Origin: an uncultured Nitrososphaerota archaeon
GTDB lineage: Archaea; Thermoproteota; Nitrososphaeria; Nitrososphaerales; Gagatemarchaeaceae
Assembly (NCBI GenBank): GCA_963838925.1
Contig: CAWISW010000002.1
Location: 32,001-96,000, forward strand
DNA length: 64,000 bases
Reading direction: 5' to 3'
The position numbers were made by a program, and so were the translations under genes. Shown here in pieces: positions 1 through 64,000 of this stretch (the stretch's first letter is position 1; every line of letters starts with the position of its first letter). A model generated the notes under the pieces. That model was not told the origin of the DNA. It saw only the letters and a list, made by a program, of their open reading frames with translations, and did no database searches.

Positions 1-188
1 GACATAATAATCAATTATGGTGCAAGCGTCTAACCCGTCGAGGAGAGCCTTGAGAAAAGGGACGAGGAAGGCCATCGCCCACCCCTCCCAGTTCCCTACG
101 CCCTTCGATAGCGGGAGCCGCTGCCTTCCTGAGAGTATTATCGCTTCCCGAAGAGGATTATTGAGCCTCTATATTCCCATGGGGAGGC

Positions 189-1139
189 TCAAGCCCCTGC
201 GGGAGCAACGGCGAGGGCGTCAAGCCCCTCCATCACATCTTCGGGTGGCCTTTCATCGAGCTGCCTCACGTTCTCCTCCACCTGCTCGGGACGGGACGCG
301 CCCACGATCATCGAAGTGACGGCCTGGTTCCTGGCTATCCAGTTGAGTGCGAGTTGCGAGAGGGGCATCTTGGCTGTCTCTGCGAGGGCCTTGAACTTCT
401 CCACGATCGCATAGTTCTCGGGCTTGTTCATCCTCCCCCAGAATCGGGGATACAGCGCGCCCCTGGTGCCCGCGGGCGCCGGCACTCCCTCAGAGTACTT
501 GCCGGTCAGAAACCCCCCCGCAAGCGCCGAATACGTGATCGCGCCCAGCCCCTCCGACTGGCAGAACGGAAGCAGTTCCCTTTCGGCCTCCCGGTTGAGA
601 AGGTTGTAGGGAGGTTGAAGCGCGACCATCTTTTCGAGGCCTAGCCTCTCGCTGACCTCGTTCACGGCCCTCATGTTCTCGACGGTGAAGTTCGAGCACG
701 CGAGGTACAGGATCTTACCGTCGCGGATGAGCTGGTCGAAGGTCCTCATCGTCTCTTCGAGCGGGGTCTCAGGGTCGAACCTGTGCATGTAGTAGATGTC
801 GATGTGGTCGGTCTGGAGCATCTTGAGGCTCACGGCGGTCTGCCACAGGATGTGCTTGCGGGAGAGTCCCGTGTCGTTAGGCCCCTCGCCCACGTCGTGC
901 CCAAGCTTTGTGGCGATGACGAAGCGGTCTCTGTCGCCGCGCACCGCCTTCCCGATGATCTCCTCCGACCGCCTCCCAGTGTAGACGTTCGCTGTGTCGA
1001 TGCTGTTGATCCCGAGGTCCATCGCCTTCCTGATGACGCGGATCGACGTCTCCTCGTCGGCATCCCTGCCGAAGTTGTTGGTCCCGAGCGACATCCGGGA
1101 GACCTTGAGCCCGGTCCTCCCCACGGCCCTGTATTCCAA
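189..1139 (-). CDS. Aldo/keto reductase
   Basis: GRTGLKVS, IDTANVY, IATK, DIYYMHRFD and QPPYNLL motifs; start moved to TTG (LEYRAVG). Confidence 0.92.
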   Translation of the reverse strand: MEYRAVGRTGLKVSRMSLGTNNFGRDADEETSIRVIRKAMDLGINSIDTANVYTGRRSEEIIGKAVRGDRDRFVIATKLGHDVGEGPNDTGLSRKHILWQTAVSLKMLQTDHIDIYYMHRFDPETPLEETMRTFDQLIRDGKILYLACSNFTVENMRAVNEVSERLGLEKMVALQPPYNLLNREAERELLPFCQSEGLGAITYSALAGGFLTGKYSEGVPAPAGTRGALYPRFWGRMNKPENYAIVEKFKALAETAKMPLSQLALNWIARNQAVTSMIVGASRPEQVEENVRQLDERPPEDVMEGLDALAVAPAGA

Positions 1140-1243
1140 TTTGTCGCGGCCCGGGTATGGGCGCGCTAGAAATTCTTTTCCGGGAGGATCCACGCCGCCC
1201 ATTAGAGTGGCTAAAATACCGGCAGCCACGCGGGTGGGAAACG

Positions 1244-2155
1244 TTGCAGTTCGGAACCAGGAGGGTCCAGGTAGTCGCCGCCGTGGTACTGGTGGTGCTG
1301 CTGGGGGGCACCTTCGCCTACTACACCAGCGTCACAGGTTCCGGTAGCAAGACTTCCAGCGTGACAACGACCCAGTCGACCGAGATAACCCTTCCCGGCT
1401 CTGGAGGGACGGCCACCAAGTCCACGACTTCGAGCTATACCTCCACGACCCTGTCAGTCGTGTCATCGACGACCCTGCCCTGCACCTCTGCTGCCAGCGG
1501 CTCGACCTCTGCCGGGCCGACCAGCCTGCCGAATTACATCCCCCTGTTCTCCACCGTCTCCCAGATGACGATGCAGGTGCAGCAGATCGTGCGCGACCAG
1601 TACGGGAGGATCAACACCACCGCAGCGACTGTTGGCTACAATGTGGCAGGCACGACCGTGATCAACACCACGAAGCTCTACGTGGTCAACCTCCAGGTTT
1701 CGACGTCGGGTGCGAACGGGACCACCAACTCGCAGCAGGCGACGGCGTACTTCGACCAGGACGGGGACCTCTACATGGCCTCGCAGCCCAACCTGAACAC
1801 CACGGGCTCGACCGCCGTCCAGCTGGTCTCACCCTACCTCGACCCGTTCGACTACGAGCTGACCACCACCCAACAGCTCGCGACCTACACCAACCCGAGC
1901 CTATATTCCACCCTCAACCACACGCAGGTGACCTTGGGCACCACGGTCATGAACGTCACGTACGCCCAGCCGACGGGCGTCCCGTCTAGCGTGACCGTCT
2001 GCGGGCAGACCACCTTGGTGGAGAGCGTCCTCTTCGCCTTCGGCGTGCTTCCCGGGACAAACACCTCGATAATCACCTACTACTACTCGCTAGGGACCGA
2101 CGGCGTCAACAACGTCGCCTTCGGGTACAAGATCATCAGCGCCACGGCTGGTTGA
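1244..2155 (+). CDS. Membrane-anchored Ser/Thr-rich surface protein
   Basis: N-terminal TM helix, S/T-rich linker, many N-x-T sequons; start uncertain. Confidence 0.75.
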   Translation: MQFGTRRVQVVAAVVLVVLLGGTFAYYTSVTGSGSKTSSVTTTQSTEITLPGSGGTATKSTTSSYTSTTLSVVSSTTLPCTSAASGSTSAGPTSLPNYIPLFSTVSQMTMQVQQIVRDQYGRINTTAATVGYNVAGTTVINTTKLYVVNLQVSTSGANGTTNSQQATAYFDQDGDLYMASQPNLNTTGSTAVQLVSPYLDPFDYELTTTQQLATYTNPSLYSTLNHTQVTLGTTVMNVTYAQPTGVPSSVTVCGQTTLVESVLFAFGVLPGTNTSIITYYYSLGTDGVNNVAFGYKIISATAG

Positions 2156-2250
2156 CTCAGCTCGCGCCCGTGTTCGGAACTGACCGTCGAAGCGTGACGG
2201 CGGCAAGGAATCGTAATAGACTAAAGCCGGCCGGCCCACCGCCTCGCGGG

Positions 2251-2757
2251 ATGAAGAAGAGCAGGCCTCCTAGGGAGGCGACTCCTCGGTACAAGGTCAG
2301 GGAGCTCGAGGCGGCTGACCTGGAGAACGGGTTCCTGGAGGCTCTGGAGAACCTCAGCGACGTCGGCGGACTCCTCCCAGGGGAGGCTCGGGTGATCCTC
2401 TCCTCTATAGAGCGCGCACAGTACTATCACATCCTCGTGGCCGTGGCCGACGGAGGCCGGATACTCGGGGCGACCACCCTCTTCGTAGAGCAGAAGTTCA
2501 TCCACCGGGGCGGTCTGGTCGGGCACATCGAAGACGTGGCCGTCAGGAGAGGCTTCGAAGGCATGGGGGTCGGCGGCTCCCTCGTGAACGCGGCCGTGAG
2601 GCTGGCTAAGGAGCTTGGGTGCTACAAGTGCATCCTGGACTGCAAGGCTGACCTGGTGGGGTTCTACCAAGGCTTGGGATTCCACAAGCACGACGTCGGG
2701 ATGCGGATCGACCTGAGGCCAGTCCATCCTCGACGGAAGCCCAGCGCGGCCGGCTAG
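2251..2757 (+). CDS. GNAT acetyltransferase, glucosamine-6-phosphate N-acetyltransferase-like
   Basis: EQKFIH-GG-VGHIEDVAV, GCYKCILDC and FY-LGF motifs. Confidence 0.88.
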   Translation: MKKSRPPREATPRYKVRELEAADLENGFLEALENLSDVGGLLPGEARVILSSIERAQYYHILVAVADGGRILGATTLFVEQKFIHRGGLVGHIEDVAVRRGFEGMGVGGSLVNAAVRLAKELGCYKCILDCKADLVGFYQGLGFHKHDVGMRIDLRPVHPRRKPSAAG

Positions 2758-3269
2758 AGCGAGTAGTTGCAGTTGGGGCACTGGTACCTTACGACCTCGC
2801 CCTTGTTCTCCACCCTCTCCATGAAGCCCGACCTGCAGTTCGGGCAGAGGACCTCCATCGGCTCGGCGGGCGCATCGTGCAGAAACGCGTTGAGCAGCGG
2901 CTTCCCGCCCAGGAGGGACCTTCCATCGAGGTCTGCCAGCGTGACCCAGCCGAGGAACTTGTCGCTCTCGAAGACCCCGAGCCTCGTGACGCCCGTCTCC
3001 ACCAACCTTCTCTTAGCCTCCTTCGTGGAGGTATCCGGATGTATCTTGAAGAGGGGCGACATCACCTCCTTCACTGTGACCTCGCTAGGGCTCTTGTTGA
3101 GAGGGATGAACTTGCGGAGTATCCTCCTGTCGGTGAGCATCCCTACCGCTTTGTCCCCGTTGTAGACAACAACTCCTGAGGAACCGGAGTCATTCATGAT
3201 TTTCGAGGCATCTAGAACGCTGGTCGACGCGCTCACCCGCTCGACGCCAGTCTGCATCACGTCCCTCAC
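2754..3269 (-). CDS. CBS-domain pair with C-terminal zinc ribbon
   Basis: Two CBS repeats; CPNC...CPNC. Confidence 0.85.
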   Translation of the reverse strand: MRDVMQTGVERVSASTSVLDASKIMNDSGSSGVVVYNGDKAVGMLTDRRILRKFIPLNKSPSEVTVKEVMSPLFKIHPDTSTKEAKRRLVETGVTRLGVFESDKFLGWVTLADLDGRSLLGGKPLLNAFLHDAPAEPMEVLCPNCRSGFMERVENKGEVVRYQCPNCNYSL

Positions 3270-3420
3270 TTTCGCCAGCTCTCTCGCCTTCGTCCGGTCT
3301 TGAAGCCCCGGGAATAATCAACCTTTCCCAACGAACGACGCGGTATTAGCGCGGACATGATAACTCGCTGTCGGTGGTTTGCGCGAAACTCCTAAAGCCG
3401 GGCGGGGGACCCAAGCCCAC

Positions 3421-4236
3421 GTGGGCGGCATCCAGACCGACGGATACAGGGTCAAAGAGGGGGAGAAGGTCCGCTTGGACAAGTGGTCGCCCGACGACTC
3501 GTCGAGCTTCTCCGGCGGGGAGGCTGAAGCCCTGGAGGAGTCCAAGAAGCTCACCCTCAAGCTCGAGGGTCTACAGGAGCTCCTCTACGCGGTGCACAAG
3601 CACAAGGTGCTCATAGTCCTCCAGGCGATGGACACGGGGGGAAAGGACGGGACGATCAGGAAGGTCTTCGAAGGGGTCAACCCGCAGGGAGTCCGGGTGG
3701 CGCACTTCCGGGTGCCCACCCCCGAGGAGGCAGACCACGACTTCCTGTGGAGGGTGCACAGTCAGACCCCCGCGAGCGGCCAGATGGTCATCTTCAACAG
3801 GAGCCACTACGAGGGAGTCCTCGTGGAGAGGGTCCACGGCCTGGTGCCGGAGGAGACTTGGTCGCGCCGCTACAAGGAGATCGTGCACTTCGAGAAGCTG
3901 CTGCACGAGGACCATGGCGTCATAATGAAGTTCTACCTGCACATAGACGAGGCCGAACAGAAGAGGCGCATACAGGAGCGCCTGAACGACCCCGCGAAGC
4001 AATGGAAGTTCAGCCTCTCGGACGTCCAGGAGAGGAAGTTCTGGCCCGAGTACCTGGCGGCCTACGAGGACGCCATGCAGAACACCAGCACGGACTACTC
4101 GCCCTGGTACGTCATCCCCTCGAACAAGAAGTGGTTCCGAGACCTTCTCGTCTCCACCATCATAGTGGAGAAGCTAGAGAAGCTCGGGATGGAGTACCCC
4201 AAGCTAGCTGTAGACCCGAAGTCGATCAAGCTGTAG
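3421..4236 (+). CDS. ppk2: Polyphosphate kinase 2 (class III-like)
   Basis: QAMDTGGKDG Walker A, FNRSHYE, KQWKFS, PWYVIP; start uncertain (3379 or 3421). Confidence 0.93.
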   Translation: MGGIQTDGYRVKEGEKVRLDKWSPDDSSSFSGGEAEALEESKKLTLKLEGLQELLYAVHKHKVLIVLQAMDTGGKDGTIRKVFEGVNPQGVRVAHFRVPTPEEADHDFLWRVHSQTPASGQMVIFNRSHYEGVLVERVHGLVPEETWSRRYKEIVHFEKLLHEDHGVIMKFYLHIDEAEQKRRIQERLNDPAKQWKFSLSDVQERKFWPEYLAAYEDAMQNTSTDYSPWYVIPSNKKWFRDLLVSTIIVEKLEKLGMEYPKLAVDPKSIKL

Positions 4237-4261
4237 CGCTTGTCGCCGCCGTCCGGCGCGG

Positions 4262-5179
4262 CTACCTGGTCACTAGCACGGAGCACGGGGCGTAGTGCAG
4301 GACGCTGTTGGCCACGCTCCCCAGGAGCAGCTTTTTGAAACCGCCGTTCCCCCTGGTACCCACCGCGATCAGGTCGACGTCTCCCTTCTCCGCAAGCTGG
4401 ACTATGCCTTGCGCGGGTGACGTGAGCTCGGTCACGAGCTCGCCCTTCGGGTTCGCGACGCCCGCTTCCTTCGCGAACTTCACCGCCTTCTGAATCACCA
4501 CCTTGGCGACCTTCTCGGCGTCCTCCTCGATCTTGTCGGTGGGTATGGACGTGCCCGGGAGGCCCATCGACCAGAACAGGCCGGGGACGTAAACCACGTG
4601 CGCTATCACCAGCTCAGCGCCGAGCCTGTTTGCCAAGTCGGCCGCGGCCTCGAGCGCCCTCTGGGCGTTCGGCGAGCCATCGATCGCGACCAGGATGCGC
4701 CTGATGGGCGCGCCGCTCTTCTTTCCCTTCCCCGCCCTGACCACCAGCGTGGCGCACGGTGAGTGCTCGGCGACCGCGCTTGAGACGCTCCCCAGGGCCG
4801 CCCTCCTGAAGCCACCCAGGCCCCTCGTCCCCATGACTATGACGTCGGACTTCTCCTGGGCGGCGTATTCAAGAATCGTCTCCACAGGGGATGCCCTCCC
4901 TTGGGGCACCTCCTTCTCGGTGACACCGACGCCGACGCTCTTGAAGACGGCCGCGGCCTTGTCGACGTTGTCGTCAGCCTTGTTGATCAGATGAGAATAG
5001 TACTCGCCCTCGAGGGGGGCGGCTAACGCGCTTATCGAAGGGATGGCGCTGAGGATTGTGACCTCGGAATCGAAGCTCTTCGCGATCTGCGCGGCCGTCT
5101 CCGAGGCCTCCATGGAGCTGGGAGAGCCATCGGTCGCCAGGAGCATTCTTGCGAACCGTTTCCCTTGGTTCTTGGACAT
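4262..5179 (-). CDS. Tandem universal stress protein
   Basis: Two USP domains (ATDGS/AIDGS; GTRG..LGSV..PC). Confidence 0.93.
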   Translation of the reverse strand: MSKNQGKRFARMLLATDGSPSSMEASETAAQIAKSFDSEVTILSAIPSISALAAPLEGEYYSHLINKADDNVDKAAAVFKSVGVGVTEKEVPQGRASPVETILEYAAQEKSDVIVMGTRGLGGFRRAALGSVSSAVAEHSPCATLVVRAGKGKKSGAPIRRILVAIDGSPNAQRALEAAADLANRLGAELVIAHVVYVPGLFWSMGLPGTSIPTDKIEEDAEKVAKVVIQKAVKFAKEAGVANPKGELVTELTSPAQGIVQLAEKGDVDLIAVGTRGNGGFKKLLLGSVANSVLHYAPCSVLVTR

Positions 5180-5333
5180 CGAAAGCCACGGAATCGGGGG
5201 GCTATTTTAGCGTAGGGCAGCGCGTGCCGCAGCCGAGCAAGTCGTCGAGGAGCGCAGGTTGACCTCTGGTCAACTCCTTTGGCCAGCGGAGCTGAAATGC
5301 GTGGCTGCCCTATGTCGAGGGTGGGTAGTCCGC

Positions 5334-5747
5334 ATGGCAGAGTCAGTCCTCCATAGAAGCATGAAGGAGAGCGTCTCGAGAGAGCTGGCCGGCGAGGGCT
5401 ACTCCGTGTTCTTCGAGCCTCCCTACGCGCCGTCACGGTTCCTAAGCTGGGAGTCCTATCGCCCGGACCTCTTCGGCATAAGGACGGGCGCAGGATGGCA
5501 GGAGTACGTCCTTGTAGAGTGCGAGACGAGGCCCTCAGGAAGGAAGATGGCCTCGAAGAACTTCAGGAGCGTAGACGTCCAGACGAGGCTCAACTCCGAG
5601 CTGTCGCTTAGGAGGATTCTCGTCGTTCCCCGGGGGACGCTGTCCTGCGTGGACTCTTCGATGAGGCTGTCATGGGAGGCCTGGATCTACGAGGGCGGAA
5701 CCTTCCAGAGGTTCCCGATGGCGTGCGAAGCCGGCTCGACGAGCTGA
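5334..5747 (+). CDS. Small protein with probable PD-(D/E)xK nuclease-like fold
   Basis: H...E..RPDL...VECET pattern. Confidence 0.55.
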   Translation: MAESVLHRSMKESVSRELAGEGYSVFFEPPYAPSRFLSWESYRPDLFGIRTGAGWQEYVLVECETRPSGRKMASKNFRSVDVQTRLNSELSLRRILVVPRGTLSCVDSSMRLSWEAWIYEGGTFQRFPMACEAGSTS

Positions 5748-5816
5748 AGCGACACCGCGGGCGAACCCGGCAAGGATGCGAATCACTTTTTACGCCGCCC
5801 GCCCGCTCCGTCCACG

Positions 5817-6215
5817 TTGCCTCAGGCCGAGAACCTAGAGTCGGTCCATGCCTTCTTCGACAGGATCCTGAACGAGGGGGACATGGCGAGCCTTGAGAGC
5901 TTCTCCCACCGCGACGTTGCCGTGCCGCAGGCCGCGCCCGGAATCGAGAGCCTCAGGAGGCTCCTGGTCGAGACTAGGGGGACGTTCGCGAACCCCGAGT
6001 ACAAGGTGATGGACACGATATGCGAAGGCGAGAAGGTCGTCGTCCGATTCTCCGCGAAGGCCACGCACGCCGGGAAGTACATGGGCCTTCCCGCAACAGG
6101 CAAGAAGCTCAAGCTCTGGGGAGTGATGATACTCAGGTTCGAGGCAGGCGCCATCGCGGAGTTCTGGACCCTCGTCGACGCCCAGGCCATTCTGAAACAG
6201 CTCAGAGACTCCTAG
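5817..6215 (+). CDS. SnoaL-like ester cyclase
   Basis: EGEKVVVR, THAGKYMGLPATGK, IAEFW. Confidence 0.85.
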   Translation: MPQAENLESVHAFFDRILNEGDMASLESFSHRDVAVPQAAPGIESLRRLLVETRGTFANPEYKVMDTICEGEKVVVRFSAKATHAGKYMGLPATGKKLKLWGVMILRFEAGAIAEFWTLVDAQAILKQLRDS

Positions 6216-6266
6216 ACCGATGGAATCTGCCAGCTAAATACGACATGGAATCTTACGAGGGAGTAG

Positions 6267-6770
6267 ATGGAGATTCTCGAGGGCGAGGCGCTCTACCGAG
6301 CCCTACTTCAGCGATATTCGCAGGACCCCAGGGGCTGGAGCTTCACGGTCTCCCAGTCGCCAAAGAGCGGCTTCTTCGACGCGCTTGTCGCGGGGCCGGA
6401 TGAGGTCTGGCAGCTAAAGCTCGACACGGTATACAAGCCATCTCCGCTCGTGCTCGGCTCGAGGACCGAGCAAGGCCAGCCCAGCGCGACGCCACCTCCC
6501 ATCTCCTTCGGGTTCAGGAGATTCGACCCTCGAGAGGCCCCCGGGCTGCTCGACGGATCCTCGCAGAGCATCAGCGACCTCCTCACATTCCTGCAATCGG
6601 TGAACCCCGTGGCGCCGACCGGGCGGGGCAGCTACATCCAAGGGCCTTTCCTGTTCGCGAACCCTGGCCACGTTAGCCGCTCCCTGAACGGCGAGCAGCA
6701 GACGGTCGACCTTAGGCTTTCCGAAGAGATGCTGAAGCTGGTCCGCAGCAGGTACCCGAGCTACCTCTAG
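6267..6770 (+). CDS. Hypothetical protein
   Basis: SD (GAGGGAG) before ATG, host-like codon usage. Confidence 0.7.
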   Translation: MEILEGEALYRALLQRYSQDPRGWSFTVSQSPKSGFFDALVAGPDEVWQLKLDTVYKPSPLVLGSRTEQGQPSATPPPISFGFRRFDPREAPGLLDGSSQSISDLLTFLQSVNPVAPTGRGSYIQGPFLFANPGHVSRSLNGEQQTVDLRLSEEMLKLVRSRYPSYL

Positions 6771-6857
6771 CCTCCCTGCGTTGAAAACGCCGAGGTTTCA
6801 GAACCCGCGGTCGCACCGCGGAAACGTAATATCCATCCGGGGCGACCGTGGTCGCAG

Positions 6858-8318
6858 ATGGCGTCCGCTTCGCTCGAGTCCTGGACGAGGGAGGCCGAGT
6901 CCCTGGAGACGGCAAAGAACCTGCTCTACTTCAAGCAGCTCGTCGGCCTGAGCTTTGACAAGGACAGGCTCGCATCCCTCGAGGGAAGGACGAAGTCGCA
7001 CTACTCGAGCTATCTCAGGAAGCACGGCAGAGGCACCGACGGGCCGAGGGGGCTGTTCCTGATGTCGGTGAGCACGGTCGGGATGGCGGTCACGTACAAA
7101 CAGCTACTCAAGCTCCACGATGCCAGGGCGACCAAGGTGGTCTCTCGCGAGTTCAAGTTCGGAGGCGCCCCAGTAAACTGGGGCTCTTGGAGGCAGTTCG
7201 CGGCAAGCTCGGACGACTCCCACGCCCGCAAGACCCTCTTCGACGACTTCGTAGAAAAGTCGACGCTGTTGGCGCCCCTCGTCCAGAGGCGCTTCGAGGC
7301 GTACAGGGCGGTCCTAGCCCGGTTCGGGACAGACCCGCTCTCGGCCTACCTGGAGCACGAGGGCGTCTCATACGACAGGCTGACCTCCATGGTCCAGCGT
7401 CTTGGGGAGCTCGCGAAAGGCCCCTTCGCTCAGGCCCTGGCCGGCTACTCCGCGGAGATAATCGGGAGACCCGCCGAGTACTACGACGACTACTACTTCT
7501 TCAGGAACCGGGTCTTCAGGAGATACGCGAAGAAGCTTCCCACCAAGGAGAAGCCCATCGACAAGATCTCGAAGACAATGAAGAAGATGGGTTTGGACGC
7601 CTCCAAGATCGCCGTCGATGACGCCGACCGCAAGGGGAAGAGCGCATCCGCGTTCTGCTCGGGCATCAAGATCCCAACAGACGTAAGGATCTCGTACAGG
7701 AAGGCGAACCCCCTCGAAGACTTTTCCTCCGTCTTCCACGAGTTCGGGCACGGAATCCACTTCTCGTCCATCGACTCGGGCGCGAGCTTCGCCGACAGGT
7801 ACTGGGTCGCGAACGGCGTCGCCGAGATATTCTCGATCTTCTTCGAAGGGCTCATGCACGAGCGGCAGTTCCTTACGACTGAGCTGGGCCTCCCAGGAGA
7901 CGTAGCGGAGGACATCCTTCGGCGCTACCGCTTCAACAGCCTCTACTTCGCGACCTTCTACGCCGCGAACTCGAGCTTGAAGCTGCGTTACTGGCACGAC
8001 TCGTTGCCCTTCGACTCCCTCGACGGCCTCTACTCAGACCTCACCGAGAGGTTCCTCGGAATCAGGTATCCGGGCGCCTACTGGAAGCTCCACCACGTAA
8101 TGCCGGACTACATCCTGTACTCTCCCTCCTACCTCATCGCCGCCGTCCGCGCCCTGGAGCTCCGCAACTCCCTCGTCGCCAAGTTCGGAGAGGCGTACTG
8201 GAGGGAGAAGGGGAGCGGAAGAGAGGTGATGCAGCTGATGCGCCCCGGGCAGTCCCTAGACCTCGGCTTCTCGAAGCTCGACGAGGCGGCCTATGTGAAG
8301 AGCCTAACTGCCGCTTGA
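6858..8318 (+). CDS. Zinc metallopeptidase, M3/M32-like gluzincin
   Basis: HEFGH (HExxH) plus downstream AEIFS glutamate; YSPSY. Confidence 0.75.
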   Translation: MASASLESWTREAESLETAKNLLYFKQLVGLSFDKDRLASLEGRTKSHYSSYLRKHGRGTDGPRGLFLMSVSTVGMAVTYKQLLKLHDARATKVVSREFKFGGAPVNWGSWRQFAASSDDSHARKTLFDDFVEKSTLLAPLVQRRFEAYRAVLARFGTDPLSAYLEHEGVSYDRLTSMVQRLGELAKGPFAQALAGYSAEIIGRPAEYYDDYYFFRNRVFRRYAKKLPTKEKPIDKISKTMKKMGLDASKIAVDDADRKGKSASAFCSGIKIPTDVRISYRKANPLEDFSSVFHEFGHGIHFSSIDSGASFADRYWVANGVAEIFSIFFEGLMHERQFLTTELGLPGDVAEDILRRYRFNSLYFATFYAANSSLKLRYWHDSLPFDSLDGLYSDLTERFLGIRYPGAYWKLHHVMPDYILYSPSYLIAAVRALELRNSLVAKFGEAYWREKGSGREVMQLMRPGQSLDLGFSKLDEAAYVKSLTAA

Positions 8319-8347
8319 AGTGGCCAGCCTCTCGGGCGCGTCTATCG

Positions 8348-9073
8348 TCATAGGAGGAGCTTGCTGGCGTTCTCGTAGAGCACTAACTCCTTTTGTCTCT
8401 CAGTGAGGCCAGCGACCTTGACCTTCTGAAGCTCTACCGAGTAGTCGTGAAACGGGTAGTCTGAGCCGAAGACAACCCTTCCCTCGCCTACCCTCTCCAC
8501 CGCCTCTTTGATCTTTGAGTGCATCGAGACGCCGGATGTCTCCAGGATGATGTTGTCGTGCTTCTTGGCCGTGTCTATTGCTGCCTTGATGTAGACGCCA
8601 TGCGCGTGACCCATGTGAAGCATCACGATCCTGACGTCCGGATACATCTCTGCCAGCTCCCCAATACTCCAAGGCAAAGAAAAAGGAGGGTGACCGGAGT
8701 GGATTGCGACTGGTATCCGCTTCTTCCCGGCAAACTCGACGATGGGCAGCACCTCCTCGTCGGTCGGAAGGAAAGCATGAACTAGCGGGTGGAGCTTCAC
8801 CCCCTTGAAACCCCAGCGCGTCACCGACTCCTTGACAAGAGACAGCGCCCCCTTGTCGTGCGGGTTTGGCCACACGTACCCGACGAACCTCTCGGGGTGG
8901 CTCAGCACCGTTTTCCGGACGAGCAGATTGTCTGGAGCGAAGAGAACCGCCCTCTCTACACCTGAAGCGTCCATTTTGCTAAGAAGCTCTTTGGCTGAGC
9001 AAGAGACGTTCGCCCAGCTGCCGAACCGGCCCACGTGCGAGTGAGCGTCGATGATTTTGGTCGGGTCTGACAA
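8348..9073 (-). CDS. Amidohydrolase_2 family metal-dependent hydrolase
   Basis: IDAHSH, GVKLHP, IHSG, LHMG, FGSDYP. Confidence 0.88.
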   Translation of the reverse strand: MSDPTKIIDAHSHVGRFGSWANVSCSAKELLSKMDASGVERAVLFAPDNLLVRKTVLSHPERFVGYVWPNPHDKGALSLVKESVTRWGFKGVKLHPLVHAFLPTDEEVLPIVEFAGKKRIPVAIHSGHPPFSLPWSIGELAEMYPDVRIVMLHMGHAHGVYIKAAIDTAKKHDNIILETSGVSMHSKIKEAVERVGEGRVVFGSDYPFHDYSVELQKVKVAGLTERQKELVLYENASKLLL

Positions 9074-9083
9074 CGTTACTCTC

Positions 9084-10685
9084 CTACTCGGGAGGGATTT
9101 GCGACTGCGCGAGGCGGAGGTCCACTCCCCTGCTCTTGTGATAGCGATAAGACACAAAATAGATCGCGACCGGTATCAGCACGACCACCCCCACGACTAT
9201 CTGTGCGGACGCCTGGAAGGGCCCCACCGCGGGGTTTGCCACGCTGTTGTATCCCAGGTAGGCGAAGAGGGCGGCGGCGACGGCGCCCAGCACCGAGATC
9301 GTTGGGACTCCCCGCCTCCTCCCTCCCGTCGCGGACTCGTAGACGTCCCGCCTCGTGAAGGGCAGCAGGACCGCGCTCACCGCCGCGAGGAACCAGACCA
9401 CGCTGTAGAAGAAGACGGCGTTGACCTGGGCGGAGATGAACGACGTGAAGTACTGCAGGTACATGGGGATGAGCGCGAGCACCGCACCGAGAATGATCGC
9501 GTTGACAGGGGTGTGGAACCTGTCGCTCACCTTGGAGAGCCACTGGGGCATCACCCTGTCGAACGACCAGGCCAGGAAGAGCCTGCTGATGAAGACCAGG
9601 CTCAGCCACGACCACCCGATGTTCCCGATGAAGAGCCCTATCACTATCAGCCAAAGCAGCAGGCTGCTGGGGTTGAGCACGGTCGCGAACGCCGTCGGGA
9701 CCGTCGAGAGCGGCGCGCCTCCCCCTCCGTTCTGGATCGCCCACGCCTCGATGAAGGGCAGGCCTACGACCTTGTCGAGCACGTAGGTTAGCCCGAACCA
9801 GATCGCTATCGAGACGGCCTCCGCGAGGACCAGGCCGTAGAGCAGCGAAGTACGCGGCCTCCTGATCTCCCCGCCCACGAACTGCATCACGGGGTAGGGG
9901 CCGATGCTGACGAAGAGCAGGGGGACCACCGCCCCGATGCTCGCTAGGCTCGCGCCAGGGACGTACCCGCTCGCCGCGGCGTCCGAGTAGACCTTTGATA
10001 CGCCACCTTGGAAGTAGGCGTTGTACGCGTTGACGAAGTCAGCGTGGCTGCTGGTCAGGAAGATCACGAGGACCAGCAGCATGGTGAAGACGCCGTAGCC
10101 GAAGAAAGAGTAGACCACCAGCCTGAAGATCCTCCCCCCGGCGATGACCAGCACCGCCCCGATGGCGAGGATCGCTATTCCCACCGCCATGAGGACGGCC
10201 GGGGCGCTGGAGACTCCCGGGGTGATGAAGTTCCCGAGCGACGCGATGCCCTGGTCGCCGAGCACCTTCCCCGCGAACGAAAGCTGCGTCCCGGTCTCTG
10301 AGAACGCCCAGTACGACCCCGAGCCTGCGGAGACCAGGATCGCCACGAAGAAGAGGAAGCTAGCGACGAAGCCCAGGGGGCTCGACAGGACCCTCGAGAT
10401 GAACACGTAGTCCCCTCCCGAGCGCGGCATGACCGTCGTGAGCTGCCAATACAGGAGGACTATCACTATGGCAATGACAGCCCAGACCGCAAGGCTCGCG
10501 TAGTAGTTCACGTTCTGGTAGTAGTCCGGCGTGACCCAGAATATCCCCGCCCAGCTCGTCAGCCACGGGAAGAAGATGACGCTCCACGTGAACACGTCGA
10601 TTGCGCTGAACTGCCTTACAAGTCCGGTCGCCTGCCTCACGAAATAGCCGCCTTCCGAGGGTACGCCAGGCCGCTGCCGATTCAT
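9084..10685 (-). CDS. APC family amino acid permease
   Basis: FVRQATGLVR, MPRSGGDYVFISR, FDRVMP, C-terminal IPPE; about 12 TM helices. Confidence 0.9.
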   Translation of the reverse strand: MNRQRPGVPSEGGYFVRQATGLVRQFSAIDVFTWSVIFFPWLTSWAGIFWVTPDYYQNVNYYASLAVWAVIAIVIVLLYWQLTTVMPRSGGDYVFISRVLSSPLGFVASFLFFVAILVSAGSGSYWAFSETGTQLSFAGKVLGDQGIASLGNFITPGVSSAPAVLMAVGIAILAIGAVLVIAGGRIFRLVVYSFFGYGVFTMLLVLVIFLTSSHADFVNAYNAYFQGGVSKVYSDAAASGYVPGASLASIGAVVPLLFVSIGPYPVMQFVGGEIRRPRTSLLYGLVLAEAVSIAIWFGLTYVLDKVVGLPFIEAWAIQNGGGGAPLSTVPTAFATVLNPSSLLLWLIVIGLFIGNIGWSWLSLVFISRLFLAWSFDRVMPQWLSKVSDRFHTPVNAIILGAVLALIPMYLQYFTSFISAQVNAVFFYSVVWFLAAVSAVLLPFTRRDVYESATGGRRRGVPTISVLGAVAAALFAYLGYNSVANPAVGPFQASAQIVVGVVVLIPVAIYFVSYRYHKSRGVDLRLAQSQIPPE

Positions 10686-10830
10686 TCCCTCGTCTTCGCT
10701 CACAGTGAGGCTTGCCGGACTTTCTCCCGGGCGGCTGACTATTAGGTTGTTGCCCTCCTCGTCCGACGCTTGCCCGGACGGAAAGGTTTTACCGGGTGGG
10801 CGCGGAAGCCATCCCGGAACCGAGAGGCCC

Positions 10831-11178
10831 ATGAAGAACCCATTCTCCGGGGGAAGCGCAAAGAAGACGGGCCAGGTCTCGGGGCTCGAGTCGATCCCCG
10901 CAGGCGCCCAGATGATCCCCATGGACGTGAAGAAGCAGTACGAGGAGAAGCCGATCCACCTCTATCACCCCACCCCCTACAACGTCATCACCGTCCTGAG
11001 GAACAGGAAGCAGACCAACGAATGGCTGGTCTGCGGCTGGTACATCGACACCTTCAGGGAGCACGGGGTGGTCAAGGGGCTCGTGTACCGGGCGGTCTCC
11101 TCCGACGAAGACAAGGAGCACGTAATGACGGAGCTGAAGAAGCTGGACAAGGACGCCAGCGTGAAGTTCGCGCTGTGA
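10831..11178 (+). CDS. Hypothetical protein
   Basis: Strong host codon bias from ATG 10831. Confidence 0.7.
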   Translation: MKNPFSGGSAKKTGQVSGLESIPAGAQMIPMDVKKQYEEKPIHLYHPTPYNVITVLRNRKQTNEWLVCGWYIDTFREHGVVKGLVYRAVSSDEDKEHVMTELKKLDKDASVKFAL

Positions 11179-11265
11179 CACCCGGCCGGCATTGAGGCCG
11201 CAGACCCGCGCTTCCGCTCCAAAGGAATAAAAGGGGGCCTGAGCGCGCGCCGATTGGGAAGAGAA

Positions 11266-11601
11266 TTGGAGACCAAGACGCTCCCTCACCTAAAGTCAGC
11301 CGAGTTCGAGAAGGAAGTGCTGAAGGCGCAGACCCCCGCTGTGGTCGACTTCTACGCAGACTGGTGCGGCCCGTGCAGGATGGTCTCCCCCATAATCGAG
11401 CAGCTCTCCAAGGAGTACGAGGGGAAGGTCAAGTTCGTGAAGCTCAACACGGATGAGAACCCCGACATCGCCATGAAGTATGGGATAATGAGCATCCCGA
11501 CCATAATGGTCTTCAAGAACGGGCAGGTCGCGTCCACGGTAATCGGCGCGGGGCCGGCCTCGATGTACAAGCAGAAGATCGACTCTGTGCTGAAGAGCTA
11601 G
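11266..11601 (+). CDS. trxA: Thioredoxin
   Basis: DFYADWCGPC, SIPT. Confidence 0.96.
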   Translation: METKTLPHLKSAEFEKEVLKAQTPAVVDFYADWCGPCRMVSPIIEQLSKEYEGKVKFVKLNTDENPDIAMKYGIMSIPTIMVFKNGQVASTVIGAGPASMYKQKIDSVLKS

Positions 11602-11628
11602 TCGAGCGTTCCGGTTCGCGAAGGGTTC

Positions 11629-12999
11629 TCAGTTGCTCAGGGTGTAGACCCTGTCGCCCTCCGCCCTCGTCCCCTCTTTGCCTATGCTGTCGAGGACGAA
11701 CCTCTTGGAGGCGCCAGGCGGCCACTCGCTGGGGGCTATGCTTCCGGAGTGGATCTTCTCGTATTCTGCGATCGAGAGCTTCTTCCTCGAGTTCAACCTC
11801 GGCATCAGGTCGAACCTCTTCGAGGCCTCCTTGAACGCGTCTGGAACAAGATTGGCCTGGATGACCGCGTGGCTGCCGCTGCCGTAACCGCAGAGTATGA
11901 CCTTCTTCCTGCCGAGGTCCTCCTTGTCGTTCTCGAACATGCTGTCGAGCCCGACGAAGACCGAGACCGAGTACGAGTTGCCTACGAGCTCCGGGGCCAC
12001 GACGGAGCTACCCACGCGCGTGGCGAAGTCATCTACGAATGCCTTCGAGTTCATGAACTTCCTCCTAAAGTCCCCGTAGGCTTCGCTCATGTAGTACGCT
12101 AGGTCGTCCATCCCCTCCCTCGAAGGCTCCGGGCCGATAGCCCCGACCACCTCCTTCCATCGGGGCAGCGACCTCCACTCATGCATCAGGAGCGACGCGT
12201 ACGCGGAGATGACCATCTTCTTGTGCGGGTTGTGGTATATCGCCCGGTCGAAGTTGTCGATGGTCGCTCGGTCGCCCGTGGGCTTCAGCCCAGCGTTGGC
12301 GGCCGCGGACTGGAAGTTCAGCCATGCGAGCTTCATCTCGCTGAGGTAGGACGCGTACGACCTCGCGCCGTCCACTAGCGCGACCGTCCTCCCGCCGGGC
12401 TTCTTGAAGTCGCCCTTCTCGTTCCTCAGCGCCGCCCCGAACGCCCCCGGGATTATCTCCAGCAGCCTGGGGTCCTTTGCAATCAGGACGGCGGCTGCGG
12501 CGGCCCCCTGGGTGGGCTCCTCCCTGCTCTTGAGGTCGTACTTCGCGACGTCGGTCGCGACTATCAGCGCGTACTTCGAGGTGTTCCAGCCCGCCGCGAA
12601 CCAGGCGCTCGTGTCGAGGTAGCGCTCCATCCCGCTCACGCAGGCGAACTTCTGCTCGTAGCCCAGGACGTGTGACAGGCTCCCGTTCCCGTAGACCTGC
12701 TCGAGCATCCCCACGACGTCTGAGACCAGCGCCCTGGAGCTGTCCAGCCCGCTCTCGGTAGGCGTGTCAATCCTGAAGATCTCCTTGGGCGATATCTTGT
12801 AAGCTTCCATCAGGCGGTGGGCCGCGGTCGCCGCCATGCTCGACTGGTCCTCGTTAGGGGGCGGCACCGAGAAGGTCTTGACCCCGACGCCCTCGGTGAA
12901 GTGCTTGGGGGCGCTGCCCCTCGCAACCGCAAGCTCCGCGTTGTCGACGTAGTACTCCGGCGAGTAGACGTAGAGGCCGTCGATTCCCACCTTTGTCAT
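11629..12999 (-). CDS. mvaS: Hydroxymethylglutaryl-CoA synthase (long form)
   Basis: TES, KFAC catalytic Cys, EPTQGAAA, HNPH, GNSYS, GYGSG. Confidence 0.92.
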   Translation of the reverse strand: MTKVGIDGLYVYSPEYYVDNAELAVARGSAPKHFTEGVGVKTFSVPPPNEDQSSMAATAAHRLMEAYKISPKEIFRIDTPTESGLDSSRALVSDVVGMLEQVYGNGSLSHVLGYEQKFACVSGMERYLDTSAWFAAGWNTSKYALIVATDVAKYDLKSREEPTQGAAAAAVLIAKDPRLLEIIPGAFGAALRNEKGDFKKPGGRTVALVDGARSYASYLSEMKLAWLNFQSAAANAGLKPTGDRATIDNFDRAIYHNPHKKMVISAYASLLMHEWRSLPRWKEVVGAIGPEPSREGMDDLAYYMSEAYGDFRRKFMNSKAFVDDFATRVGSSVVAPELVGNSYSVSVFVGLDSMFENDKEDLGRKKVILCGYGSGSHAVIQANLVPDAFKEASKRFDLMPRLNSRKKLSIAEYEKIHSGSIAPSEWPPGASKRFVLDSIGKEGTRAEGDRVYTLSN

Positions 13000-13117
13000 G
13001 CGTTGGCCGCCGCGCGGTCCCGCCGAGTATTTATTGTGTGAGTTGCCTCATTCCACTTGGGCGATTGACGAAGGGGCCGGCAACGTTAATCTAGGCGCGA
13101 CGGCCTTTCTTGAACGC

Positions 13118-14053
13118 TTGAGGATCTACTCCTTCATCCCCAGCGCGACGGAGATGGTCTACGCGCTCGGGCTGGAGGACCAGCTGTACGGGGTGACCCA
13201 CGAGTGCGACTTCCCGCCCGAAGCTCGTACCAAGCCCGTCGCGATAAGTTCGCTCCTGGAGATGTCGGGACTGAGCCAGCGTGAGATAGACGACAGCGTC
13301 GTCGAGAGCATTTCCCACAGACACGGCCTCTACTCGATAGACAGGGGACTCCTCAGGGAGAACCCTCCTGACGTGGTCATCACCCAAGAGCTCTGCGACG
13401 TCTGCTCTGTCTCCCTCCGCGACGTCCTCTCGACCCTCTCGGAGCTGTCAGGGAGCTGCAAGGTCGTCTCCCTCAAGCCCAGGGGGCTGGGCGGGGTGAT
13501 GGAGGACATTCTGACCGTCGGGTTGGCCTGCGGCGCAGAGCCTGAGGCCAGGGCGCTCGTCGGGTCGCTTGAAGCCAGGGTCCAAAGGGTCAGAGACGCC
13601 GCTGCGAGCCTCGAGAGGAAGAGGGTCTTCTGCGCGGAGTGGTTCGACCCGGTCTTCGCCTCGGGGCACTGGGTACCTGAGATGGTCTCCATCTCGGGAG
13701 GGGAGGACCGCCTCGGAATCGCGGGGCAGGACTCGCGCAAGATCCCTTGGGACCTGGTCCCTGAGTACGACCCCGAGGTGCTAATCCTGATGCCCTGCGG
13801 ATTCGACACGGAACGCGCCGCCGGTGACGTCTCGATTCTGGCCAAGAACAAGGGCTGGGAGTCGATGGCGGCCGTGAAGAGCGGCGACGTCTTCGCGACC
13901 AACGGTTCCGCGTACTACTCAAGGCCCGGCCCTCGCCTGGTGGACGGCCTCGAGCTGATGGCGAAGATGATACACCCCGAGGCATTCGGGAGCGACTTGC
14001 CTCCCCAGCAGGCGAAGAGGGTGGGCCGGCGGCTTCTCAGGAGCCTCCAGTAA
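13118..14053 (+). CDS. BtuF-like cobalamin/iron-chelate binding protein, no signal peptide
   Basis: PSATE, VTHECDFP, TQELCDVC, GHWVPE, SRPGPRL. Confidence 0.85.
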   Translation: MRIYSFIPSATEMVYALGLEDQLYGVTHECDFPPEARTKPVAISSLLEMSGLSQREIDDSVVESISHRHGLYSIDRGLLRENPPDVVITQELCDVCSVSLRDVLSTLSELSGSCKVVSLKPRGLGGVMEDILTVGLACGAEPEARALVGSLEARVQRVRDAAASLERKRVFCAEWFDPVFASGHWVPEMVSISGGEDRLGIAGQDSRKIPWDLVPEYDPEVLILMPCGFDTERAAGDVSILAKNKGWESMAAVKSGDVFATNGSAYYSRPGPRLVDGLELMAKMIHPEAFGSDLPPQQAKRVGRRLLRSLQ

Positions 14054-14085
14054 CGCAAATAACGAGGCGCTCCCTCGACATCTCA

Positions 14086-14424
14086 ATGAAGCTACTCTTG
14101 AAGCACGACCTGCCGAGGAGGCTTAGAAGCGCCCAAGTCTACGTGGAGTTCCTCAACGCATCGCTCTTCCTCTCGGTCGACGGCTCAAAGGCGAGCGTCA
14201 TGGGGAGCATCGGAGGCCAGCACGGAAGGCCCATAGCCGTCTCAGACAGAGAGTACTCGAGCTACAGGGCCTCCCACGACGTCGTCGAGGTCGTTGACCA
14301 GGACGAGGAGCGCGTCGTCCTGAAGAACGCGGACGGCTACGAGGAAGAGTGGCTCCGCCCGAAGTGGGTCCTCACCGGGGTAAGGCGGGCAAGGCAGACG
14401 GACCACAAGCCTGCCAGCGACTAG
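14086..14424 (+). CDS. Hypothetical protein
   Basis: ORF with host codon usage. Confidence 0.6.
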   Translation: MKLLLKHDLPRRLRSAQVYVEFLNASLFLSVDGSKASVMGSIGGQHGRPIAVSDREYSSYRASHDVVEVVDQDEERVVLKNADGYEEEWLRPKWVLTGVRRARQTDHKPASD

Positions 14425-14449
14425 ATGGACGAAACGGGTTCCGACTGCG

Positions 14450-14764
14450 CTACTCTGCGTCTTCCTCTATCGGGGCCTGGTCGTCGCCGTCATCGGCCGA
14501 CTCCTCTATGACAATCTCTTCTTCGACGATCTTGTCGCCCTTTTCCGAAAGCATCTCGTCGGTGGAGTACCAGTGCTTCTTCCCGTCCAGCCCTCCCATC
14601 TCCACCTCGGCGAAGCCGGCCAGCGTCCTCCCCGTGAGGACGCCCAGGCGCTGCTTGCCCGAGGGCAGAGCTGACTTCTTGACCTCGACGCCGTCCTCAC
14701 CGAAGACAGCCTCCTTCGTCGGGTTGCAGTTGACCTTCACGCCTTTGGCGGGCCTGACCTCCAT
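14450..14764 (-). CDS. Hypothetical protein with acidic tail
   Basis: Strong codon bias, upstream TATA-like element. Confidence 0.7.
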   Translation of the reverse strand: MEVRPAKGVKVNCNPTKEAVFGEDGVEVKKSALPSGKQRLGVLTGRTLAGFAEVEMGGLDGKKHWYSTDEMLSEKGDKIVEEEIVIEESADDGDDQAPIEEDAE

Positions 14765-14818
14765 TGAGTCCGCCCGTGAATGTCTCAGCAGTTGTTTATC
14801 AACGATTCGTCGGCCGCG

Positions 14819-15151
14819 TTAGAATAGAGAGCCGATTTCGTCAAGGATCTTTCTGGTCTCGCTGAAGACCGACGCCGCGCTCAAGGGCTCTCTTCCCCTC
14901 GCCGCGAACGACGCCCCGACCATCACCGCGCCCGGCACCGCCGTGATGGGGTCGGGCGCCAGTATCAGGGCCACCCCGGCCTTTCGCAGCGTCTTCGAGA
15001 GGGAATTGGGGCGCGCCACCTGCCGAAGCCCCTCCCGCGTGCCACGGTCCGCTAGCGCCCCCGCCACCGCGCCCCGGTCGCCCATGATTCGAGCGACAGA
15101 ACTCGCGCTCGACCTGATGAGCTGCCCTTGGCGATGGCTTTCGCTAACCAC
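14819..15151 (-). CDS. Hypothetical protein
   Basis: ORF with GVALI-APDP hydrophobic hairpin. Confidence 0.55.
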   Translation of the reverse strand: MVSESHRQGQLIRSSASSVARIMGDRGAVAGALADRGTREGLRQVARPNSLSKTLRKAGVALILAPDPITAVPGAVMVGASFAARGREPLSAASVFSETRKILDEIGSLF

Positions 15152-15235
15152 GCAGGAATGTTCTCCCGACCTCGCTTAACCGGGAGCTGGTCAAAAGACG
15201 TTGGCCACGGACTCAAAAGTGGGGACGGTTCGCGC

Positions 15236-15640
15236 CTAGACGGGCGCTGCCACGGCCTGGGTCATCGACTTGCGCCTGCTCCTCGCCGCCATCATCCCCC
15301 CGAGCGCCAGAAGGACGAGTATGACGACCGCGAGTCCCTGATGGGCCATCTCTAGCATCGCGTCTGGATACGCGAGTACCCTGAAGCCCAGTGCGACCTG
15401 AGCGAAGGTCAGCGCGAACGCCAACGCGTAGACGAGCTTGGCGATCATCGAGCTAGGCATGAAGAAGATGCTCGAGACCAGGAACGCGACCAGAGCGATC
15501 CCGCCGATCCCTATCAGCATGTGGGGGAGGATGAGCGCGCTGCCGGTCGGATTGCCGGAGCCCGCGAGAGCGAACCCTATGATTATCTGGACGACTAGTC
15601 CGCCGGCCCCGATAGCGCCGGCGAGCGTTTGGTTGTTCAA
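15236..15640 (-). CDS. Four-TM membrane protein with two intramembrane His
   Basis: Hydrophobic helices; PHMLIG and AHQGLA. Confidence 0.75.
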   Translation of the reverse strand: MNNQTLAGAIGAGGLVVQIIIGFALAGSGNPTGSALILPHMLIGIGGIALVAFLVSSIFFMPSSMIAKLVYALAFALTFAQVALGFRVLAYPDAMLEMAHQGLAVVILVLLALGGMMAARSRRKSMTQAVAAPV

Positions 15641-15734
15641 GATTCGGTTCCTTCGGCAGACTCACCGGAGCCCGGATTTAATATGTTTCCATGAACCGAG
15701 CACTCCTTAACTACTCTGGCTCGAATCTGCAGCC

Positions 15735-16049
15735 ATGGCGAGGCTGTCAGACGCCCAGGTCGAGCGCGCCCTCAAGCCTCTGAAGGGGTGGAGGCGCGAC
15801 GGCGACTTCATCGCAAAGGACTTTCGCTTCAGGACGTTCCTCGGAGGGATCCGGTTCGTCGACAAGGTAGCAAGGATCGCAGAGTCGCAGGAGCACCACC
15901 CCGACATCCACGTCGTCTGGACAACCGTCACCCTGAAGATCCAGACCCACGACCAAGGCGGGATCACCGGCCTCGACGTCGCCTTGGCGGCGGAGATAGA
16001 GAAGCGCGCTTCCCCCGCCAAGAGGAAGCCCGCAGCCACGGACCGATAA
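15735..16049 (+). CDS. Pterin-4-alpha-carbinolamine dehydratase
   Basis: HHPDI, THDQGGIT-LD. Confidence 0.93.
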   Translation: MARLSDAQVERALKPLKGWRRDGDFIAKDFRFRTFLGGIRFVDKVARIAESQEHHPDIHVVWTTVTLKIQTHDQGGITGLDVALAAEIEKRASPAKRKPAATDR

Positions 16050-16065
16050 GCCCCGATAATTCTTA

Positions 16066-16086
16066 TATACAACTCGAAGTTGTATA
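16066..16086. promoter_or_regulatory. Palindromic operator overlapping thermosome TATA box
   Basis: TATACAAC-TCGAA-GTTGTATA perfect 8-bp inverted repeat; TTATATA at 16063-16069. Confidence 0.7.
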
Positions 16087-16109
16087 CCCGCATCGGTGCA
16101 TCAGAGTAA

Positions 16110-17780
16110 ATGTCAACACAAGCTATCCCTGCTGTCACATCTAACGGGCAGCCGGTCCTGATTCTAAAGGAAGGAAGCAACCAGTCCAGAGGCAAGGAGG
16201 CGCAGAGGAACAACATCCAGGCGGCCAAGCTGGTCGCCGAGATCGTGAAGAGCTCCATCGGCCCCAGAGGCATGGACAAGATGCTCGTCGACTCGCTCGG
16301 CGACGTCACCATCACCAACGACGGCGCCACCATGTTGAAGGAGATTGACGTGCAGCACCCAGCGGCCAAGATGCTCGTGGAGGTCTCGAAGGCGACCGAC
16401 AACGAGGTCGGCGACGGCACCACGTCTGCGGTCATACTCGCGGGCGCCCTCCTGGAGAAGGCTGAGACGCTCATCGACAAGGGAGTTCACCCGACGATAA
16501 TAGTCGAGGGGTACAACAAGGCGGCCGCGCAGGCGATCAAGATCCTCAACGACATAGCCGAGAAGGTCCCGGCCAACGGCAAGGAGTCACTGGTCAAGAT
16601 CGCCCGCACCAGCATGCAGACCAAGCTCGTCTCGAGGGAGTCTCAGGAGCTGGCGGAGCTCATAGTCGGCGCGGTGCTGCAGGTCGCCGAGAAGACCGAC
16701 GCCGGCACTTACAAGGTCGACCTCGACAACATCAAGGTCGAGAAGAAGCCCGGAGGCTCGCTCAGGGACACGACGCTAATCAAGGGCATCGTCCTCGACA
16801 AGGAGGTCGTCCACGCGGGTATGCCGAAGCGCGTGGAGAAGGCGAAGATCGCCCTCGTCAACGCGGCCTTCGAGATAGAGAAGACCGAGTTCGACGCGAA
16901 GCTCAACATAAGCGACCCGTCCATGATGAAGAAGTTCCTGGACGAGGAGACGCGCATGCTCAAGGAGATGTCAGACAAGGTCGTAGCGATCGGGGCAAAC
17001 GTCCTGGTCTGCCAGAAGGGAATGGACGACATCGCCCAGCACTACCTAGCAAAGGCGGGCGTCCTCGCCGTGAGGAGGGCGAAGGAGAGCGACCTGACGA
17101 AGCTCGCAAAGGCGACTGGCGCGAGGATCGCCAACAACTTCGACGACCTGTCCCCCAAGGACCTCGGCTTCGCCGAACTGGTGGAGGAGAGGAAGGTCGA
17201 GCAGGACAAGTGGGTCTTCGTCGAGGGCTGCAAGAACCCGAAGGCCGTGACGATTCTCATCAGGGGAGGGACCCAGAGGATAGTCGACGAGGCCGACAGG
17301 TCGATGCACGACGCGCTCATGGTCTCAAAGGACGTAGTTGAGAAGCCCGCGATAGTCGCGGGAGGCGGCGCACCCGAGATCGAGGTCGCGGCCCAGGTGA
17401 TGAAGTGGACCGACAAGCTCGAAGGGAGGGAGCAGCTCGCCGCGCAGAAGTTCGCAGAAGCGATCGAGACCATCCCGATCTGTCTCGCCACCAACGCAGG
17501 CCTCGACCCTATCGACACGATGACCGAGCTCAGGGCCAAGCACGCCGAGGGCGGCAAGTGGTTCGGCGTCGAGGCGAAGGAGGGCAAGGTCAAGGACATG
17601 CACAAGGAGAACGTCCTCGAGCCCCTCAGCGTCAAGGAGCAGATAGTGAAGTCGGCCACCGAGGCCGCGTGCATGATACTGCGCATCGACGACGTCATCG
17701 CGGCAGGCAAGTCGAAGGGTCCGTCTGGTCCGCCAGGCGGAGCCGGAGGCATGGGCGGCGGCGAAGGCGAGTTCGACTAG
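16110..17780 (+). CDS. ths: Thermosome (group II chaperonin) subunit
   Basis: GPRGMDKM, ITNDGAT, GDGTTS, RIDDVI, GGM tail. Confidence 0.98.
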   Translation: MSTQAIPAVTSNGQPVLILKEGSNQSRGKEAQRNNIQAAKLVAEIVKSSIGPRGMDKMLVDSLGDVTITNDGATMLKEIDVQHPAAKMLVEVSKATDNEVGDGTTSAVILAGALLEKAETLIDKGVHPTIIVEGYNKAAAQAIKILNDIAEKVPANGKESLVKIARTSMQTKLVSRESQELAELIVGAVLQVAEKTDAGTYKVDLDNIKVEKKPGGSLRDTTLIKGIVLDKEVVHAGMPKRVEKAKIALVNAAFEIEKTEFDAKLNISDPSMMKKFLDEETRMLKEMSDKVVAIGANVLVCQKGMDDIAQHYLAKAGVLAVRRAKESDLTKLAKATGARIANNFDDLSPKDLGFAELVEERKVEQDKWVFVEGCKNPKAVTILIRGGTQRIVDEADRSMHDALMVSKDVVEKPAIVAGGGAPEIEVAAQVMKWTDKLEGREQLAAQKFAEAIETIPICLATNAGLDPIDTMTELRAKHAEGGKWFGVEAKEGKVKDMHKENVLEPLSVKEQIVKSATEAACMILRIDDVIAAGKSKGPSGPPGGAGGMGGGEGEFD

Positions 17781-17853
17781 GCTAGCGAAGCGGCGCCAAG
17801 AACGATGGTGGGTCCCCGAGCGAGGGGCCTGCCTAGCATGTTTTTCTCATGGA

Positions 17854-18390
17854 CTACTTCGGGGCGAGCTTCCCCGCGTAGGTGAGCACGTCCAACTGTG
17901 ACCTTACCACGTCGTTGGGCTTCAGCTTGCTGACGTCGACGAACTTCAGCTCGTCCCAGGCGTCGCTCGTGGGCAGGCTCTCCCTCTCCGCTGTGAAGAT
18001 GAACCCGATGTCCCAGTGGTTCGGCAGGCCTGAGAACCGGGCCGTGCTCGTGTCCGCGAAGGTCAGCGGCCCCTGAAGCTTGAGGTTCTTTATCCCAAGC
18101 TGCTCTCGGAGTATCCTCCTAGCCGCCCCCTCGGGCGTCTCGAAAAGTATCAGGTGGGAGGACGGGAGCATCCAGCCGGAGGCGAAGCGCTCAAGGCGCT
18201 TCCCGTTGAGAGCGCCAATGTGGTCCCACTCCGCGTTCTTGTTTATCCTCCCCATGAGGACGTTGCTCGGCTCGTCCTTCTTCGAGATCACCAAGAACGC
18301 CGAGATACACATGCCTCCCTCGGGGACGCTGTTCATCCTCGGAGGGGTCGCGTCCTTGCTGAAAGCTGCGAAACGGCGGTCGGTCGTCAT
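17854..18390 (-). CDS. Nudix-fold protein
   Basis: Variant Nudix box WMLPSSH...ETPEGAARRILREQLG. Confidence 0.7.
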   Translation of the reverse strand: MTTDRRFAAFSKDATPPRMNSVPEGGMCISAFLVISKKDEPSNVLMGRINKNAEWDHIGALNGKRLERFASGWMLPSSHLILFETPEGAARRILREQLGIKNLKLQGPLTFADTSTARFSGLPNHWDIGFIFTAERESLPTSDAWDELKFVDVSKLKPNDVVRSQLDVLTYAGKLAPK

Positions 18391-18395
18391 GATTC

Positions 18396-19328
18396 TCAGT
18401 TCTTGGGCGCCTGCGGGCCTTCGCTGGCGCGCTTCAGGTACGCGAGGATCCCCAGGACGCTGGCGCGCATCGGGACGGTCACGTATCCCGGGAACCCCGA
18501 GGGCGGGATGCCCGTCTCAGACATGATCTTCCGCCTAAGCTCCTCCACTATCTGCTCGGCGGAAAGGTGCATGTCGTTCAGCTTCCTCACGTCGTTGACC
18601 CACTCCTCGGTCTTCTCCTTCGTCCTGTCCAGGACGAGGCCGACGTCCTTCCTTACCCCGTAGTGCGGGACGAGGAGCATCTTCGGGTCGGTCTGGCGCA
18701 GCTTCTCGATGCTGCTAGCAAGCTTCACCGGGTCGAGGCTCGGGGGAGGCGTCACGGGCAGCAGCGTCGGGAAGGAGGGGAACACCATGCCGACGGCGTC
18801 GGCCGAGAAGAGGAGGTGCTCCTCCTCGAAGAGGACCGAAATCTGATGCGGCGCGTGCCCGGGGGAGTAGAGTGTCGTCAGGGTGGCGCCCCCAAGGTCG
18901 ACGTGGGACTCCTCCCCGACGGCCGTTATCTTGTTCTTGTCTACCGGGAGTGGCCTTCCATACATCTGGATCAGCTTCTCGCCGAAGACGCTCGCGGCGC
19001 TCTCCACCAGCTTCGTCGGGTCGACCAGGTGGGGGACCGCCCTCTCGTGGGCGATGACCCTGGCGCGCGGCATGTACTTCAGAAGGTGGCCGGCTGCCCC
19101 CGCGTGGTCGAGGTGGACGTGGGTGGGAATCAGGTAGTCGACGCGGGAGGGCTCTATCCCGAGCTGGCGGAGCCCCTGCATGACATTCCCGTAGGAGGAC
19201 GCGTAGCCGCAGTCGATCACCGCAGTCCTCCTCGACCCCTTCACCACGTAGACCGCGACCGTGTTTGGGTTGCCCAGGCCCACGGTGTCGATCATGTAGG
19301 CCCTGGACGTGATCCTCGAGGACGCCAT
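18396..19328 (-). CDS. MBL-fold metallo-hydrolase
   Basis: THVHLDHAG, PGHAPH, ADAVG, PHYG. Confidence 0.92.
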   Translation of the reverse strand: MASSRITSRAYMIDTVGLGNPNTVAVYVVKGSRRTAVIDCGYASSYGNVMQGLRQLGIEPSRVDYLIPTHVHLDHAGAAGHLLKYMPRARVIAHERAVPHLVDPTKLVESAASVFGEKLIQMYGRPLPVDKNKITAVGEESHVDLGGATLTTLYSPGHAPHQISVLFEEEHLLFSADAVGMVFPSFPTLLPVTPPPSLDPVKLASSIEKLRQTDPKMLLVPHYGVRKDVGLVLDRTKEKTEEWVNDVRKLNDMHLSAEQIVEELRRKIMSETGIPPSGFPGYVTVPMRASVLGILAYLKRASEGPQAPKN

Positions 19329-19442
19329 CTTCCCTCAGGCCGCCTCTCAAGCATCCCTTTCTAAAGATGGGGCCTTCGCGTCCGTGCGCCCCTCCGCCCA
19401 ACAGTAATTAGACAGGCGCGGGTCCGACGGGGCGCAGGTCCA

Positions 19443-20654
19443 ATGCAGCGCCAAGAGGTCGTCGTCATAGGCGGGGGCTCCACGGGGTGCAGCGTCCTCT
19501 ATCACTTGGCCAAGGCGGGCGTGAAGGACGCTCTCCTCCTCGACATGGCACCTCAGCTCGCCGCCGGACAGACCAGCAGGTCGACGGCGCTCGTGAGGAC
19601 CCACTACAGCACGGAGGTCCTGACGAAGATGGCGCTCCTGAGCTACCGGTTCTTCAGGGACTTTCGCAGAGAGCTACCAGGGCGCAGCGCCGGGTATGTG
19701 GAGACGGGTCTGCTGGTGGGGGCAGACGACGCCTCGGTAAAGCCGCTTCGCGAAAACGCGGCGATGCACAAGAGCCTGGGAATCGATTCCACCATAATGA
19801 AGCCCGACGAGCTCGCGGACTCGGGCATCGAGCCGATGCTAAACGCGGGGGCGTTCTCCTTGTTCGCTTATGAGCCCAATGCGGGCTACGCCGAGCCATC
19901 TACGACCGCCGCTTCCTTCGCGTCGGCTGCGGTAGAGCTCGGTGCGAGGGTCATCACGGGCACGCGCGCGACGAACATAGAGCGCGCTCCGGCCCCTGGC
20001 CCGGGAGGATACACGGTCCAGACCACCCAAGGTCCGGTCAGCTGCCGCAACGTGGTGATCGCGACCGGAGTGTGGTCGAAGCCTCTCTTCGCTGGTCTCG
20101 GCATCGAGCTCCCGCTGAAGGTCTCCAGGCATCCGGTCGCCACGTTCGGGCGGCCGTCGAGCTACGCCGGCACTAGGCCGCTGGTCTTCGACTTCCCAAG
20201 GTCGGCCTACTACAAGCCCGAGGGCAATGACCTCCTCTTCGTGGGGAGCCTTGCTCACGAGCTGGATGCATCTGGCGAGGACTCTGACCCGAACGACTAC
20301 GACGAGGGGATAACGTACGAGGAGGTCGCGGCCTTCTCCGAGTCAGCCGCCACCGCGATACCGGTCATGTCTGCAGCGGGCACCTACCGCCGGGGGTACG
20401 CGGGTCTCTACGACAACACGCCGGACCAGCACCCGATAATCGACGAGCTGGCCTCCTACGGCTACCCCGGCGTCTACTGCGTCGTCGGCCTGAGCGGCCA
20501 CGGGTTCAAGCTCGCGCCGGAGTTCGGTCGCATCATCGCCTCCTTGGTCGCCGATGGGAGGTTCGAGGACTACGACGTCTCAGTCTTCGGGCTGCGCAGG
20601 TTCGCGGAAGGCAGGCTGCTGGGCGGCAGGTACAGTGTCTCGACGATCTCGTAG
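19443..20654 (+). CDS. FAD-dependent oxidoreductase (DAO/sarcosine oxidase beta-like)
   Basis: IGGGSTG, YDNTPD-HPII, GLSGHGFKLAP. Confidence 0.9.
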   Translation: MQRQEVVVIGGGSTGCSVLYHLAKAGVKDALLLDMAPQLAAGQTSRSTALVRTHYSTEVLTKMALLSYRFFRDFRRELPGRSAGYVETGLLVGADDASVKPLRENAAMHKSLGIDSTIMKPDELADSGIEPMLNAGAFSLFAYEPNAGYAEPSTTAASFASAAVELGARVITGTRATNIERAPAPGPGGYTVQTTQGPVSCRNVVIATGVWSKPLFAGLGIELPLKVSRHPVATFGRPSSYAGTRPLVFDFPRSAYYKPEGNDLLFVGSLAHELDASGEDSDPNDYDEGITYEEVAAFSESAATAIPVMSAAGTYRRGYAGLYDNTPDQHPIIDELASYGYPGVYCVVGLSGHGFKLAPEFGRIIASLVADGRFEDYDVSVFGLRRFAEGRLLGGRYSVSTIS

Positions 20655-20673
20655 ATGGGTCTCTGATAGCCCC

Positions 20674-21381
20674 TCAAGAAGCTGGGAATTGCTCGCCCGT
20701 CGACGCGGGAGCTCCCTGGGCGGCGGGAGCTTTGGGTGATGGCCTGTTGGCTATCCTGTACACGACGAACGCGTAGAAGACAAAGAGGGGTATGAGGATG
20801 AGGTCATCGAGGGAGACCACGGCCTCGCCGAACCAGAAGGTGGCGAAGGAGAGCAGCAGCGCAGACACGGCTATCTTCATGTCCGCCTGCTTGACCTTCC
20901 TCACCTGGTCTCGCAGCAGGTACGTCGAGACGACCACCACCCCAATCCCGCCCGCCATCCCGAGAACGGTGGACTGGAACCCGTTCGGCAGGAGCCCGAC
21001 GAGCACGATGGCCGCCTCGAAGGCCTCGACCGCGCCCACCGAGAACGCCGTCGCCATCTCGCCCTTCTCAAAGTGCTCCTTCGAGCTCTTCCCACTCCTC
21101 GCGTTGAGGACGGCTCTCCTCGCGCTCTTGACGAGCCTCTGCCCGAAGTAGAGAAGCAGCACCCCGCCAGTCAGCTTGATGATGACATCCGGGAGCATGG
21201 TGATCAGCGCGCCCAAGACGAACATGGGCGCGAACACGACAACTGTCCCGAGCCCGGTGTAGAGGAAGACCGAGGGCCTGCCCGAATGCGCATACAAGGC
21301 GAGCGCGACGGCCGAGGCCTCCACCAGCTCCAGGGTCGTGATGCCCAGCGCAGCCAAGAAGATGGCGGGGTCGGCGAACAA
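20674..21381 (-). CDS. Membrane protein with duplicated E-x-x-E-A motif (COG4280/GDT1-like cation transporter)
   Basis: LELVEA and VEAFEA repeats, 6-7 TM helices. Confidence 0.7.
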   Translation of the reverse strand: MFADPAIFLAALGITTLELVEASAVALALYAHSGRPSVFLYTGLGTVVVFAPMFVLGALITMLPDVIIKLTGGVLLLYFGQRLVKSARRAVLNARSGKSSKEHFEKGEMATAFSVGAVEAFEAAIVLVGLLPNGFQSTVLGMAGGIGVVVVSTYLLRDQVRKVKQADMKIAVSALLLSFATFWFGEAVVSLDDLILIPLFVFYAFVVYRIANRPSPKAPAAQGAPASTGEQFPAS

Positions 21382-21451
21382 ACGTCCCTACGAGCCCTTC
21401 TCGAATGTTAAAAACCTAAGCGAGCCTGCGAGCCCGGATCGTCGAGCCGGG

Positions 21452-21988
21452 TCACTTGCGGTTCTGCTGCTTGTACTTCTCGAACGCTATCTTGAACCAC
21501 GGAGTGTACTGGTCGGGACTCCTCGACATGTCCGCCGCCAGGTCGTCCATGGTGATGTACCTCGTCTCCATGATCTCGTCGGGGTTGGGCTTCGGCTCAC
21601 CCTCGAGCTTCCCGATTAGAAGCACGCAGAACTCGTTCTCGGAATAGTCACCGAACTTGGCCCAGTAAGTATAGTCGAGCTTCCGCTCGAGGCTCTTGAC
21701 ATCGACGTTGAGCTCCTGCTTCGACCTCCTGATTCCCGCCTCCTCGTAGGTCTCTCCCTTGTAGACGTGGCTGGTCACCGACACGTCCCAGAAAGCAGGC
21801 CAGAGCTTCTTCTTCATGCTCCTCCTCTGCAGGAGCATTCTGCCGTCCTTGTCGAAGAGGAACACGACGAAGGCCCTGTGCCTCCTGCCCATCCCCTTGT
21901 GGCAGTTCTCCCTCGTGTCGAGGCCCAGCTCCTTGTCGTTGTCGTCGACGAGGACGAGCCACTCGACCTGCTGTTGCTGCCCGCTCAT
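21452..21988 (-). CDS. idi: Isopentenyl-diphosphate delta-isomerase type 1
   Basis: VLVDDND, HRAF, LLQRRS..KKLWP, SENEFC, YTPWF. Confidence 0.93.
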   Translation of the reverse strand: MSGQQQQVEWLVLVDDNDKELGLDTRENCHKGMGRRHRAFVVFLFDKDGRMLLQRRSMKKKLWPAFWDVSVTSHVYKGETYEEAGIRRSKQELNVDVKSLERKLDYTYWAKFGDYSENEFCVLLIGKLEGEPKPNPDEIMETRYITMDDLAADMSRSPDQYTPWFKIAFEKYKQQNRK

Positions 21989-22069
21989 TGTTCCCGCTCC
22001 GCCCATCCGGCATAATAAACCGTTTCCGGCCAGACGGCGCCGTCCCGGATTCGTGTCGCAGTTGTTGAA

Positions 22070-22106
22070 GTGCGGGGGTGCAACATGAACTTTAAGTTCA
22101 AATCCC
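22070..22106 (-). repeat. Degenerate copy of tRNA-Leu 3' end (att-like scar)
   Basis: Minus strand GTTCA-TGTTG-CACCCCCGCAC vs tRNA GTTCA-AATCC-CACCCCCCGCAC, plus an inverted GTTCAAATCCC at 22096-22106. Confidence 0.4.
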
Positions 22107-22140
22107 GAATCATTCATCCTCCTCAGGGCTCCGCGGAAAG

Positions 22141-22260
22141 CCGAAGAAGATAAACTCGGACGAGCTTGCCGATCACCTGCACCTGACGGGCTCCACCGTC
22201 GTCGAGCACCTCAGCAAGGCCGAGCACCGCCTGCTCGTCGGAATCTTCGGCGAAATTTAG
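22141..22260 (+). pseudogene. C-terminal fragment of HTH_10 (Bat-type) regulator
   Basis: Hand translation PKKINSDELADHLHLTGSTVVEHLSKAEHRLLVGIFGEI*; upstream GYY/F and N-terminal domain missing; not in ORF track. Confidence 0.75.
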
Positions 22261-22352
22261 ATAACGCCAAGCGAGACCATGGCGCCTAATGGGAAGGCAG
22301 AGGCGAGTCGAGATAGCGGTAGGTCCATGACAAAGCTCTTCTCTGGATGAGA

Positions 22353-22374
22353 CGATTATCAAAAGTGGAAATCG
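22353..22374 (+). promoter_or_regulatory. TCA-N4-TGR palindrome upstream of CPBP gene
   Basis: CGATTATCA-AAAG-TGGAAATCG. Confidence 0.5.
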
Positions 22375-22420
22375 CAGCTCTCCTTTTGGGCATCTTCGGC
22401 GGCATCGCTGGGTTGCTGCT

Positions 22421-23236
22421 ATGTCACCGCAAAAGGAGAGCGCGTCCCAAAGCGAGGTTCCTGACCATTCTAAGAGAAAAGGCCCTGTAATCGTCTGGCT
22501 GTTCATACTGTCGTATTGGGCCCTAACATCCCTGCTCGTTGGACGAGCAAGTTCGGCTTCGCAAATTCCTTCCGTCGTCACCGCGTCGATGTGGCTCACT
22601 TTCATCTCAGGCCAGCTCCTCGAGTACGCCCCCGTTCTTCTCTTCCTGTTCCTCTTTGTCTGGGTATACGAGAAGAGGGAGAGAGGCGGTGGCATCAGGG
22701 CGCTTTTCTCGAGCGTGGGCTGGAGTAGGACCGGCATCGGGAAGAGCTTGAAATGGGCCCTGGTCTTCCTTCTCATCCTCGCTCCTATTTCGCTCATTCT
22801 TTCTGGCGTGGAATCGGCGGTCGCCGTGGGAACCGGAAGCGCTTCGACGCAATCAGCAACGACTTCGATTCCGCTGGCGTCTCTGATGATCTTAGTAATC
22901 TCCGCCTTCGCTACGGCCGTGACTGAAGAGACGGCAGTCAGGGGCTACATTCTCGACAGGCTGATGCCGGCCCATCCTTCAACTCTGAGACTGTCTCTGA
23001 ACGCCATAATCATAACTTCGGTAATGCAGATGTCTTACCATACTGCGCCGTATTTCAACACCTATGGTTATTCTCTGCCCGTGGCATCTGTAGGTCTCGT
23101 AAGCGTCTTCGTGTACTCCATCTTCCTAAGTTTCGCGTACGTCAGGTCGGGAGCGAGGAACGCATCTGGGCCAATACTGTTCCACTTTCTCCTGGACGCA
23201 GGTTTCTATATAGTGCTGTTCGTCCTTGTTGGATGA
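22421..23236 (+). CDS. CPBP/CAAX (Abi) family intramembrane metalloprotease
   Basis: EETAVRG, MSYH, HFLLD motifs; multiple TM helices; AT-richer codons. Confidence 0.85.
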   Translation: MSPQKESASQSEVPDHSKRKGPVIVWLFILSYWALTSLLVGRASSASQIPSVVTASMWLTFISGQLLEYAPVLLFLFLFVWVYEKRERGGGIRALFSSVGWSRTGIGKSLKWALVFLLILAPISLILSGVESAVAVGTGSASTQSATTSIPLASLMILVISAFATAVTEETAVRGYILDRLMPAHPSTLRLSLNAIIITSVMQMSYHTAPYFNTYGYSLPVASVGLVSVFVYSIFLSFAYVRSGARNASGPILFHFLLDAGFYIVLFVLVG

Positions 23237-23311
23237 TGGAGTTTGGCAATTATTCAAGTCCATAGTTCGGCATGCAAACGGTCGCCATGATGCGCCGCGG
23301 ATGTTTGGTAG

Positions 23312-23430
23312 TGCGGGGGGTGGGATTTGAACCCACGAACCCCAAAGGGATGGGATTTCTTCACCGACGGCTTAAGTCCCACGTCTTCAACACCCTGCAG
23401 GTGTTTTTGACCAGGCTCAACAACCCCCGC
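23312..23430 (-). tRNA. tRNA-Leu(TAA) with two introns (23385-23404 at position 23/24; 23357-23370 at 37/38)
   Basis: Spliced sequence folds: acceptor GCGGGGG/CCCCCGC, D-stem GTT/AAC, anticodon stem TGGGA/TCCCA, long variable arm, T-arm GTGGG-TTCAAAT-CCCAC, discriminator A; no encoded CCA. Confidence 0.93.
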
Positions 23431-23445
23431 AATTTCGCCTTCACG

Positions 23446-24294
23446 TCAACCTGAATAAAGGATTTGCATGGCCAGGAGCTCCTTCCATCGAAGATAACGA
23501 GTAAGATGGGCGTCACAAATTGAGCCCACTTCCCGCATCCAGGCATCGACCGAATCTCTCCTGCCGAGATACGCGACAAAGATTGGCAACTTGTTGTGCC
23601 CGGTCTTCTTGATGTAATTGTAACTCCGAAGTGAATAACCCATCCGGGTCGCGAGTTTTACGAAACCGTCGCGCAACGACTGACTAGAGACCTGTAGCAC
23701 ACACCTTGCGCTTCTCTTGACGTGCGAAAAGCAACCGTCTGCGCTGAAAAGCCCTCGCAGAAATGCAACGATGACTTACGTGCTGTTGCAAGAGAGAACT
23801 TGCTGCGGGACGACCCTCGACCCTGCCTTGGGACCTGGAGCGAAACCAAAATGGAGAAAGAAACGGCGCACTTGAGACTTGCCAGATCTAATCGAGACGG
23901 TTGAGCCCGTTGTAGTCATAGATGGCTCGACGCCTAGGACTCTTTGCGCGAGATTGAAGACAAAGCGAATCATGTTGGTGTCGGTAGAATGCAGCGATAT
24001 TCCCCATCTATCGGAAATCCACCCATCACCAGCATGCAGTCCAAGCAACATGCCAACTTCAGTTGTCAGTTGCGTTCTAGCAGTGCCAAATATTGGATGG
24101 CTACGGCGCATCCGAACGCCATCTTTTCGGAGGACGAGTCTTGCGGATTCATGAGGAATCCCTGTCTTCGCAGCTATCTGGGCTAGTGAGAATCCGGTTA
24201 GGTAGAGCTGCTTAACTAGTTCCGACCGCTTCTCCTTTGGCACGATATTGTGACTGCTGTCTCGGCAATCTCTCGAAACCGCACCGACTACCAT
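23446..24294 (-). pseudogene. HTH + two-motif LAGLIDADG homing endonuclease interrupted by in-frame TAA at 23776-23778
   Basis: LLGLHAGDG in ORF 23776-24294; same frame resumes after stop as VIVAFLRGLFSADG and joins ORF 23446-23700. Confidence 0.85.
23454..23459 (-). promoter_or_regulatory. TATA box of tRNA-Leu, inside last codons of the endonuclease gene
   Basis: TTTATT starting 29 nt upstream of tRNA G1. Confidence 0.55.
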
Positions 24295-24344
24295 CGAATC
24301 AAATGCTATTCGCCGATATAAGCAGCGATACGGCTCTTGCAGGT

Positions 24345-24378
24345 TCCCACGCCGTTAGCCAGGCTTGGCTACCCCCGC
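24345..24378 (-). pseudogene. Orphan tRNA-Leu 5' half (positions 1-31)
   Basis: GCGGGGGTAGCCAAGCCTGGCTAACGGCGTGGGA: acceptor strand, T8, D-stem GCC/GGC with GG, anticodon-stem strand; no adjacent 3' half. Confidence 0.85.
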
Positions 24379-24457
24379 ATTTGTCGGGTTGGAAACAACC
24401 CCCAAAAGCGTTTCCGCCAGCCCGGGATGGCGTCTTCGAGTGCGAGGAGCGATCGAC

Positions 24458-26149
24458 CTAGGAGACGAGCTTGAGAAGGTCTCGTAGCGGCAGCGAGTTC
24501 GCGACGTTCTTCGCCTCTAGCCACGCCCTCCTTGCCACCGCCACCCCGAACTGGACGTTCTCGAGCTCCGTCGGATTGTGGGCGTCCGAGTCCACGACTA
24601 GCTTCACCCCTTGCTGCATCGCCCTCCTCGCCCAGACCTCGTCCAGGTCGAGCCTGTTGGGAGAGCCGTCTATCTCGAGCATCTTGCCGTTGTCCTTCGC
24701 GGTCTTTATCACCTTGGGGAGGTCGACGGGGAACCCCTCTCTCCTGCCGATGATCCTGTTCGTGGGATGGAAGAGGATGTCGACAGAGGGGTGCTCCAGA
24801 GCTTTCACCGCCCTCGCGGTAATCTTCTCCGGCGATTGCTTGTACGACTGATGGATCGAGGCGCCGACGATGTCGAACTGGTCGAAGAAGCTCCGGTCGA
24901 AGTCGAGGCTCCCGTCGGACCTCACCTCGGCCTCGACCGACTTTAGGATCCTGAAGGGCTTGAGCTCCTCGTTGAGCTCGTCTATGGCCTTCCACTGCCT
25001 CCTGAACCGCTCCTCGTCGAGCCCGTTCGCGATGCCCACTGACACCGAGTGGTCCGTCAACGCGATGTATTCGTACCCCCTCTCCATCGCCGCCCTTGCC
25101 ATCTCCTCCAGCTCCGCGCTCCCGTCGCTCCACGTGCTGTGCATCTGGAGGTCGCCCTTGAGCTCCTCGACCTTCACGAGGTCAGGGAGCTTCCCATTCT
25201 GCGCGGCTTCGATCTCGCCCCTTGCCTCCCTAAGCTCCGGGGGGATGAACTCGAGCCCGAGCTTCGCGTAGACGTCCTCCTCGGACTTGCTCGCGATGAC
25301 CTTACCGCTCTTGGCGTCGGCGAGCGCGTACTCGTTCAGCTTCCAGCCCTTATCGATCGCGAGGTTCCTTAGCTCTATGTTGTGCTGCTTCGACCCGGTG
25401 AAGTACAAGAGAGCAGACCCGAGCTCTTCCTGCTTCACTATCCGCACGTCGACCTGTGTCCCGGTCTTCAGGAAGACGCTGACCCGCGTCGGCCCTCGCT
25501 CGATGACTCTGTCCGTCCCCGGGTAGCCCACGAGCGCGTCGCCCGCCTTTGGATCCGTCGCGAGGATGTCGATGTCCCCCACGGTGCTACAGCCCCTCCT
25601 GAGGCTCCCGGCGGGGTGCACATCGATGCCCTTCTCCTCGAAGTAGGCAACCAGCATCGCCGCCAGGTTGTATGCCTCGACGAGGAGCATCCTCGAGCTG
25701 TCCTGCTTCATCTTCTCGACCTCCTCGGCCAGCTTCTTTGCCATCACCTGTCCCACCGCGTCGGTGAGCCTGCCGGAAGCCAGCCCGACACGAAGGTCGT
25801 CGACGCTCTTGACGTGGTAGCTCTTCGAAAGCTTGAAGGCGGTTTTGGGGCCTATCCCTGGTACCCTCATCAGCTCGAGCGCGCCCGTGGGGACCTGCTT
25901 CTCCATCTTCTCGAGCGCCTCGAGCCGCCCAGTCCTCAGATACTCGTCGATCTTCTTCGCGATGGCGCTGCCCACGTACTTGATCTCCTCTAGCTGTCCC
26001 GCCTTCCAGACTTCCTCCACGTCCTTCTCCATGTTGCGGACGCTGGTGGCGGCTCTGTGGTAGGCGATGACCTTGAACCTGTCCTCCCCGGCGGCCTCCG
26101 AGACCTGGGCCATCTTGTCGAGCAGCTCCGCGACGTCGTGGTTCTTCAA
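24458..26149 (-). CDS. polX: DNA polymerase X with PHP domain
   Basis: GSLRR, GDIDI, YFTGSK-HN, PPELRE, DLQMHS-WSDG, TDHS, DSDAH. Confidence 0.95.
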   Translation of the reverse strand: MKNHDVAELLDKMAQVSEAAGEDRFKVIAYHRAATSVRNMEKDVEEVWKAGQLEEIKYVGSAIAKKIDEYLRTGRLEALEKMEKQVPTGALELMRVPGIGPKTAFKLSKSYHVKSVDDLRVGLASGRLTDAVGQVMAKKLAEEVEKMKQDSSRMLLVEAYNLAAMLVAYFEEKGIDVHPAGSLRRGCSTVGDIDILATDPKAGDALVGYPGTDRVIERGPTRVSVFLKTGTQVDVRIVKQEELGSALLYFTGSKQHNIELRNLAIDKGWKLNEYALADAKSGKVIASKSEEDVYAKLGLEFIPPELREARGEIEAAQNGKLPDLVKVEELKGDLQMHSTWSDGSAELEEMARAAMERGYEYIALTDHSVSVGIANGLDEERFRRQWKAIDELNEELKPFRILKSVEAEVRSDGSLDFDRSFFDQFDIVGASIHQSYKQSPEKITARAVKALEHPSVDILFHPTNRIIGRREGFPVDLPKVIKTAKDNGKMLEIDGSPNRLDLDEVWARRAMQQGVKLVVDSDAHNPTELENVQFGVAVARRAWLEAKNVANSLPLRDLLKLVS

Positions 26150-26153
26150 TCCT

Positions 26154-27263
26154 TCACTTCCTCCACCATCCGTAGTCCTTGGGAACCTTCCCCGTGGTCA
26201 CCTCAGCTCGACCGCTCTTCCCTATCGCGACATCGTCCTCTATCCTGACGCCTAGCTTTCCGGGGATGTACGCCCCCGGCTCTACGGTGAAGACCATCCC
26301 TGCCCTCAGCAGTTCGCGGCCACCCGCCACGATGTAGGGGGCCTCGTGAACCTCGAGCCCGAGCCCGTGCCCGGTCCTGTGGATGAAGTACTTGGAGAGG
26401 CCGTCCCTCCTCAGAGAAATGCGGGCGGCCGCGTCGACCTTCCCCGTCGCCACACCGGCCCCCGCCATGTCGATCGCTTTCTGCTGCGCCGACAACACGC
26501 TCTCGTATGTCCTTTCGACCTGGCCGTTCCCGCCTAGCACGAACGTTCTCGTGATGTCCGCCGCGTAGCCAGCATGATAGCTGACGACGTCCACGACCAC
26601 TCCCTCCCCGCGTCTTATCTTCTTGGTGGACGTCACCGAGTGGGGGTCCGCGGCCCGCGCACCTGACTGGACCATCGGGTCGACCTCGTCTGCCCCGCTC
26701 GCAAGCGCGTGCTCGCGTATGAGAAGCGCGAGCTCTCTCTCAGCCATCCCCTCACGGAGAGCCTCAGGCACCTTCAGGATGGCCTCTGAAAGGACCGCAG
26801 CCGACCTTCTGAGCAGTTTGAGCTCTTCAGGCTCCTTGACCTCTCTGACCGACTGGAGGACGTCGTCGGCGGGCCTGACCTTCATGCCCTTGCTGAGTAG
26901 ATGGTCCAAGAACCCGAACGGGACCCTACCATCGCAGCCCCACGTGCCTTTCGCACTGATTCCCTCGAGGAGCTCCTTGAAGGCTCCCGACGGCCCTCGG
27001 CTGTCGTCCCAAGCGTGGATCTTGAGAGGGATGGACTCTCCGAAAGGACCGGCCTCGAGCTTGGGCGCGAGGAGGTGCGCGTCCCCGTCGCTCCGGATGA
27101 GGAGGAGGAAGGGCCGCTCGAAGAGGTGCGCCCAGACTCCTGTGTAATAGGTGAGATTGGGCCCTGGGGCCATTATCGCTCCCTCGAGGCCGGCCGACCG
27201 GAGCTCCTTGGTGAGCCTTCCGGCCCGCCGCTTCAAATCTGAGACTTCTGGTGCGGGAGCCAA
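26154..27263 (-). CDS. pepQ: Xaa-Pro peptidase (M24B)
   Basis: DITRT, HRTGHGLGLEVHE, TVEPG, GVRIED. Confidence 0.93.
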   Translation of the reverse strand: MAPAPEVSDLKRRAGRLTKELRSAGLEGAIMAPGPNLTYYTGVWAHLFERPFLLLIRSDGDAHLLAPKLEAGPFGESIPLKIHAWDDSRGPSGAFKELLEGISAKGTWGCDGRVPFGFLDHLLSKGMKVRPADDVLQSVREVKEPEELKLLRRSAAVLSEAILKVPEALREGMAERELALLIREHALASGADEVDPMVQSGARAADPHSVTSTKKIRRGEGVVVDVVSYHAGYAADITRTFVLGGNGQVERTYESVLSAQQKAIDMAGAGVATGKVDAAARISLRRDGLSKYFIHRTGHGLGLEVHEAPYIVAGGRELLRAGMVFTVEPGAYIPGKLGVRIEDDVAIGKSGRAEVTTGKVPKDYGWWRK

Positions 27264-27324
27264 CTCGACCTGACGAGGTTCCCTGCTTATATCTCACGAT
27301 AAAAACGGTTGGCTCGCTCGAGCT

Positions 27325-28173
27325 TTGGGAATCCTGCAAGACATGATGTACGGCGCGGCCAAGCGCTGGATAGCGGGCAAGGACAGGGAGACGGCGCTCG
27401 CGAAAGCCAAGGAGGCCAACGCGAAGGGCCTCGGGACCATCATGAACTACCTGGGAGAGGACGTGAAGGATCCTCGGGTCGCCGACTCTAACTTCGAGGA
27501 GTACCTCAAGCTCCAGCGGGCCGTCCGAGATTCGGGCATCGACGGCTGCGTATCGGTCAAGCTCACGCAGTTTGGCCTTGGCGTCCTCGATGACTCCGCC
27601 GTCTTGGAGAAGGTCGGGAGACTCGTGGAGGAGGCCGAAGGGATGAAGCGCATGCTGTGGATCGACATGGAGGGCTCTGCAGTGACGACGCGGACCCTGC
27701 AGATCTACTCGAAGCTGCTCGAGGCCCACGGGAACGTGGGCGTCGCGCTCCAGTCATACCTCAGGCGCAGCGAGGACGACCTGAGGAACCTGATGGAAAT
27801 CGGCGGGAAGGTCCGGCTGGTGAAGGGGGCCTACAGGGAGCCCTCAGACATCGTCTTCCATTCGCGCGAGCAGATCACCGAGAACTTCCTGAAGTTGATG
27901 AGGACTCTCTTCGAAAAAGGACAGGGCTTCGCCATCGCGACGCATGACTCGAGGCCCATCGAGGAGGCGGAAAAGCTCCACGAGTCGAGCCCCGGCGCGA
28001 AGTTCGAGTTCGAGATGCTGAAGGGAATCAGGGACGACCTGAAGCTCAGGCTGGCGAAGGCCGGTTACCGGGTGGTCGACTACATGCCCTACGGCGAGGA
28101 GTGGTATGCCTACTCGATGCGGAGGATAAAGGAGCATCCCAGCAACATCTGGCTTCTCCTGCGCTCATTGTGA
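27325..28173 (+). CDS. Monofunctional proline dehydrogenase
   Basis: SVKLTQ, IDME, RLVKGAY, IATHD, YMPYG, RRIKE. Confidence 0.93.
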   Translation: MGILQDMMYGAAKRWIAGKDRETALAKAKEANAKGLGTIMNYLGEDVKDPRVADSNFEEYLKLQRAVRDSGIDGCVSVKLTQFGLGVLDDSAVLEKVGRLVEEAEGMKRMLWIDMEGSAVTTRTLQIYSKLLEAHGNVGVALQSYLRRSEDDLRNLMEIGGKVRLVKGAYREPSDIVFHSREQITENFLKLMRTLFEKGQGFAIATHDSRPIEEAEKLHESSPGAKFEFEMLKGIRDDLKLRLAKAGYRVVDYMPYGEEWYAYSMRRIKEHPSNIWLLLRSL

Positions 28174-28257
28174 CGACAACACTCTCGGTTCAGCCAATCT
28201 TAATAAGACCGACCGGCAACAAATCGACAAGGAAGAACCTAGCCGGAGAGAGCGAAA

Positions 28258-28710
28258 TTGGCCTTAGACCCCCTGGAGCTCGCAACCATAGCCGCAATCG
28301 TTGTCGTCTTCTTCTTGTGGGGGCCGCAGAAGATCCCCGAGCTGGCAAGGATGGTCGCACAGGCTCGCAGGGAGTTCGACAGAGCATCAAAGGAGTTCCA
28401 GAACGTAGCAGTCGGCCTCCAGAACGGCACCAGCCCTCTCCTGGCGACGTCAACTCCCGCCAAGCCGGCCGCCGCCCTCCCGCAACCCCCTCTGCAGGAG
28501 GCGAAGTCCGCCTTCCCACAGCAGCCCGCCCCAGCGCAGGGGGCGAAGACAGGCGACGAGCTCCTCATCGAGGCTGCCAGGAGGCTCGGCATTCCGACCC
28601 AAGGAAAGACGAGGGAGCAGATCCAGCAGGACATAATCTCCATGGCGCAGCGCCCCCCGGCCGCCGGAGGGTCGCCCCCGCCGTCGACAGCCGGCGATCC
28701 AGCAGCCTAG
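28258..28710 (+). CDS. tatA: Twin-arginine translocase TatA/B family subunit
   Basis: TM helix then WGPQKIPELAR...ARREF. Confidence 0.85.
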   Translation: MALDPLELATIAAIVVVFFLWGPQKIPELARMVAQARREFDRASKEFQNVAVGLQNGTSPLLATSTPAKPAAALPQPPLQEAKSAFPQQPAPAQGAKTGDELLIEAARRLGIPTQGKTREQIQQDIISMAQRPPAAGGSPPPSTAGDPAA

Positions 28711-28792
28711 TTTGGTTGAAGTAGTTAGCATCATCTGCTCAAGTAAGATAGACCCGGATTCCAAAATATCGAGCCATCGATATCATGCTGAC

Positions 28793-28960
28793 ATGAGCAC
28801 CTACACGACAGGACAGACATGGGGAGCCCTTCGGAAGGCCTGGAAGGCATACAAGATCGCAAAGGTCCAGCACGACAATGCCAAGATGAAGGAGTACTCT
28901 GAGAGGATACGCACCCTCCAGACTCAGCTTGGCGTTCCGCAGTCCACCTTCGTAATCTAG
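28793..28960 (+). CDS. Small helical hypothetical protein (55 aa)
   Basis: MSTYTTGQTWGALRKAWKAYKIAK...; TATA-like AAAATAT upstream and T-tract downstream. Confidence 0.65.
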   Translation: MSTYTTGQTWGALRKAWKAYKIAKVQHDNAKMKEYSERIRTLQTQLGVPQSTFVI

Positions 28961-28978
28961 GCTTCTAACAGAGGGCAA

Positions 28979-29012
28979 CCCCCTCTCTTTCTTTTTTTGA
29001 AGAGGAGAGGGG
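28979..29012. terminator. Hairpin/T-tract terminator between convergent genes
   Basis: CCCCTCTC...T7...GAGAGGGG. Confidence 0.6.
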
Positions 29013-29023
29013 AAAAGGGCAGT

Positions 29024-29701
29024 TCAGAGTTCTTTTTCCAGTTCCGCGAGTATCGCGCGCACCCAGGCGTCTCCCATGTTGAGTCCCCTGAATGTGTCGC
29101 GCAGGCTCTTCTCGTTCTCGTCCACGAGCTGGTTCAAGACTCCCCCCTCCGCGTATCCTCCCGTGGACTTTCCTCCCACCGCCCTCGACACCTCCCTCAT
29201 CGCGAGGTTCCTCAGGTAGAGGAGCACCGACCTCTCGTCCTCGAGGCTCGTGAGCTTGGCGTCTATCTCCTTGATCAGCGACGCGAGCGGGCGGAGCTTC
29301 CTGTTCTCTTCGGGCCGTTGCATGACCTCCGCGAGCATCCTGAAGACCTCGCCGGAGGAGCTGGGGAGGTCGAGCTCGGGCAGCGGGTCGAACTCCACCA
29401 CCCTCGCCCTGAAGAGATTCGGGGCAAAGTCTATCGTCAGCGAGATGCTTCTGTTGAGGAGGTACTCCTTCCTCTTCGGGCCGTGGGGGCTCGCCTCCAT
29501 CTGGGACGAGACCACCCCTGTGTCCTCCATCGCGTCCAGGTGCTTCGCGACGAGCTGCTGGCTGAAGCCCAGCTCCTTCGAGATGCGAAGCTGGTAGCTG
29601 GGTTCCTTGCTAAGCTGCTTGATTATCTTGCGCCTCACCGGGTTCTCGACCGTCAGCAAGACGGAGTCGATGCCAGTGTCGTCCTCCTCTATCTTTGTCA
29701 T
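29024..29701 (-). CDS. Winged-helix regulator, Phr/HSR1 heat-shock regulator-like
   Basis: NPVRRKII...PSY...ISKELG.SQQLV.KHL...GPKRKEY...IDFAPNLF followed by coiled coil. Confidence 0.75.
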   Translation of the reverse strand: MTKIEEDDTGIDSVLLTVENPVRRKIIKQLSKEPSYQLRISKELGFSQQLVAKHLDAMEDTGVVSSQMEASPHGPKRKEYLLNRSISLTIDFAPNLFRARVVEFDPLPELDLPSSSGEVFRMLAEVMQRPEENRKLRPLASLIKEIDAKLTSLEDERSVLLYLRNLAMREVSRAVGGKSTGGYAEGGVLNQLVDENEKSLRDTFRGLNMGDAWVRAILAELEKEL

Positions 29702-29868
29702 TTGCCTATTGTTCCCGCAATCCTGTCCCTTTGCCTTTGCTGGGGGGCAAGCTATGCGTTCGTATTTACCCTCTCGTGCGTATAAAGCCTTCCATCGAGA
29801 GAGCCGCCATTCCCTCAACCTAGTATAGCAATAAATACTGAGGTCAGAGCTTCGGGCCATAACCTAGT

Positions 29869-31230
29869 TTGAGCTCGGCCGACCTGGTTATCAAGAACGG
29901 AAGGGTCGCCGTCTCATCATCGCTGAAGCCCTGCGCGATAGCCTCGAAGGGCGGGAAGGTCACTTGGATCGGCTCGAACTCCAACGCCCCGCGGGCGCAG
30001 GAGGTCATCGACGCCTCGGGCCTCATAGTCCTCCCGGGCGTCATCGACGTGCACGTGCACCTGCGAGACCCCGGCGCGACCTACAAGGAGGACTTCCGGA
30101 GCGGCACGGCCGCTGCCGCCGCAGGAGGGGTCACCACCGTCTTCGACATGCCGAACGGCAATCCTCCCACCAAGGACGTAGAGTCGTTCAGGATGAAGGT
30201 AAAGGCTGCAGAAGGCAAGGCCTTGGTCGACTACGCCCTCTACGGGCTCATCACGATGGGGAACTCCAGCGAGCTGCTGCCGCTGGCGGATGCCGGAGCA
30301 ATCGGCTTCAAGTGCTACATGGCGGAGACCACCGGCAGGGTCGCGCCTCCGTCAGACGGCGAGCTGCTGGACGACCTCGGGCTTGTCGGCAAGGCCGGGA
30401 TGCGGGTAGCGGTCCACGCGGAGGACGACTCCATCCTCCAATACCGAATCGCGAAGCTGAGGGCGGCGGGTAGGACGGACGCGCTTGCTCACCTGGAGTC
30501 CCGCCCCGCGATAGCCGAGGAGGAGGCCGTCCACAGGGCACTGATTCTCGCGAGGGAGGCAGGCTGCAACTTGCACGTCTCCCACCTCAGCAGCGAAGCC
30601 GGGGCGACGGAGGTGAGAGAGGCGAAGCGCTCTCGAAGGCGACGCGAAGGGAGCGTCACAGCGGAGACCTGTCCGCAATACTTGCTGCTCAGCAAGGAAG
30701 ACTACGCGGAGAAGGGCTCGATGATGAAATCCAACCCGTCGGTGAAGACGAAGGAGGACAGGCTAGCCCTCTGGAGGGCGGTGAGGGACGGTACTGTCGA
30801 CATGGTCGCAACCGACCACGCCCCCCACTCCGTACAAGAGAAGATCTCGGCAGCGTCGATATTCGACCGTGCCTCAGGCTTCCCCGGGCTCGAGACTTCG
30901 GTCGCCCTCATGCTCACCTGCGTGAACCGGGGCCTCCTCCCGCTCTCGAGGTACGTCCAGCTCTCCTCCGAAGGACCCGCCAAGGCGTGGGGGCTGCACC
31001 CGAAGAAGGGGCGGATTGCGGTCGGCGCGGACGCCGACTTTACGATCGTCGACACGAAGCTCGAGTGGACGATCGACCCGGCGAGGTTCCATAGCAAGGC
31101 GAAGTACAGCCCCTTCGAGGGGTTCAAGGCCAAGGGGGCGGCGGTCTACACGGTGGTCAGGGGTGTGCCTGTGATGGACCACGGCGAGATCGACAAGGGC
31201 TGCAGAGGGGAGATGCAGACGCCGCTTTGA
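29869..31230 (+). CDS. pyrC: Dihydroorotase (cyclic amidohydrolase)
   Basis: DVHVHLRDPG, GGVTT-FDMPN, ETCPQYL, TDHAPH; adjacent to pyrD. Confidence 0.85.
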   Translation: MSSADLVIKNGRVAVSSSLKPCAIASKGGKVTWIGSNSNAPRAQEVIDASGLIVLPGVIDVHVHLRDPGATYKEDFRSGTAAAAAGGVTTVFDMPNGNPPTKDVESFRMKVKAAEGKALVDYALYGLITMGNSSELLPLADAGAIGFKCYMAETTGRVAPPSDGELLDDLGLVGKAGMRVAVHAEDDSILQYRIAKLRAAGRTDALAHLESRPAIAEEEAVHRALILAREAGCNLHVSHLSSEAGATEVREAKRSRRRREGSVTAETCPQYLLLSKEDYAEKGSMMKSNPSVKTKEDRLALWRAVRDGTVDMVATDHAPHSVQEKISAASIFDRASGFPGLETSVALMLTCVNRGLLPLSRYVQLSSEGPAKAWGLHPKKGRIAVGADADFTIVDTKLEWTIDPARFHSKAKYSPFEGFKAKGAAVYTVVRGVPVMDHGEIDKGCRGEMQTPL

Positions 31231-31274
31231 CCGTCCCCCACCCGCCCCCAAGTCGGGAGAGGTGGCGGACGTAG

Positions 31275-32294
31275 ATGGACGCCTACAGGGTCGCCAGCCC
31301 CCTTCTCTTCGCCCTCGACCCTGAGAGGGCGCACAACCTCGGGCTCAGCCTCATGAGGTTCGCGTCCAAGATATCGGTCGACCCGATGCCAGTCAAGACA
31401 GCGCTCGGGGAGCTCTCCAACCCGCTTGGGATGCCCGCTGGCTACGACAAGACAGGGACGCACCTCCACAGCCTCGCCAGGCTCGGCTTCGGTTACATCG
31501 TCGCAGGGACGTTCACCCTCTCGCCTTGGCCCGGAAACCCGAAGCCGAGGGTCGCAAGGAACCGGAACGACAAGACCCTCGTGAACGCCCTCGGGTTCCC
31601 GAACCCTGGAGTGGACTCGTTCGTCCTCAGCCTGAGGTCGAGGAAGCCCCCCGAGGTCCCGCTTGTCGCGAGCATCAGCGGAAAGACCGTCGAGGATGTC
31701 CTCGAGTGCTACAACAAGGTCCAGGAGCACGTCGCAGGGGTCGAGCTCAACCTCAGCTCCCCCAACACCCCGGACCTCAAGGACCTCAGGGCGCCTGAAG
31801 CCTTCGCCGAGCTCGCCCAGGCGATGAGGGACAAGAAGCTCAAGCCGACGTACCTCAAGACGCCTCCCTTCGTAGACGATTCCCAGTACCTCGGGGTCAT
31901 GAAGCTCATCAAGAGCTGGGAGTCGTTGGGCTTCGAGGGAGTGACCGCCTCGAACTCCATCCCAATCGAGGACGCTCGGATGGCCGTCGGCAGGGGCGGC
32001 TGGAGCGGCCCCCCGTTGCTGGCTCACACGAAGGCTGCCGTCGAGAGAATCAGGAGCGTAGCGAGCCCTCTCTTCGAGATCAACGCCTGCGGGGGCATCA
32101 GCAGCGCGGCCGACGCCGCGGCGCTGCTCGAGCTTGGTGCCACCACAGTCCAGGTATTCACAGGGCTCGTCTACCAAGGACCTGCGCTGGTGAAGGGCAT
32201 ACTCACCGACCAAAGGGTCAGGCGGGCTGTCGAGGCGAGGAAGACCGCGATGTGGTCAGGGCCTGCCGCACATCCTCCAAGCGAGAAGAGCTAG
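31275..32294 (+). CDS. pyrD: Dihydroorotate dehydrogenase class 2 (quinone)
   Basis: DPERAH, AGYDK, GNPKPR, NALGFPN, NLSSPNT. Confidence 0.92.
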   Translation: MDAYRVASPLLFALDPERAHNLGLSLMRFASKISVDPMPVKTALGELSNPLGMPAGYDKTGTHLHSLARLGFGYIVAGTFTLSPWPGNPKPRVARNRNDKTLVNALGFPNPGVDSFVLSLRSRKPPEVPLVASISGKTVEDVLECYNKVQEHVAGVELNLSSPNTPDLKDLRAPEAFAELAQAMRDKKLKPTYLKTPPFVDDSQYLGVMKLIKSWESLGFEGVTASNSIPIEDARMAVGRGGWSGPPLLAHTKAAVERIRSVASPLFEINACGGISSAADAAALLELGATTVQVFTGLVYQGPALVKGILTDQRVRRAVEARKTAMWSGPAAHPPSEKS

Positions 32295-32309
32295 CTGCGG
32301 CCGCCCGTG

Positions 32310-32888
32310 TCATGCTAGCACTGTGATGACGCCCCTCATCCAGTCGGGGTGCCACATGCAGTAGTAGTGATAGACTCCGGGGACGGTGAAGGTCACCGTG
32401 TACGTCTCGTTGGTCCCGAGTATCAGGTCGACCTGCGTCCCGCCGGTCGGTACGACGTCCGTCACAACCGTGTGCTGGCTGAGGTTGTCCTGGTTGATCC
32501 AGGTCACCGAGTTGTTCACCCCTACCACGACCTTGACGTTCGCCGGGACGTAGTTCAAGCTCTGGTTGTCTGCTATCCCCTTGGGGATGATGATGAGCGT
32601 GTCGTTGAAGAACAGGCCGAGCTTGTATCCCGGGGTGGTCGAAGTCACCGTCACAGTTTGGAAGGACGTGACGCCCGATCCCGAAGTGACCAGCGTCTGT
32701 GTGGTGGTGATCGTCGAATCGCTCGTCGCGGTTATCGTCGTCGGGGAGATGAGCTGCGAAACGATGGTGGTAAGGCTGTTCTGCTGGCTGCTCAGGTCCG
32801 TGTAGAAGTAGATCCCTTCAGAGAGGGCCGCGACCAGGAGGACAAGGACGGTGCCCGCGAATATCCTGGAGGAGACTCCTCGTCTCAA
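32310..32888 (-). CDS. Membrane-anchored type-1 blue copper protein
   Basis: HTV...YYCMWHPDWM ligands; RRG|VS class III-like signal; Thr-rich linker. Confidence 0.85.
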   Translation of the reverse strand: MRRGVSSRIFAGTVLVLLVAALSEGIYFYTDLSSQQNSLTTIVSQLISPTTITATSDSTITTTQTLVTSGSGVTSFQTVTVTSTTPGYKLGLFFNDTLIIIPKGIADNQSLNYVPANVKVVVGVNNSVTWINQDNLSQHTVVTDVVPTGGTQVDLILGTNETYTVTFTVPGVYHYYCMWHPDWMRGVITVLA

Positions 32889-32996
32889 GGTAGCCGAACG
32901 AGTCGTTTGTTATATTAAAGACTATTTCCAATTCCCCGGCCGGCCGGGCGCACAGTGAACTACGGTTGAGCCACAAGACTTAATCAACAACTCGCC

Positions 32997-33815
32997 TTGC
33001 TTGGGGGCATGCTGGGTTTCGCTGAGACCTTCGGCGCGATCATCGGCTCATTCCTCGTCCCAGCATTCGTCGGGCTCCTAATCATCACGGCGGCCTCTCG
33101 TTCTGTGAGCCCAAAGTACCTGGCCGCGTTCGCGGTGGGCCTCTACCTGTGGTTCTTCTCCGACACCATCGGCGACGCTTCGCTCCTCGGGGTGAGCGAA
33201 GGGTTCACGGGGGGTTTCTGGCACGTCGCCCTCTGGGTGCTTTTCGCGATAGGTGTCATCGCCCTATTCGCGATCGACGGCAAGATGTTCGCCGAGGGCT
33301 CCCCAGGCGAGAGCCTGGGCTTCGCGATTCCGCTCCTAGTGGCTGTCGCCGTAGGCATCCACGGGTTCGGAGAGGGCGCCGCCATCGGTGCCACCGCGGC
33401 CACCACTCCCAGCACGAACCTCCTCGACGCGTTCGGCGGGCTGTCCGCGGCCGCCGCGTTCATCCTACACAAGGGCCTCGAGCCGATGATGGTAGGCGCC
33501 GCATACATCGCCTACGCCAAGGACCACGCGAGGGACATGGCCGGGCGCCTGAAGGACGTGTCAGTGCTGACGCTCGCCTTCACCCTCCCCGGGATCGTGG
33601 GCGGGGCGACAGCCTACTACTTGGTCCAGGCGTATCCGAGCGCGGACTTCACGTACGTCTTCGCCCTCGGACTAGGGACTTCGATCTATGCCGCCGTGAG
33701 GCTCGCAAGGCCGATGTTCCAAGGGACGGGGTCGAACTCAGAGTCAACGAAGACCGCCCTGGCGTTGATAATCGGCTTCACATGCCTTTATCTGGCGGCC
33801 TCGCTTCATTCATGA
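32997..33815 (+). CDS. ZIP-like divalent metal transporter
   Basis: GIHGFGEG and HKGLE TM motifs, about 8 TM helices. Confidence 0.7.
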   Translation: MLGGMLGFAETFGAIIGSFLVPAFVGLLIITAASRSVSPKYLAAFAVGLYLWFFSDTIGDASLLGVSEGFTGGFWHVALWVLFAIGVIALFAIDGKMFAEGSPGESLGFAIPLLVAVAVGIHGFGEGAAIGATAATTPSTNLLDAFGGLSAAAAFILHKGLEPMMVGAAYIAYAKDHARDMAGRLKDVSVLTLAFTLPGIVGGATAYYLVQAYPSADFTYVFALGLGTSIYAAVRLARPMFQGTGSNSESTKTALALIIGFTCLYLAASLHS

Positions 33816-34303
33816 CGCAGGCCCACCTCGGAATGAATCCTAACCAACGCATAGTCCTCGTAGTGTTAGTTGTGGCGCTCATCGGTGCCAGCGCGACCAT
33901 CGGGCTGTACCTTGTCAGCAGGGGCGGAGGGGGGGGCTCGAGGCAGCTCCCTGCGGGCTGCGTCAAGCCGCCCGGCGGTTTCCTGATAATCGCCAGCAAC
34001 CTGGGCTACAACGACAGCGTTACCCACGGCGCGCCCGCGAAGTCGTGGCCGGTAATCACGGTCAAGCAGGGCCAGACCGTGAACATAACCGTGTGCAACA
34101 TCGACGTCCAGGCCCACGGCTTCCAGATAGGGCACTACTACGACGTCTCGACGGTCGGGGTGGTCACCATCGTCCCCGGCCAGGTGCTCAAGGTCCCCGC
34201 CTTCGTGGCCAACGAGACGGGATCGTTCCAGATCTATTGCGACATCTTCTGCTCGATTCACATCTACATGCAGAGCGGGCTGCTGAACGTGACTTCAGCA
34301 TAG
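33812..34303 (+). CDS. Membrane-anchored cupredoxin with CuA-like motif
   Basis: HGF...CDIFCSIHIYM; ATGA overlap with upstream stop. Confidence 0.8.
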   Translation: MTQAHLGMNPNQRIVLVVLVVALIGASATIGLYLVSRGGGGGSRQLPAGCVKPPGGFLIIASNLGYNDSVTHGAPAKSWPVITVKQGQTVNITVCNIDVQAHGFQIGHYYDVSTVGVVTIVPGQVLKVPAFVANETGSFQIYCDIFCSIHIYMQSGLLNVTSA

Positions 34304-34350
34304 GCGACCCTGCCCTACGTCCGCCAGGCTAAACCTTCATATTTCGAAAC

Positions 34351-34680
34351 GTGGTGTTTGACTCATTGTTCCTGATCACCTCTGACCCCGACGACGCGAT
34401 GCACCTGCTCTTGGCGGTGCTATCTGTGCTCTTGATGATAGTGTCGGTGAACGCCTACAGAAAGAGGCCAGAGAGCAGGTACTTCCTCCTCATGCTCGCC
34501 TTCGTCTTCCTCTGCCTTGACCAAGTGGTCACCGCGTATCAGGAGTTCTTCCTCGGCGGCGAGCTCATCGGGCTGCCATTCGTCGACCTTCACCTCATCC
34601 ACTTCCTAGAGCTCTTGATGATACTCAGCTTTCTCGCAGCGATCGTGAAGCCCTCGAAGAGAGGCGAGGTCATGCCTTGA
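34351..34680 (+). CDS. Small three-TM membrane protein
   Basis: Hydrophobic helices; overlaps downstream regulator start. Confidence 0.7.
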   Translation: MVFDSLFLITSDPDDAMHLLLAVLSVLLMIVSVNAYRKRPESRYFLLMLAFVFLCLDQVVTAYQEFFLGGELIGLPFVDLHLIHFLELLMILSFLAAIVKPSKRGEVMP

Positions 34681-35192
34681 ACGAGGATGTCAACTTCAAC
34701 AAGATGAGAGCCAAGTCCCTGGTGGGTCTCTTCCCCGGGATCCATCTGAGGAAGCTCCAGAGGCTCCTCGGCACATCGTTCAGCACGACGCGGTACCACG
34801 TCGACCATCTCTTGCGGGAGGGCGACATTGTCTCTGAGCACGAGAGGGGGTACACCCGGCTCTTCCCTAGCGGGATCGATGAGCAAGACCGGAGGATCTA
34901 CGCCGGCCTGCAGAACAAGAGTACGCGTTCGGTCCTCCATGCACTGATCAGCTCCCAGCCACTGAACAAGGCAGAGATGGCCGACGCAACCCGGCTCAGC
35001 AAGTCGACGGTAGCAAGACAGGTGGAGTCGCTGAAGCTCTTGGAGATGATCGAGCAGGCAGGGTCCCGCGGTGGTCAGCCCGGCTATAGGGTCGTCGACG
35101 CCAAGAAGGTGGCCCTCATCCTGTCGGCCCTGGAGAGGAGCCCCCTGAGAGCGGCCACGGACAACTTCATCGACCTTTGGGGCGGGTACTGA
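34677..35192 (+). CDS. Double winged-helix transcriptional regulator
   Basis: PGIHLR.LQR...STTRYH and second HTH LSKSTVARQV. Confidence 0.82.
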   Translation: MNEDVNFNKMRAKSLVGLFPGIHLRKLQRLLGTSFSTTRYHVDHLLREGDIVSEHERGYTRLFPSGIDEQDRRIYAGLQNKSTRSVLHALISSQPLNKAEMADATRLSKSTVARQVESLKLLEMIEQAGSRGGQPGYRVVDAKKVALILSALERSPLRAATDNFIDLWGGY

Positions 35193-35337
35193 GCGGCAAG
35201 CTCCGCCCTCGTCAGCGGCTTCCTGGGTCTGCTCCGATTCTGTCAGTGCGCGGTCCGGAGGCAAGAAGAGCTGTCTGTGCTCAGAGCTCTTCGACCCGGG
35301 TCTGCCTTATCAATGGGCGGCCGCCCAGTATCTCGCC

Positions 35338-36171
35338 TTGGGCGAAGTCATCCTCGGCACATCGGGGTGGTCGTACAAGGAGTGGGAGGGTCCCTTCTAT
35401 CCCAAGGGAGAGAAGAAGAAGCTCACCTTCTACTCCAAGTTCTTCAAGACCGTGGAGATCGACTCCACCTTCTACGCCTACCCAAGCCAGGGAATGATCA
35501 TCGGAGCCGCCAGGAGCACTCCGGCCGGGTTCGTCTTCAGCGCCAAGCTCCCGAAGCTGATCACCCACGAGAAGACCGTCGACGTCGAGCGAGGAGTCAA
35601 GGAGGACCTCTTCAGGTTCATGCATCTGATGAAGCCGCTCATAGATGACGGCAAGCTCGGCCCGCTCCTCATCCAGCTCCCTCCGAGCTTCTCTTACTCC
35701 GCTGGGATGAGGAAGCTCCGGGGCTTCCTCGACGTTCTCCCATCTGACGTGTCCTTCGCAGCCGAGTTCCGGAACAGGTCTTGGTTGGGGAAGGGGGACG
35801 CACTCGACATTCTGAGGGCTCACAATGTCGCCGTGACCACCGTCGACGAGCCCCTGCTCCCTCCTAACACCATGACGACCGCTGACTTTGCGTTCGTGCG
35901 TTGGCACGGCCGCGGGGAAAGGCCATGGTACAACTACCGATATCGGCAGGAGGAGCTCAAGGGCTGGGAGAAGAAGGTCAAGGAAATCGCGACCAAGACA
36001 AAGAAGGTCTACGGCTACTTCAACAACCACTTCCACGGATTCGCCGTCGAGAACGGCCTGCAGATGATGGGGCTGCTGGGCTCGGCCGACGCAGAGCAGC
36101 GGAAGCTCCTCGCTCAGGTGACAAAGAGGATCGACGCCGGGTTCAACAGAGAGCAGGTCACCTTGATGTAA
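35338..36171 (+). CDS. DUF72 family protein
   Basis: GTSGWSY, VEIDSTFY, QLPPSF, EFRN, RWHG, YFNNH. Confidence 0.93.
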   Translation: MGEVILGTSGWSYKEWEGPFYPKGEKKKLTFYSKFFKTVEIDSTFYAYPSQGMIIGAARSTPAGFVFSAKLPKLITHEKTVDVERGVKEDLFRFMHLMKPLIDDGKLGPLLIQLPPSFSYSAGMRKLRGFLDVLPSDVSFAAEFRNRSWLGKGDALDILRAHNVAVTTVDEPLLPPNTMTTADFAFVRWHGRGERPWYNYRYRQEELKGWEKKVKEIATKTKKVYGYFNNHFHGFAVENGLQMMGLLGSADAEQRKLLAQVTKRIDAGFNREQVTLM

Positions 36172-36275
36172 GGGACCTCTATGACACCGCAGCGTCGTAG
36201 AGGGGTCAGATGGGTGCACCAACAGGGTTCGCGAGGTTTTATCTACGTTCGAGGAGGAAGAACAGGGAGGACCTC

Positions 36276-38321
36276 TTGCAAGAAGACGGCTCGACGATTC
36301 GTGATTCCCTGGGGGCGCTCTTCAATCCTAGGAGCATCGCCGTCGTAGGCGCGTCAAGGAATAGGGACAAGATAGGCAACCTGGTCTTCCGGAACCTCGC
36401 GTCCACCTTCAAGGGGAAGCTCTACCCTGTCAACTCAAGCGGGGCGGACGTGGAGGGAGTAAAGTCGTACGCCTCTCTGTCCATGATCGAGGAGGACGTC
36501 GACCTCGTCGTGGTCGCTGTCCCGAGGGACGCAGTGCCTGACGTGATGCTGGATGCGGCGAAGAAGCGGGTCCGCGGTGCGGTAGTAATCACGTCAGGGT
36601 TCAGGGAGGTCGACGAGCACGGGGCTTGGCTCGAGCAGAGGATCAAAGAGATTGCCGCCGCGGCGGGGATCAGGCTCTTCGGGCCCAACACCCTCGGTCT
36701 GGTGACCCCCTCGTTCAACGCAACGTTCACGTTCTCTGACGTCCCCCGGGGGAAGGTCGCGCTGGTCGCGCAGAGCGGCGGGCTCGGCGTCTACATGCTT
36801 GAGTGGGCCCAGCGCAGCAGGACCGGGATCAGCTACTTCGTGAGCCTCGGCAACCAGGCGGACGTCTCAGAGTCCGACGCGATGGAGTTCCTCGCCGCCG
36901 ACCCCTCGACAAGCGTGATTTTCGTCTACTTGGAGAGCGTCAGCGACGGGAAGAAGTTCCTCGAGCTCGTCCCGGAGGCCACGAAACGGAAGCCCGTGAT
37001 CTTTCTGAAGGGCGGCCTAGGAAAGAAGGCCTCCGAGGCGGCCAGGACTCACACCGGAAGCCTCGCGGGATCCGCGGACGTGTTCAAGGCGGCCGTCAAC
37101 GCCGTTGGCGGGATGCTTGTCGAGAACTTGGAGGACTCGCTCAACCTCGCGAGGCTGCTCATTGGCGAAGAGGAGATCAAGCCTGACATCCTGGTGGTCA
37201 CCAACTCCGGCGGGCACGGCGTGATAACCGCCGACGAGATAGAGCGCCGCTCACTCAGACTGGCATCGCTCCCCGAGGAGGCGGTCTCGCGCCTGGCCGG
37301 GATCCTCCCACCCCAGATCCGTCCTAGGAACCCGCTCGACCTCTCGGGAGACGCGACGGCCCAGAGGTACGCGGAGTCGCTGTCGCAAGTCCAGGACCTT
37401 GGGTGCACGAAGCTCGTGCTCGTGCAATCCCTTCCCCTCCTGAGCTGCGTCGAGGTCGCGGACACGATCATGCGGTTCAAGGGGAAGAGCATGGTCGGGG
37501 TAATGATGGGGACTGACGAGGACGCGGCCACGAAGGTCCTGGACGTCGGCGGCATCCCGAGCTTCAAGTTCCCCGAGGACGCCGTCCGGGCAATCAGCTA
37601 CTTCGTGAACCGGCCCACGCCGAGGAATAAGACTAGGACTCCGAATCCGAGCGAGGCCGCGAGGAACCTCGTCTCTGGCAAGCGGTTCCTGACAGACAGC
37701 GAAGGATTGCGGCTAATGGAGCTCTACGGGATAAAATTGCCTCGCTACGGGGTGGCCTCCACCATCGAAGAAGCCCAGAGGCTCGCCGAGAGCGTCGGGT
37801 ATCCGGTCGTGATGAAGATATCCCCAGACGAGCCGGTCCACAAGACCGAGCTCAAGGGAGTCGTCATGAACGTCGCCGGTTCAGAGCGGGTCAAGAGCGT
37901 CTTCTCCGACCTGTCGAAGATCACGAGGCGTGTCATGATCCAGCAGCAGGTCAGCGGGCTCGAGGTGTTCGTCGGGGGGATAGACGATTCCACCTTCGGC
38001 CAGACCGCACTCGTCTCGGCAGGAGGCATCTACGTGGAGGTGATGGGCCGCCCCTCCCACAGGCTGGCTCCGGTCGAGGAGGACGAGGCGGTGGAGATGC
38101 TGCACGAGAGCAGGGTTCACGACATGTTGAACGCGAGGAACCGGGGCTACGACGAGCGTGCCCTGCTGAGGACGATCGAGCAGGTCTCGCGGATGACCGT
38201 CGACCTTCAGATCGGCGAGTTGGACCTGAATCCGGTAATCGTCAACGAGGAAGGTGCGTTCGTCGTGGACATCCGCGTCGTCTTGGGAGGGAGAGGCGAC
38301 GGCTCCGCGGCCTCTGTGTGA
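36276..38321 (+). CDS. ADP-forming acetate/acyl-CoA ligase, fused alpha-beta
   Basis: PRSIAVVGAS, GPNTLG, QSGG, THTGSLAG, NPLDL, HKTE, LDLNP; GGAGG SD before TTG. Confidence 0.92.
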   Translation: MQEDGSTIRDSLGALFNPRSIAVVGASRNRDKIGNLVFRNLASTFKGKLYPVNSSGADVEGVKSYASLSMIEEDVDLVVVAVPRDAVPDVMLDAAKKRVRGAVVITSGFREVDEHGAWLEQRIKEIAAAAGIRLFGPNTLGLVTPSFNATFTFSDVPRGKVALVAQSGGLGVYMLEWAQRSRTGISYFVSLGNQADVSESDAMEFLAADPSTSVIFVYLESVSDGKKFLELVPEATKRKPVIFLKGGLGKKASEAARTHTGSLAGSADVFKAAVNAVGGMLVENLEDSLNLARLLIGEEEIKPDILVVTNSGGHGVITADEIERRSLRLASLPEEAVSRLAGILPPQIRPRNPLDLSGDATAQRYAESLSQVQDLGCTKLVLVQSLPLLSCVEVADTIMRFKGKSMVGVMMGTDEDAATKVLDVGGIPSFKFPEDAVRAISYFVNRPTPRNKTRTPNPSEAARNLVSGKRFLTDSEGLRLMELYGIKLPRYGVASTIEEAQRLAESVGYPVVMKISPDEPVHKTELKGVVMNVAGSERVKSVFSDLSKITRRVMIQQQVSGLEVFVGGIDDSTFGQTALVSAGGIYVEVMGRPSHRLAPVEEDEAVEMLHESRVHDMLNARNRGYDERALLRTIEQVSRMTVDLQIGELDLNPVIVNEEGAFVVDIRVVLGGRGDGSAASV

Positions 38322-38345
38322 CCGAGGACAGCCCGAGTCCTTGCC

Positions 38346-38365
38346 GTTGTCAGACTTGGGAATCG
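38346..38365 (+). promoter_or_regulatory. TCA-N4-TGR palindrome 12 nt upstream of TATA
   Basis: GTTGTCA-GACT-TGGGAATCG then TTTTAT at 38376. Confidence 0.55.
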
Positions 38366-38411
38366 TGTCCCCTCTTTTTATCGAGAAATGCCCCTCTACA
38401 TTCGAGGGAAA

Positions 38412-39011
38412 TTGACGCCAAGCCTGAGCCAAAGAGCCGCGCTTTCAGGGTTGCTCGTTGCCGCTTCGTTGCTCTTGCTCCAGGCGCCCTCAGCCCTTGC
38501 TCAGGCTCCAGGTTCGCAGAACTCCTCGACCACAGGCCCGCATTCGATCTGGTGGGCATCATCCGTCTGGAACAACCGGATCCCCGGAGACACCGTCAGG
38601 TACCTCTTCCTAGTATACAACAACGACCCAGCCAACAAGACGATGACGCTGAAGACGCTCTCGCTCCAGACCCCTTGGGCCAACTACACCGCCACGGGGC
38701 TCCCAGCCTCGCTTTGCGTCAGCTGTAGGTACGCCTGGGCGCAGTTCCTGACCATCCCATCGACACAGCAGCCGGCCAATGTCACTTTCTACACGAGGCT
38801 CACAGGGACCTACGGTTCCGGCGCGCCTCTATGCGCTGACACAAACAACGTCTGCGAGGACGTGACTCCGGTGACCATCGGCACCAACTCGTCCTCTCTG
38901 CAGCAGACCGTAAACAACTACTCGAACTTCTACCTACCTCTTGGCGTAGGGATCCCTAGCCTCGTCGCGGTGGTTCTCTTGGTGCTGTACCTGAGGAAGC
39001 CCTCTCTCTAA
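38412..39011 (+). CDS. Secreted protein with C-terminal membrane anchor
   Basis: Signal peptide (ALA|Q), beta-rich domain with 4 Cys, C-terminal TM helix + RK. Confidence 0.75.
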   Translation: MTPSLSQRAALSGLLVAASLLLLQAPSALAQAPGSQNSSTTGPHSIWWASSVWNNRIPGDTVRYLFLVYNNDPANKTMTLKTLSLQTPWANYTATGLPASLCVSCRYAWAQFLTIPSTQQPANVTFYTRLTGTYGSGAPLCADTNNVCEDVTPVTIGTNSSSLQQTVNNYSNFYLPLGVGIPSLVAVVLLVLYLRKPSL

Positions 39012-39214
39012 GCCGTAGCCTTGCGGATTCAACGTCCATCTTGCCAAAGTCCTTTCGACTTGCTCGACCACGCGGAGGGGGCGCCTCCCCATCCGCACCG
39101 AGCCGGTCATCGACTAGGGGCACAAACCGCCCTCTTTCAGGGAATCTAGGTCAGTGCTCTTCCAAGTCGTTAGGTTGTCTGGGACTTGCCTACCGGTCTT
39201 GAGGTTAACTTGCG

Positions 39215-39541
39215 CTATCGCTTTGCTGCGCCGCTGACAGCCAAGGAGATCTTCCTTCCGTCAACCTCCAAGGCAGTGAGCGCCCCCTGGGAGCTCGACG
39301 TTACCCTAAAGTCCACTAGGCGACGTTCGCCCTTGACCCCGCTTATCTTCAGGAAGCCCTCGACGGAGTTCCCGTCGACCTGCCGAATCTTGAGTCCGAC
39401 GAGCTTCTTGCCCTTGAGGTAGTTCTTCTCGAGAGCCAATCGAATCTTGCCCTCAAGCGCCGTCCCTCTGTCTTCAGCCGCCGTGGCCCGAGCGCGCTGT
39501 TGCGCGTCTGCTGCAGCCGGCTTTGCTCGCATTGACTCCAT
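39215..39541 (-). CDS. Hypothetical basic protein
   Basis: TGATG coupling with upstream cupredoxin gene. Confidence 0.55.
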   Translation of the reverse strand: MESMRAKPAAADAQQRARATAAEDRGTALEGKIRLALEKNYLKGKKLVGLKIRQVDGNSVEGFLKISGVKGERRLVDFRVTSSSQGALTALEVDGRKISLAVSGAAKR

Positions 39542-40515
39542 CAACCTGATTTCACTATTACGGTCCCGACCATCCATGGGTGGTAGAGGCAGTGGTACTC
39601 GTAGGTCCCTGGCGTTGTGAAGGTGAAGGTGAACGTGCCCGTCGGCGCGATGTTCCCGGAGCCGAAGCTCCCGTCGTTCGCCGTGACCGTGTGCGGGGCG
39701 CTGTCGTCGTTCACCCACGTCACAGTGTTGTTGACTCCTATCACTACCGTCACCGGAGAGGGCGCAAAGGACTGCGCGATCGAAGCGTTGGCTCCAGATC
39801 CCTGGACCATGTCCACCGTGGTAATGTTCGGCGAGGAGCCGCCCGCCTGCCCTGGAGTCGAGGCCTTTCCTGTGTACGCCGAGTCGGGGAGAACAGTGAG
39901 GTACCCTATCATCCCGATTTCAGCGTGATAGGTGCACACGAACTCGAAGATCCCCGCGTACTTCGCGACGAAGCTGTAGGTCGCGGAGACTCCGCCGGGC
40001 TTCCCAGTCACCACAACTCCTGGGGAGCTGTTCTTCTGGGGCGTGCTGAAGGTCTGACCTGTGATGTCGTTTACCAGGCCAGGCACCGTCGCATTAACGA
40101 TTATGTTGTAAGGCGGCCCTATGACAAAGTCGTGGGCGACTGTATCGTTGTCGATTAGCGTGAGGTCCACCGTGTCGCCTTGGTTCACTACGATGGTCGA
40201 GGGGTCGAACCTATCCTGAGCGGCCGCAGGCGAGAGGTACCACGTCTCCCTGATCTGCCTTATGGTGTTCGTCTGGTTCATTACCGGTAGCGAAAGAGCG
40301 TTGACGACCGCGCTCGAGCTCGTGGTAGTGGTCGTGGCGGGGCTCTTGCTTCCCGCGGCGACTGCAGACTGCAGCGAAGATATCTGCTGCGAGTTCGTGC
40401 TCACCACGCTCAAAGATGCAAAAGCCATGGTGCCGAAGATCAGCACTAGCCCCACAAGAGCGCCCTCAACGGTCGTAACCCCTACTCGACGTGCTCTCCT
40501 CGAAACCAGTCTCAT
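39541..40515 (-). CDS. Two-domain blue copper protein with class III-like signal peptide
   Basis: HDF...CTYHAEIGM and HTV...CLYHPWM; RRARRVG|VTT leader. Confidence 0.87.
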   Translation of the reverse strand: MRLVSRRARRVGVTTVEGALVGLVLIFGTMAFASLSVVSTNSQQISSLQSAVAAGSKSPATTTTTSSSAVVNALSLPVMNQTNTIRQIRETWYLSPAAAQDRFDPSTIVVNQGDTVDLTLIDNDTVAHDFVIGPPYNIIVNATVPGLVNDITGQTFSTPQKNSSPGVVVTGKPGGVSATYSFVAKYAGIFEFVCTYHAEIGMIGYLTVLPDSAYTGKASTPGQAGGSSPNITTVDMVQGSGANASIAQSFAPSPVTVVIGVNNTVTWVNDDSAPHTVTANDGSFGSGNIAPTGTFTFTFTTPGTYEYHCLYHPWMVGTVIVKSG

Positions 40516-40612
40516 CACGCGAATCAAGGCGTCGCGGAGTATATCTCGCCGCCTGTACGTTCTCATGCAACCCGCATAGGCTTATGTACAAATGCACACG
40601 CCGCGGGACGCC

Positions 40613-41206
40613 ATGGCGAGGACAAACATTGCCGTGGAGGAGGAGACGGCGGACCTCCTGGCCGACGAAGCCACGAGAGAGAACAAGAGCCTCTACGCGA
40701 TAACGAACGAGGCTCTAACGGCTGTCTTGAAGATCTGCAAGTATGGAGGAGCACCTGACGAGGTGTACCCGTCATGGAGGTGGAGCAGGATCCTGAAGGA
40801 CACCGACGCCATCCCGCTCCCGGGAGGACTCATGGAGAAGCTCATGCAGAGGGCCTATGCAACAGACAAGGACTGGCTCCTCAACGAGTGGTTTGACGAG
40901 GGCCGGAGGGTGGGCTCCTACCTCCACATGTACGCCCCCGACTTCCAGACGCTGGCCACCAGAGTGGGCGAGCTCGAGGGGCTTCTGCCCGTCAAGAGGG
41001 TGGAAATCGACAAGAAGGACGACCAGGGGGCGGTCACGATATCAATAAGGATAATCGGCGCGGGCTTCTCTCATGAATCGACGAGCTGCACGGAGCAGTT
41101 CCTACTGGGGCTACTTGCTGCGTACCCGTACAAGATCACTGAGAACAGGGTCACCGACGGGATGATTGAGGTCACCGCCGTGGAAGAGAAAAGACCCACG
41201 CGCTGA
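40613..41206 (+). CDS. Probable ribbon-helix-helix regulator with C-terminal ligand-binding (V4R/H-NOX-like) domain
   Basis: RTNIAV beta strand + two helices; WFDEGRRVG and FLLGLL segments. Confidence 0.6.
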   Translation: MARTNIAVEEETADLLADEATRENKSLYAITNEALTAVLKICKYGGAPDEVYPSWRWSRILKDTDAIPLPGGLMEKLMQRAYATDKDWLLNEWFDEGRRVGSYLHMYAPDFQTLATRVGELEGLLPVKRVEIDKKDDQGAVTISIRIIGAGFSHESTSCTEQFLLGLLAAYPYKITENRVTDGMIEVTAVEEKRPTR

Positions 41207-41380
41207 AGGACCACCCAGAGCAACCCCAAAAAACGGCTGGAAGGACCATCTGAGGGCAGAAACCAGCCCTTATACTCCGGCAGGAGCGGGAACCTGTCCA
41301 CAGTTGTGCACATTCTTAGTCGAAGGGGCAACAAACGTACAAGCCGTGTCTAATACTACAAGGCTCTATCATGACGCCAG

Positions 41381-41932
41381 ATGGTTAGGATGGCACAGGA
41401 AATACAGCACGTCGACGGAGCAAGACCCCTGGCTCCGGGATTGCAAGGCAACATGCACCCTCTGCGCTTGCCGAAGTTCGACGATGTCAAGCCGCGGATT
41501 CACGCGGAGGATCCCGCGGTCCAAAACCTGCGGACCTCCAACGCGATTCTGGGAGCTCTGGGAGACGAGTCCTCGCGGAGGATACTCCTCTCGGCCATAG
41601 TTTCAGGGAAGACGGTCGAGGACATCAGCGCAGAGCAGAACCTTCCCTTGAGCACCTGCTACCGGCGGATTCGGCAGTTCGTGGATGAGGGACTCATGAT
41701 CTTGGAGAGGATAGTCGTCACCCGGACTGGAAAGAAGTACGCGCTCTACAGAACCTCGTTCTCGGAGGCTGCGCTGAAGCTCAACGGTGGGGAGGTATCC
41801 ATCGAGGTCGTCCCCAACGCCGACGTCCTCGACAAGCTTCACTCGAGGTGGATTTCGACGAATTACTCTCAGCCTGGTCAAGCTGCCGGCCTTCCGACGA
41901 AGGCCAGGGCATGCAAGAGTCCATTCGAGTGA
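41381..41932 (+). CDS. ArsR-like winged-helix regulator
   Basis: ALGDESSRRIL, LPLSTCYRRI, GKKYALY. Confidence 0.82.
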   Translation: MVRMAQEIQHVDGARPLAPGLQGNMHPLRLPKFDDVKPRIHAEDPAVQNLRTSNAILGALGDESSRRILLSAIVSGKTVEDISAEQNLPLSTCYRRIRQFVDEGLMILERIVVTRTGKKYALYRTSFSEAALKLNGGEVSIEVVPNADVLDKLHSRWISTNYSQPGQAAGLPTKARACKSPFE

Positions 41933-41938
41933 GGGCCC

Positions 41939-42388
41939 GTGAAGGGAGACCTTGCCCCTCGGGGGTATAGGAGAATCCTTCTGGGGTTCGATGGCTCAGA
42001 GAACTCGAAGAGGGCGCTTGCCCGCGCGATTGGACTGGCCAAAGAGGGCGCCACTCTTCGTATCGCAGTCGTGGTTAACACCATCCTGACGGTTTACGGG
42101 CCTACCGCGCCATACTACCCGCCGGGCTACGCTGAACAGGTCATGAAGGAGGGGGAGAACATCCTAGCAACCGCAGTCAGTCAGGCTAAGGAGGCTGGCC
42201 AGAACGTCTCAGGCTCCGTGGAGGATGGTCACCCGGCCGAGGTGATACTCGATCTCGCGGAGAGCGAGGGTGCCGACCTCATCGTGCTGGGCAGGAGAGG
42301 GATTTCGGGGGTCGAGAGATTCCTCATGGGCGGCGTCTCGTCGTCTGTCGTCAATCATTCCAAGTGCGACGTATTGATAGTAAAGTGA
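41939..42388 (+). CDS. Universal stress protein
   Basis: GFDGSENS, GHPAEVI, GRRG..MGGVS. Confidence 0.93.
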   Translation: MKGDLAPRGYRRILLGFDGSENSKRALARAIGLAKEGATLRIAVVVNTILTVYGPTAPYYPPGYAEQVMKEGENILATAVSQAKEAGQNVSGSVEDGHPAEVILDLAESEGADLIVLGRRGISGVERFLMGGVSSSVVNHSKCDVLIVK

Positions 42389-42440
42389 GGGGAGCCTGTA
42401 AGCTTCTGCCGAAGCAGTTCAGACGAACGCCCGCGGGAAG

Positions 42441-42596
42441 ACCGCGCGGAGGAAAGAGATGGGGCCTTTGACCCTCGTCGCCCTTGGCGTAGGCGGCGTG
42501 ATTGGCTCCAGTGTCTTCGGTCTGCCGGCAACAATGGGTTTTTCAGACGAGCCTGTTACCCATGAAGGCAGTATTGCAAAGTCGCCTGTCCGATGA
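42441..42596 (+). pseudogene. N-terminal remnant of APC family amino acid permease (ArcD-like position)
   Basis: Hand translation TARRKEMGPLTLVALGVGGVIGSSVFGLPATMG = APC TM1 signature, then unrelated sequence and stop. Confidence 0.7.
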
Positions 42597-42612
42597 GGAA
42601 GGGGAAGCCTGA

Positions 42613-43917
42613 GTGGACACGACCGTCAGGGCAGAGTGGGACCCGCTAAATGAGGTCGTCATCCACAGGCCGGGAATCGAGATGTTCTTCGGCCTCATGG
42701 CGCCGTCCTCGTTCCTCTACGAGAGGGCCTTCAGCATGGACGAAGCCATCCACGAGCACAAAGAGCTGGAGCACGCGCTTGTCTCGTCGGGGGTGAAAGT
42801 CCATCGACTGAAGCGCCTCGCGGTGCGCCTCGCCGGCGAGAACCCGGAGCTCCTCCAGAGGGCTAGGGCGTACGCGGTCGACATAGTGAAGTTCCAGGGC
42901 CCGAGCGAGGACGTCAGAAGGGCACGGCGTGAATTCAAGAAGAGCGTGACCGACCTCGACGCTGAGACGATCTTCAACATCCTCCTGCTCAGGCCGGGCG
43001 TCGCCCTTGAGAAGAAGGGCGCGGGGGTAGTCCTTCCGCGAGTGACCCTCGACGTCCCCCTCGCGAATCTCTACTTCATGAGAGACCAGCAGGCGGTCTC
43101 TGACAGGGGCGTGCTTGTCGGTAGGATGTCGAAGCCCCAGAGGCAGATGGAGCCTCTGATCACGGCGGAGATCCTAGAGATGGCAGGCGCGAGGATCGCC
43201 TACCGCGTCAAGCCGCCAGGCACATTCGAAGGGGGCGACTTCATGCCAGCGGGCGAGTTCGCGATGCTCGGGCTCGGCGACAGGACGAACCGGAGCGGGG
43301 TCGATCAGATTCTAGGCAAGGGACTGGGGTTCGAAGAAGTTGCCGTCGTCCAGCAACCTTCCCATCCACTGATCCCCGGCGACCAGCCGGACCCCATGAT
43401 CAACATGCATCTCGACAGCTACCTGAACGTCGCTGGAAAGGGGATAGCGGTCGGGTGCGTCCCATTGCTGAAGCGCGCCAAGGTCGAGGTGTACAAGCGG
43501 ACGCCGAGGGGAGCCTACCGGCGCCAGCCTGGCGGCCCTAACATCCACGACTACCTGGTGGCCCACGGGTTCACAGTCGTGCCGATCACCACGCTCGAGC
43601 AGATGTGCTACGCCTCCAACTTCCTCTGCCTGCGAGACCGCAAGATCATGGCGGTTGAAGTGGAGAAGGTGGCGGACAAGGTCCTTAGGAACCTGGAGTT
43701 CCAATCGAGGCTCCTACCTCACCGCTACAAGAGGCTGTTCGAGGAAGCGAGGGATGAGAACGCGCGCCTCAGGGAGTCGGGCCAGTTCTTCCCCCACAAG
43801 AGAGAGTTCATCGACCTCGGCGTTGATACTACGACGCTATCGCTCGAGGAGATAACCGGAGGCTACGGCGGCGCGCATTGCATGACCTGCGTCCTGAGCA
43901 GAAAGCAGAATAGCTAG
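42613..43917 (+). CDS. arcA: Arginine deiminase
   Basis: NLYFMRDQ, FEGGDF, MHLD, GGYGGAHCMT. Confidence 0.9.
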   Translation: MDTTVRAEWDPLNEVVIHRPGIEMFFGLMAPSSFLYERAFSMDEAIHEHKELEHALVSSGVKVHRLKRLAVRLAGENPELLQRARAYAVDIVKFQGPSEDVRRARREFKKSVTDLDAETIFNILLLRPGVALEKKGAGVVLPRVTLDVPLANLYFMRDQQAVSDRGVLVGRMSKPQRQMEPLITAEILEMAGARIAYRVKPPGTFEGGDFMPAGEFAMLGLGDRTNRSGVDQILGKGLGFEEVAVVQQPSHPLIPGDQPDPMINMHLDSYLNVAGKGIAVGCVPLLKRAKVEVYKRTPRGAYRRQPGGPNIHDYLVAHGFTVVPITTLEQMCYASNFLCLRDRKIMAVEVEKVADKVLRNLEFQSRLLPHRYKRLFEEARDENARLRESGQFFPHKREFIDLGVDTTTLSLEEITGGYGGAHCMTCVLSRKQNS

Positions 43918-43991
43918 GATCGCGGTCAGCGACGCCGTAGGTGAGATACGGGCATCTCTCACACCGCGGTTGGACCCACCGAATGGCGAGC

Positions 43992-44011
43992 TTTCTCAAG
44001 GATGAGAAACG
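43992..44011 (+). promoter_or_regulatory. TCA-N4-TGA palindrome 12 nt upstream of TATA
   Basis: TTTCTCA-AGGA-TGAGAAA-CG perfect 7-bp inverted repeat; TTATAT at 44022. Confidence 0.65.
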
Positions 44012-44057
44012 ACAGAGCGGCTTATATTGCGACCGTGCCGCTAGAATCGGAAGACAA

Positions 44058-45311
44058 TTGCCGAGGTCGCTCGGGTCTGACATTGACGAAGCCAACAAGA
44101 AGGCGGTTGCCCGGATTATAGCCGCTGAGGCGGTTCTTGTAGACCTCAAGCCCGCCATAAAGGCCATCCCTGGATACAAGAGCGACCTGATCACTCACGC
44201 GGGCCCCCCGATCGAGTGGGGCAAGATGATCAGGGTGCAGAAGGTTGCGGTGATGAACGCCATCAGGGCCGAGGGCCTTGCCGACACGCCTGATCGAGCA
44301 GAGCGCCTGGTCAAGACCGGAGAGGTCAGACTGGAGCCCAACCACAACTATGGGAACGTCAGCGGGATGTGCGGAGTGACCTCGGCGTCCAGCCCCGTGC
44401 TCGTGTTCAAGGACAAGGTCCACGGGAACACCTCCACCGATTGGATGCAGACAGACCTCACGTCATTCGCCGACAAGTACGAGAGGGGCATCAAGGAGGT
44501 CGAGTTCGTCAAGAAGACCCTTGCCCCGGTGATGGCAGCCACCATCAAGCAAGCGGGGGGTTTCAACATCAAGGAGCTCTTGGCGAAGGGGTTGACCATG
44601 GGGGATGAGCTTCACGGCTCGTTTGACGCCACCCGGGGCGTGTTCATGAACTGGATTCTCCCGCACATAGTCAGGACGGGGTTCCCGAAGGAGACGCTCG
44701 GGAAGGTCGGAGACTACTTCATGGGGAACGGGGGCAGGTGGTACTGCGGCAACCTGATGATGGGGGCGTGCAAGGTGATGATGGACGCCGCCAAGGGAGT
44801 AAAGTCTAGCACCATTGTGACCGCGATGGCAAGGAACGGCGTCGACTTCGGCGTCAAGGTGAGCGCCTTGGGCGACAGGTGGTTCACCGGCCCTGCGGGA
44901 GAGATCAAAGGCTTCATCTTCCCGGGGTTCAGCGCGGCCGACGCTGCGCCGGACATCGGAGACAGCGCAATCTCCGAGTCGAGAGGCCTCGGTGGGACCG
45001 CGCTCTCGGCTTCTCCGTCTCAGGCGAGGCTCTTCGGGGGGGCGCTGCAAGAGGCGGTGCAGCACACCCGCGCTATGCGAAAGGTCTCGATCATAGAGGA
45101 CCCTCTCTTCCGCATCCCCTACATGGATTTCGTGGGCGTCCCGCTGGGCATCGACATCCGCAAGGTGGTGGAGCTGAACACCGCTCCGAGAATCGACACT
45201 GGAATAGCACACAAGGACGGAGGCCACGGCATCATAGGCACGGGCATCGCGGACGCGCCGATGGCCGCGTTCAAGAAGGCGGTCGCGGCCTTCGCCTCAG
45301 AGTACGCATAG
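44058..45311 (+). CDS. DUF1116 / YlbE (AllG)-like protein
   Basis: HAGPPI, MGDELH, TAMARNG.DFG, PDIGDSAI.E, GIDI, IDTGIAHK. Confidence 0.88.
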   Translation: MPRSLGSDIDEANKKAVARIIAAEAVLVDLKPAIKAIPGYKSDLITHAGPPIEWGKMIRVQKVAVMNAIRAEGLADTPDRAERLVKTGEVRLEPNHNYGNVSGMCGVTSASSPVLVFKDKVHGNTSTDWMQTDLTSFADKYERGIKEVEFVKKTLAPVMAATIKQAGGFNIKELLAKGLTMGDELHGSFDATRGVFMNWILPHIVRTGFPKETLGKVGDYFMGNGGRWYCGNLMMGACKVMMDAAKGVKSSTIVTAMARNGVDFGVKVSALGDRWFTGPAGEIKGFIFPGFSAADAAPDIGDSAISESRGLGGTALSASPSQARLFGGALQEAVQHTRAMRKVSIIEDPLFRIPYMDFVGVPLGIDIRKVVELNTAPRIDTGIAHKDGGHGIIGTGIADAPMAAFKKAVAAFASEYA

Positions 45312-45321
45312 CCGCGCGAGG

Positions 45322-46365
45322 ATGGGGCATCTCATGGCGCAGGTGTCGACGGGAAAGTTACTTCCCTACCTGCTCGGAGTCATCGCGTCGCTGGCGCTTT
45401 TCTCAGTCATCCTGTCGGCTTTCGGGTACAGCCCCGTGTCGAGCATGGAGGGGCTCGTGTCGGGGTCGTTCGGAACGCCCTTCCTCGCCTCTGAGACGTT
45501 CTTCCTGATGGGGCCGCTGCTGCTCGCCGCCCTCGCGTTCCTCGTGCCGTTCAGGGCCCGGTTTTACAACATCGGGGTGGAAGGTCAGCTCTACATCGGC
45601 GCGCTCTTCGGGTACCTTGCGGCCTCACACCTCGGAGGCTTCCCCAGCGCGTTCGCAATCCCGGTGATGCTGTTGGCCGCGGTCGCTGGAGGGACGCTCT
45701 GGCTCGCGCTCCCGCTCTTTATGAGAATCAAGCTCCAGGTGAACGAGATATTCCCCACGCTCGTCATGAATTTCATCGCCCTGGACGTGGTGAATTGGCT
45801 CACGGCAGGACCGCTCAAGGACCCCCTGTCTGGGAACCTCCAGACCCCCGCCCTGCCGCAGTCGACCTGGCTCCCCGCTCTCATCAAGAGCACCCAACTC
45901 AACGTGGGGGTCATAGTCGCCCTGGCGGGGGCAATCGCGGTCTACTTTGTCCTATACAAGACGGTTCTGGGTTACGAGATCAGGGCGTCCGGAGCGAGCC
46001 CTAGAGCGGCGCAGAGCGGGGGCATAAGCGTCTCGAGGAGCATTCTCGCTGTGGGGCTGATGAGCGGGGCCCTCGCGGGCCTGGCGGGCATCGTGGTGGT
46101 GGCTGGCGTCGATCACGTGCTAGCGCAGAACTTCTCACCCGGATACGGCTATCAGGGAATCTCCGTGGCCGCCCTAGGCTCGTTCCACCCGTTGGGCATA
46201 GTCGTCGCCTCCGTGCTCTACGCGGCACTGTCAGTTGGTGGCGGGAGCCTGCAGCAAAGCGCCGCGGCGATACCGATTGACCTGATCTACGCCCTGCAGG
46301 CGATAATAGTGTTGTCTGTCCTGGTCGTCGAGAAGTGGATCGGCGACAGGGCGAGGAGGCGCTGA
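45322..46365 (+). CDS. ABC permease (nucleoside/CUT2 type)
   Basis: YNIGVEGQ, NEIFPTL, LGYEIRA.G, GYGYQGI.VA.LG. Confidence 0.92.
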   Translation: MGHLMAQVSTGKLLPYLLGVIASLALFSVILSAFGYSPVSSMEGLVSGSFGTPFLASETFFLMGPLLLAALAFLVPFRARFYNIGVEGQLYIGALFGYLAASHLGGFPSAFAIPVMLLAAVAGGTLWLALPLFMRIKLQVNEIFPTLVMNFIALDVVNWLTAGPLKDPLSGNLQTPALPQSTWLPALIKSTQLNVGVIVALAGAIAVYFVLYKTVLGYEIRASGASPRAAQSGGISVSRSILAVGLMSGALAGLAGIVVVAGVDHVLAQNFSPGYGYQGISVAALGSFHPLGIVVASVLYAALSVGGGSLQQSAAAIPIDLIYALQAIIVLSVLVVEKWIGDRARRR

Positions 46366-46370
46366 CGAGG

Positions 46371-47315
46371 ATGGTTTCCTACGGCGACCTCATCATATCG
46401 ATTCTGGCAGCCAGCCTCCCCTTGACGATGCCCATTCTCTATGCATCAATCGGCGAAGTGTACGCCGAGAGGTCAGGCGTGCTAAACATGGGCATCGAGG
46501 GCGTGATGAGCCTGTCTGCGTTCGTCTCGCTTTGGGTCACCTTCTCGACGGGGTCATATCTCTATGGGCTTCTTGCAGGAGTGGCCGTCGGGGCGGCGAT
46601 GGGTCTCCTTCACTCATTCGCAACGGTCAGGATAGGAATCAACCAGCTAATCGCGGGGCTCATGATATACTTCCTGGCGCTTTCTTTGGGCGATTTCGGA
46701 TACGTGATAGTGACGAAGACCACCTATCTGCACGTACGCCCGATATCACCCGTGCAGATCCCCCTGCTGAGCGGTCTTCCTGTCGTGGGGCCTATCCTGT
46801 TCAGCCAGAACGTCCTGGTCTATGCTTCGTTCGCGTCGGCCATACTGCTGGGTTGGGTCCTCTACAAGACAACGTGGGGCCTGAAGATCAGGGCGGTGGG
46901 AGAGAACCCCGAAGCCGCCGACTCGGCGGGAGTCAACGTCAATCTTGTCAGGCACTTGTGCGTGATCCTTGGCGCTACTCTTGCCGGACTGGCGGGGGCG
47001 TCCCTCGTCCTTGGCTACCTCGGCCTCTACGCGACAGGGGACACACTCGTGGCAGGGCGTGGGTGGATTGCAATCGTCGTCGTGATCTTCGGAAGATGGA
47101 GCCCCTACAAGGCAATCGTGGGGGCGTGGGTCTTCGGGCTAGGATACTCGATAGCCGCGGTGTTCATCGGCTCGGGCCTGTTCTCCAGCCTCGGACCTGG
47201 GTCAGGGTACTTCCTGCTGGCGATACCGTACATCTTCGCGATAGTCTTCATAATCCTCTTCCACAGGGGAACCAAATCCCCCTCGTCCCTTACGGTTCCC
47301 TACAAGCGGAAGTAG
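46371..47315 (+). CDS. ABC permease (nucleoside/CUT2 type)
   Basis: ERSGVLNMGIEG, RAVGENP, GRGWIAI..VIFGRW. Confidence 0.92.
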   Translation: MVSYGDLIISILAASLPLTMPILYASIGEVYAERSGVLNMGIEGVMSLSAFVSLWVTFSTGSYLYGLLAGVAVGAAMGLLHSFATVRIGINQLIAGLMIYFLALSLGDFGYVIVTKTTYLHVRPISPVQIPLLSGLPVVGPILFSQNVLVYASFASAILLGWVLYKTTWGLKIRAVGENPEAADSAGVNVNLVRHLCVILGATLAGLAGASLVLGYLGLYATGDTLVAGRGWIAIVVVIFGRWSPYKAIVGAWVFGLGYSIAAVFIGSGLFSSLGPGSGYFLLAIPYIFAIVFIILFHRGTKSPSSLTVPYKRK

Positions 47316-47338
47316 GGGCCGAAACATCGGTTCTCTGC

Positions 47339-47358
47339 GTTCTCATGGATGGAAATCG
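47339..47358 (+). promoter_or_regulatory. TCA-N4-TGR palindrome upstream of TATA
   Basis: GTTCTCA-TGGA-TGGAAATCG then TATATATA at 47368. Confidence 0.6.
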
Positions 47359-47413
47359 TATCCGCGGTATATATAGCGACGAGACGCTATAGCCCGCAAG
47401 GAGAAGATACCAT

Positions 47414-48517
47414 ATGCGCACAGAAGACAGGGTGGCAATCACGACGACGGCCGTGGCTGCGATAGTGATAGTAATCCTAGTAGTGGCGGTGGCCGGCACG
47501 GTGGTTCTCACAAGCAAGACAAGCACAACCACAGTTACGTCAGTCAGCACAACAACAGCGATGAGCACAAGCACAACGCCAACTTCGCACTTCAAGCTCG
47601 CGCTTCTCGTCGGTGGAGACACGACAGACGATGGCCTGAACGACCAAGGCGTCCAGGTCGCCCAATGGATCGGATCTCATTACGGCTGGAACGTCTCGAT
47701 CTCACAGGACGTCGCCTACTCTAGCCAGGGCGCACTTATGACGACCTACGCGCAGCAAGGCTACAACGTGATATGGACAGACGGAAATCAGTTCATCGGG
47801 ACCACCGAGGCAATCGCAGCTCAATTCCCCAAGGTCGACTTCATCATGACGCCGACATACGACTATGACAACATCACCAAGAACGTCGTGGCACTCGGCG
47901 CCCAAAACCAGGCCACAGGCTACTACTTGGCGGGCGTCCTTTCGGGCAAGATGACGAAGACAAACGCCGTAGGCGTCGTAATCGGCCAATGGTTCGCGGC
48001 TCTCTCGTATGAGTTCTTCGCGTATCAGGCCGGCGTGAAGGCCGCAAACCCATCAGCCCAGGTATACCTCACAGTCCCAGGAACATGGAGTGACCCAACC
48101 ATCGGCTACGAAGATGCGACTACCATGATCAACACGAATCATGTAGACATCCTCGTCCCAATAGCGGACACCACCGGACTCGGAGTGATCTCTGCAGCGA
48201 CGGTCACGAACACCACACTAATCGGCACGGTCCTTGACCAAGTCGACCTATCGCCGACCGACATGATGACGAGCGTCCTCTTGAACATGACCGCATTCAT
48301 ACAGCCAGTCATCGAGCACATCATCGACGGCACATGGAGCCAAATCGGAGGCACGATCGAGAACTTGAACCTAGGCTCGCTCGCGCCCTTCCACGCCTAC
48401 GACACCGTAATCCCGACATCTGTGAAGACTCTGCTCAACCAGACCCAAGCAGGAATCGTAGCAGGCACAATCCAGGTCCCCTTCAACAACACGTCGAGCC
48501 CTCCGACCACGCCCTAG
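47414..48517 (+). CDS. BMP family ABC substrate-binding protein with class III-like signal
   Basis: DRVA|ITT leader, T-rich linker, GYYLAGVL-GKMTKTN-VG, GTWSDP. Confidence 0.88.
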   Translation: MRTEDRVAITTTAVAAIVIVILVVAVAGTVVLTSKTSTTTVTSVSTTTAMSTSTTPTSHFKLALLVGGDTTDDGLNDQGVQVAQWIGSHYGWNVSISQDVAYSSQGALMTTYAQQGYNVIWTDGNQFIGTTEAIAAQFPKVDFIMTPTYDYDNITKNVVALGAQNQATGYYLAGVLSGKMTKTNAVGVVIGQWFAALSYEFFAYQAGVKAANPSAQVYLTVPGTWSDPTIGYEDATTMINTNHVDILVPIADTTGLGVISAATVTNTTLIGTVLDQVDLSPTDMMTSVLLNMTAFIQPVIEHIIDGTWSQIGGTIENLNLGSLAPFHAYDTVIPTSVKTLLNQTQAGIVAGTIQVPFNNTSSPPTTP

Positions 48518-48528
48518 TCAGGCGTTCG

Positions 48529-48553
48529 CGGGAGGGTTCCCCTTCCTTTTTTA
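48529..48553 (+). terminator. Intra-operon hairpin/T-tract after BMP gene
   Basis: GGGAGGG-TTC-CCCTTCC followed by T6. Confidence 0.55.
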
Positions 48554-48589
48554 TCCGAGAGGGTTGACCAGCAGCTGAGTGCTACCTCT

Positions 48590-50122
48590 TTGCCACGAGC
48601 GTCATCAACCATCCCCTTGATCGAGATGAAGGGGATCACGAAGAGTTTCTCAGGGGTCGTGGCCAACAACTCAATCGACTTCGCCATATACGGGGGCGAG
48701 GTCCAAGCCCTACTTGGCGAAAACGGAGCCGGCAAGACCACGCTGATGAACATCCTCTATGGGCTCTACAGAGCCGACTCAGGTGAGGTCCTGGTCCGCG
48801 GAGAAAGCGTCGCGATAGAGTCTCCCAAGGACGCCATCGCATTGAAGATCGCGATGGTCCACCAGCACTTCCAGCTTATCCCGACCCTCACTGTCGCAGA
48901 GAACGTCGGGCTAGGGCTCAAGGCCAAGAGGGAGCCGCTGCTGAACCTCGACGACGTCGTCAGCAAGATAAACGAGCTCGCGAAGGAATACGGGCTCCGC
49001 GTCACTCCGAAGGCGCTGGTCGCACAACTCTCAGTGGGCGAGAGGCAGAGGGTTGAGATAATCAAGGCGCTCTACCGTGAGCCGGACACGCTGATTCTCG
49101 ACGAGCCCACCTCCGTTCTGACTCCCCAGGAGGCCGAGGGCCTCTTCCACTTCATGCGCTCAATGGCCGCCGAGGGACGGGCAGTCGTCGTGATCACGCA
49201 CAAGCTTCCGGAAGTCATGGCAGTGAGCGACAGAGTGACGGTCCTGAGGCACGGAGAGGTCGTCGCCCGGCTCATGACCAAAGAAACCAACCCCAACGAG
49301 CTCGCAGAAAAGATGGTCGGCAGGGACGTCCCGCATGTAGAGGGAGAGCCTGCGCGAGAGCGCTCAGAGGTCGCGGCCATCGAAGTCAGGCAGGTTTCTG
49401 CCTTGAACGACAAGGGCGCGCTCGCCCTTGACAAGATATCGTTCACATTGCGGGCGGGCGAGATCCTCGGGATAGCCGGCGTGGCTGGCAACGGCCAGAC
49501 GGAGCTGGCCGACGTCCTCACCGGGATGAAGAAGGTCACCGGCGGGAAGGTCCTGCTGAAGGATGCCGATGTCACGAACGCCTCGCCGCGGGAGATGATA
49601 GCGCGCGGGGTAGGTCAGATACCTGAGGACAGGATGGGCTCCGGCCTGGTGCTCGACATGTCCATTGCTGAAAACCTCGTGCTCGAGGTGAGGAACGACC
49701 CGAGATTCGAGAAGAGGTATATGCTGGACAGCGAACAGGTCCACCAGAACGCCGAGCGCCTCGTCGAGGAGTACTCGATCTCTTGCGGTGGAGTGGACGC
49801 CCCCGCCCGGACCTTGTCAGGAGGAAACATGCAGAAGCTCATTCTAGCCAAGGTCTTGTCCAGGAGCCCAAAGGTCTTGATTGCAGCGCAGCCGACTTCA
49901 GGTCTCGACGTAGGTGCGACCGAGTTCATCACCGAGAAGCTCCGGGAACAGCGGAGGCTGGGGGTGGGAATATTGCTGATCTCCAGCGACCTAAACGAGA
50001 TCATGTCGATGAGCGACAGGATTGCCTGCATATTCGAGGGGAAGATAATGGGAATCGTTCCTGCCAAGACGGCGGAGATGAAGGAGATCGGCCTGATGAT
50101 GGGGGGCGTCTTGAAGCCATGA
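48590..50122 (+). CDS. ABC ATPase, two-domain CUT2 type
   Basis: GENGAGKT, LSVGERQ, DEPT, LSGGNMQK, GLDVGA. Confidence 0.95.
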   Translation: MPRASSTIPLIEMKGITKSFSGVVANNSIDFAIYGGEVQALLGENGAGKTTLMNILYGLYRADSGEVLVRGESVAIESPKDAIALKIAMVHQHFQLIPTLTVAENVGLGLKAKREPLLNLDDVVSKINELAKEYGLRVTPKALVAQLSVGERQRVEIIKALYREPDTLILDEPTSVLTPQEAEGLFHFMRSMAAEGRAVVVITHKLPEVMAVSDRVTVLRHGEVVARLMTKETNPNELAEKMVGRDVPHVEGEPARERSEVAAIEVRQVSALNDKGALALDKISFTLRAGEILGIAGVAGNGQTELADVLTGMKKVTGGKVLLKDADVTNASPREMIARGVGQIPEDRMGSGLVLDMSIAENLVLEVRNDPRFEKRYMLDSEQVHQNAERLVEEYSISCGGVDAPARTLSGGNMQKLILAKVLSRSPKVLIAAQPTSGLDVGATEFITEKLREQRRLGVGILLISSDLNEIMSMSDRIACIFEGKIMGIVPAKTAEMKEIGLMMGGVLKP

Positions 50123-51114
50123 GCTCAATCTCGAAACCGCTCAGCGACATGCCAACCCATCCGATGACATCCTTGACATCAGCATCATCGGTCGGATCGA
50201 CTGCCCACTCACGCCTCTCGCTGGGGGGAAAAGGAAGCATAGTCGGCATGTTCTACCGAGCAATCAACATGGCGCTCCCGCAGGGACTTGTCTGCTTGGT
50301 TACAGAGGGGGTAGGGCGAGGCCCCCTTAACGTCGTTGTAGGGCTGCCCCCGGGAATCCCAGACATGCTCTCGCTAGGCGTGCGAGTCGGAGACGAAGTC
50401 AGTGTCCACAAGATGACTCTGGAGCTCGGAAGTCGCTACCAGATCTCGCTCGACTCCACGATCGTCTTCTCCCCCGATGCCAATCTTGGGGTGGGAGAGC
50501 TCGAGGGTAGCAAGGTCGCGGCCAACATCGAGGTGATGAGGACTATGGCGCTGGAGCAAGGGAACCTGGGAGGTCTAGGAGGGTTGCTGGCACTGCTCCA
50601 ACCGAGAGCCGGAGGAGAAGCACCCCTGCTCAACATCTTCGCCCAAGCCGCTCTCCCCTCAATCGTCAAGCTCGAGCGCGCCTTCGTCTCTTCGGACGGC
50701 AAGATGCTCACCGAGGCTGTCCGCGGGCTCGTAGGCCTGGGGCCAGGGCTGACCCCGTCCTCCGACGACGCGCTGGCAGGGATTGCACTAGTGTGCTCCC
50801 TCTGCTCCGGTTCTATCGGGGAGGCGAGATACGCCTTCAGGCTCCTATCTGACGCCGTGGTCTCGGAGTCGCGCGGCAGGACGACGACGCTCAGCGAGGA
50901 GTACCTCGCGCAGGCCGCCGTGGGAAGGGGCAACGAGCCTGCCCTGAGGCTGTGCAAAGCGCTTCTAACGGGAGGACGCGAGTCTGTCGAGCTGGAGACG
51001 GCACACGTAATGGCGATTGGCGAGACCTCAGGCACAGACACAATCCTCGGAGTCATCCTGGGCGCGATGCTCTGCACGGGCATGAAGTCGGGACTAGACC
51101 GGAGGGAGAACTGA
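50119..51114 (+). CDS. DUF2877 / YlbF (AllH)-like protein
   Basis: GLGPGLTPSSDD, TTTLS, IGETSGTD; ATGA overlap. Confidence 0.87.
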   Translation: MSSISKPLSDMPTHPMTSLTSASSVGSTAHSRLSLGGKGSIVGMFYRAINMALPQGLVCLVTEGVGRGPLNVVVGLPPGIPDMLSLGVRVGDEVSVHKMTLELGSRYQISLDSTIVFSPDANLGVGELEGSKVAANIEVMRTMALEQGNLGGLGGLLALLQPRAGGEAPLLNIFAQAALPSIVKLERAFVSSDGKMLTEAVRGLVGLGPGLTPSSDDALAGIALVCSLCSGSIGEARYAFRLLSDAVVSESRGRTTTLSEEYLAQAAVGRGNEPALRLCKALLTGGRESVELETAHVMAIGETSGTDTILGVILGAMLCTGMKSGLDRREN

Positions 51115-52691
51115 TGGCGAGCCGGGTGATGGTGAAGAAGGCCACCTACAGGGACTCGATCAGCCTGATGAAGATCTCGAACACCCTCGCCAAGCTCCCC
51201 GGGGTCTCACAAGCCGCCGTCGTGATGGCGACGGAGCTCAACCGGCGAGTGCTGTCCGAGGCGGGGTTCGCGGATGCTGCCATCGGCCGCGCCGCCGGCG
51301 ACGACATGATAGTAGCGATCGAGGCCAAGGACTCCCACTCGCTCGACGCGGCGTTGGGGAAGCTGGAGGCTCTCCTGTCCCCTAGCGAGAGGCCCGCGGG
51401 GGAAAGTGCGCCGCCCACGTCGTTGGGGGAAGCGCTTGAGCTGCTCCCAGACGCGAACCTTGCGGTCATCTCAGTCCCAGGCCAGTTTGCAAAGAGGGAA
51501 GCGATGCAAGCGCTGTCCAGCGGCCTCAACGTCTTCCTCTTCAGCAGCAACGTCTCTCGCGAAGAGGAGGTCGAGCTCAAGAGAGCAGCGAGCAGGAAGG
51601 GCCTTCTCGTCATGGGGCCGGACTGCGGGACCTCGATAATCAACCACAAGGTCCTAGGGTTCGGGAACGTCATCCGCGAAGGCGCGATCGGCCTCGTCTC
51701 CGCCTCTGGCACCGGCCTTCAGGAGGTCACCACCCTCATCCATAAGGCGGGCCTCGGCGTCTCGCAAGCGATCGGCACCGGGGGCGGGGACGTGTCCGAG
51801 CAAGTAGGAGGGCTCACAATGGTCCAGGGCATCGAGATGCTCGAGGCCGACAAGGACACGGACGTGATAGTGCTCATCTCCAAGCCGCCAGCCTCCGGCA
51901 CGATGGAGAAGGTCCTCGGAGTCGCGAAGCGATGCAGAAAACCCGTCCTGGTGAACTTCTTGGGCGGGGAGATCAGCTCGCGCGAGCTCGGGAAGCTCAG
52001 GAGCGCCAGCACCCTCGAAGGCGCAGCGAGGGTCGCATGCGAGCTTGCTGGCGGGAGGCGCCAGGCCGCCCCCGACCCCCTCTCGAAGGCGGCGGTCTCA
52101 GCGGCCTTGGCAGAGAACAGGAGGCTCGCCAAGGGGCAGAAGTACGTCCGCGGCCTCTTCGCCGGGGGGACGCTCTGTTACGAGTCGCAGAGCATCCTTC
52201 AGCCATTGCTGGGCGACGTGTACTCCAACGCCCCGATCAAGCCCGAGTACCACCTCCCAGGAGACGCGCCAAGCAAGAAGCACGTCTGCATCGACATGGG
52301 CTCCGAAGAATTCGTCGAGGGGCGGGCGCACCCCATGATAGACTTCAGCCTGAGGAACATGAGGATAGCGCAGGAGGCCAAAGACCCTGAGACCGCGGTA
52401 ATCTTGCTCGATGTGGAGCTGGGCTACGGCTCGAACGCCGACCCCGCCGGGCAGCTGGCCCCCGCGATCCAAAAGGCCAGAGGTCAGGCCAACGCGGCGG
52501 GCCGGAGCCTGCCGTTCGTCGCTTCGGTCGTCGGGACGGAGGGCGACTTCCAGGGCCTCGCGAGCCAACTGAAGGCCCTCTCAGCGGCCGGAGCGCTGGT
52601 GATGCCCAGCAACGCCCAGGCGACGAGGCTATCAGCGCTGATCGCATCGGGGAAGAAGATAGAAGCGGCGACACTCAGGAGGTCGGACTAG
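51114..52691 (+). CDS. fdrA: FdrA (AllF)-like protein
   Basis: YRDSISLM, ISVPG, MGPDCGT, SASGTGLQE, GGTLCYE, HPMID; TGATG overlap. Confidence 0.92.
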   Translation: MASRVMVKKATYRDSISLMKISNTLAKLPGVSQAAVVMATELNRRVLSEAGFADAAIGRAAGDDMIVAIEAKDSHSLDAALGKLEALLSPSERPAGESAPPTSLGEALELLPDANLAVISVPGQFAKREAMQALSSGLNVFLFSSNVSREEEVELKRAASRKGLLVMGPDCGTSIINHKVLGFGNVIREGAIGLVSASGTGLQEVTTLIHKAGLGVSQAIGTGGGDVSEQVGGLTMVQGIEMLEADKDTDVIVLISKPPASGTMEKVLGVAKRCRKPVLVNFLGGEISSRELGKLRSASTLEGAARVACELAGGRRQAAPDPLSKAAVSAALAENRRLAKGQKYVRGLFAGGTLCYESQSILQPLLGDVYSNAPIKPEYHLPGDAPSKKHVCIDMGSEEFVEGRAHPMIDFSLRNMRIAQEAKDPETAVILLDVELGYGSNADPAGQLAPAIQKARGQANAAGRSLPFVASVVGTEGDFQGLASQLKALSAAGALVMPSNAQATRLSALIASGKKIEAATLRRSD

Positions 52692-52692
52692 G

Positions 52693-52875
52693 ATGTCCGA
52701 GAAGATCGGGAAGAAGTCCATCCTCTCGAGGAAGCTGAAGGTCGTCAACATCGGAGTCTCTACCTTCGCAGACGACCTCCGGTCCCAAGACGTCGTCGTG
52801 GTCCACGTCGACTGGAAGCCCCCCGCGGGCGGAGACGTCGACATGCTGAGGCTGCTCGAGAAGCTGGGGTCGTGA
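52693..52875 (+). CDS. Stand-alone FdrA/YahG terminal domain (60 aa)
   Basis: VVNIG..F..DL..Q...VHVDWKPPAGG. Confidence 0.85.
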   Translation: MSEKIGKKSILSRKLKVVNIGVSTFADDLRSQDVVVVHVDWKPPAGGDVDMLRLLEKLGS

Positions 52876-53816
52876 CCGTGCCTGCGAAGAGGGTCCTTGT
52901 AGCTCTGGGTGGAAACGCCATCCTTCTGCGAGCCAACAAGGGGACGGCCGAGGAGCAGTTCGACAACGTTCGCAAGGCTTGCAGACACCTCGCCAGACTC
53001 ATCCAGCAAGGGCACAGCATCGTCATCACCCACGGAAACGGCCCGCAGGTAGGCGACCTACTCCTGAAGGATGAAATCGCAAAAGACGCGCTCCCGCCCA
53101 TGCCCCTCGACGTCTGCGGAGCCGAGTCTCAGGGCCTAATCGGATACATGATTCAACAGTCATTGAGGAACGAGCTCAAGAGGGTCGGACTCGACCTCCA
53201 GGTCGCCACGGTGCTCACCGAGACCGTGGTAGATGCGAAGGACCGCGCGTTCAAGAGTCCCACGAAGCCCATAGGCCCGTTCTACAGTGAGAGCGAGGCT
53301 TCCCGGCTCAAGAAGACCAAGGGCTGGTTCCTCGCAAACGACAGCGAGCGAGGCTACAGAAGGACGGTGCCCTCGCCGACTCCGCTCGAGATAGTCCAGG
53401 GGCCGACGATCCGAGAGCTCATGGACCTCGGGGTCATCGTGATCGCTGCGGGCGGCGGCGGCATTCCGATCACCGTGGAGAGCGAGGCACGCGGCGTCGA
53501 AGCCGTGATTGACAAGGACCTTGGAGCAGCGGTCTTGGCAAGCGTGGTGAAGGCTGAGGTCTTGATGATCCTGACGGACGTGGACTCGGTCTACATCGAC
53601 TACAACAAGCCCTCTCGACGTCCCATGGCCAAGTTGTCCGTCGCGGAGTGCAGGAGGCTGCTCGAGCAAGGCCAGTTCCCCTCCGGGAGCATGGGGCCGA
53701 AGGTCGAGAGCGCGGTCAAGTTCTTAGAGTCTGGGGGAGAGAGCGCCATCATCACCTCGTTGGAGTTGGCCGAAGAGGCCCTCGCCGGCAAGGCCGGGAC
53801 GACCGTGGTCCTCTGA
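52872..53816 (+). CDS. arcC: Carbamate kinase
   Basis: ALGGNA, THGNGPQVG, PTKPIGPFY, EAVIDKD, GSMGPK. Confidence 0.96.
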   Translation: MTVPAKRVLVALGGNAILLRANKGTAEEQFDNVRKACRHLARLIQQGHSIVITHGNGPQVGDLLLKDEIAKDALPPMPLDVCGAESQGLIGYMIQQSLRNELKRVGLDLQVATVLTETVVDAKDRAFKSPTKPIGPFYSESEASRLKKTKGWFLANDSERGYRRTVPSPTPLEIVQGPTIRELMDLGVIVIAAGGGGIPITVESEARGVEAVIDKDLGAAVLASVVKAEVLMILTDVDSVYIDYNKPSRRPMAKLSVAECRRLLEQGQFPSGSMGPKVESAVKFLESGGESAIITSLELAEEALAGKAGTTVVL

Positions 53817-53900
53817 CGGCCGACCTCTGGGCGTGCAGAGATGCTGGAATCCCGCTGACAAGGTCTAATAGCTGACAGAAGGCTCGAGAGAAAGGAGACG

Positions 53901-55391
53901 TTGAGACGCAGGAGCATCCTGGCGGTAGCCCTTGTCGCCCTGCTTCTCGGCGTAGGCGCATTTGCAGCCCTCCGCCCCCCTCCCGCTTCCGGTTGCCCGC
54001 CTTTCCTGCGGAGTCCCGTCGTCAAGAGCCAGCTCGCCTCGAGGACCTTCGGCGCCGTCACGACCTTCTCTCTTCCTTCTCCGGAGAGGTGGCCGAACGC
54101 GATCACGGTCGCGCCAGACGGCTCGGTCTGGTTCGGCGAGGAAGCGGTCCCGGGGCTCGCGCACCTCTACTTGACGAACGGGACCCTCGTCGAGTACTCG
54201 TTCCCTGGCAACTATCCGGCAAGCTCCCCGGAAGGATACACGTGCGCAGACAGGACTGACATCTGGGGGGTGGCGCTCTGGGACGGGAGGGTCTGGGCCT
54301 CCGACTCAGCCCAGAACAGGCTGGTCGGTCTGGACGCGTCGAACGACACTTTCGAGGTCGTCCCGCTCCTGGCCGCAGACTCGCTGCCATATACTCTCAC
54401 GCCGGGGCCCGACAACGCGCTCTGGTTCACCCAGATCCATTCTGGGCAGATCGGGACCCTCTTCGGCAATGGCACGCTCTTGGAGCACTCCGTCCAAGTC
54501 CCCGAACACCTTCCAAACTCCTCGGCCACCGTCAGCGCGCCCGGGGTCCCGGCTCAGATTGTCTTCGCCAACAGCACCACCGGGTATTATGTCGACGCCT
54601 CGCCCCTGATCAGCGGCCCTGCGGTCTTCGCCTTTGACCCGGCGCACTTCAGCCCGGAGCCCGTGGGAGGAGGAAACCAGAGCCTCTCCGACCCCGACAG
54701 CCTCTCGCTCGGGGCTGGTGGACTGTGGATCGCACAGCATGGTGACTCGAGCCTGGCGTTCAACGGCCTCGAGGGCGGAAACTGGACGCTCTATCCCACC
54801 TCGCGCGTCGTCTACGTCGATACCACGCTCCCATACTTCGTGGAGACGAACGGCTCCCTCGTCTGGTTCAACGAGCACTATGGAAACAGAATCTCTGAGC
54901 TGAACGCCCAGTCCAAGACGTTGACGGAGTACAGCATCTCCGACCCAGCGGCGGGCAACATGTCCCAGATAGACAACGCCCTGACGTTTGCCCTGGGCGG
55001 CGGGAGGGCGTGGTTCACCGAGTCGACCTCCGACGCGGTGGGGTTCGTCGACGCCTCATACCAGCCGTCCTTCTCGATTTCCGCGGCCGAGAACTCCAGC
55101 CTCACGGTCCCGAGAGGTGGAAGCGCGAGTCTTCAGGTCGAACTCCGTGGGAGCGACTCCTCCCCCATCTCGATTCAGTTGTCTTACGCCGGGACGTCCG
55201 CCTCGGCAGGGATGAACATCACGATGGGGGCTGACAAGAGCGAGATAGGCCAGCTGGCGGGCACCCAGAATCTCAAGGTCAGCATCGATGCAGGCCATGA
55301 CACGCCCTCAGGAAGTTACACTCTGCTTGTTACCGCCACGGACGGCCTGGTATCGCAGTCCGTGTACGTCAAACTCTCAGTCGTCCCGTAG
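53901..55391 (+). CDS. Secreted Vgb-lyase-like beta-propeller with C-terminal Ig-like domain
   Basis: Repeats PNAITVAPDGSVWF, GPDNALWFT, VWFNEH..NRI, AWFTE; N-terminal TM helix. Confidence 0.8.
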   Translation: MRRRSILAVALVALLLGVGAFAALRPPPASGCPPFLRSPVVKSQLASRTFGAVTTFSLPSPERWPNAITVAPDGSVWFGEEAVPGLAHLYLTNGTLVEYSFPGNYPASSPEGYTCADRTDIWGVALWDGRVWASDSAQNRLVGLDASNDTFEVVPLLAADSLPYTLTPGPDNALWFTQIHSGQIGTLFGNGTLLEHSVQVPEHLPNSSATVSAPGVPAQIVFANSTTGYYVDASPLISGPAVFAFDPAHFSPEPVGGGNQSLSDPDSLSLGAGGLWIAQHGDSSLAFNGLEGGNWTLYPTSRVVYVDTTLPYFVETNGSLVWFNEHYGNRISELNAQSKTLTEYSISDPAAGNMSQIDNALTFALGGGRAWFTESTSDAVGFVDASYQPSFSISAAENSSLTVPRGGSASLQVELRGSDSSPISIQLSYAGTSASAGMNITMGADKSEIGQLAGTQNLKVSIDAGHDTPSGSYTLLVTATDGLVSQSVYVKLSVVP

Positions 55392-55439
55392 ACGCCATCC
55401 AGGCGGCTCCCCCAAGGAGAGAGGCGTCCTCGGGGCACG

Positions 55440-55459
55440 GTTGCCAATCGTGAGAATCG
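55440..55459 (+). promoter_or_regulatory. YCA-N4-TGA palindrome 12 nt upstream of TATA
   Basis: GTTGCCA-ATCG-TGAGAATCG then TTATTA at 55470. Confidence 0.6.
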
Positions 55460-55510
55460 TCTTCCCCTCTTATTAGGGTTCGGCGAGGCGTTAGACTCGG
55501 TTCGGGGCGC

Positions 55511-56596
55511 ATGATCGAGTCTTCCGTATCACACCCGCAGGGTCAGGTGCACGCCGAAGGGGCACCAGGCATGACGGGGACGGCCACGCAAGCCATGGAG
55601 GTCTTGAAGCTCGAGAATCTCACCAAGAGCTTCGACGGGAAGACGAACGCCGTGGACCATGTCTCTTTCTCGGTGATGCAGGGGGAGATCTTCGGGTTCT
55701 TGGGCCCGAACGGGGCTGGAAAGAGCACCACGATAAACATGCTCACCACGATCCTGCGCCCGACCTCAGGAAATGCGACGGTCTGCGGCCACGATCTGAT
55801 CAAGGAGCAGAACGCGGTGCGAAGGAGCATTGGCGTCGTGCCGCAAGAGTCCACCGCCGACGAAGACCTTACCGGCATCGAGAACGTCCTGCTGTGCGCA
55901 GACTTTTACGGAATATCCAGGAAAGTTTCCAAGCCGCGCGCACAGGAGCTTCTCAATCTGGTCGAGCTCGCCAAGTACGCCGGCAACAAGGTCAGCACGT
56001 TCTCAGGGGGAATGAAGAGAAGGCTGGAGCTGGCCTCCGGCCTCATCAACCGCCCTAGGCTCCTCTTCCTCGACGAGCCCACCCTGGGCCTCGACGTCCA
56101 GACCAGGGCGGCGGTGTGGGACTACATTCGGAGGCTGAAGGAAGACTTCCACATGACGCTGTTCATGACGACCCACTATCTAGACGAAGCCGACAACCTC
56201 TGCGACAGAATCGCCCTCATCGACCACGGAAAGATACTGACCCTCGGTTCGCCGAGCGAGCTCAAGGCTAGCATCGGGGGGGACATAATCGAGGTGCAAG
56301 TCCAGGACGGTGCGGCCGACCTGTCTCCTGCGATCAAGGGGATCGCCAACGTAGTGGACGTCAGAAGGATGGAATCTGATTACAGGATCAAGTCCTTGCT
56401 GGGAGAGGAGACCGCGCCGGCCGTGCTGGAAGCGGTGAGGTTGGCTGGCGCGAAGGTCACAAAGATCTCGATATCCAAGCCCTCGCTCGACCAAGTCTAC
56501 TTGGAGTACACGGGCCGGTCGATCAGGGAAGAGCGCGCTGAGAGCGGCTCTCAAGCTCCAAGACACGGGATGATGGGGATGAGGAGAGGAAGGTAG
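55511..56596 (+). CDS. ABC exporter ATPase (DrrA-like)
   Basis: GPNGAGKST, FSGGMKRR, DEPTLGLD, TTHY. Confidence 0.93.
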   Translation: MIESSVSHPQGQVHAEGAPGMTGTATQAMEVLKLENLTKSFDGKTNAVDHVSFSVMQGEIFGFLGPNGAGKSTTINMLTTILRPTSGNATVCGHDLIKEQNAVRRSIGVVPQESTADEDLTGIENVLLCADFYGISRKVSKPRAQELLNLVELAKYAGNKVSTFSGGMKRRLELASGLINRPRLLFLDEPTLGLDVQTRAAVWDYIRRLKEDFHMTLFMTTHYLDEADNLCDRIALIDHGKILTLGSPSELKASIGGDIIEVQVQDGAADLSPAIKGIANVVDVRRMESDYRIKSLLGEETAPAVLEAVRLAGAKVTKISISKPSLDQVYLEYTGRSIREERAESGSQAPRHGMMGMRRGR

Positions 56597-56620
56597 AGGA
56601 GACTCTGGTGAAAGACGCGG

Positions 56621-57586
56621 ATGACTGATACAGAGACAACGACCGAGGGCCAGAGGCCGCCCGAACCTACGAGTCTACGTGGAAGCGCGAATCAGAGCTC
56701 GCTCCCGTCGTTTGACCAAGAGGCCCGGGTCAACACCAGCCCGGCGCACGGCGTTTGGGCCCTCACCAACAGAGACCTCAAGAAATGGTACAAGTCTCCC
56801 TTGATGCTCCTCCTGACGCTGATCCAGCCCGTCCTTTGGCTTGGACTCTTCGGGAAGGCAATGAACATCGGAGGGATCTTCACCGGCAGCTCCTTCAGCA
56901 TCCCCGGGCTCAACATACCAAAGGCGGAACTCAACACCATTGCGTCGCAGGTGATGCAGAGCACCTTCGGGACGACCGATTACTTCTCCTTCCTGGCGGT
57001 GGGGATGCTCTCCTTCATCGCCCTGTTCATGGCCATGAGCAGCGGAAACTCGGTCGTCTGGGACCGGAGGCTAGGGTTCCTCAACAAGGAGCTGAGCACC
57101 CCTCTCTCGCGCTTCGCCATACCTCTAGGGAAGGTGTTTGCGTCCATAGTCCGAGGACTGACCCAGGCGGCCATTGTGCTCGTCATCGCGGTGTTGCTCG
57201 GACTCGACGTCTCGCACTTCACGGTCCTCGGGATCCTGGGCAGCTTCACCGCGCTCTTCCTGATGGTGATGGGATTCTCTTCGCTCTTCGTCATGCTCGC
57301 GGTCCGCTCCTCGAACCAGGACACCCAGATCATGATAGTCAACCTCCTGAACTTGCCCCTCCTCTTCGCCAGCAACGCGATGTTTCCCTCAAAGCTGATG
57401 CCCGGCTGGCTCCAGCCGATAGTTCAGGTGAACCCCATCAGCTACGCGACCGACATCTCTCGCCAGCTTCTGCTCGGCTCTACGGGGATGGCGCGCCTTC
57501 AATTCGACTTCCTCTATCTGGGCTCCTTTGCGCTTGTGCTCACGGTCCTTGGGATGATAGTGTCGTGGAGATTCCTCTCCAAATAG
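56621..57586 (+). CDS. ABC-2 type permease (DrrB-like)
   Basis: QPVLWL.LFG, WDRRLG, PLLFASNA, NPISY. Confidence 0.92.
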   Translation: MTDTETTTEGQRPPEPTSLRGSANQSSLPSFDQEARVNTSPAHGVWALTNRDLKKWYKSPLMLLLTLIQPVLWLGLFGKAMNIGGIFTGSSFSIPGLNIPKAELNTIASQVMQSTFGTTDYFSFLAVGMLSFIALFMAMSSGNSVVWDRRLGFLNKELSTPLSRFAIPLGKVFASIVRGLTQAAIVLVIAVLLGLDVSHFTVLGILGSFTALFLMVMGFSSLFVMLAVRSSNQDTQIMIVNLLNLPLLFASNAMFPSKLMPGWLQPIVQVNPISYATDISRQLLLGSTGMARLQFDFLYLGSFALVLTVLGMIVSWRFLSK

Positions 57587-57681
57587 AGGAGAAGGCGTGA
57601 CCGCTGTCTTCCCCGCAGGAGGAACAACGACATAACGTCAGGAAGGGATTTCAATGACCAGGGCGATCGTGGGGTCTGACG

Positions 57682-57981
57682 ATGGCAAGAAAGCACTTCA
57701 GGCTAGTTGCCAGAGTGAGCAGCTCGAGCCCCAAGCTCATCAAACCCGTCCTTGAGGCGCTAATCCGAAGTGGATCTGTGAAGGAGGAGGGCGGCGAATA
57801 CATCATCCGGGCGGATATGGAGGGCGAGAGCGCAAAGGACCTGAACCGCTCTCTCCTTTCAGCCCTGAGGAGAGCGGAGAAGAAGACTCGGCTGCGCGCA
57901 GAATGGGTCTCGGACGACGGCGATACGCAGCGCTTTTTCGATTACGTCCTGAAGAAGACCATCAAAGCCGCCCCGACGTGA
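57682..57981 (+). CDS. Hypothetical protein
   Basis: 99-aa ORF, SAKDLNRSLLSALRR...RFFDY. Confidence 0.65.
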   Translation: MARKHFRLVARVSSSSPKLIKPVLEALIRSGSVKEEGGEYIIRADMEGESAKDLNRSLLSALRRAEKKTRLRAEWVSDDGDTQRFFDYVLKKTIKAAPT

Positions 57982-58032
57982 GCCGCCTTCCAGTGTGGCG
58001 ACTTCGGCGGACGGAAAAGGCGGGGCGCCCGG

Positions 58033-58503
58033 CTACGAGTGCATGGGCTTGAGCGGAATCAGCCTGAACACGCAAGCTGCCCCTCCCGTCTTGCAGCACT
58101 CCAACTCGTCGAAGTGGAGCTTGGTCCCCAATGCGTCGCGGAACACAGTTTCGAGCAGGCTCTTCTTGAAGGTGCACGGACGTGGGGGGTAGCCAGCCCT
58201 CGTAGCGTCGCAGTCGTAGCAGTCGTACAGCTTGATCGTTTCGGGGTCAGACCTGGTGAACACTATGTTTGCCAGCCGGTTCTCGCTCCAAAATGGCGCC
58301 AGCACCTCCAGAACGGCGCTAGGGCTCCCCTTCTTCTTGGGGAAGAGAGCCTTGGCAACGTCATGGCCGAACACCATCGCCAGTCTCTCGACGGCCGTAC
58401 CCTCGGTCTGGGGACTCAGCAGGTCTAGGTCCTTCGTGGCCTGCATCGCGAACCTAATCGACCGAGCCAAGTCTCTGTCTGGTGTCATCATCGATCGCGC
58501 CAA
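58033..58503 (-). CDS. V4R (4-vinyl reductase) domain protein
   Basis: CYDC...PCTF...ELECC.TGG.AC.F; start uncertain (58548/58503/58491). Confidence 0.75.
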   Translation of the reverse strand: MARSMMTPDRDLARSIRFAMQATKDLDLLSPQTEGTAVERLAMVFGHDVAKALFPKKKGSPSAVLEVLAPFWSENRLANIVFTRSDPETIKLYDCYDCDATRAGYPPRPCTFKKSLLETVFRDALGTKLHFDELECCKTGGAACVFRLIPLKPMHS

Positions 58504-58558
58504 GTTTCCCCTAGTCCTTGCAGGACGATTGTAGGGGCTTGCAGTCATAAGGCGTTCA

Positions 58559-58572
58559 CCTAATCGCTTAGG
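58559..58572. promoter_or_regulatory. CCTAA-N4-TTAGG operator 1
   Basis: CCTAATCGCTTAGG just upstream of minus-strand TTATGA. Confidence 0.6.
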
Positions 58573-58613
58573 CCGCCGACTGGTCCCGGCCGTATCAGCA
58601 CCGCACCAGGCCT

Positions 58614-58633
58614 ATTCTCAGTCGTGAGAATCG
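58614..58633 (+). promoter_or_regulatory. TCA-N4-TGA palindrome 12 nt upstream of TATA
   Basis: ATTCTCA-GTCG-TGAGAAT-CG perfect inverted repeat; TTAAATA at 58644. Confidence 0.65.
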
Positions 58634-58658
58634 CGTCGTCGGATTAAATAGTCGGGGG

Positions 58659-58672
58659 CCTAACCGGTTAGG
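58659..58672. promoter_or_regulatory. CCTAA-N4-TTAGG operator 2
   Basis: Perfect palindrome CCTAACCGGTTAGG between TATA and start codon of regulator. Confidence 0.7.
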
Positions 58673-58679
58673 GAGCAAG

Positions 58680-59369
58680 TTGCTCAGACAAGTTTCGTTG
58701 AAGCTCGAGGCGGAGACACAGGTTCAGGCCCTGGCAAGGAAGCACGAATCCACGATAACAGTGTTGGACTGCAAGGAGCTCAACAAGAAGGAGATGACGT
58801 TCCTGGTGGACATCTCGTCACCCAGCCGGAACGCAGGCGAAGTCATAGCCGACCTGAAAGAGGAGAAGGTCTTCAAGAAGGTCTACGCGGGGGAGACGTC
58901 GGGACGTCCATCCAGGAGCCTGTGCGTGGCCATCCTCGATAGGCCTGGACTGTGCCAAGCAGTCCTGGAAAGCGGGGCATTCTGCCTCAGCTGTCCATAC
59001 AGCAAGTCCGAGGCCGACGGCATGTGGAGGCTGCTCGTGAAGGACTCCGTCCAGCTCAAGACGCTGCTAGCACGTCTGGACGACCTCCACATCAGGGCTT
59101 CAATCGGAGGGGTCTCGGAGGTGAAGAGCGAGGGCCGGCTGACTTCTCGCCAAAAGGAGATCCTAGGCAAGGCGATGATGCTGGGCTACTTTGAATTCCC
59201 GCGCAGGATCAGCCTCACGGAGCTCAGCAAGCACATCGGAATCAAGCCGTCCACACTCTCTCAGGTGCTGAGGGCTGCAGAAGAGAAGGTGATGGCAAAG
59301 TATGCGTCCGAGATGAACGTCAGCAAGATCGCCTATCCTCAAAACCAGCCTTTCACGCTCGGCTCGTAG
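58680..59369 (+). CDS. HTH_10 (Bat-type C-terminal HTH) transcriptional regulator
   Basis: LTSRQKEIL...GYFEFPRRISLTELS..IGIKPSTLSQVLRAAE. Confidence 0.92.
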   Translation: MLRQVSLKLEAETQVQALARKHESTITVLDCKELNKKEMTFLVDISSPSRNAGEVIADLKEEKVFKKVYAGETSGRPSRSLCVAILDRPGLCQAVLESGAFCLSCPYSKSEADGMWRLLVKDSVQLKTLLARLDDLHIRASIGGVSEVKSEGRLTSRQKEILGKAMMLGYFEFPRRISLTELSKHIGIKPSTLSQVLRAAEEKVMAKYASEMNVSKIAYPQNQPFTLGS

Positions 59370-59411
59370 CGAGAACGCCCCTCGCTAGGCGCGTCGCGCT
59401 GGAACAGCGTT

Positions 59412-59425
59412 CCTAACTCGTTAGG
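59412..59425. promoter_or_regulatory. CCTAA-N4-TTAGG operator 3
   Basis: CCTAACTCGTTAGG 9 nt upstream of TTTATC. Confidence 0.65.
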
Positions 59426-59468
59426 TGCAACCGCTTTATCTCGTGGGATGATTATTCACGACCGGAAG

Positions 59469-59756
59469 TTGAGCAACGAGCCTACGGGCAAACCCGGGAA
59501 GACCGGATGGTCGACCACCCAAAGGTGCTCCTGGACAGTTCTGGACAAGGATGGCAATCCTTGCTGCAGGTACGCGCCACTCAGAGAGCAGATCGGGATT
59601 CTTGAGGCCGCCCAATTCACCCTCTTCGACCAGAGCTACGTGTCAAGGGCAATCGCCTATTGGCGCGAGAACTTTCCAGAGGACTACACCTACTCCTGCA
59701 CCCCCGGGAACTGCCCAAGCAAAGTGGCCCGTTTCCTGAGCCTGCTCCCAGGCTAG
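59469..59756 (+). CDS. Small Cys-rich hypothetical protein
   Basis: C, CC and CTPGNCP; TATA about 34 nt upstream of TTG. Confidence 0.65.
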   Translation: MSNEPTGKPGKTGWSTTQRCSWTVLDKDGNPCCRYAPLREQIGILEAAQFTLFDQSYVSRAIAYWRENFPEDYTYSCTPGNCPSKVARFLSLLPG

Positions 59757-59917
59757 ATCGTCTCGAACCTAAAACGCAACATCCCATAGTCTCGGGAAAG
59801 AAGGCCAATTTCTCGCGGTATTCCTAGGGGATTTCTAGGAATGCCTGTTCCACGCGTGTGAGCTAGATTAACGGTCCCCGCCCCTGCACAAGTCAGGAAA
59901 GGGGGTGAAACCGAAAA

Positions 59918-60343
59918 ATGAAAATCAGCAAGCTAGAGGGAATCGCGGCCGCGCCCGCGGTGGTCGTCGCCATCGCTTCGCTCTCCGCCCCTTCATACGC
60001 CGACTCTTCCTCGACGGGGGCAGTCCCCTCGGGCTATCCTTGGATCAGCCTTGCGGGCCAGCCCTGGGTGAACTACACTACGATAGCGCCGCTGCTTACG
60101 GCGACTTTCACAAACCAATCTCCAAGTCAGATGAACGCGACAGCGTACGCAACGCTGCACGACCTCGTCGGGCAGACGGTCGCGATAGATGCAGTCGCCA
60201 TCGTCGGGGCCAACCCCGGACAGAACACGACAGTGGGGTTCTACTTCGCAGTTCCGCTCGACGCCTACACCGTCGACCTGTTCGTCCTGAGCAGCTCAGG
60301 GACGGCGAAATCCGCTGTCACCAACGGCACGAACGTGGCATGA
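59918..60343 (+). CDS. Secreted beta-sandwich hypothetical protein
   Basis: Signal peptide (SYA|D), GGTGA SD, N-glycosylation sequons. Confidence 0.65.
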   Translation: MKISKLEGIAAAPAVVVAIASLSAPSYADSSSTGAVPSGYPWISLAGQPWVNYTTIAPLLTATFTNQSPSQMNATAYATLHDLVGQTVAIDAVAIVGANPGQNTTVGFYFAVPLDAYTVDLFVLSSSGTAKSAVTNGTNVA

Positions 60344-60483
60344 CCGCCGTGAACTCCGAGGGAGCCAGGAAGGAGGAGGACAGAGATTTTGCCCCAAGGG
60401 CGTCTGGTCCCCTCGTCGCCCTCCTTTGCTGCAGGCTAGGACATGGGCGATCATCAATGATGGCGCGGGGCAGGTGAGGGAGT

Positions 60484-60561
60484 TGGCGGGCCCGGTGGGA
60501 TTTGAACCCTCGGCCTAACGCTTAGGAGGCGTTCGCTCTGTCCATACTGAGCTACGGGCCC
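60484..60561 (-). tRNA. tRNA-Arg(CCT), CCA encoded
   Basis: GGGCCCG/CGGGCCC, GCTC/GAGC, AACGC-CTCCTAA-GCGTT, TTCAAAT loop; one A-A mismatch in T-stem. Confidence 0.95.
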
Positions 60562-60616
60562 GAATCCAAGGGCCTCGGCATCACCAATATACTGTTTTGG
60601 TATGCCCAGGCCGACT

Positions 60617-61108
60617 TCACACAAGGTGGAACCTTAGCGTGACGACCTTCAGCGCGCCGTCATAGTAAGCGCCGTCGATCCTCATCGCGCCGATCGAGCC
60701 GGCGCTTTCGACGTGCTTCCGTGGGCAGCAACTCACGTCCCAATCGGCTATCCTCACAATGTTCAGCAGCGCACCGCCCTCCGGCGCGGGAAAGAGGTCG
60801 AAGATACCCTCGCCAAAATGCCCCTCCGCCTCCTGCCTCTCCATGCTGAACTCCAGGAACTCCGCGTCCTCGGCGATCTTGTTGTTCGAGGCGACCTCGA
60901 TCTTGGAGAGCTCCTGCACTGTCGGCGTGGCCTCCGTCCTCACGTTTAGCTGCCCAGGCGGGGACGCGGCGAACCGCCTCTGGCCGAGGACCGTGGTAAC
61001 CGCACCCTTGAGCACATGGACGGCGGAGTGGGCGCGGACGTCCGCCGAGCCCTTCTGGCTAGACGTTGACGACCTTGAGGATGTCTCTGAGGTGGGTCTC
61101 GAGGCCAT
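60617..61108 (-). CDS. AlaX-S-like tRNA editing protein
   Basis: HSAVH (HxxxH) and CPRKH (CxxxH) zinc motifs. Confidence 0.8.
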   Translation of the reverse strand: MASRPTSETSSRSSTSSQKGSADVRAHSAVHVLKGAVTTVLGQRRFAASPPGQLNVRTEATPTVQELSKIEVASNNKIAEDAEFLEFSMERQEAEGHFGEGIFDLFPAPEGGALLNIVRIADWDVSCCPRKHVESAGSIGAMRIDGAYYDGALKVVTLRFHLV

Positions 61109-62312
61109 ACCTTCTCTCGTTTGTCTTCATGTGCCAATACATCGACGCCATGTCGGGTAACTCCCTCAACACGGAGAAGTTGCCGTCCATCTTCGCCTTG
61201 ATGAACCTGTACACCTTGGCGTAGATGTCAAAGTGCTTCAAGACCGCCTTGGAATAAGCCTCCATGTCGTCCATGTGCTCCACGAACATATTGACGCACT
61301 GCATGCTGGGGATTATCCCTTCGCCGAGCAGCGGGTAGACAGTCCCAATGCTCTCTCCGACGCCAACCACCAGTGGCCAGTCCGGCCTTGGGCTCGAACA
61401 GTCGCAGTATCCGTGCCCGTTCATGCCAAGGGGACTTGCGCTCGGCAGGCCCACCCCGCCGTTCGAGGGGGCACCTCTCTCCGCGAATGCCGTCGTCGCG
61501 ACCTGACCGCCCGAAGAGCTCGAAATCATCGCCGCCGCGGCCTGGCCAGATCTCACCTGGTTGGCGATCTTCAGGAACTTCTTGTTGTGAATCGTCTTGT
61601 TGCAGCTCAAGCACTTGGGCTCTGTGTAGAACGGACCCATGTAGGCTGGCGCTAGGATCCTCACTGGCCTTCCGACCCTTCTCACTACCTTCCAGTCGTA
61701 CTTCTTGACCATCTCCTCTATCTCCCCTCTGTACTGAGCCTTGAAGTCCCCCGCTCCGATGTGCCCTCTGCCCTCACCTAGCGGGAAGTACCAGAAGTAA
61801 CCGCTGAGGCTGGGGTAGGGCCTGATGTAAAAGTCGTCCCAGGGGAACTTGCCTTCCACCTCCACCTCGAAGCACGGGATTGCCGCGTCGTGCTCCAGCT
61901 TGCCCAGTATCGACCTGTGGAAGCCCGTCGCGTCGATGACCACGTCGAACCCCTTGAGCTCGCTGAGGCCCTTCGGGTGAGCTCCCCAGTGGATGTTCTT
62001 CCCCTTCTTCATGTCGCCGAACAGCCTCGTCTTGTCGAACGTCACGAGCCCGTTGAGCTTGATGTTGAAGGTGTCATGTCCGTTGCCGGGGTCTACGATC
62101 ATGCTCTTGCCGCGGAAGAGGATGTAGTCCTCGAAGTTGAGCCCCACCTTGCTGACGAGGTCAGAGATGAAGGGCGCGCTCGTCCCCCAAGCGCAGACCG
62201 CCCACCACTTGTCCTTCTCGCGCATCTCGAAGGCCTCGACCTCGTGCTCCGGAGGTATCCTGTTGAGCAAGTAAGACCCCGCTACACCGCAGCCGACAAT
62301 GGCAATGCGCAT
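61059..62312 (-). CDS. Geranylgeranyl-reductase-like FAD oxidoreductase with internal insertion
   Basis: GCGVAG, VCAWG, IDATG, GYFWYFP, VGESIG.V.PLLGEGI. Confidence 0.85.
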   Translation of the reverse strand: MRIAIVGCGVAGSYLLNRIPPEHEVEAFEMREKDKWWAVCAWGTSAPFISDLVSKVGLNFEDYILFRGKSMIVDPGNGHDTFNIKLNGLVTFDKTRLFGDMKKGKNIHWGAHPKGLSELKGFDVVIDATGFHRSILGKLEHDAAIPCFEVEVEGKFPWDDFYIRPYPSLSGYFWYFPLGEGRGHIGAGDFKAQYRGEIEEMVKKYDWKVVRRVGRPVRILAPAYMGPFYTEPKCLSCNKTIHNKKFLKIANQVRSGQAAAAMISSSSGGQVATTAFAERGAPSNGGVGLPSASPLGMNGHGYCDCSSPRPDWPLVVGVGESIGTVYPLLGEGIIPSMQCVNMFVEHMDDMEAYSKAVLKHFDIYAKVYRFIKAKMDGNFSVLRELPDMASMYWHMKTNERRYGLETHLRDILKVVNV

Positions 62313-62468
62313 ACTGCCTCAAGCCGAGCGGGGCGTTACTAAATGTGTTTCGCTTGTCGTTCCGCGCTGCGCCAAAGACACCCGAGACCGAGCGCGAGCT
62401 TGGTCGCGGCCCCGCCAAGCTTTAATATCCACTGAAGCTCGCGGAATTTCAAGAGGGCTCGCAAGGGT

Positions 62469-62840
62469 TTGGCGATCTTTGGAGACATCGGATCCGTTTT
62501 CGCAATGGGCGTCGTAGGGGTCCTCTTCACCTCGATAATGCTCATCGCCTCTAGGCTCCTCGCGCCGAAGAGCCCCAACCCGATCAAGAACGCCACGTTC
62601 GAGGCCGGGCAGGTCCCCCGCGGGAGGGGGAAGATGCACTTCATGATGCAGTACTACGCCTACCTCCTAATGTTCGTCGTCTTCGACGTGATGGCGATGT
62701 TCCTCTTCGCGTGGGCGGTCGCCTACCAGCCCCTCGCCCTCGGGCAGCTCTCCAGCTGGCTGATGGTCGTCTTCGTAGGAGCGCTCCTGATACCCATGGG
62801 CCTCACCGTCCACATGGCGGGGAAGCGAGACATATGGTAG
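62469..62840 (+). CDS. nuoA: NADH-quinone oxidoreductase subunit A
   Basis: FEAG, QYY...FVVFDV...WA. Confidence 0.93.
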   Translation: MAIFGDIGSVFAMGVVGVLFTSIMLIASRLLAPKSPNPIKNATFEAGQVPRGRGKMHFMMQYYAYLLMFVVFDVMAMFLFAWAVAYQPLALGQLSSWLMVVFVGALLIPMGLTVHMAGKRDIW

Positions 62841-63364
62841 AGGCAGCCCAGGTCCCGAAGACCGGGGAGGTAAACGTCCTCGTGGGCAAGGTAAACGAGA
62901 TCCTGCAGGACGCGATCGGCGCCCCGCTCCGCTACGTCGCCAACTGGGGCCGGCTCTATAGCCTCTGGCCCGTCCATCTGGAAACGGCGTGCTGCAGCGT
63001 CGAAGTCGGGGCCGCCTCCGGTTCCAGGTTCGACGCTGAGCGCTTCGGGGTCCTGGAGGCTTTCGGCTCCCTGAGGCAGTGCGACCTCATCATAGTGATG
63101 GGCACGGTTACGCGGAAGCTCGCGCCCAGGCTTAAGCTCATCTACGACCAGATGCCAGAACCGAAGTGGGTGATCGCGATGGGCGCGTGCAGTATCACCG
63201 GCGGCCTCTACTTCGACTCTTACAACGTCCTGAGGGGGATAGACGACATCATCCCCGTCGACGTCTACGTCCCGGGGTGCCCCCCGCGGGCGGAGTCTCT
63301 CATCCAGGGCGTCGCCCTCCTCCAGGACAAGATCAGGCACTCCACGAGCCTGCGCGGGACGTAG
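62834..63364 (+). CDS. nuoB: NADH-quinone oxidoreductase subunit B
   Basis: TACCSVE, QMPEPKWVIAMGAC, PGCPPR. Confidence 0.96.
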   Translation: MVEAAQVPKTGEVNVLVGKVNEILQDAIGAPLRYVANWGRLYSLWPVHLETACCSVEVGAASGSRFDAERFGVLEAFGSLRQCDLIIVMGTVTRKLAPRLKLIYDQMPEPKWVIAMGACSITGGLYFDSYNVLRGIDDIIPVDVYVPGCPPRAESLIQGVALLQDKIRHSTSLRGT

Positions 63365-63403
63365 GCGCGTCGACACTCCGTGACAATAGGATAGGAACGC
63401 AAG

Positions 63404-63988
63404 ATGCAACCCGCCAATCCGGCCGACAAGGAAGCGAAGGGCCCCGTCCCAGCAAGTCCTCCGGTGACCAACGCGGGCCCTTCCGTCTCCACGATGGGCC
63501 CGATGCCCCCTGCGCCCGACACGTCCCGCACGAAGGCCCTCGCGGACAGGATGGTCGAGAGGTTCCCCTCGACGAAGGTGGACTACGTCAGGGAGAGGAG
63601 GGTCAAGGTCACCTCCACCCCCGAGCAGATAAAGTCGGTCGCCCTGTTCGTCAGGGACGTCCTCGGCTTCGACCACCTCAACGTGGTGGCCGGCACCGAC
63701 TACATGCAGCTGGGCGAGTTCGAGGTCATCTACTTCGTGGGGTCGCTCTCCAAGCCTGGACAGCAGGACCTCGTCATCCAGCTCGCCGAGCGCGTGAAGA
63801 GGGAGGACTCCCCGAAGGTCCCCTCCCTGGTGGAGGTGTGGACGGCAGCTGAATACCACGAGAGGGAGACGTTCGAGATGCTCGGGATTGTCTTCGAGGG
63901 TCACCCCGACCTGAGGCGCCTGCTGCTCCCAGAGGACTGGAACGACATCCCGCCTCTCAGGAAGGACTACACCTCTCCGGGGAGATAA
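63404..63988 (+). CDS. nuoC: NADH-quinone oxidoreductase subunit C
   Basis: HERE.FEMLGI.FEGHPDLRR.L.P, PLRKDY; next ATG at 63994 (likely nuoD). Confidence 0.95.
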   Translation: MQPANPADKEAKGPVPASPPVTNAGPSVSTMGPMPPAPDTSRTKALADRMVERFPSTKVDYVRERRVKVTSTPEQIKSVALFVRDVLGFDHLNVVAGTDYMQLGEFEVIYFVGSLSKPGQQDLVIQLAERVKREDSPKVPSLVEVWTAAEYHERETFEMLGIVFEGHPDLRRLLLPEDWNDIPPLRKDYTSPGR

Positions 63989-64000
63989 GAGGAATGTCCA

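Follow-up and report, generated by a model that had tools for sequence, protein, structure and literature searches.

Organization of the tRNA-Leu(UAA) locus

The window, by which we mean the whole 64,000-nucleotide stretch of the archaeal contig analyzed here, contains on its minus strand a tRNA-Leu locus next to polX (24458-26149), which encodes a family X DNA polymerase with a PHP domain (Pfam DNA_pol_B_thumb, HHH_8 and PHP). This gene is the conserved left flank of the tRNA-Leu locus and is syntenic in 18 genomes of the genus. It is followed by the putative resident tRNA promoter, GAAACGCTTTT (24404-24414), with TTTT at positions -29 to -26 of the tRNA fragment behind it, and the same motif is kept upstream of the same tRNA in G012, G019, G018, G008, G011 and others. 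In the window this presumed promoter is now directed into an orphan 5' fragment and an endonuclease gene. The orphan (24345-24378) comprises 34 nt and tRNA positions 1-31 of a resident intronless tRNA-Leu(UAA). It begins with the acceptor strand, continues with a D-arm that is not interrupted and has a GCC/GGC stem, and includes the 5' strand of the anticodon stem up to position 31; unrelated sequence follows directly 3' of it.

The next element is a TATA-like box, TTATAT (24316-24321), located 22 nt 5' of an ATG and probably serving the endonuclease gene; seven of nine aligned left ends of related cassettes possess a CTTA[AT][AT]T element at this position. The gene itself (23446-24294) encodes a homing endonuclease with helix-turn-helix and LAGLIDADG domains and is broken by a stop codon. 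Within its last codons lies another TATA-like box, TTTATT (23454-23459), at -29 to -24 of the tRNA gene that follows and presumably its promoter, and a homologous TTTAT is also found 5' of the endonuclease-free allele of G009. The complete tRNA-Leu(UAA) gene (23312-23430) belongs to an intron-bearing allele class and scores 38.1 bits with the Rfam tRNA model, for which the gathering score is 29. It is the sole Leu gene with a UAA anticodon found in the assembly, the other Leu anticodons being TAG, GAG and CAG. ARAGORN overlooked it at default settings and wrongly called it a tRNA-Asp when introns were allowed.

The cassette thus combines an endonuclease gene, preceded by a separate TATA box, with a promoter and a tRNA-Leu(UAA) allele that has a D-arm intron. 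The orphan, the boxes, the endonuclease gene and the second 5' half all lie on the minus strand where the sequence-only reading of this DNA had placed them. That reading had also held that removal of 23377-24344 restores one normal tRNA gene, and G012 indeed carries exactly this form. A strict motif for the Leu 5' half has five matches on both strands of the 1.84-Mb genome, three of which are real, two of these being at this locus, and two are chance matches. With this background of two matches per 3.7 Mb of strand, a chance origin of the duplicated 5' half is excluded.

The endonuclease gene

The Pfam family LAGLIDADG_3 matches residues 79-147 with 21.0 bits, just below the cut-off of 22.5, and the part after the stop codon with 31.2 bits, and it recognizes two stretches in the intact relative of G001 (49.3 bits). 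Both motifs are present in the protein of the window, LLGLHAGDG and FLRGLFSADG, and G65, D66 and G67 as well as D163 and G164, which include the conserved acidic residue of each motif, are invariant across 13 relatives. A weak match to the helix-turn-helix of Sleeping Beauty marks the N-terminal domain. Matches in the PDB are the V-ATPase intein 7qsu (E 2.7e-10), PI-SceI (1e-4) and the "putative homing endonuclease" 2dch (E 0.002). The protein therefore has the two domains and the acidic residues of a single-chain two-motif LAGLIDADG enzyme, but not the uninterrupted frame, as one in-frame TAA occurs at 23778-23776, and a search of the genome itself likewise shows a single TAA inside the match. 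This copy is a pseudogene, and because of the stop codon nothing can be active here now. Two further weak tblastn matches to the enzyme in the genome turned out to be inteins.

The D-arm intron and the insert at position 37/38

The tRNA gene contains a 20-nt bulge-helix-bulge intron on the 3' side of the D-arm (23385-23404, minus strand), which is supported by covariation and whose boundaries can slide by 2 nt. Its central helix of 4 bp (TCAA/TTGA) is accompanied by two bulges of 3 nt each and by an inner helix of 4-5 bp. The outer helix amounts to just 1 bp, which makes this a relaxed form of the motif. As an unconstrained bulge-helix-bulge finder gave many spurious solutions, we instead counted pairing in an alignment of 21 related alleles. 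In these, 92.2% of the cells are paired (central helix 90.5%, inner helix 94.0%), compared with 25.7-54.5% in slid controls; compensatory changes occur in four of the eight pairs (23 cells), and none of 500 shuffles reached the observed value. One central pair is A/G in seven of the 21 alleles. Once the intron is removed, GTT of the D-stem pairs with AAC and the remainder corresponds to the intronless pattern of relatives. The intron is therefore a real and conserved structure, and the genome encodes two EndA splicing endonucleases (PF01974; 95.9 and 78.5 bits). None of the listed RNA runs contains the locus. Comparison with the mature tRNA-Leu pattern also places an insert of about 14 nt at canonical position 37/38 (23357-23370, minus strand), for which a bulge-helix-bulge motif is weak by eye, and a variable insert is present at this position in all alleles of the genus.

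Alleles of the locus in the genus

The locus could be compared among the 18 genomes of the genus that have polX and the tRNA on one contig. Three of them carry an orphan and an enzyme gene, nine an intronless tRNA gene and six an intron-bearing one, the latter two groups without the enzyme. The spacer between polX and the tRNA measures 141-214 nt in 13 genomes, 369 nt in one and 1087-1146 nt in four. Since Rfam with default filters found only four tRNAs in 20 related genome loci, and none at the tRNA-Pro locus discussed below, these loci were annotated with motifs of our own.

The empty allele that had been predicted from the sequence exists. In the closest relative, G012, polX and the same promoter are followed by a 5' half that is identical to the orphan in 34 of 34 positions and is joined straight to the 3' half. 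The empty form is likewise found in G018 and G014, and by alignment in G006. With the three occupied loci and the exact empty allele in G012, the locus represents a presence/absence polymorphism at one defined site of a conserved gene. The other two occupied loci, in G001 and G003, display the promoter, an intronless orphan, an uninterrupted LAGLIDADG frame, and a tRNA gene with D-arm intron and its own promoter, and these frames span 284 and 269 codons from stop to stop, with uncertain start codons. The same architecture recurs in the metagenome loci L085/86, L094/96, L095 and L127, and the orphans of G003, L094 and L096 are visibly decayed. G009, finally, carries the intron allele and a promoter of the cassette type without an enzyme gene. 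Arranged in this way, the alleles of this single genus can be read as phases of a homing cycle, from the empty site through occupation by an open enzyme frame and by a broken one, as in the window, to the intron and promoter alone, as in G009.

The idea that the cassette brings a 5' half that it has itself recoded had to be given up, as GTT/AAC together with the intron defines a naturally occurring class of alleles, and six of the 18 genomes have such an allele but no endonuclease gene. The same D-arm intron is also found in two other families of the order, and as endonuclease-free intron alleles are that common, the intron is older than the invasion and can be maintained or move in the absence of the enzyme. 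In three of the enzyme-free intron alleles (G002, G007 and G010), the intron is found with a D-arm that resembles that of the orphan, so the type of D-arm and the intron do not always go together.

Origin of the tRNA gene and the downstream block

The sequence-only reading had treated the single 3' half as the resident one, which is probably not correct. The last 45 nt of the tRNA gene are identical (45/45) to the intron-type alleles of G019 and G008, in contrast to 42/45 for G012, and the whole gene is identical to the allele of G009 in 110 of 119 positions. By sequence identity, the present tRNA thus matches the allele class of G019, G008 and G009 and the orphan that of G012. The composition is also at odds with the host, since the cassette has a G+C content of 0.51 compared to 0.61 for the window. 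The G+C content is 0.51-0.56 over 2.2 kb, from about 22100 to 24350, against 0.59-0.64 outside. This low-G+C block extends into a 1.28-kb segment downstream of the tRNA (22034-23311) that has no counterpart in G012, where BLAST homology resumes at 22033. The segment contains an ORF on the plus strand (22421-23236) for a CPBP/Rce1-like protein (Pfam Rce1-like) and may have been imported together with the cassette. Because the 3' end is of the donor type and the low-G+C block reaches downstream beyond it, the whole tRNA gene was probably imported, as in the cassettes of Bathyarchaeia described below. The CPBP-like gene is not regular cargo, as it accompanies none of the other cassettes. A decayed remnant of the resident 3' half at about 22070-22112 was considered and rejected despite a suggestive global alignment: its local alignment scored 8, where 4000 random windows gave a mean of 8.5 and 64% of them scored at least as high, and a fuzzy search did not recover it. 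No significant resident 3' remnant was found.

The enzyme family and a second cassette

Relatives of the enzyme were found at 101 loci of Nitrososphaerales and Bathyarchaeia. Many of these loci come from related or identical organisms, so that the following counts overstate the number of independent events, and 13 of the 101 were missed or partly resolved by our motif-based annotation. At 59 loci a complete tRNA-Leu gene lies within 150 nt downstream on the same strand, and all 59 of these genes have an insertion of 13-28 nt between D-loop and anticodon loop. At 32 of the 59 loci a Leu 5' fragment has been retained upstream, and its D-stem is uninterrupted in 22 of the 32. The end of the orphan adjoins the enzyme gene, its position in the tRNA varying by lineage (25, 26 or 31). 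Three loci (L038, L040 and L050) have the enzyme gene between polX and the tRNA but no orphan.

In seven of the 59 loci, all from Bathyarchaeia, the cassette sits between the 5' and the 3' fragment of one resident gene, whose acceptor strands are complementary to each other and unlike those of the cassette tRNA. These are true insertions into resident genes, which are broken at about tRNA position 30-32, and the orphan of the window ends at 31. In the compact cassette of L136, the resident 3' fragment begins 2 nt after the cassette tRNA. Two enzyme lineages of Bathyarchaeia appear to be linked to two tRNA-Leu(CAA) alleles, each being located inside the other allele, and both alleles are hit at the same place in the anticodon arm. 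This would be a reciprocal replacement contest between the two alleles.

Within the class, the distribution of the enzyme family looks patchy. In a sample of 401 genomes of the class, an alignment-based search gave matches in 19, among which this enzyme family, as distinct from presumed intein domains, was recognized in the window's own genome only. A Pfam-based search gave matches in 115 of the 401. Among the matches listed from outside this genome, 18 of 19 lie in frames of at least 650 aa, as in intein domains, and that of G334 lies in a 204-aa frame.

Seven of the ten free-standing LAGLIDADG frames of the genome adjoin tRNA genes. A second cassette, which is an independent case, lies at tRNA-Pro(UGG) (C3:415542-416485), where a different LAGLIDADG gene is situated between an intronless orphan and a copy with two introns, and an empty 76-nt tRNA-Pro(UGG) allele with the same upstream flank exists in G006. 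This tRNA gene would be subject to the same home-and-rescue logic as the tRNA-Leu gene. Of six large introns that ARAGORN proposed in other tRNAs and that were inspected, it is the one that is genuine, in that it reflects this second cassette, and the other five are spurious. Further LAGLIDADG genes lie beside tRNAs without obvious orphans (C3:44938-45588 and C2:217389-218450).

Alternative explanations

The orphan and the rebuilt gene might be the attachment-site copies of a larger integrative element with a tyrosine or pNOB8-type integrase, which was since deleted to about 1-2 kb and in which the LAGLIDADG gene was a passenger. A partial tRNA gene that is repeated in direct orientation is the textbook sign of integrase-driven integration, one archaeal case with the same anatomy has been published under this interpretation (PMC3293823, in its accessible text), and the low-G+C block exceeds the endonuclease cassette and holds the unrelated CPBP-like gene. 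However, the ORFs of 22100-24344 encode the LAGLIDADG protein, the CPBP/Rce1-like protein and one protein without a Pfam family, and no integrase is among them. The sole constant partner of the split tRNA genes over the 101 loci is this endonuclease family, compact cassettes such as that of L136 have only enzyme and tRNA between the fragments, and the CPBP-like gene is missing from the others. Moreover, the break is in the anticodon arm with duplication of the 5' part, whereas the integrases described in the available portion of PMC3293823 use tRNA termini. We therefore regard integration as unlikely. An old tandem duplication or ectopic recombination of Leu genes, with decay of the upstream copy and an endonuclease that settled in the spacer, would agree with the LAGLIDADG genes beside tRNAs without obvious orphans and with the three loci where the enzyme lies between polX and the tRNA without an orphan, but it is quite improbable. 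Complete copies in tandem were seen at none of the 18 loci compared in the genus, the two 5' halves stem from allele classes of different species and so did not arise by divergence from one another, the orphan always ends beside the enzyme gene at tRNA position 25-31, and the same picture is seen for tRNA-Pro with another enzyme.

That the orphan is still in use, by means of a 968-nt giant intron, by trans-splicing or as an alternative 5' exon that gives a second tRNA-Leu, is very improbable. Its promoter is intact, its sequence is perfect up to position 31, a heptamer, ACCTGCA, recurs behind the orphan and behind the D-stem of the second copy, and split and tri-split tRNAs are known in other archaea, according to the accessible part of PMC10714607. 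On the other hand, none of the registers checked by eye between the orphan junction and the downstream one offers a 4-bp central helix with two 3-nt bulges, and if the 3' site of the mini-intron were used, the D-stem would be mispaired. A search for a complementary leader beside a free 3' half elsewhere gave only scattered 11-mers, the other matches to the 3' half are all in complete genes, and orphans of other lineages are decayed. Thus neither the tandem pair nor the trans-splicing partner that the sequence-only reading had named as evidence against homing was encountered. An assembly artefact, namely a contig fused from two strains that differ in their tRNA-Leu allele, can hardly be maintained. 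The genome is a metagenome-type assembly that is 87% complete, tRNA repeats often break or chimerize assemblies, and the tRNA is where many related contigs stop; yet the contig extends over 614 kb, and the same architecture is found in independent assemblies (G001, G003 and several metagenome contigs). Contigs of two sequencing runs also reproduce the endonuclease region. Over 23628-24188, where the TAA lies, a 561-nt contig of run X1 shows no difference, and the junction between cassette and orphan is crossed, again without differences, by contigs of X1 (24200-24368) and X2 (23967-24360), which reach by only 24 and 16 nt into the orphan. X1 may be the source sample, so the read support is weak. 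All four runs consist of low-depth contigs, none of which spans the whole stretch. A contig of run X4 joins 23376 to 24345 and thus has the empty form, but at a likeness of 90% it stems from a relative and need not represent this population.

Proposed mechanism

We consider it likely that a free-standing LAGLIDADG homing cassette invaded the single-copy tRNA-Leu(UAA) gene downstream of polX and that the region is the trace of this event. In this mechanism, the enzyme would recognize the uninterrupted D-arm and anticodon-arm DNA of the intronless tRNA-Leu gene and cut near positions 26-33. The break would then be repaired from a cassette-bearing chromosome, so that endonuclease gene, promoter and intron allele are copied in, and the resident 5' part (positions 1-31) and its promoter would be left upstream as an orphan. 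The host would keep a working tRNA, because splicing endonuclease, for which two EndA genes are present, could remove the intron. The linked allele would be protected, as its intron and its deviating D-arm make one half of the target different. The invasion would be old enough for a stop codon to have arisen in the enzyme gene, which corresponds to the decay stage of a homing cycle. Homologous repair alone does not account for the first duplication, since it would leave no orphan.

More generally, non-canonical bulge-helix-bulge introns of archaeal tRNAs might owe at least part of their spread to a role as immunity tags of free-standing LAGLIDADG endonucleases, with which they would travel. 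The enzyme would be joined to an allele that it cannot cut, eliminate the competing allele and put its own in place, in a natural "home-and-rescue" drive on an essential RNA gene. We put this forward tentatively, as a real possibility that we do not yet favor.

Relation to known systems

In the openly accessible literature that was searched, we found no LAGLIDADG or other homing endonucleases tied to split or intron-gaining archaeal tRNAs, and the words "homing" and "LAGLIDADG" do not occur in the searchable text of PMC4033280, PMC4390854 and the preprint 10.64898/2026.10.13.758758. The closest precedent is the tRNA-Thr(GGU) gene of Caldiarchaeum subterraneum. According to the accessible text of Sugahara et al. 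2012 (PMC3293823), a 5' fragment (1-27) lies upstream of a complete copy with an extra intron at 24/25, the insert of 1.9 kb has an 813-bp ORF directly 5' of the tRNA on the same strand, and an uninterrupted allele occurs in the same population; the authors proposed the event as a route of intron gain. The 5' fragment, the ORF upstream of the intron copy and the uninterrupted allele are all shared with the locus described here. In that text, however, the ORF is a putative DNA recombinase by a machine-learning classifier, the event is a pNOB8-type integration and the word "homing" is absent, whereas the ORF of the window encodes a LAGLIDADG protein and the association is family-wide. The Caldiarchaeum case may be another instance that was misread as integration.

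Zeng, Bonocora and Shub reportedly described in 2009 an endonuclease of cyanophages that is encoded outside the psbA intron and cuts the intron insertion site of intronless psbA alleles. This collaborative homing resembles our locus in that the endonuclease gene lies beside the target gene, that the intron would protect the linked allele and that both travel together. It differs in that the psbA intron belongs to group I and interrupts a protein gene of a phage, whereas ours is a bulge-helix-bulge intron in an archaeal tRNA gene, and at our locus promoter and gene copy are carried along and a target fragment is left behind. In synthetic "cleave-and-rescue" or "home-and-rescue" drives, a nuclease destroys an essential gene and is linked to an uncuttable recoded copy. 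These are engineered with Cas9 in insects, whereas the cassette would be a natural, protein-only counterpart in archaea whose linked copy is predicted to be immune. Homing with a duplicated gene end has reportedly been observed in atp6 of Allomyces, similar to the cob and atp6 genes of Endoconidiophora. In the latter, a free-standing homing endonuclease gene is located between the gene and a duplicated gene end, as stated in the accessible part of PMC6279837. In these fungal cases, as here, a replacement part keeps the target functional and the displaced part becomes a pseudogene fragment; they concern protein genes of organelles with a duplicated 3' end, and not, as here, an RNA gene on an archaeal chromosome for which a 5' part with a promoter, or a whole gene, is supplied and in which an intron is involved. 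Phage T4 SegB is a free-standing homing endonuclease in a tRNA gene region (PMC13096335, accessible text) and hence also associated with tRNA genes, but it is a GIY-YIG enzyme of a phage, and neither a split and rebuilt tRNA nor an intron is involved. The LAGLIDADG enzymes of archaeal rRNA introns and inteins have the same two-motif fold and show presence/absence at a fixed site of a conserved gene. Unlike these, the gene described here is not inside an intron or intein, its protein has an N-terminal helix-turn-helix and its target would be a tRNA gene.

Implications for tRNA gene evolution

For the gain of introns at odd positions and the splitting of archaeal tRNA genes, an intron "transposition" by an unknown mechanism and a protection against integrating elements have been discussed in the literature. 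The locus and its relatives offer a concrete agent for introns at odd positions, namely an endonuclease that would target uninterrupted tRNA DNA and carry an intron-containing replacement. Such tRNA genes are missed or mis-called in annotation, as illustrated by the tRNA-Asp call of ARAGORN and the few tRNAs found with Rfam. If the proposal is true, these systems would represent nature's version of engineered rescue-type gene drives and could supply new LAGLIDADG enzymes with defined tRNA-gene targets of 20-odd bp. It would also explain why introns cluster around one stretch of the tRNA, why tRNA fragments are strewn in these genomes and why the intron content differs between close species.

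Empty and occupied alleles of the tRNA-Leu locus

Taken at the level of sequence, the loci compared here show that LAGLIDADG cassettes insert into and replace tRNA genes, that the enzyme gene is linked to an allele interrupted between the D-loop and the anticodon loop, that the breakpoints fall in the anticodon arm, and that empty, occupied and decayed stages are all present. In the window, the tRNA-Leu locus lies on the minus strand behind polX, which ends at 24458. The promoter motif GAAACGCTTTT (24414-24404, minus strand), 66 nt past the polX end, places its T-run at -29 to -26 of the first G (24378) of an orphan, a perfect 34-nt tRNA-Leu 5' part (24378-24345, minus strand). The orphan comprises the acceptor strand, a D-arm whose stem is GCC/GGC and, as far as position 31, the 5' side of the anticodon stem; there (24345) the tRNA homology ends. 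A TTATAT box (24321-24316, minus strand) then precedes the endonuclease ORF, which runs on the same strand from an ATG at 24294 to a TGA at 23446 and is broken by one stop codon, an in-frame TAA at 23778-23776. Its N-terminus is a helix-turn-helix, its two halves both hit Pfam LAGLIDADG_3 (21.0 and 31.2 bits, cut-off 22.5), and both LAGLIDADG motifs retain their acidic residues.

In the final codons of this ORF, a TTTATT box (23459-23454, minus strand) occupies positions -29 to -24 of a complete tRNA gene with the anticodon UAA (23430-23312, minus strand; Rfam tRNA 38.1 bits, gathering threshold 29). This gene has a GTT/AAC D-stem, a 20-nt insert on the 3' side of the D-arm (23404-23385, minus strand) and a second insert of about 14 nt at 37/38; from tRNA position 26 onward it is identical to the orphan allele. 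As these ordered features were all found as stated in the sequence-only reading, its description of the locus is correct. The supporting reads are thin and possibly derive from the source sample itself. ARAGORN either overlooked the complete gene or mis-called it as tRNA-Asp. Such tools are generally weak here: ARAGORN reported one tRNA in the 64-kb window and mis-assigned intron-bearing genes, and the default filters of Rfam missed most intron-bearing tRNA-Leu genes, with four found across 20 related loci.

An empty allele had been predicted in which an orphan-type 5' half is joined directly to the 3' half, and this allele exists in the relative that is closest by polX (G012, 92% across the last 120 residues). 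Its promoter motif is shared with the window, and its 5' half equals the orphan at 34/34 positions and is fused straight to the 3' half. For the allele survey, 40 relatives were searched and the polX-to-tRNA spacers were extracted from 18 genomes of the genus, namely 141-214 nt in 13 genomes, 369 nt in one and 1087-1146 nt in four; the genomes G017 and G020 (contig ends) and G021 and G022 (no polX-linked match) stand outside this count. The tRNA-Leu gene is intronless in nine of the 18 and has the D-arm intron without an endonuclease gene in six. The remaining arrangement, with orphan, LAGLIDADG gene, promoter and intron-bearing gene, occurs in three, which are the window's genome, G001 and G003, and the endonuclease frames of the latter two are open (284 and 269 codons, stop to stop). 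The tRNA-Leu locus of G006 seems empty by alignment. A further relative, G015 (locus L018), carries a different HTH-LAGLIDADG gene, frame-shifted and decayed, antisense between polX and an intronless tRNA-Leu(UAA) with a promoter of another type, AATTCTTAATTAAACGCC. Promoters of this type follow polX immediately in G004, G016 and G013, and in G005 a spacer of 369 nt comes before it. Another lineage of the enzyme may have acted on the polX-tRNA-Leu locus.

Origin of the present tRNA gene

The sequence-only reading had assumed a single 3' half that serves both 5' halves. A different view follows here, in which the present 3' half is most likely that of the donor: the last 45 nt of the window's tRNA match G019 and G008 at 45/45 positions and G012 at 42/45. 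The complete gene is identical at 110/119 positions to the endonuclease-free allele of G009. The G+C content is 0.51-0.56 over about 22100-24350 and 0.59-0.64 in the flanks on both sides, and G012 lacks both the 968-nt upstream part and a further 1.28 kb that lies beyond the tRNA on its downstream side (22034-23310). This downstream segment is single copy in the genome, does not accompany other cassettes, and contains a CPBP/Rce1-like membrane protease ORF (22421-23236, plus strand), overlapped on the opposite strand by a 224-codon ORF of no family. Because of the G019/G008/G009-like tRNA, the low G+C content and the DNA missing from G012, import of the entire tRNA gene, perhaps along with further DNA, is most likely, and the 3' half now used would therefore be the donor's. 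A search for what might be left of the resident 3' half could demonstrate no remnant.

The enzyme family and its tRNA genes

A search with the G001 protein yielded 100 relatives, named, where a source name was given, as Thaumarchaeota or Nitrososphaerales LAGLIDADG proteins; some are annotated so that they overrun the promoter into the tRNA 5' half. A 13-protein alignment was used to fetch 44 loci from genomes (20 close ones were used) and 80 from metagenomes. The hosts are Candidatus Gagatemarchaeum (one locus title) and otherwise Nitrososphaerales and Bathyarchaeia. Altogether 101 loci (100 and the window) were annotated for Leu-type 5' motifs, T-arm/acceptor motifs and complete genes, of which several are duplicates or close kin, so that the counts do not equal events; 13 were left unassigned. 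The background of the Leu 5' motif is two chance matches on both strands of the window's whole 1.84-Mb genome.

In 59 of the 101 loci, the enzyme gene is followed within 150 nt by a complete tRNA-Leu gene on the same strand, and all 59 of these tRNA genes have 13-28 extra nt between the D-loop and the anticodon loop (CTCAAG in 39, CTTAAG in 20). An upstream Leu 5' fragment is retained in 32 of these, with an uninterrupted D-stem in 22. In seven loci, a 5' and a 3' fragment, broken at about tRNA position 30-32, pair in the acceptor with each other and not with the cassette tRNA, which by this pairing identifies them as a resident gene split by a cassette that bears its own tRNA gene. Other loci differ in detail: in some Nitrososphaerales the enzyme-linked gene is a tRNA-Leu(CAA) whose insert is at about 31/32 and not in the D-arm, in L039 the cassette tRNA is followed after 66 nt by an orphan 3' part, and the CTTAAAT in the upstream orphan of L094/L096 may be a remnant of a UAA anticodon loop or the TATA box of the enzyme.

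A mirrored arrangement, in which the enzyme gene has the opposite orientation, occurs in 29 of the 101 loci, and both of its features are present in 22. It is found on Bathyarchaeia metagenome and genome contigs (L129-L159, L051, L052, L054) and belongs to a more distant enzyme lineage (36-41% identity). The antisense enzyme gene sits between the 5' fragment of an intron-bearing tRNA-Leu(CAA) and a complete tRNA-Leu(CAA) of another type; of 25 linked genes scored, 17 lack an intron. In locus L136, the split gene has its 3' fragment beginning 2 nt past the cassette tRNA. Both cassette classes together suggest that two enzyme lineages replace each other's tRNA-Leu(CAA) alleles.

A second cassette in the same genome

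The genome itself holds a replicate of the same design at a tRNA-Pro(UGG) gene outside the window (contig C3:415542-416485; locus L180, minus strand 1286-343), which ARAGORN reports as a tRNA-Pro with an 865-nt intron. A tRNA-Pro(UGG) 5' part, intronless and decayed in its anticodon loop, is followed by a TATA-like box and an ORF of 255 codons that carries LAGLIDADG-like motifs (Pfam just 15.4 bits, E 0.023). At its end, this ORF runs into a TATA box, TATAATAT, and the beginning of a complete tRNA-Pro gene, which has two non-canonical inserts, one in the D-loop and one in the anticodon stem. The empty allele is seen in G006, where the matching upstream flank leads into an intronless 76-nt gene. 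The tRNA-Pro gene is intron-bearing without the ORF in G020, G008 and G022, a homologue of the ORF is carried by G002, and a 15-nt orphan is present in G018.

Across the whole genome there are 23 matches to LAGLIDADG_3, and seven of ten free-standing LAGLIDADG frames below 450 codons (the Pro frame included) abut tRNA genes. Two of them (C3:44938-45588, plus strand, and C3:45732-46727, minus strand) surround the tRNA at C3:45632-45726, where an orphan was looked for and none was seen, and others lie beside tRNA-Gln (C2:217389-218450), tRNA-Pro (C3:389417-390109) and tRNA-Cys (C1:284720-285169).

The D-arm intron

The D-arm insert was aligned from 21 alleles of the genus, other Nitrososphaerales and two other families of the order, counting a 4-bp central helix, two 3-nt bulges and a 4-bp inner helix. 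Pairing holds in 92.2% of 167 cells, against 25.7-54.5% with the partner slid, two-sided changes occur in four of eight pairs (23 cells), and none of 500 shuffles matched the covariation score. By this covariation, the insert is a genuine bulge-helix-bulge intron, and its motif is of a relaxed kind, since the outer helix is nearly missing and one central pair is A/G in seven of the 21 alleles. The genome has two EndA genes, in line with the heteromeric type of splicing enzyme that handles relaxed motifs. Judged by its distribution, the intron predates the invasion, because further families of the order have it too; it is often seen without an enzyme gene, and it is incompletely coupled to the D-arm type (exceptions G002, G007 and G010).

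Proposed mechanism and relation to known systems

LAGLIDADG homing enzymes recognize a target of about 20 bp that surrounds the cut; the break is repaired from the element-bearing copy. The enzyme would accordingly cut an uninterrupted tRNA gene near positions 26-33. In the linked allele, the left half-site would be changed by the intron and the D-arm differences, and the cassette would be copied into the cut gene. The resident promoter is now directed at the orphan and the enzyme gene, whose own TATA-like box is kept in seven of nine left ends. Homologous repair alone does not account for the first orphan. As the orphan ends vary (25, 26, 31), they suggest a first entry into a lineage via end-joining or microhomology, with faithful homing later.

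The nearest published case is a tRNA-Thr locus of Caldiarchaeum (PMC3293823), which, in the available part of that paper, has the same anatomy as the window's tRNA-Leu locus and was interpreted as a plasmid-type integration; its ORF is of unknown family, whereas that of the window is a LAGLIDADG gene. Homing endonucleases go unmentioned in the available parts of two reviews of the tRNA field (PMC4033280, PMC4390854) and of a 2026 preprint on Asgard tRNA introns (10.64898/2026.10.13.758758), and a search that covered literature outside subscription found no paper joining them to split or intron-gaining archaeal tRNA genes. The cassette resembles fungal mitochondrial free-standing endonuclease genes with duplicated gene ends, as far as the available part of PMC6279837 describes them. 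It is also akin in kind to the collaborative homing known from cyanophage psbA. Because of both likenesses, we regard the cassette as a variant on a known homing theme. In a bolder reading, which we hold tentatively and at slightly under an even chance, tRNA introns would have spread as immunity, with reciprocal replacement of alleles.
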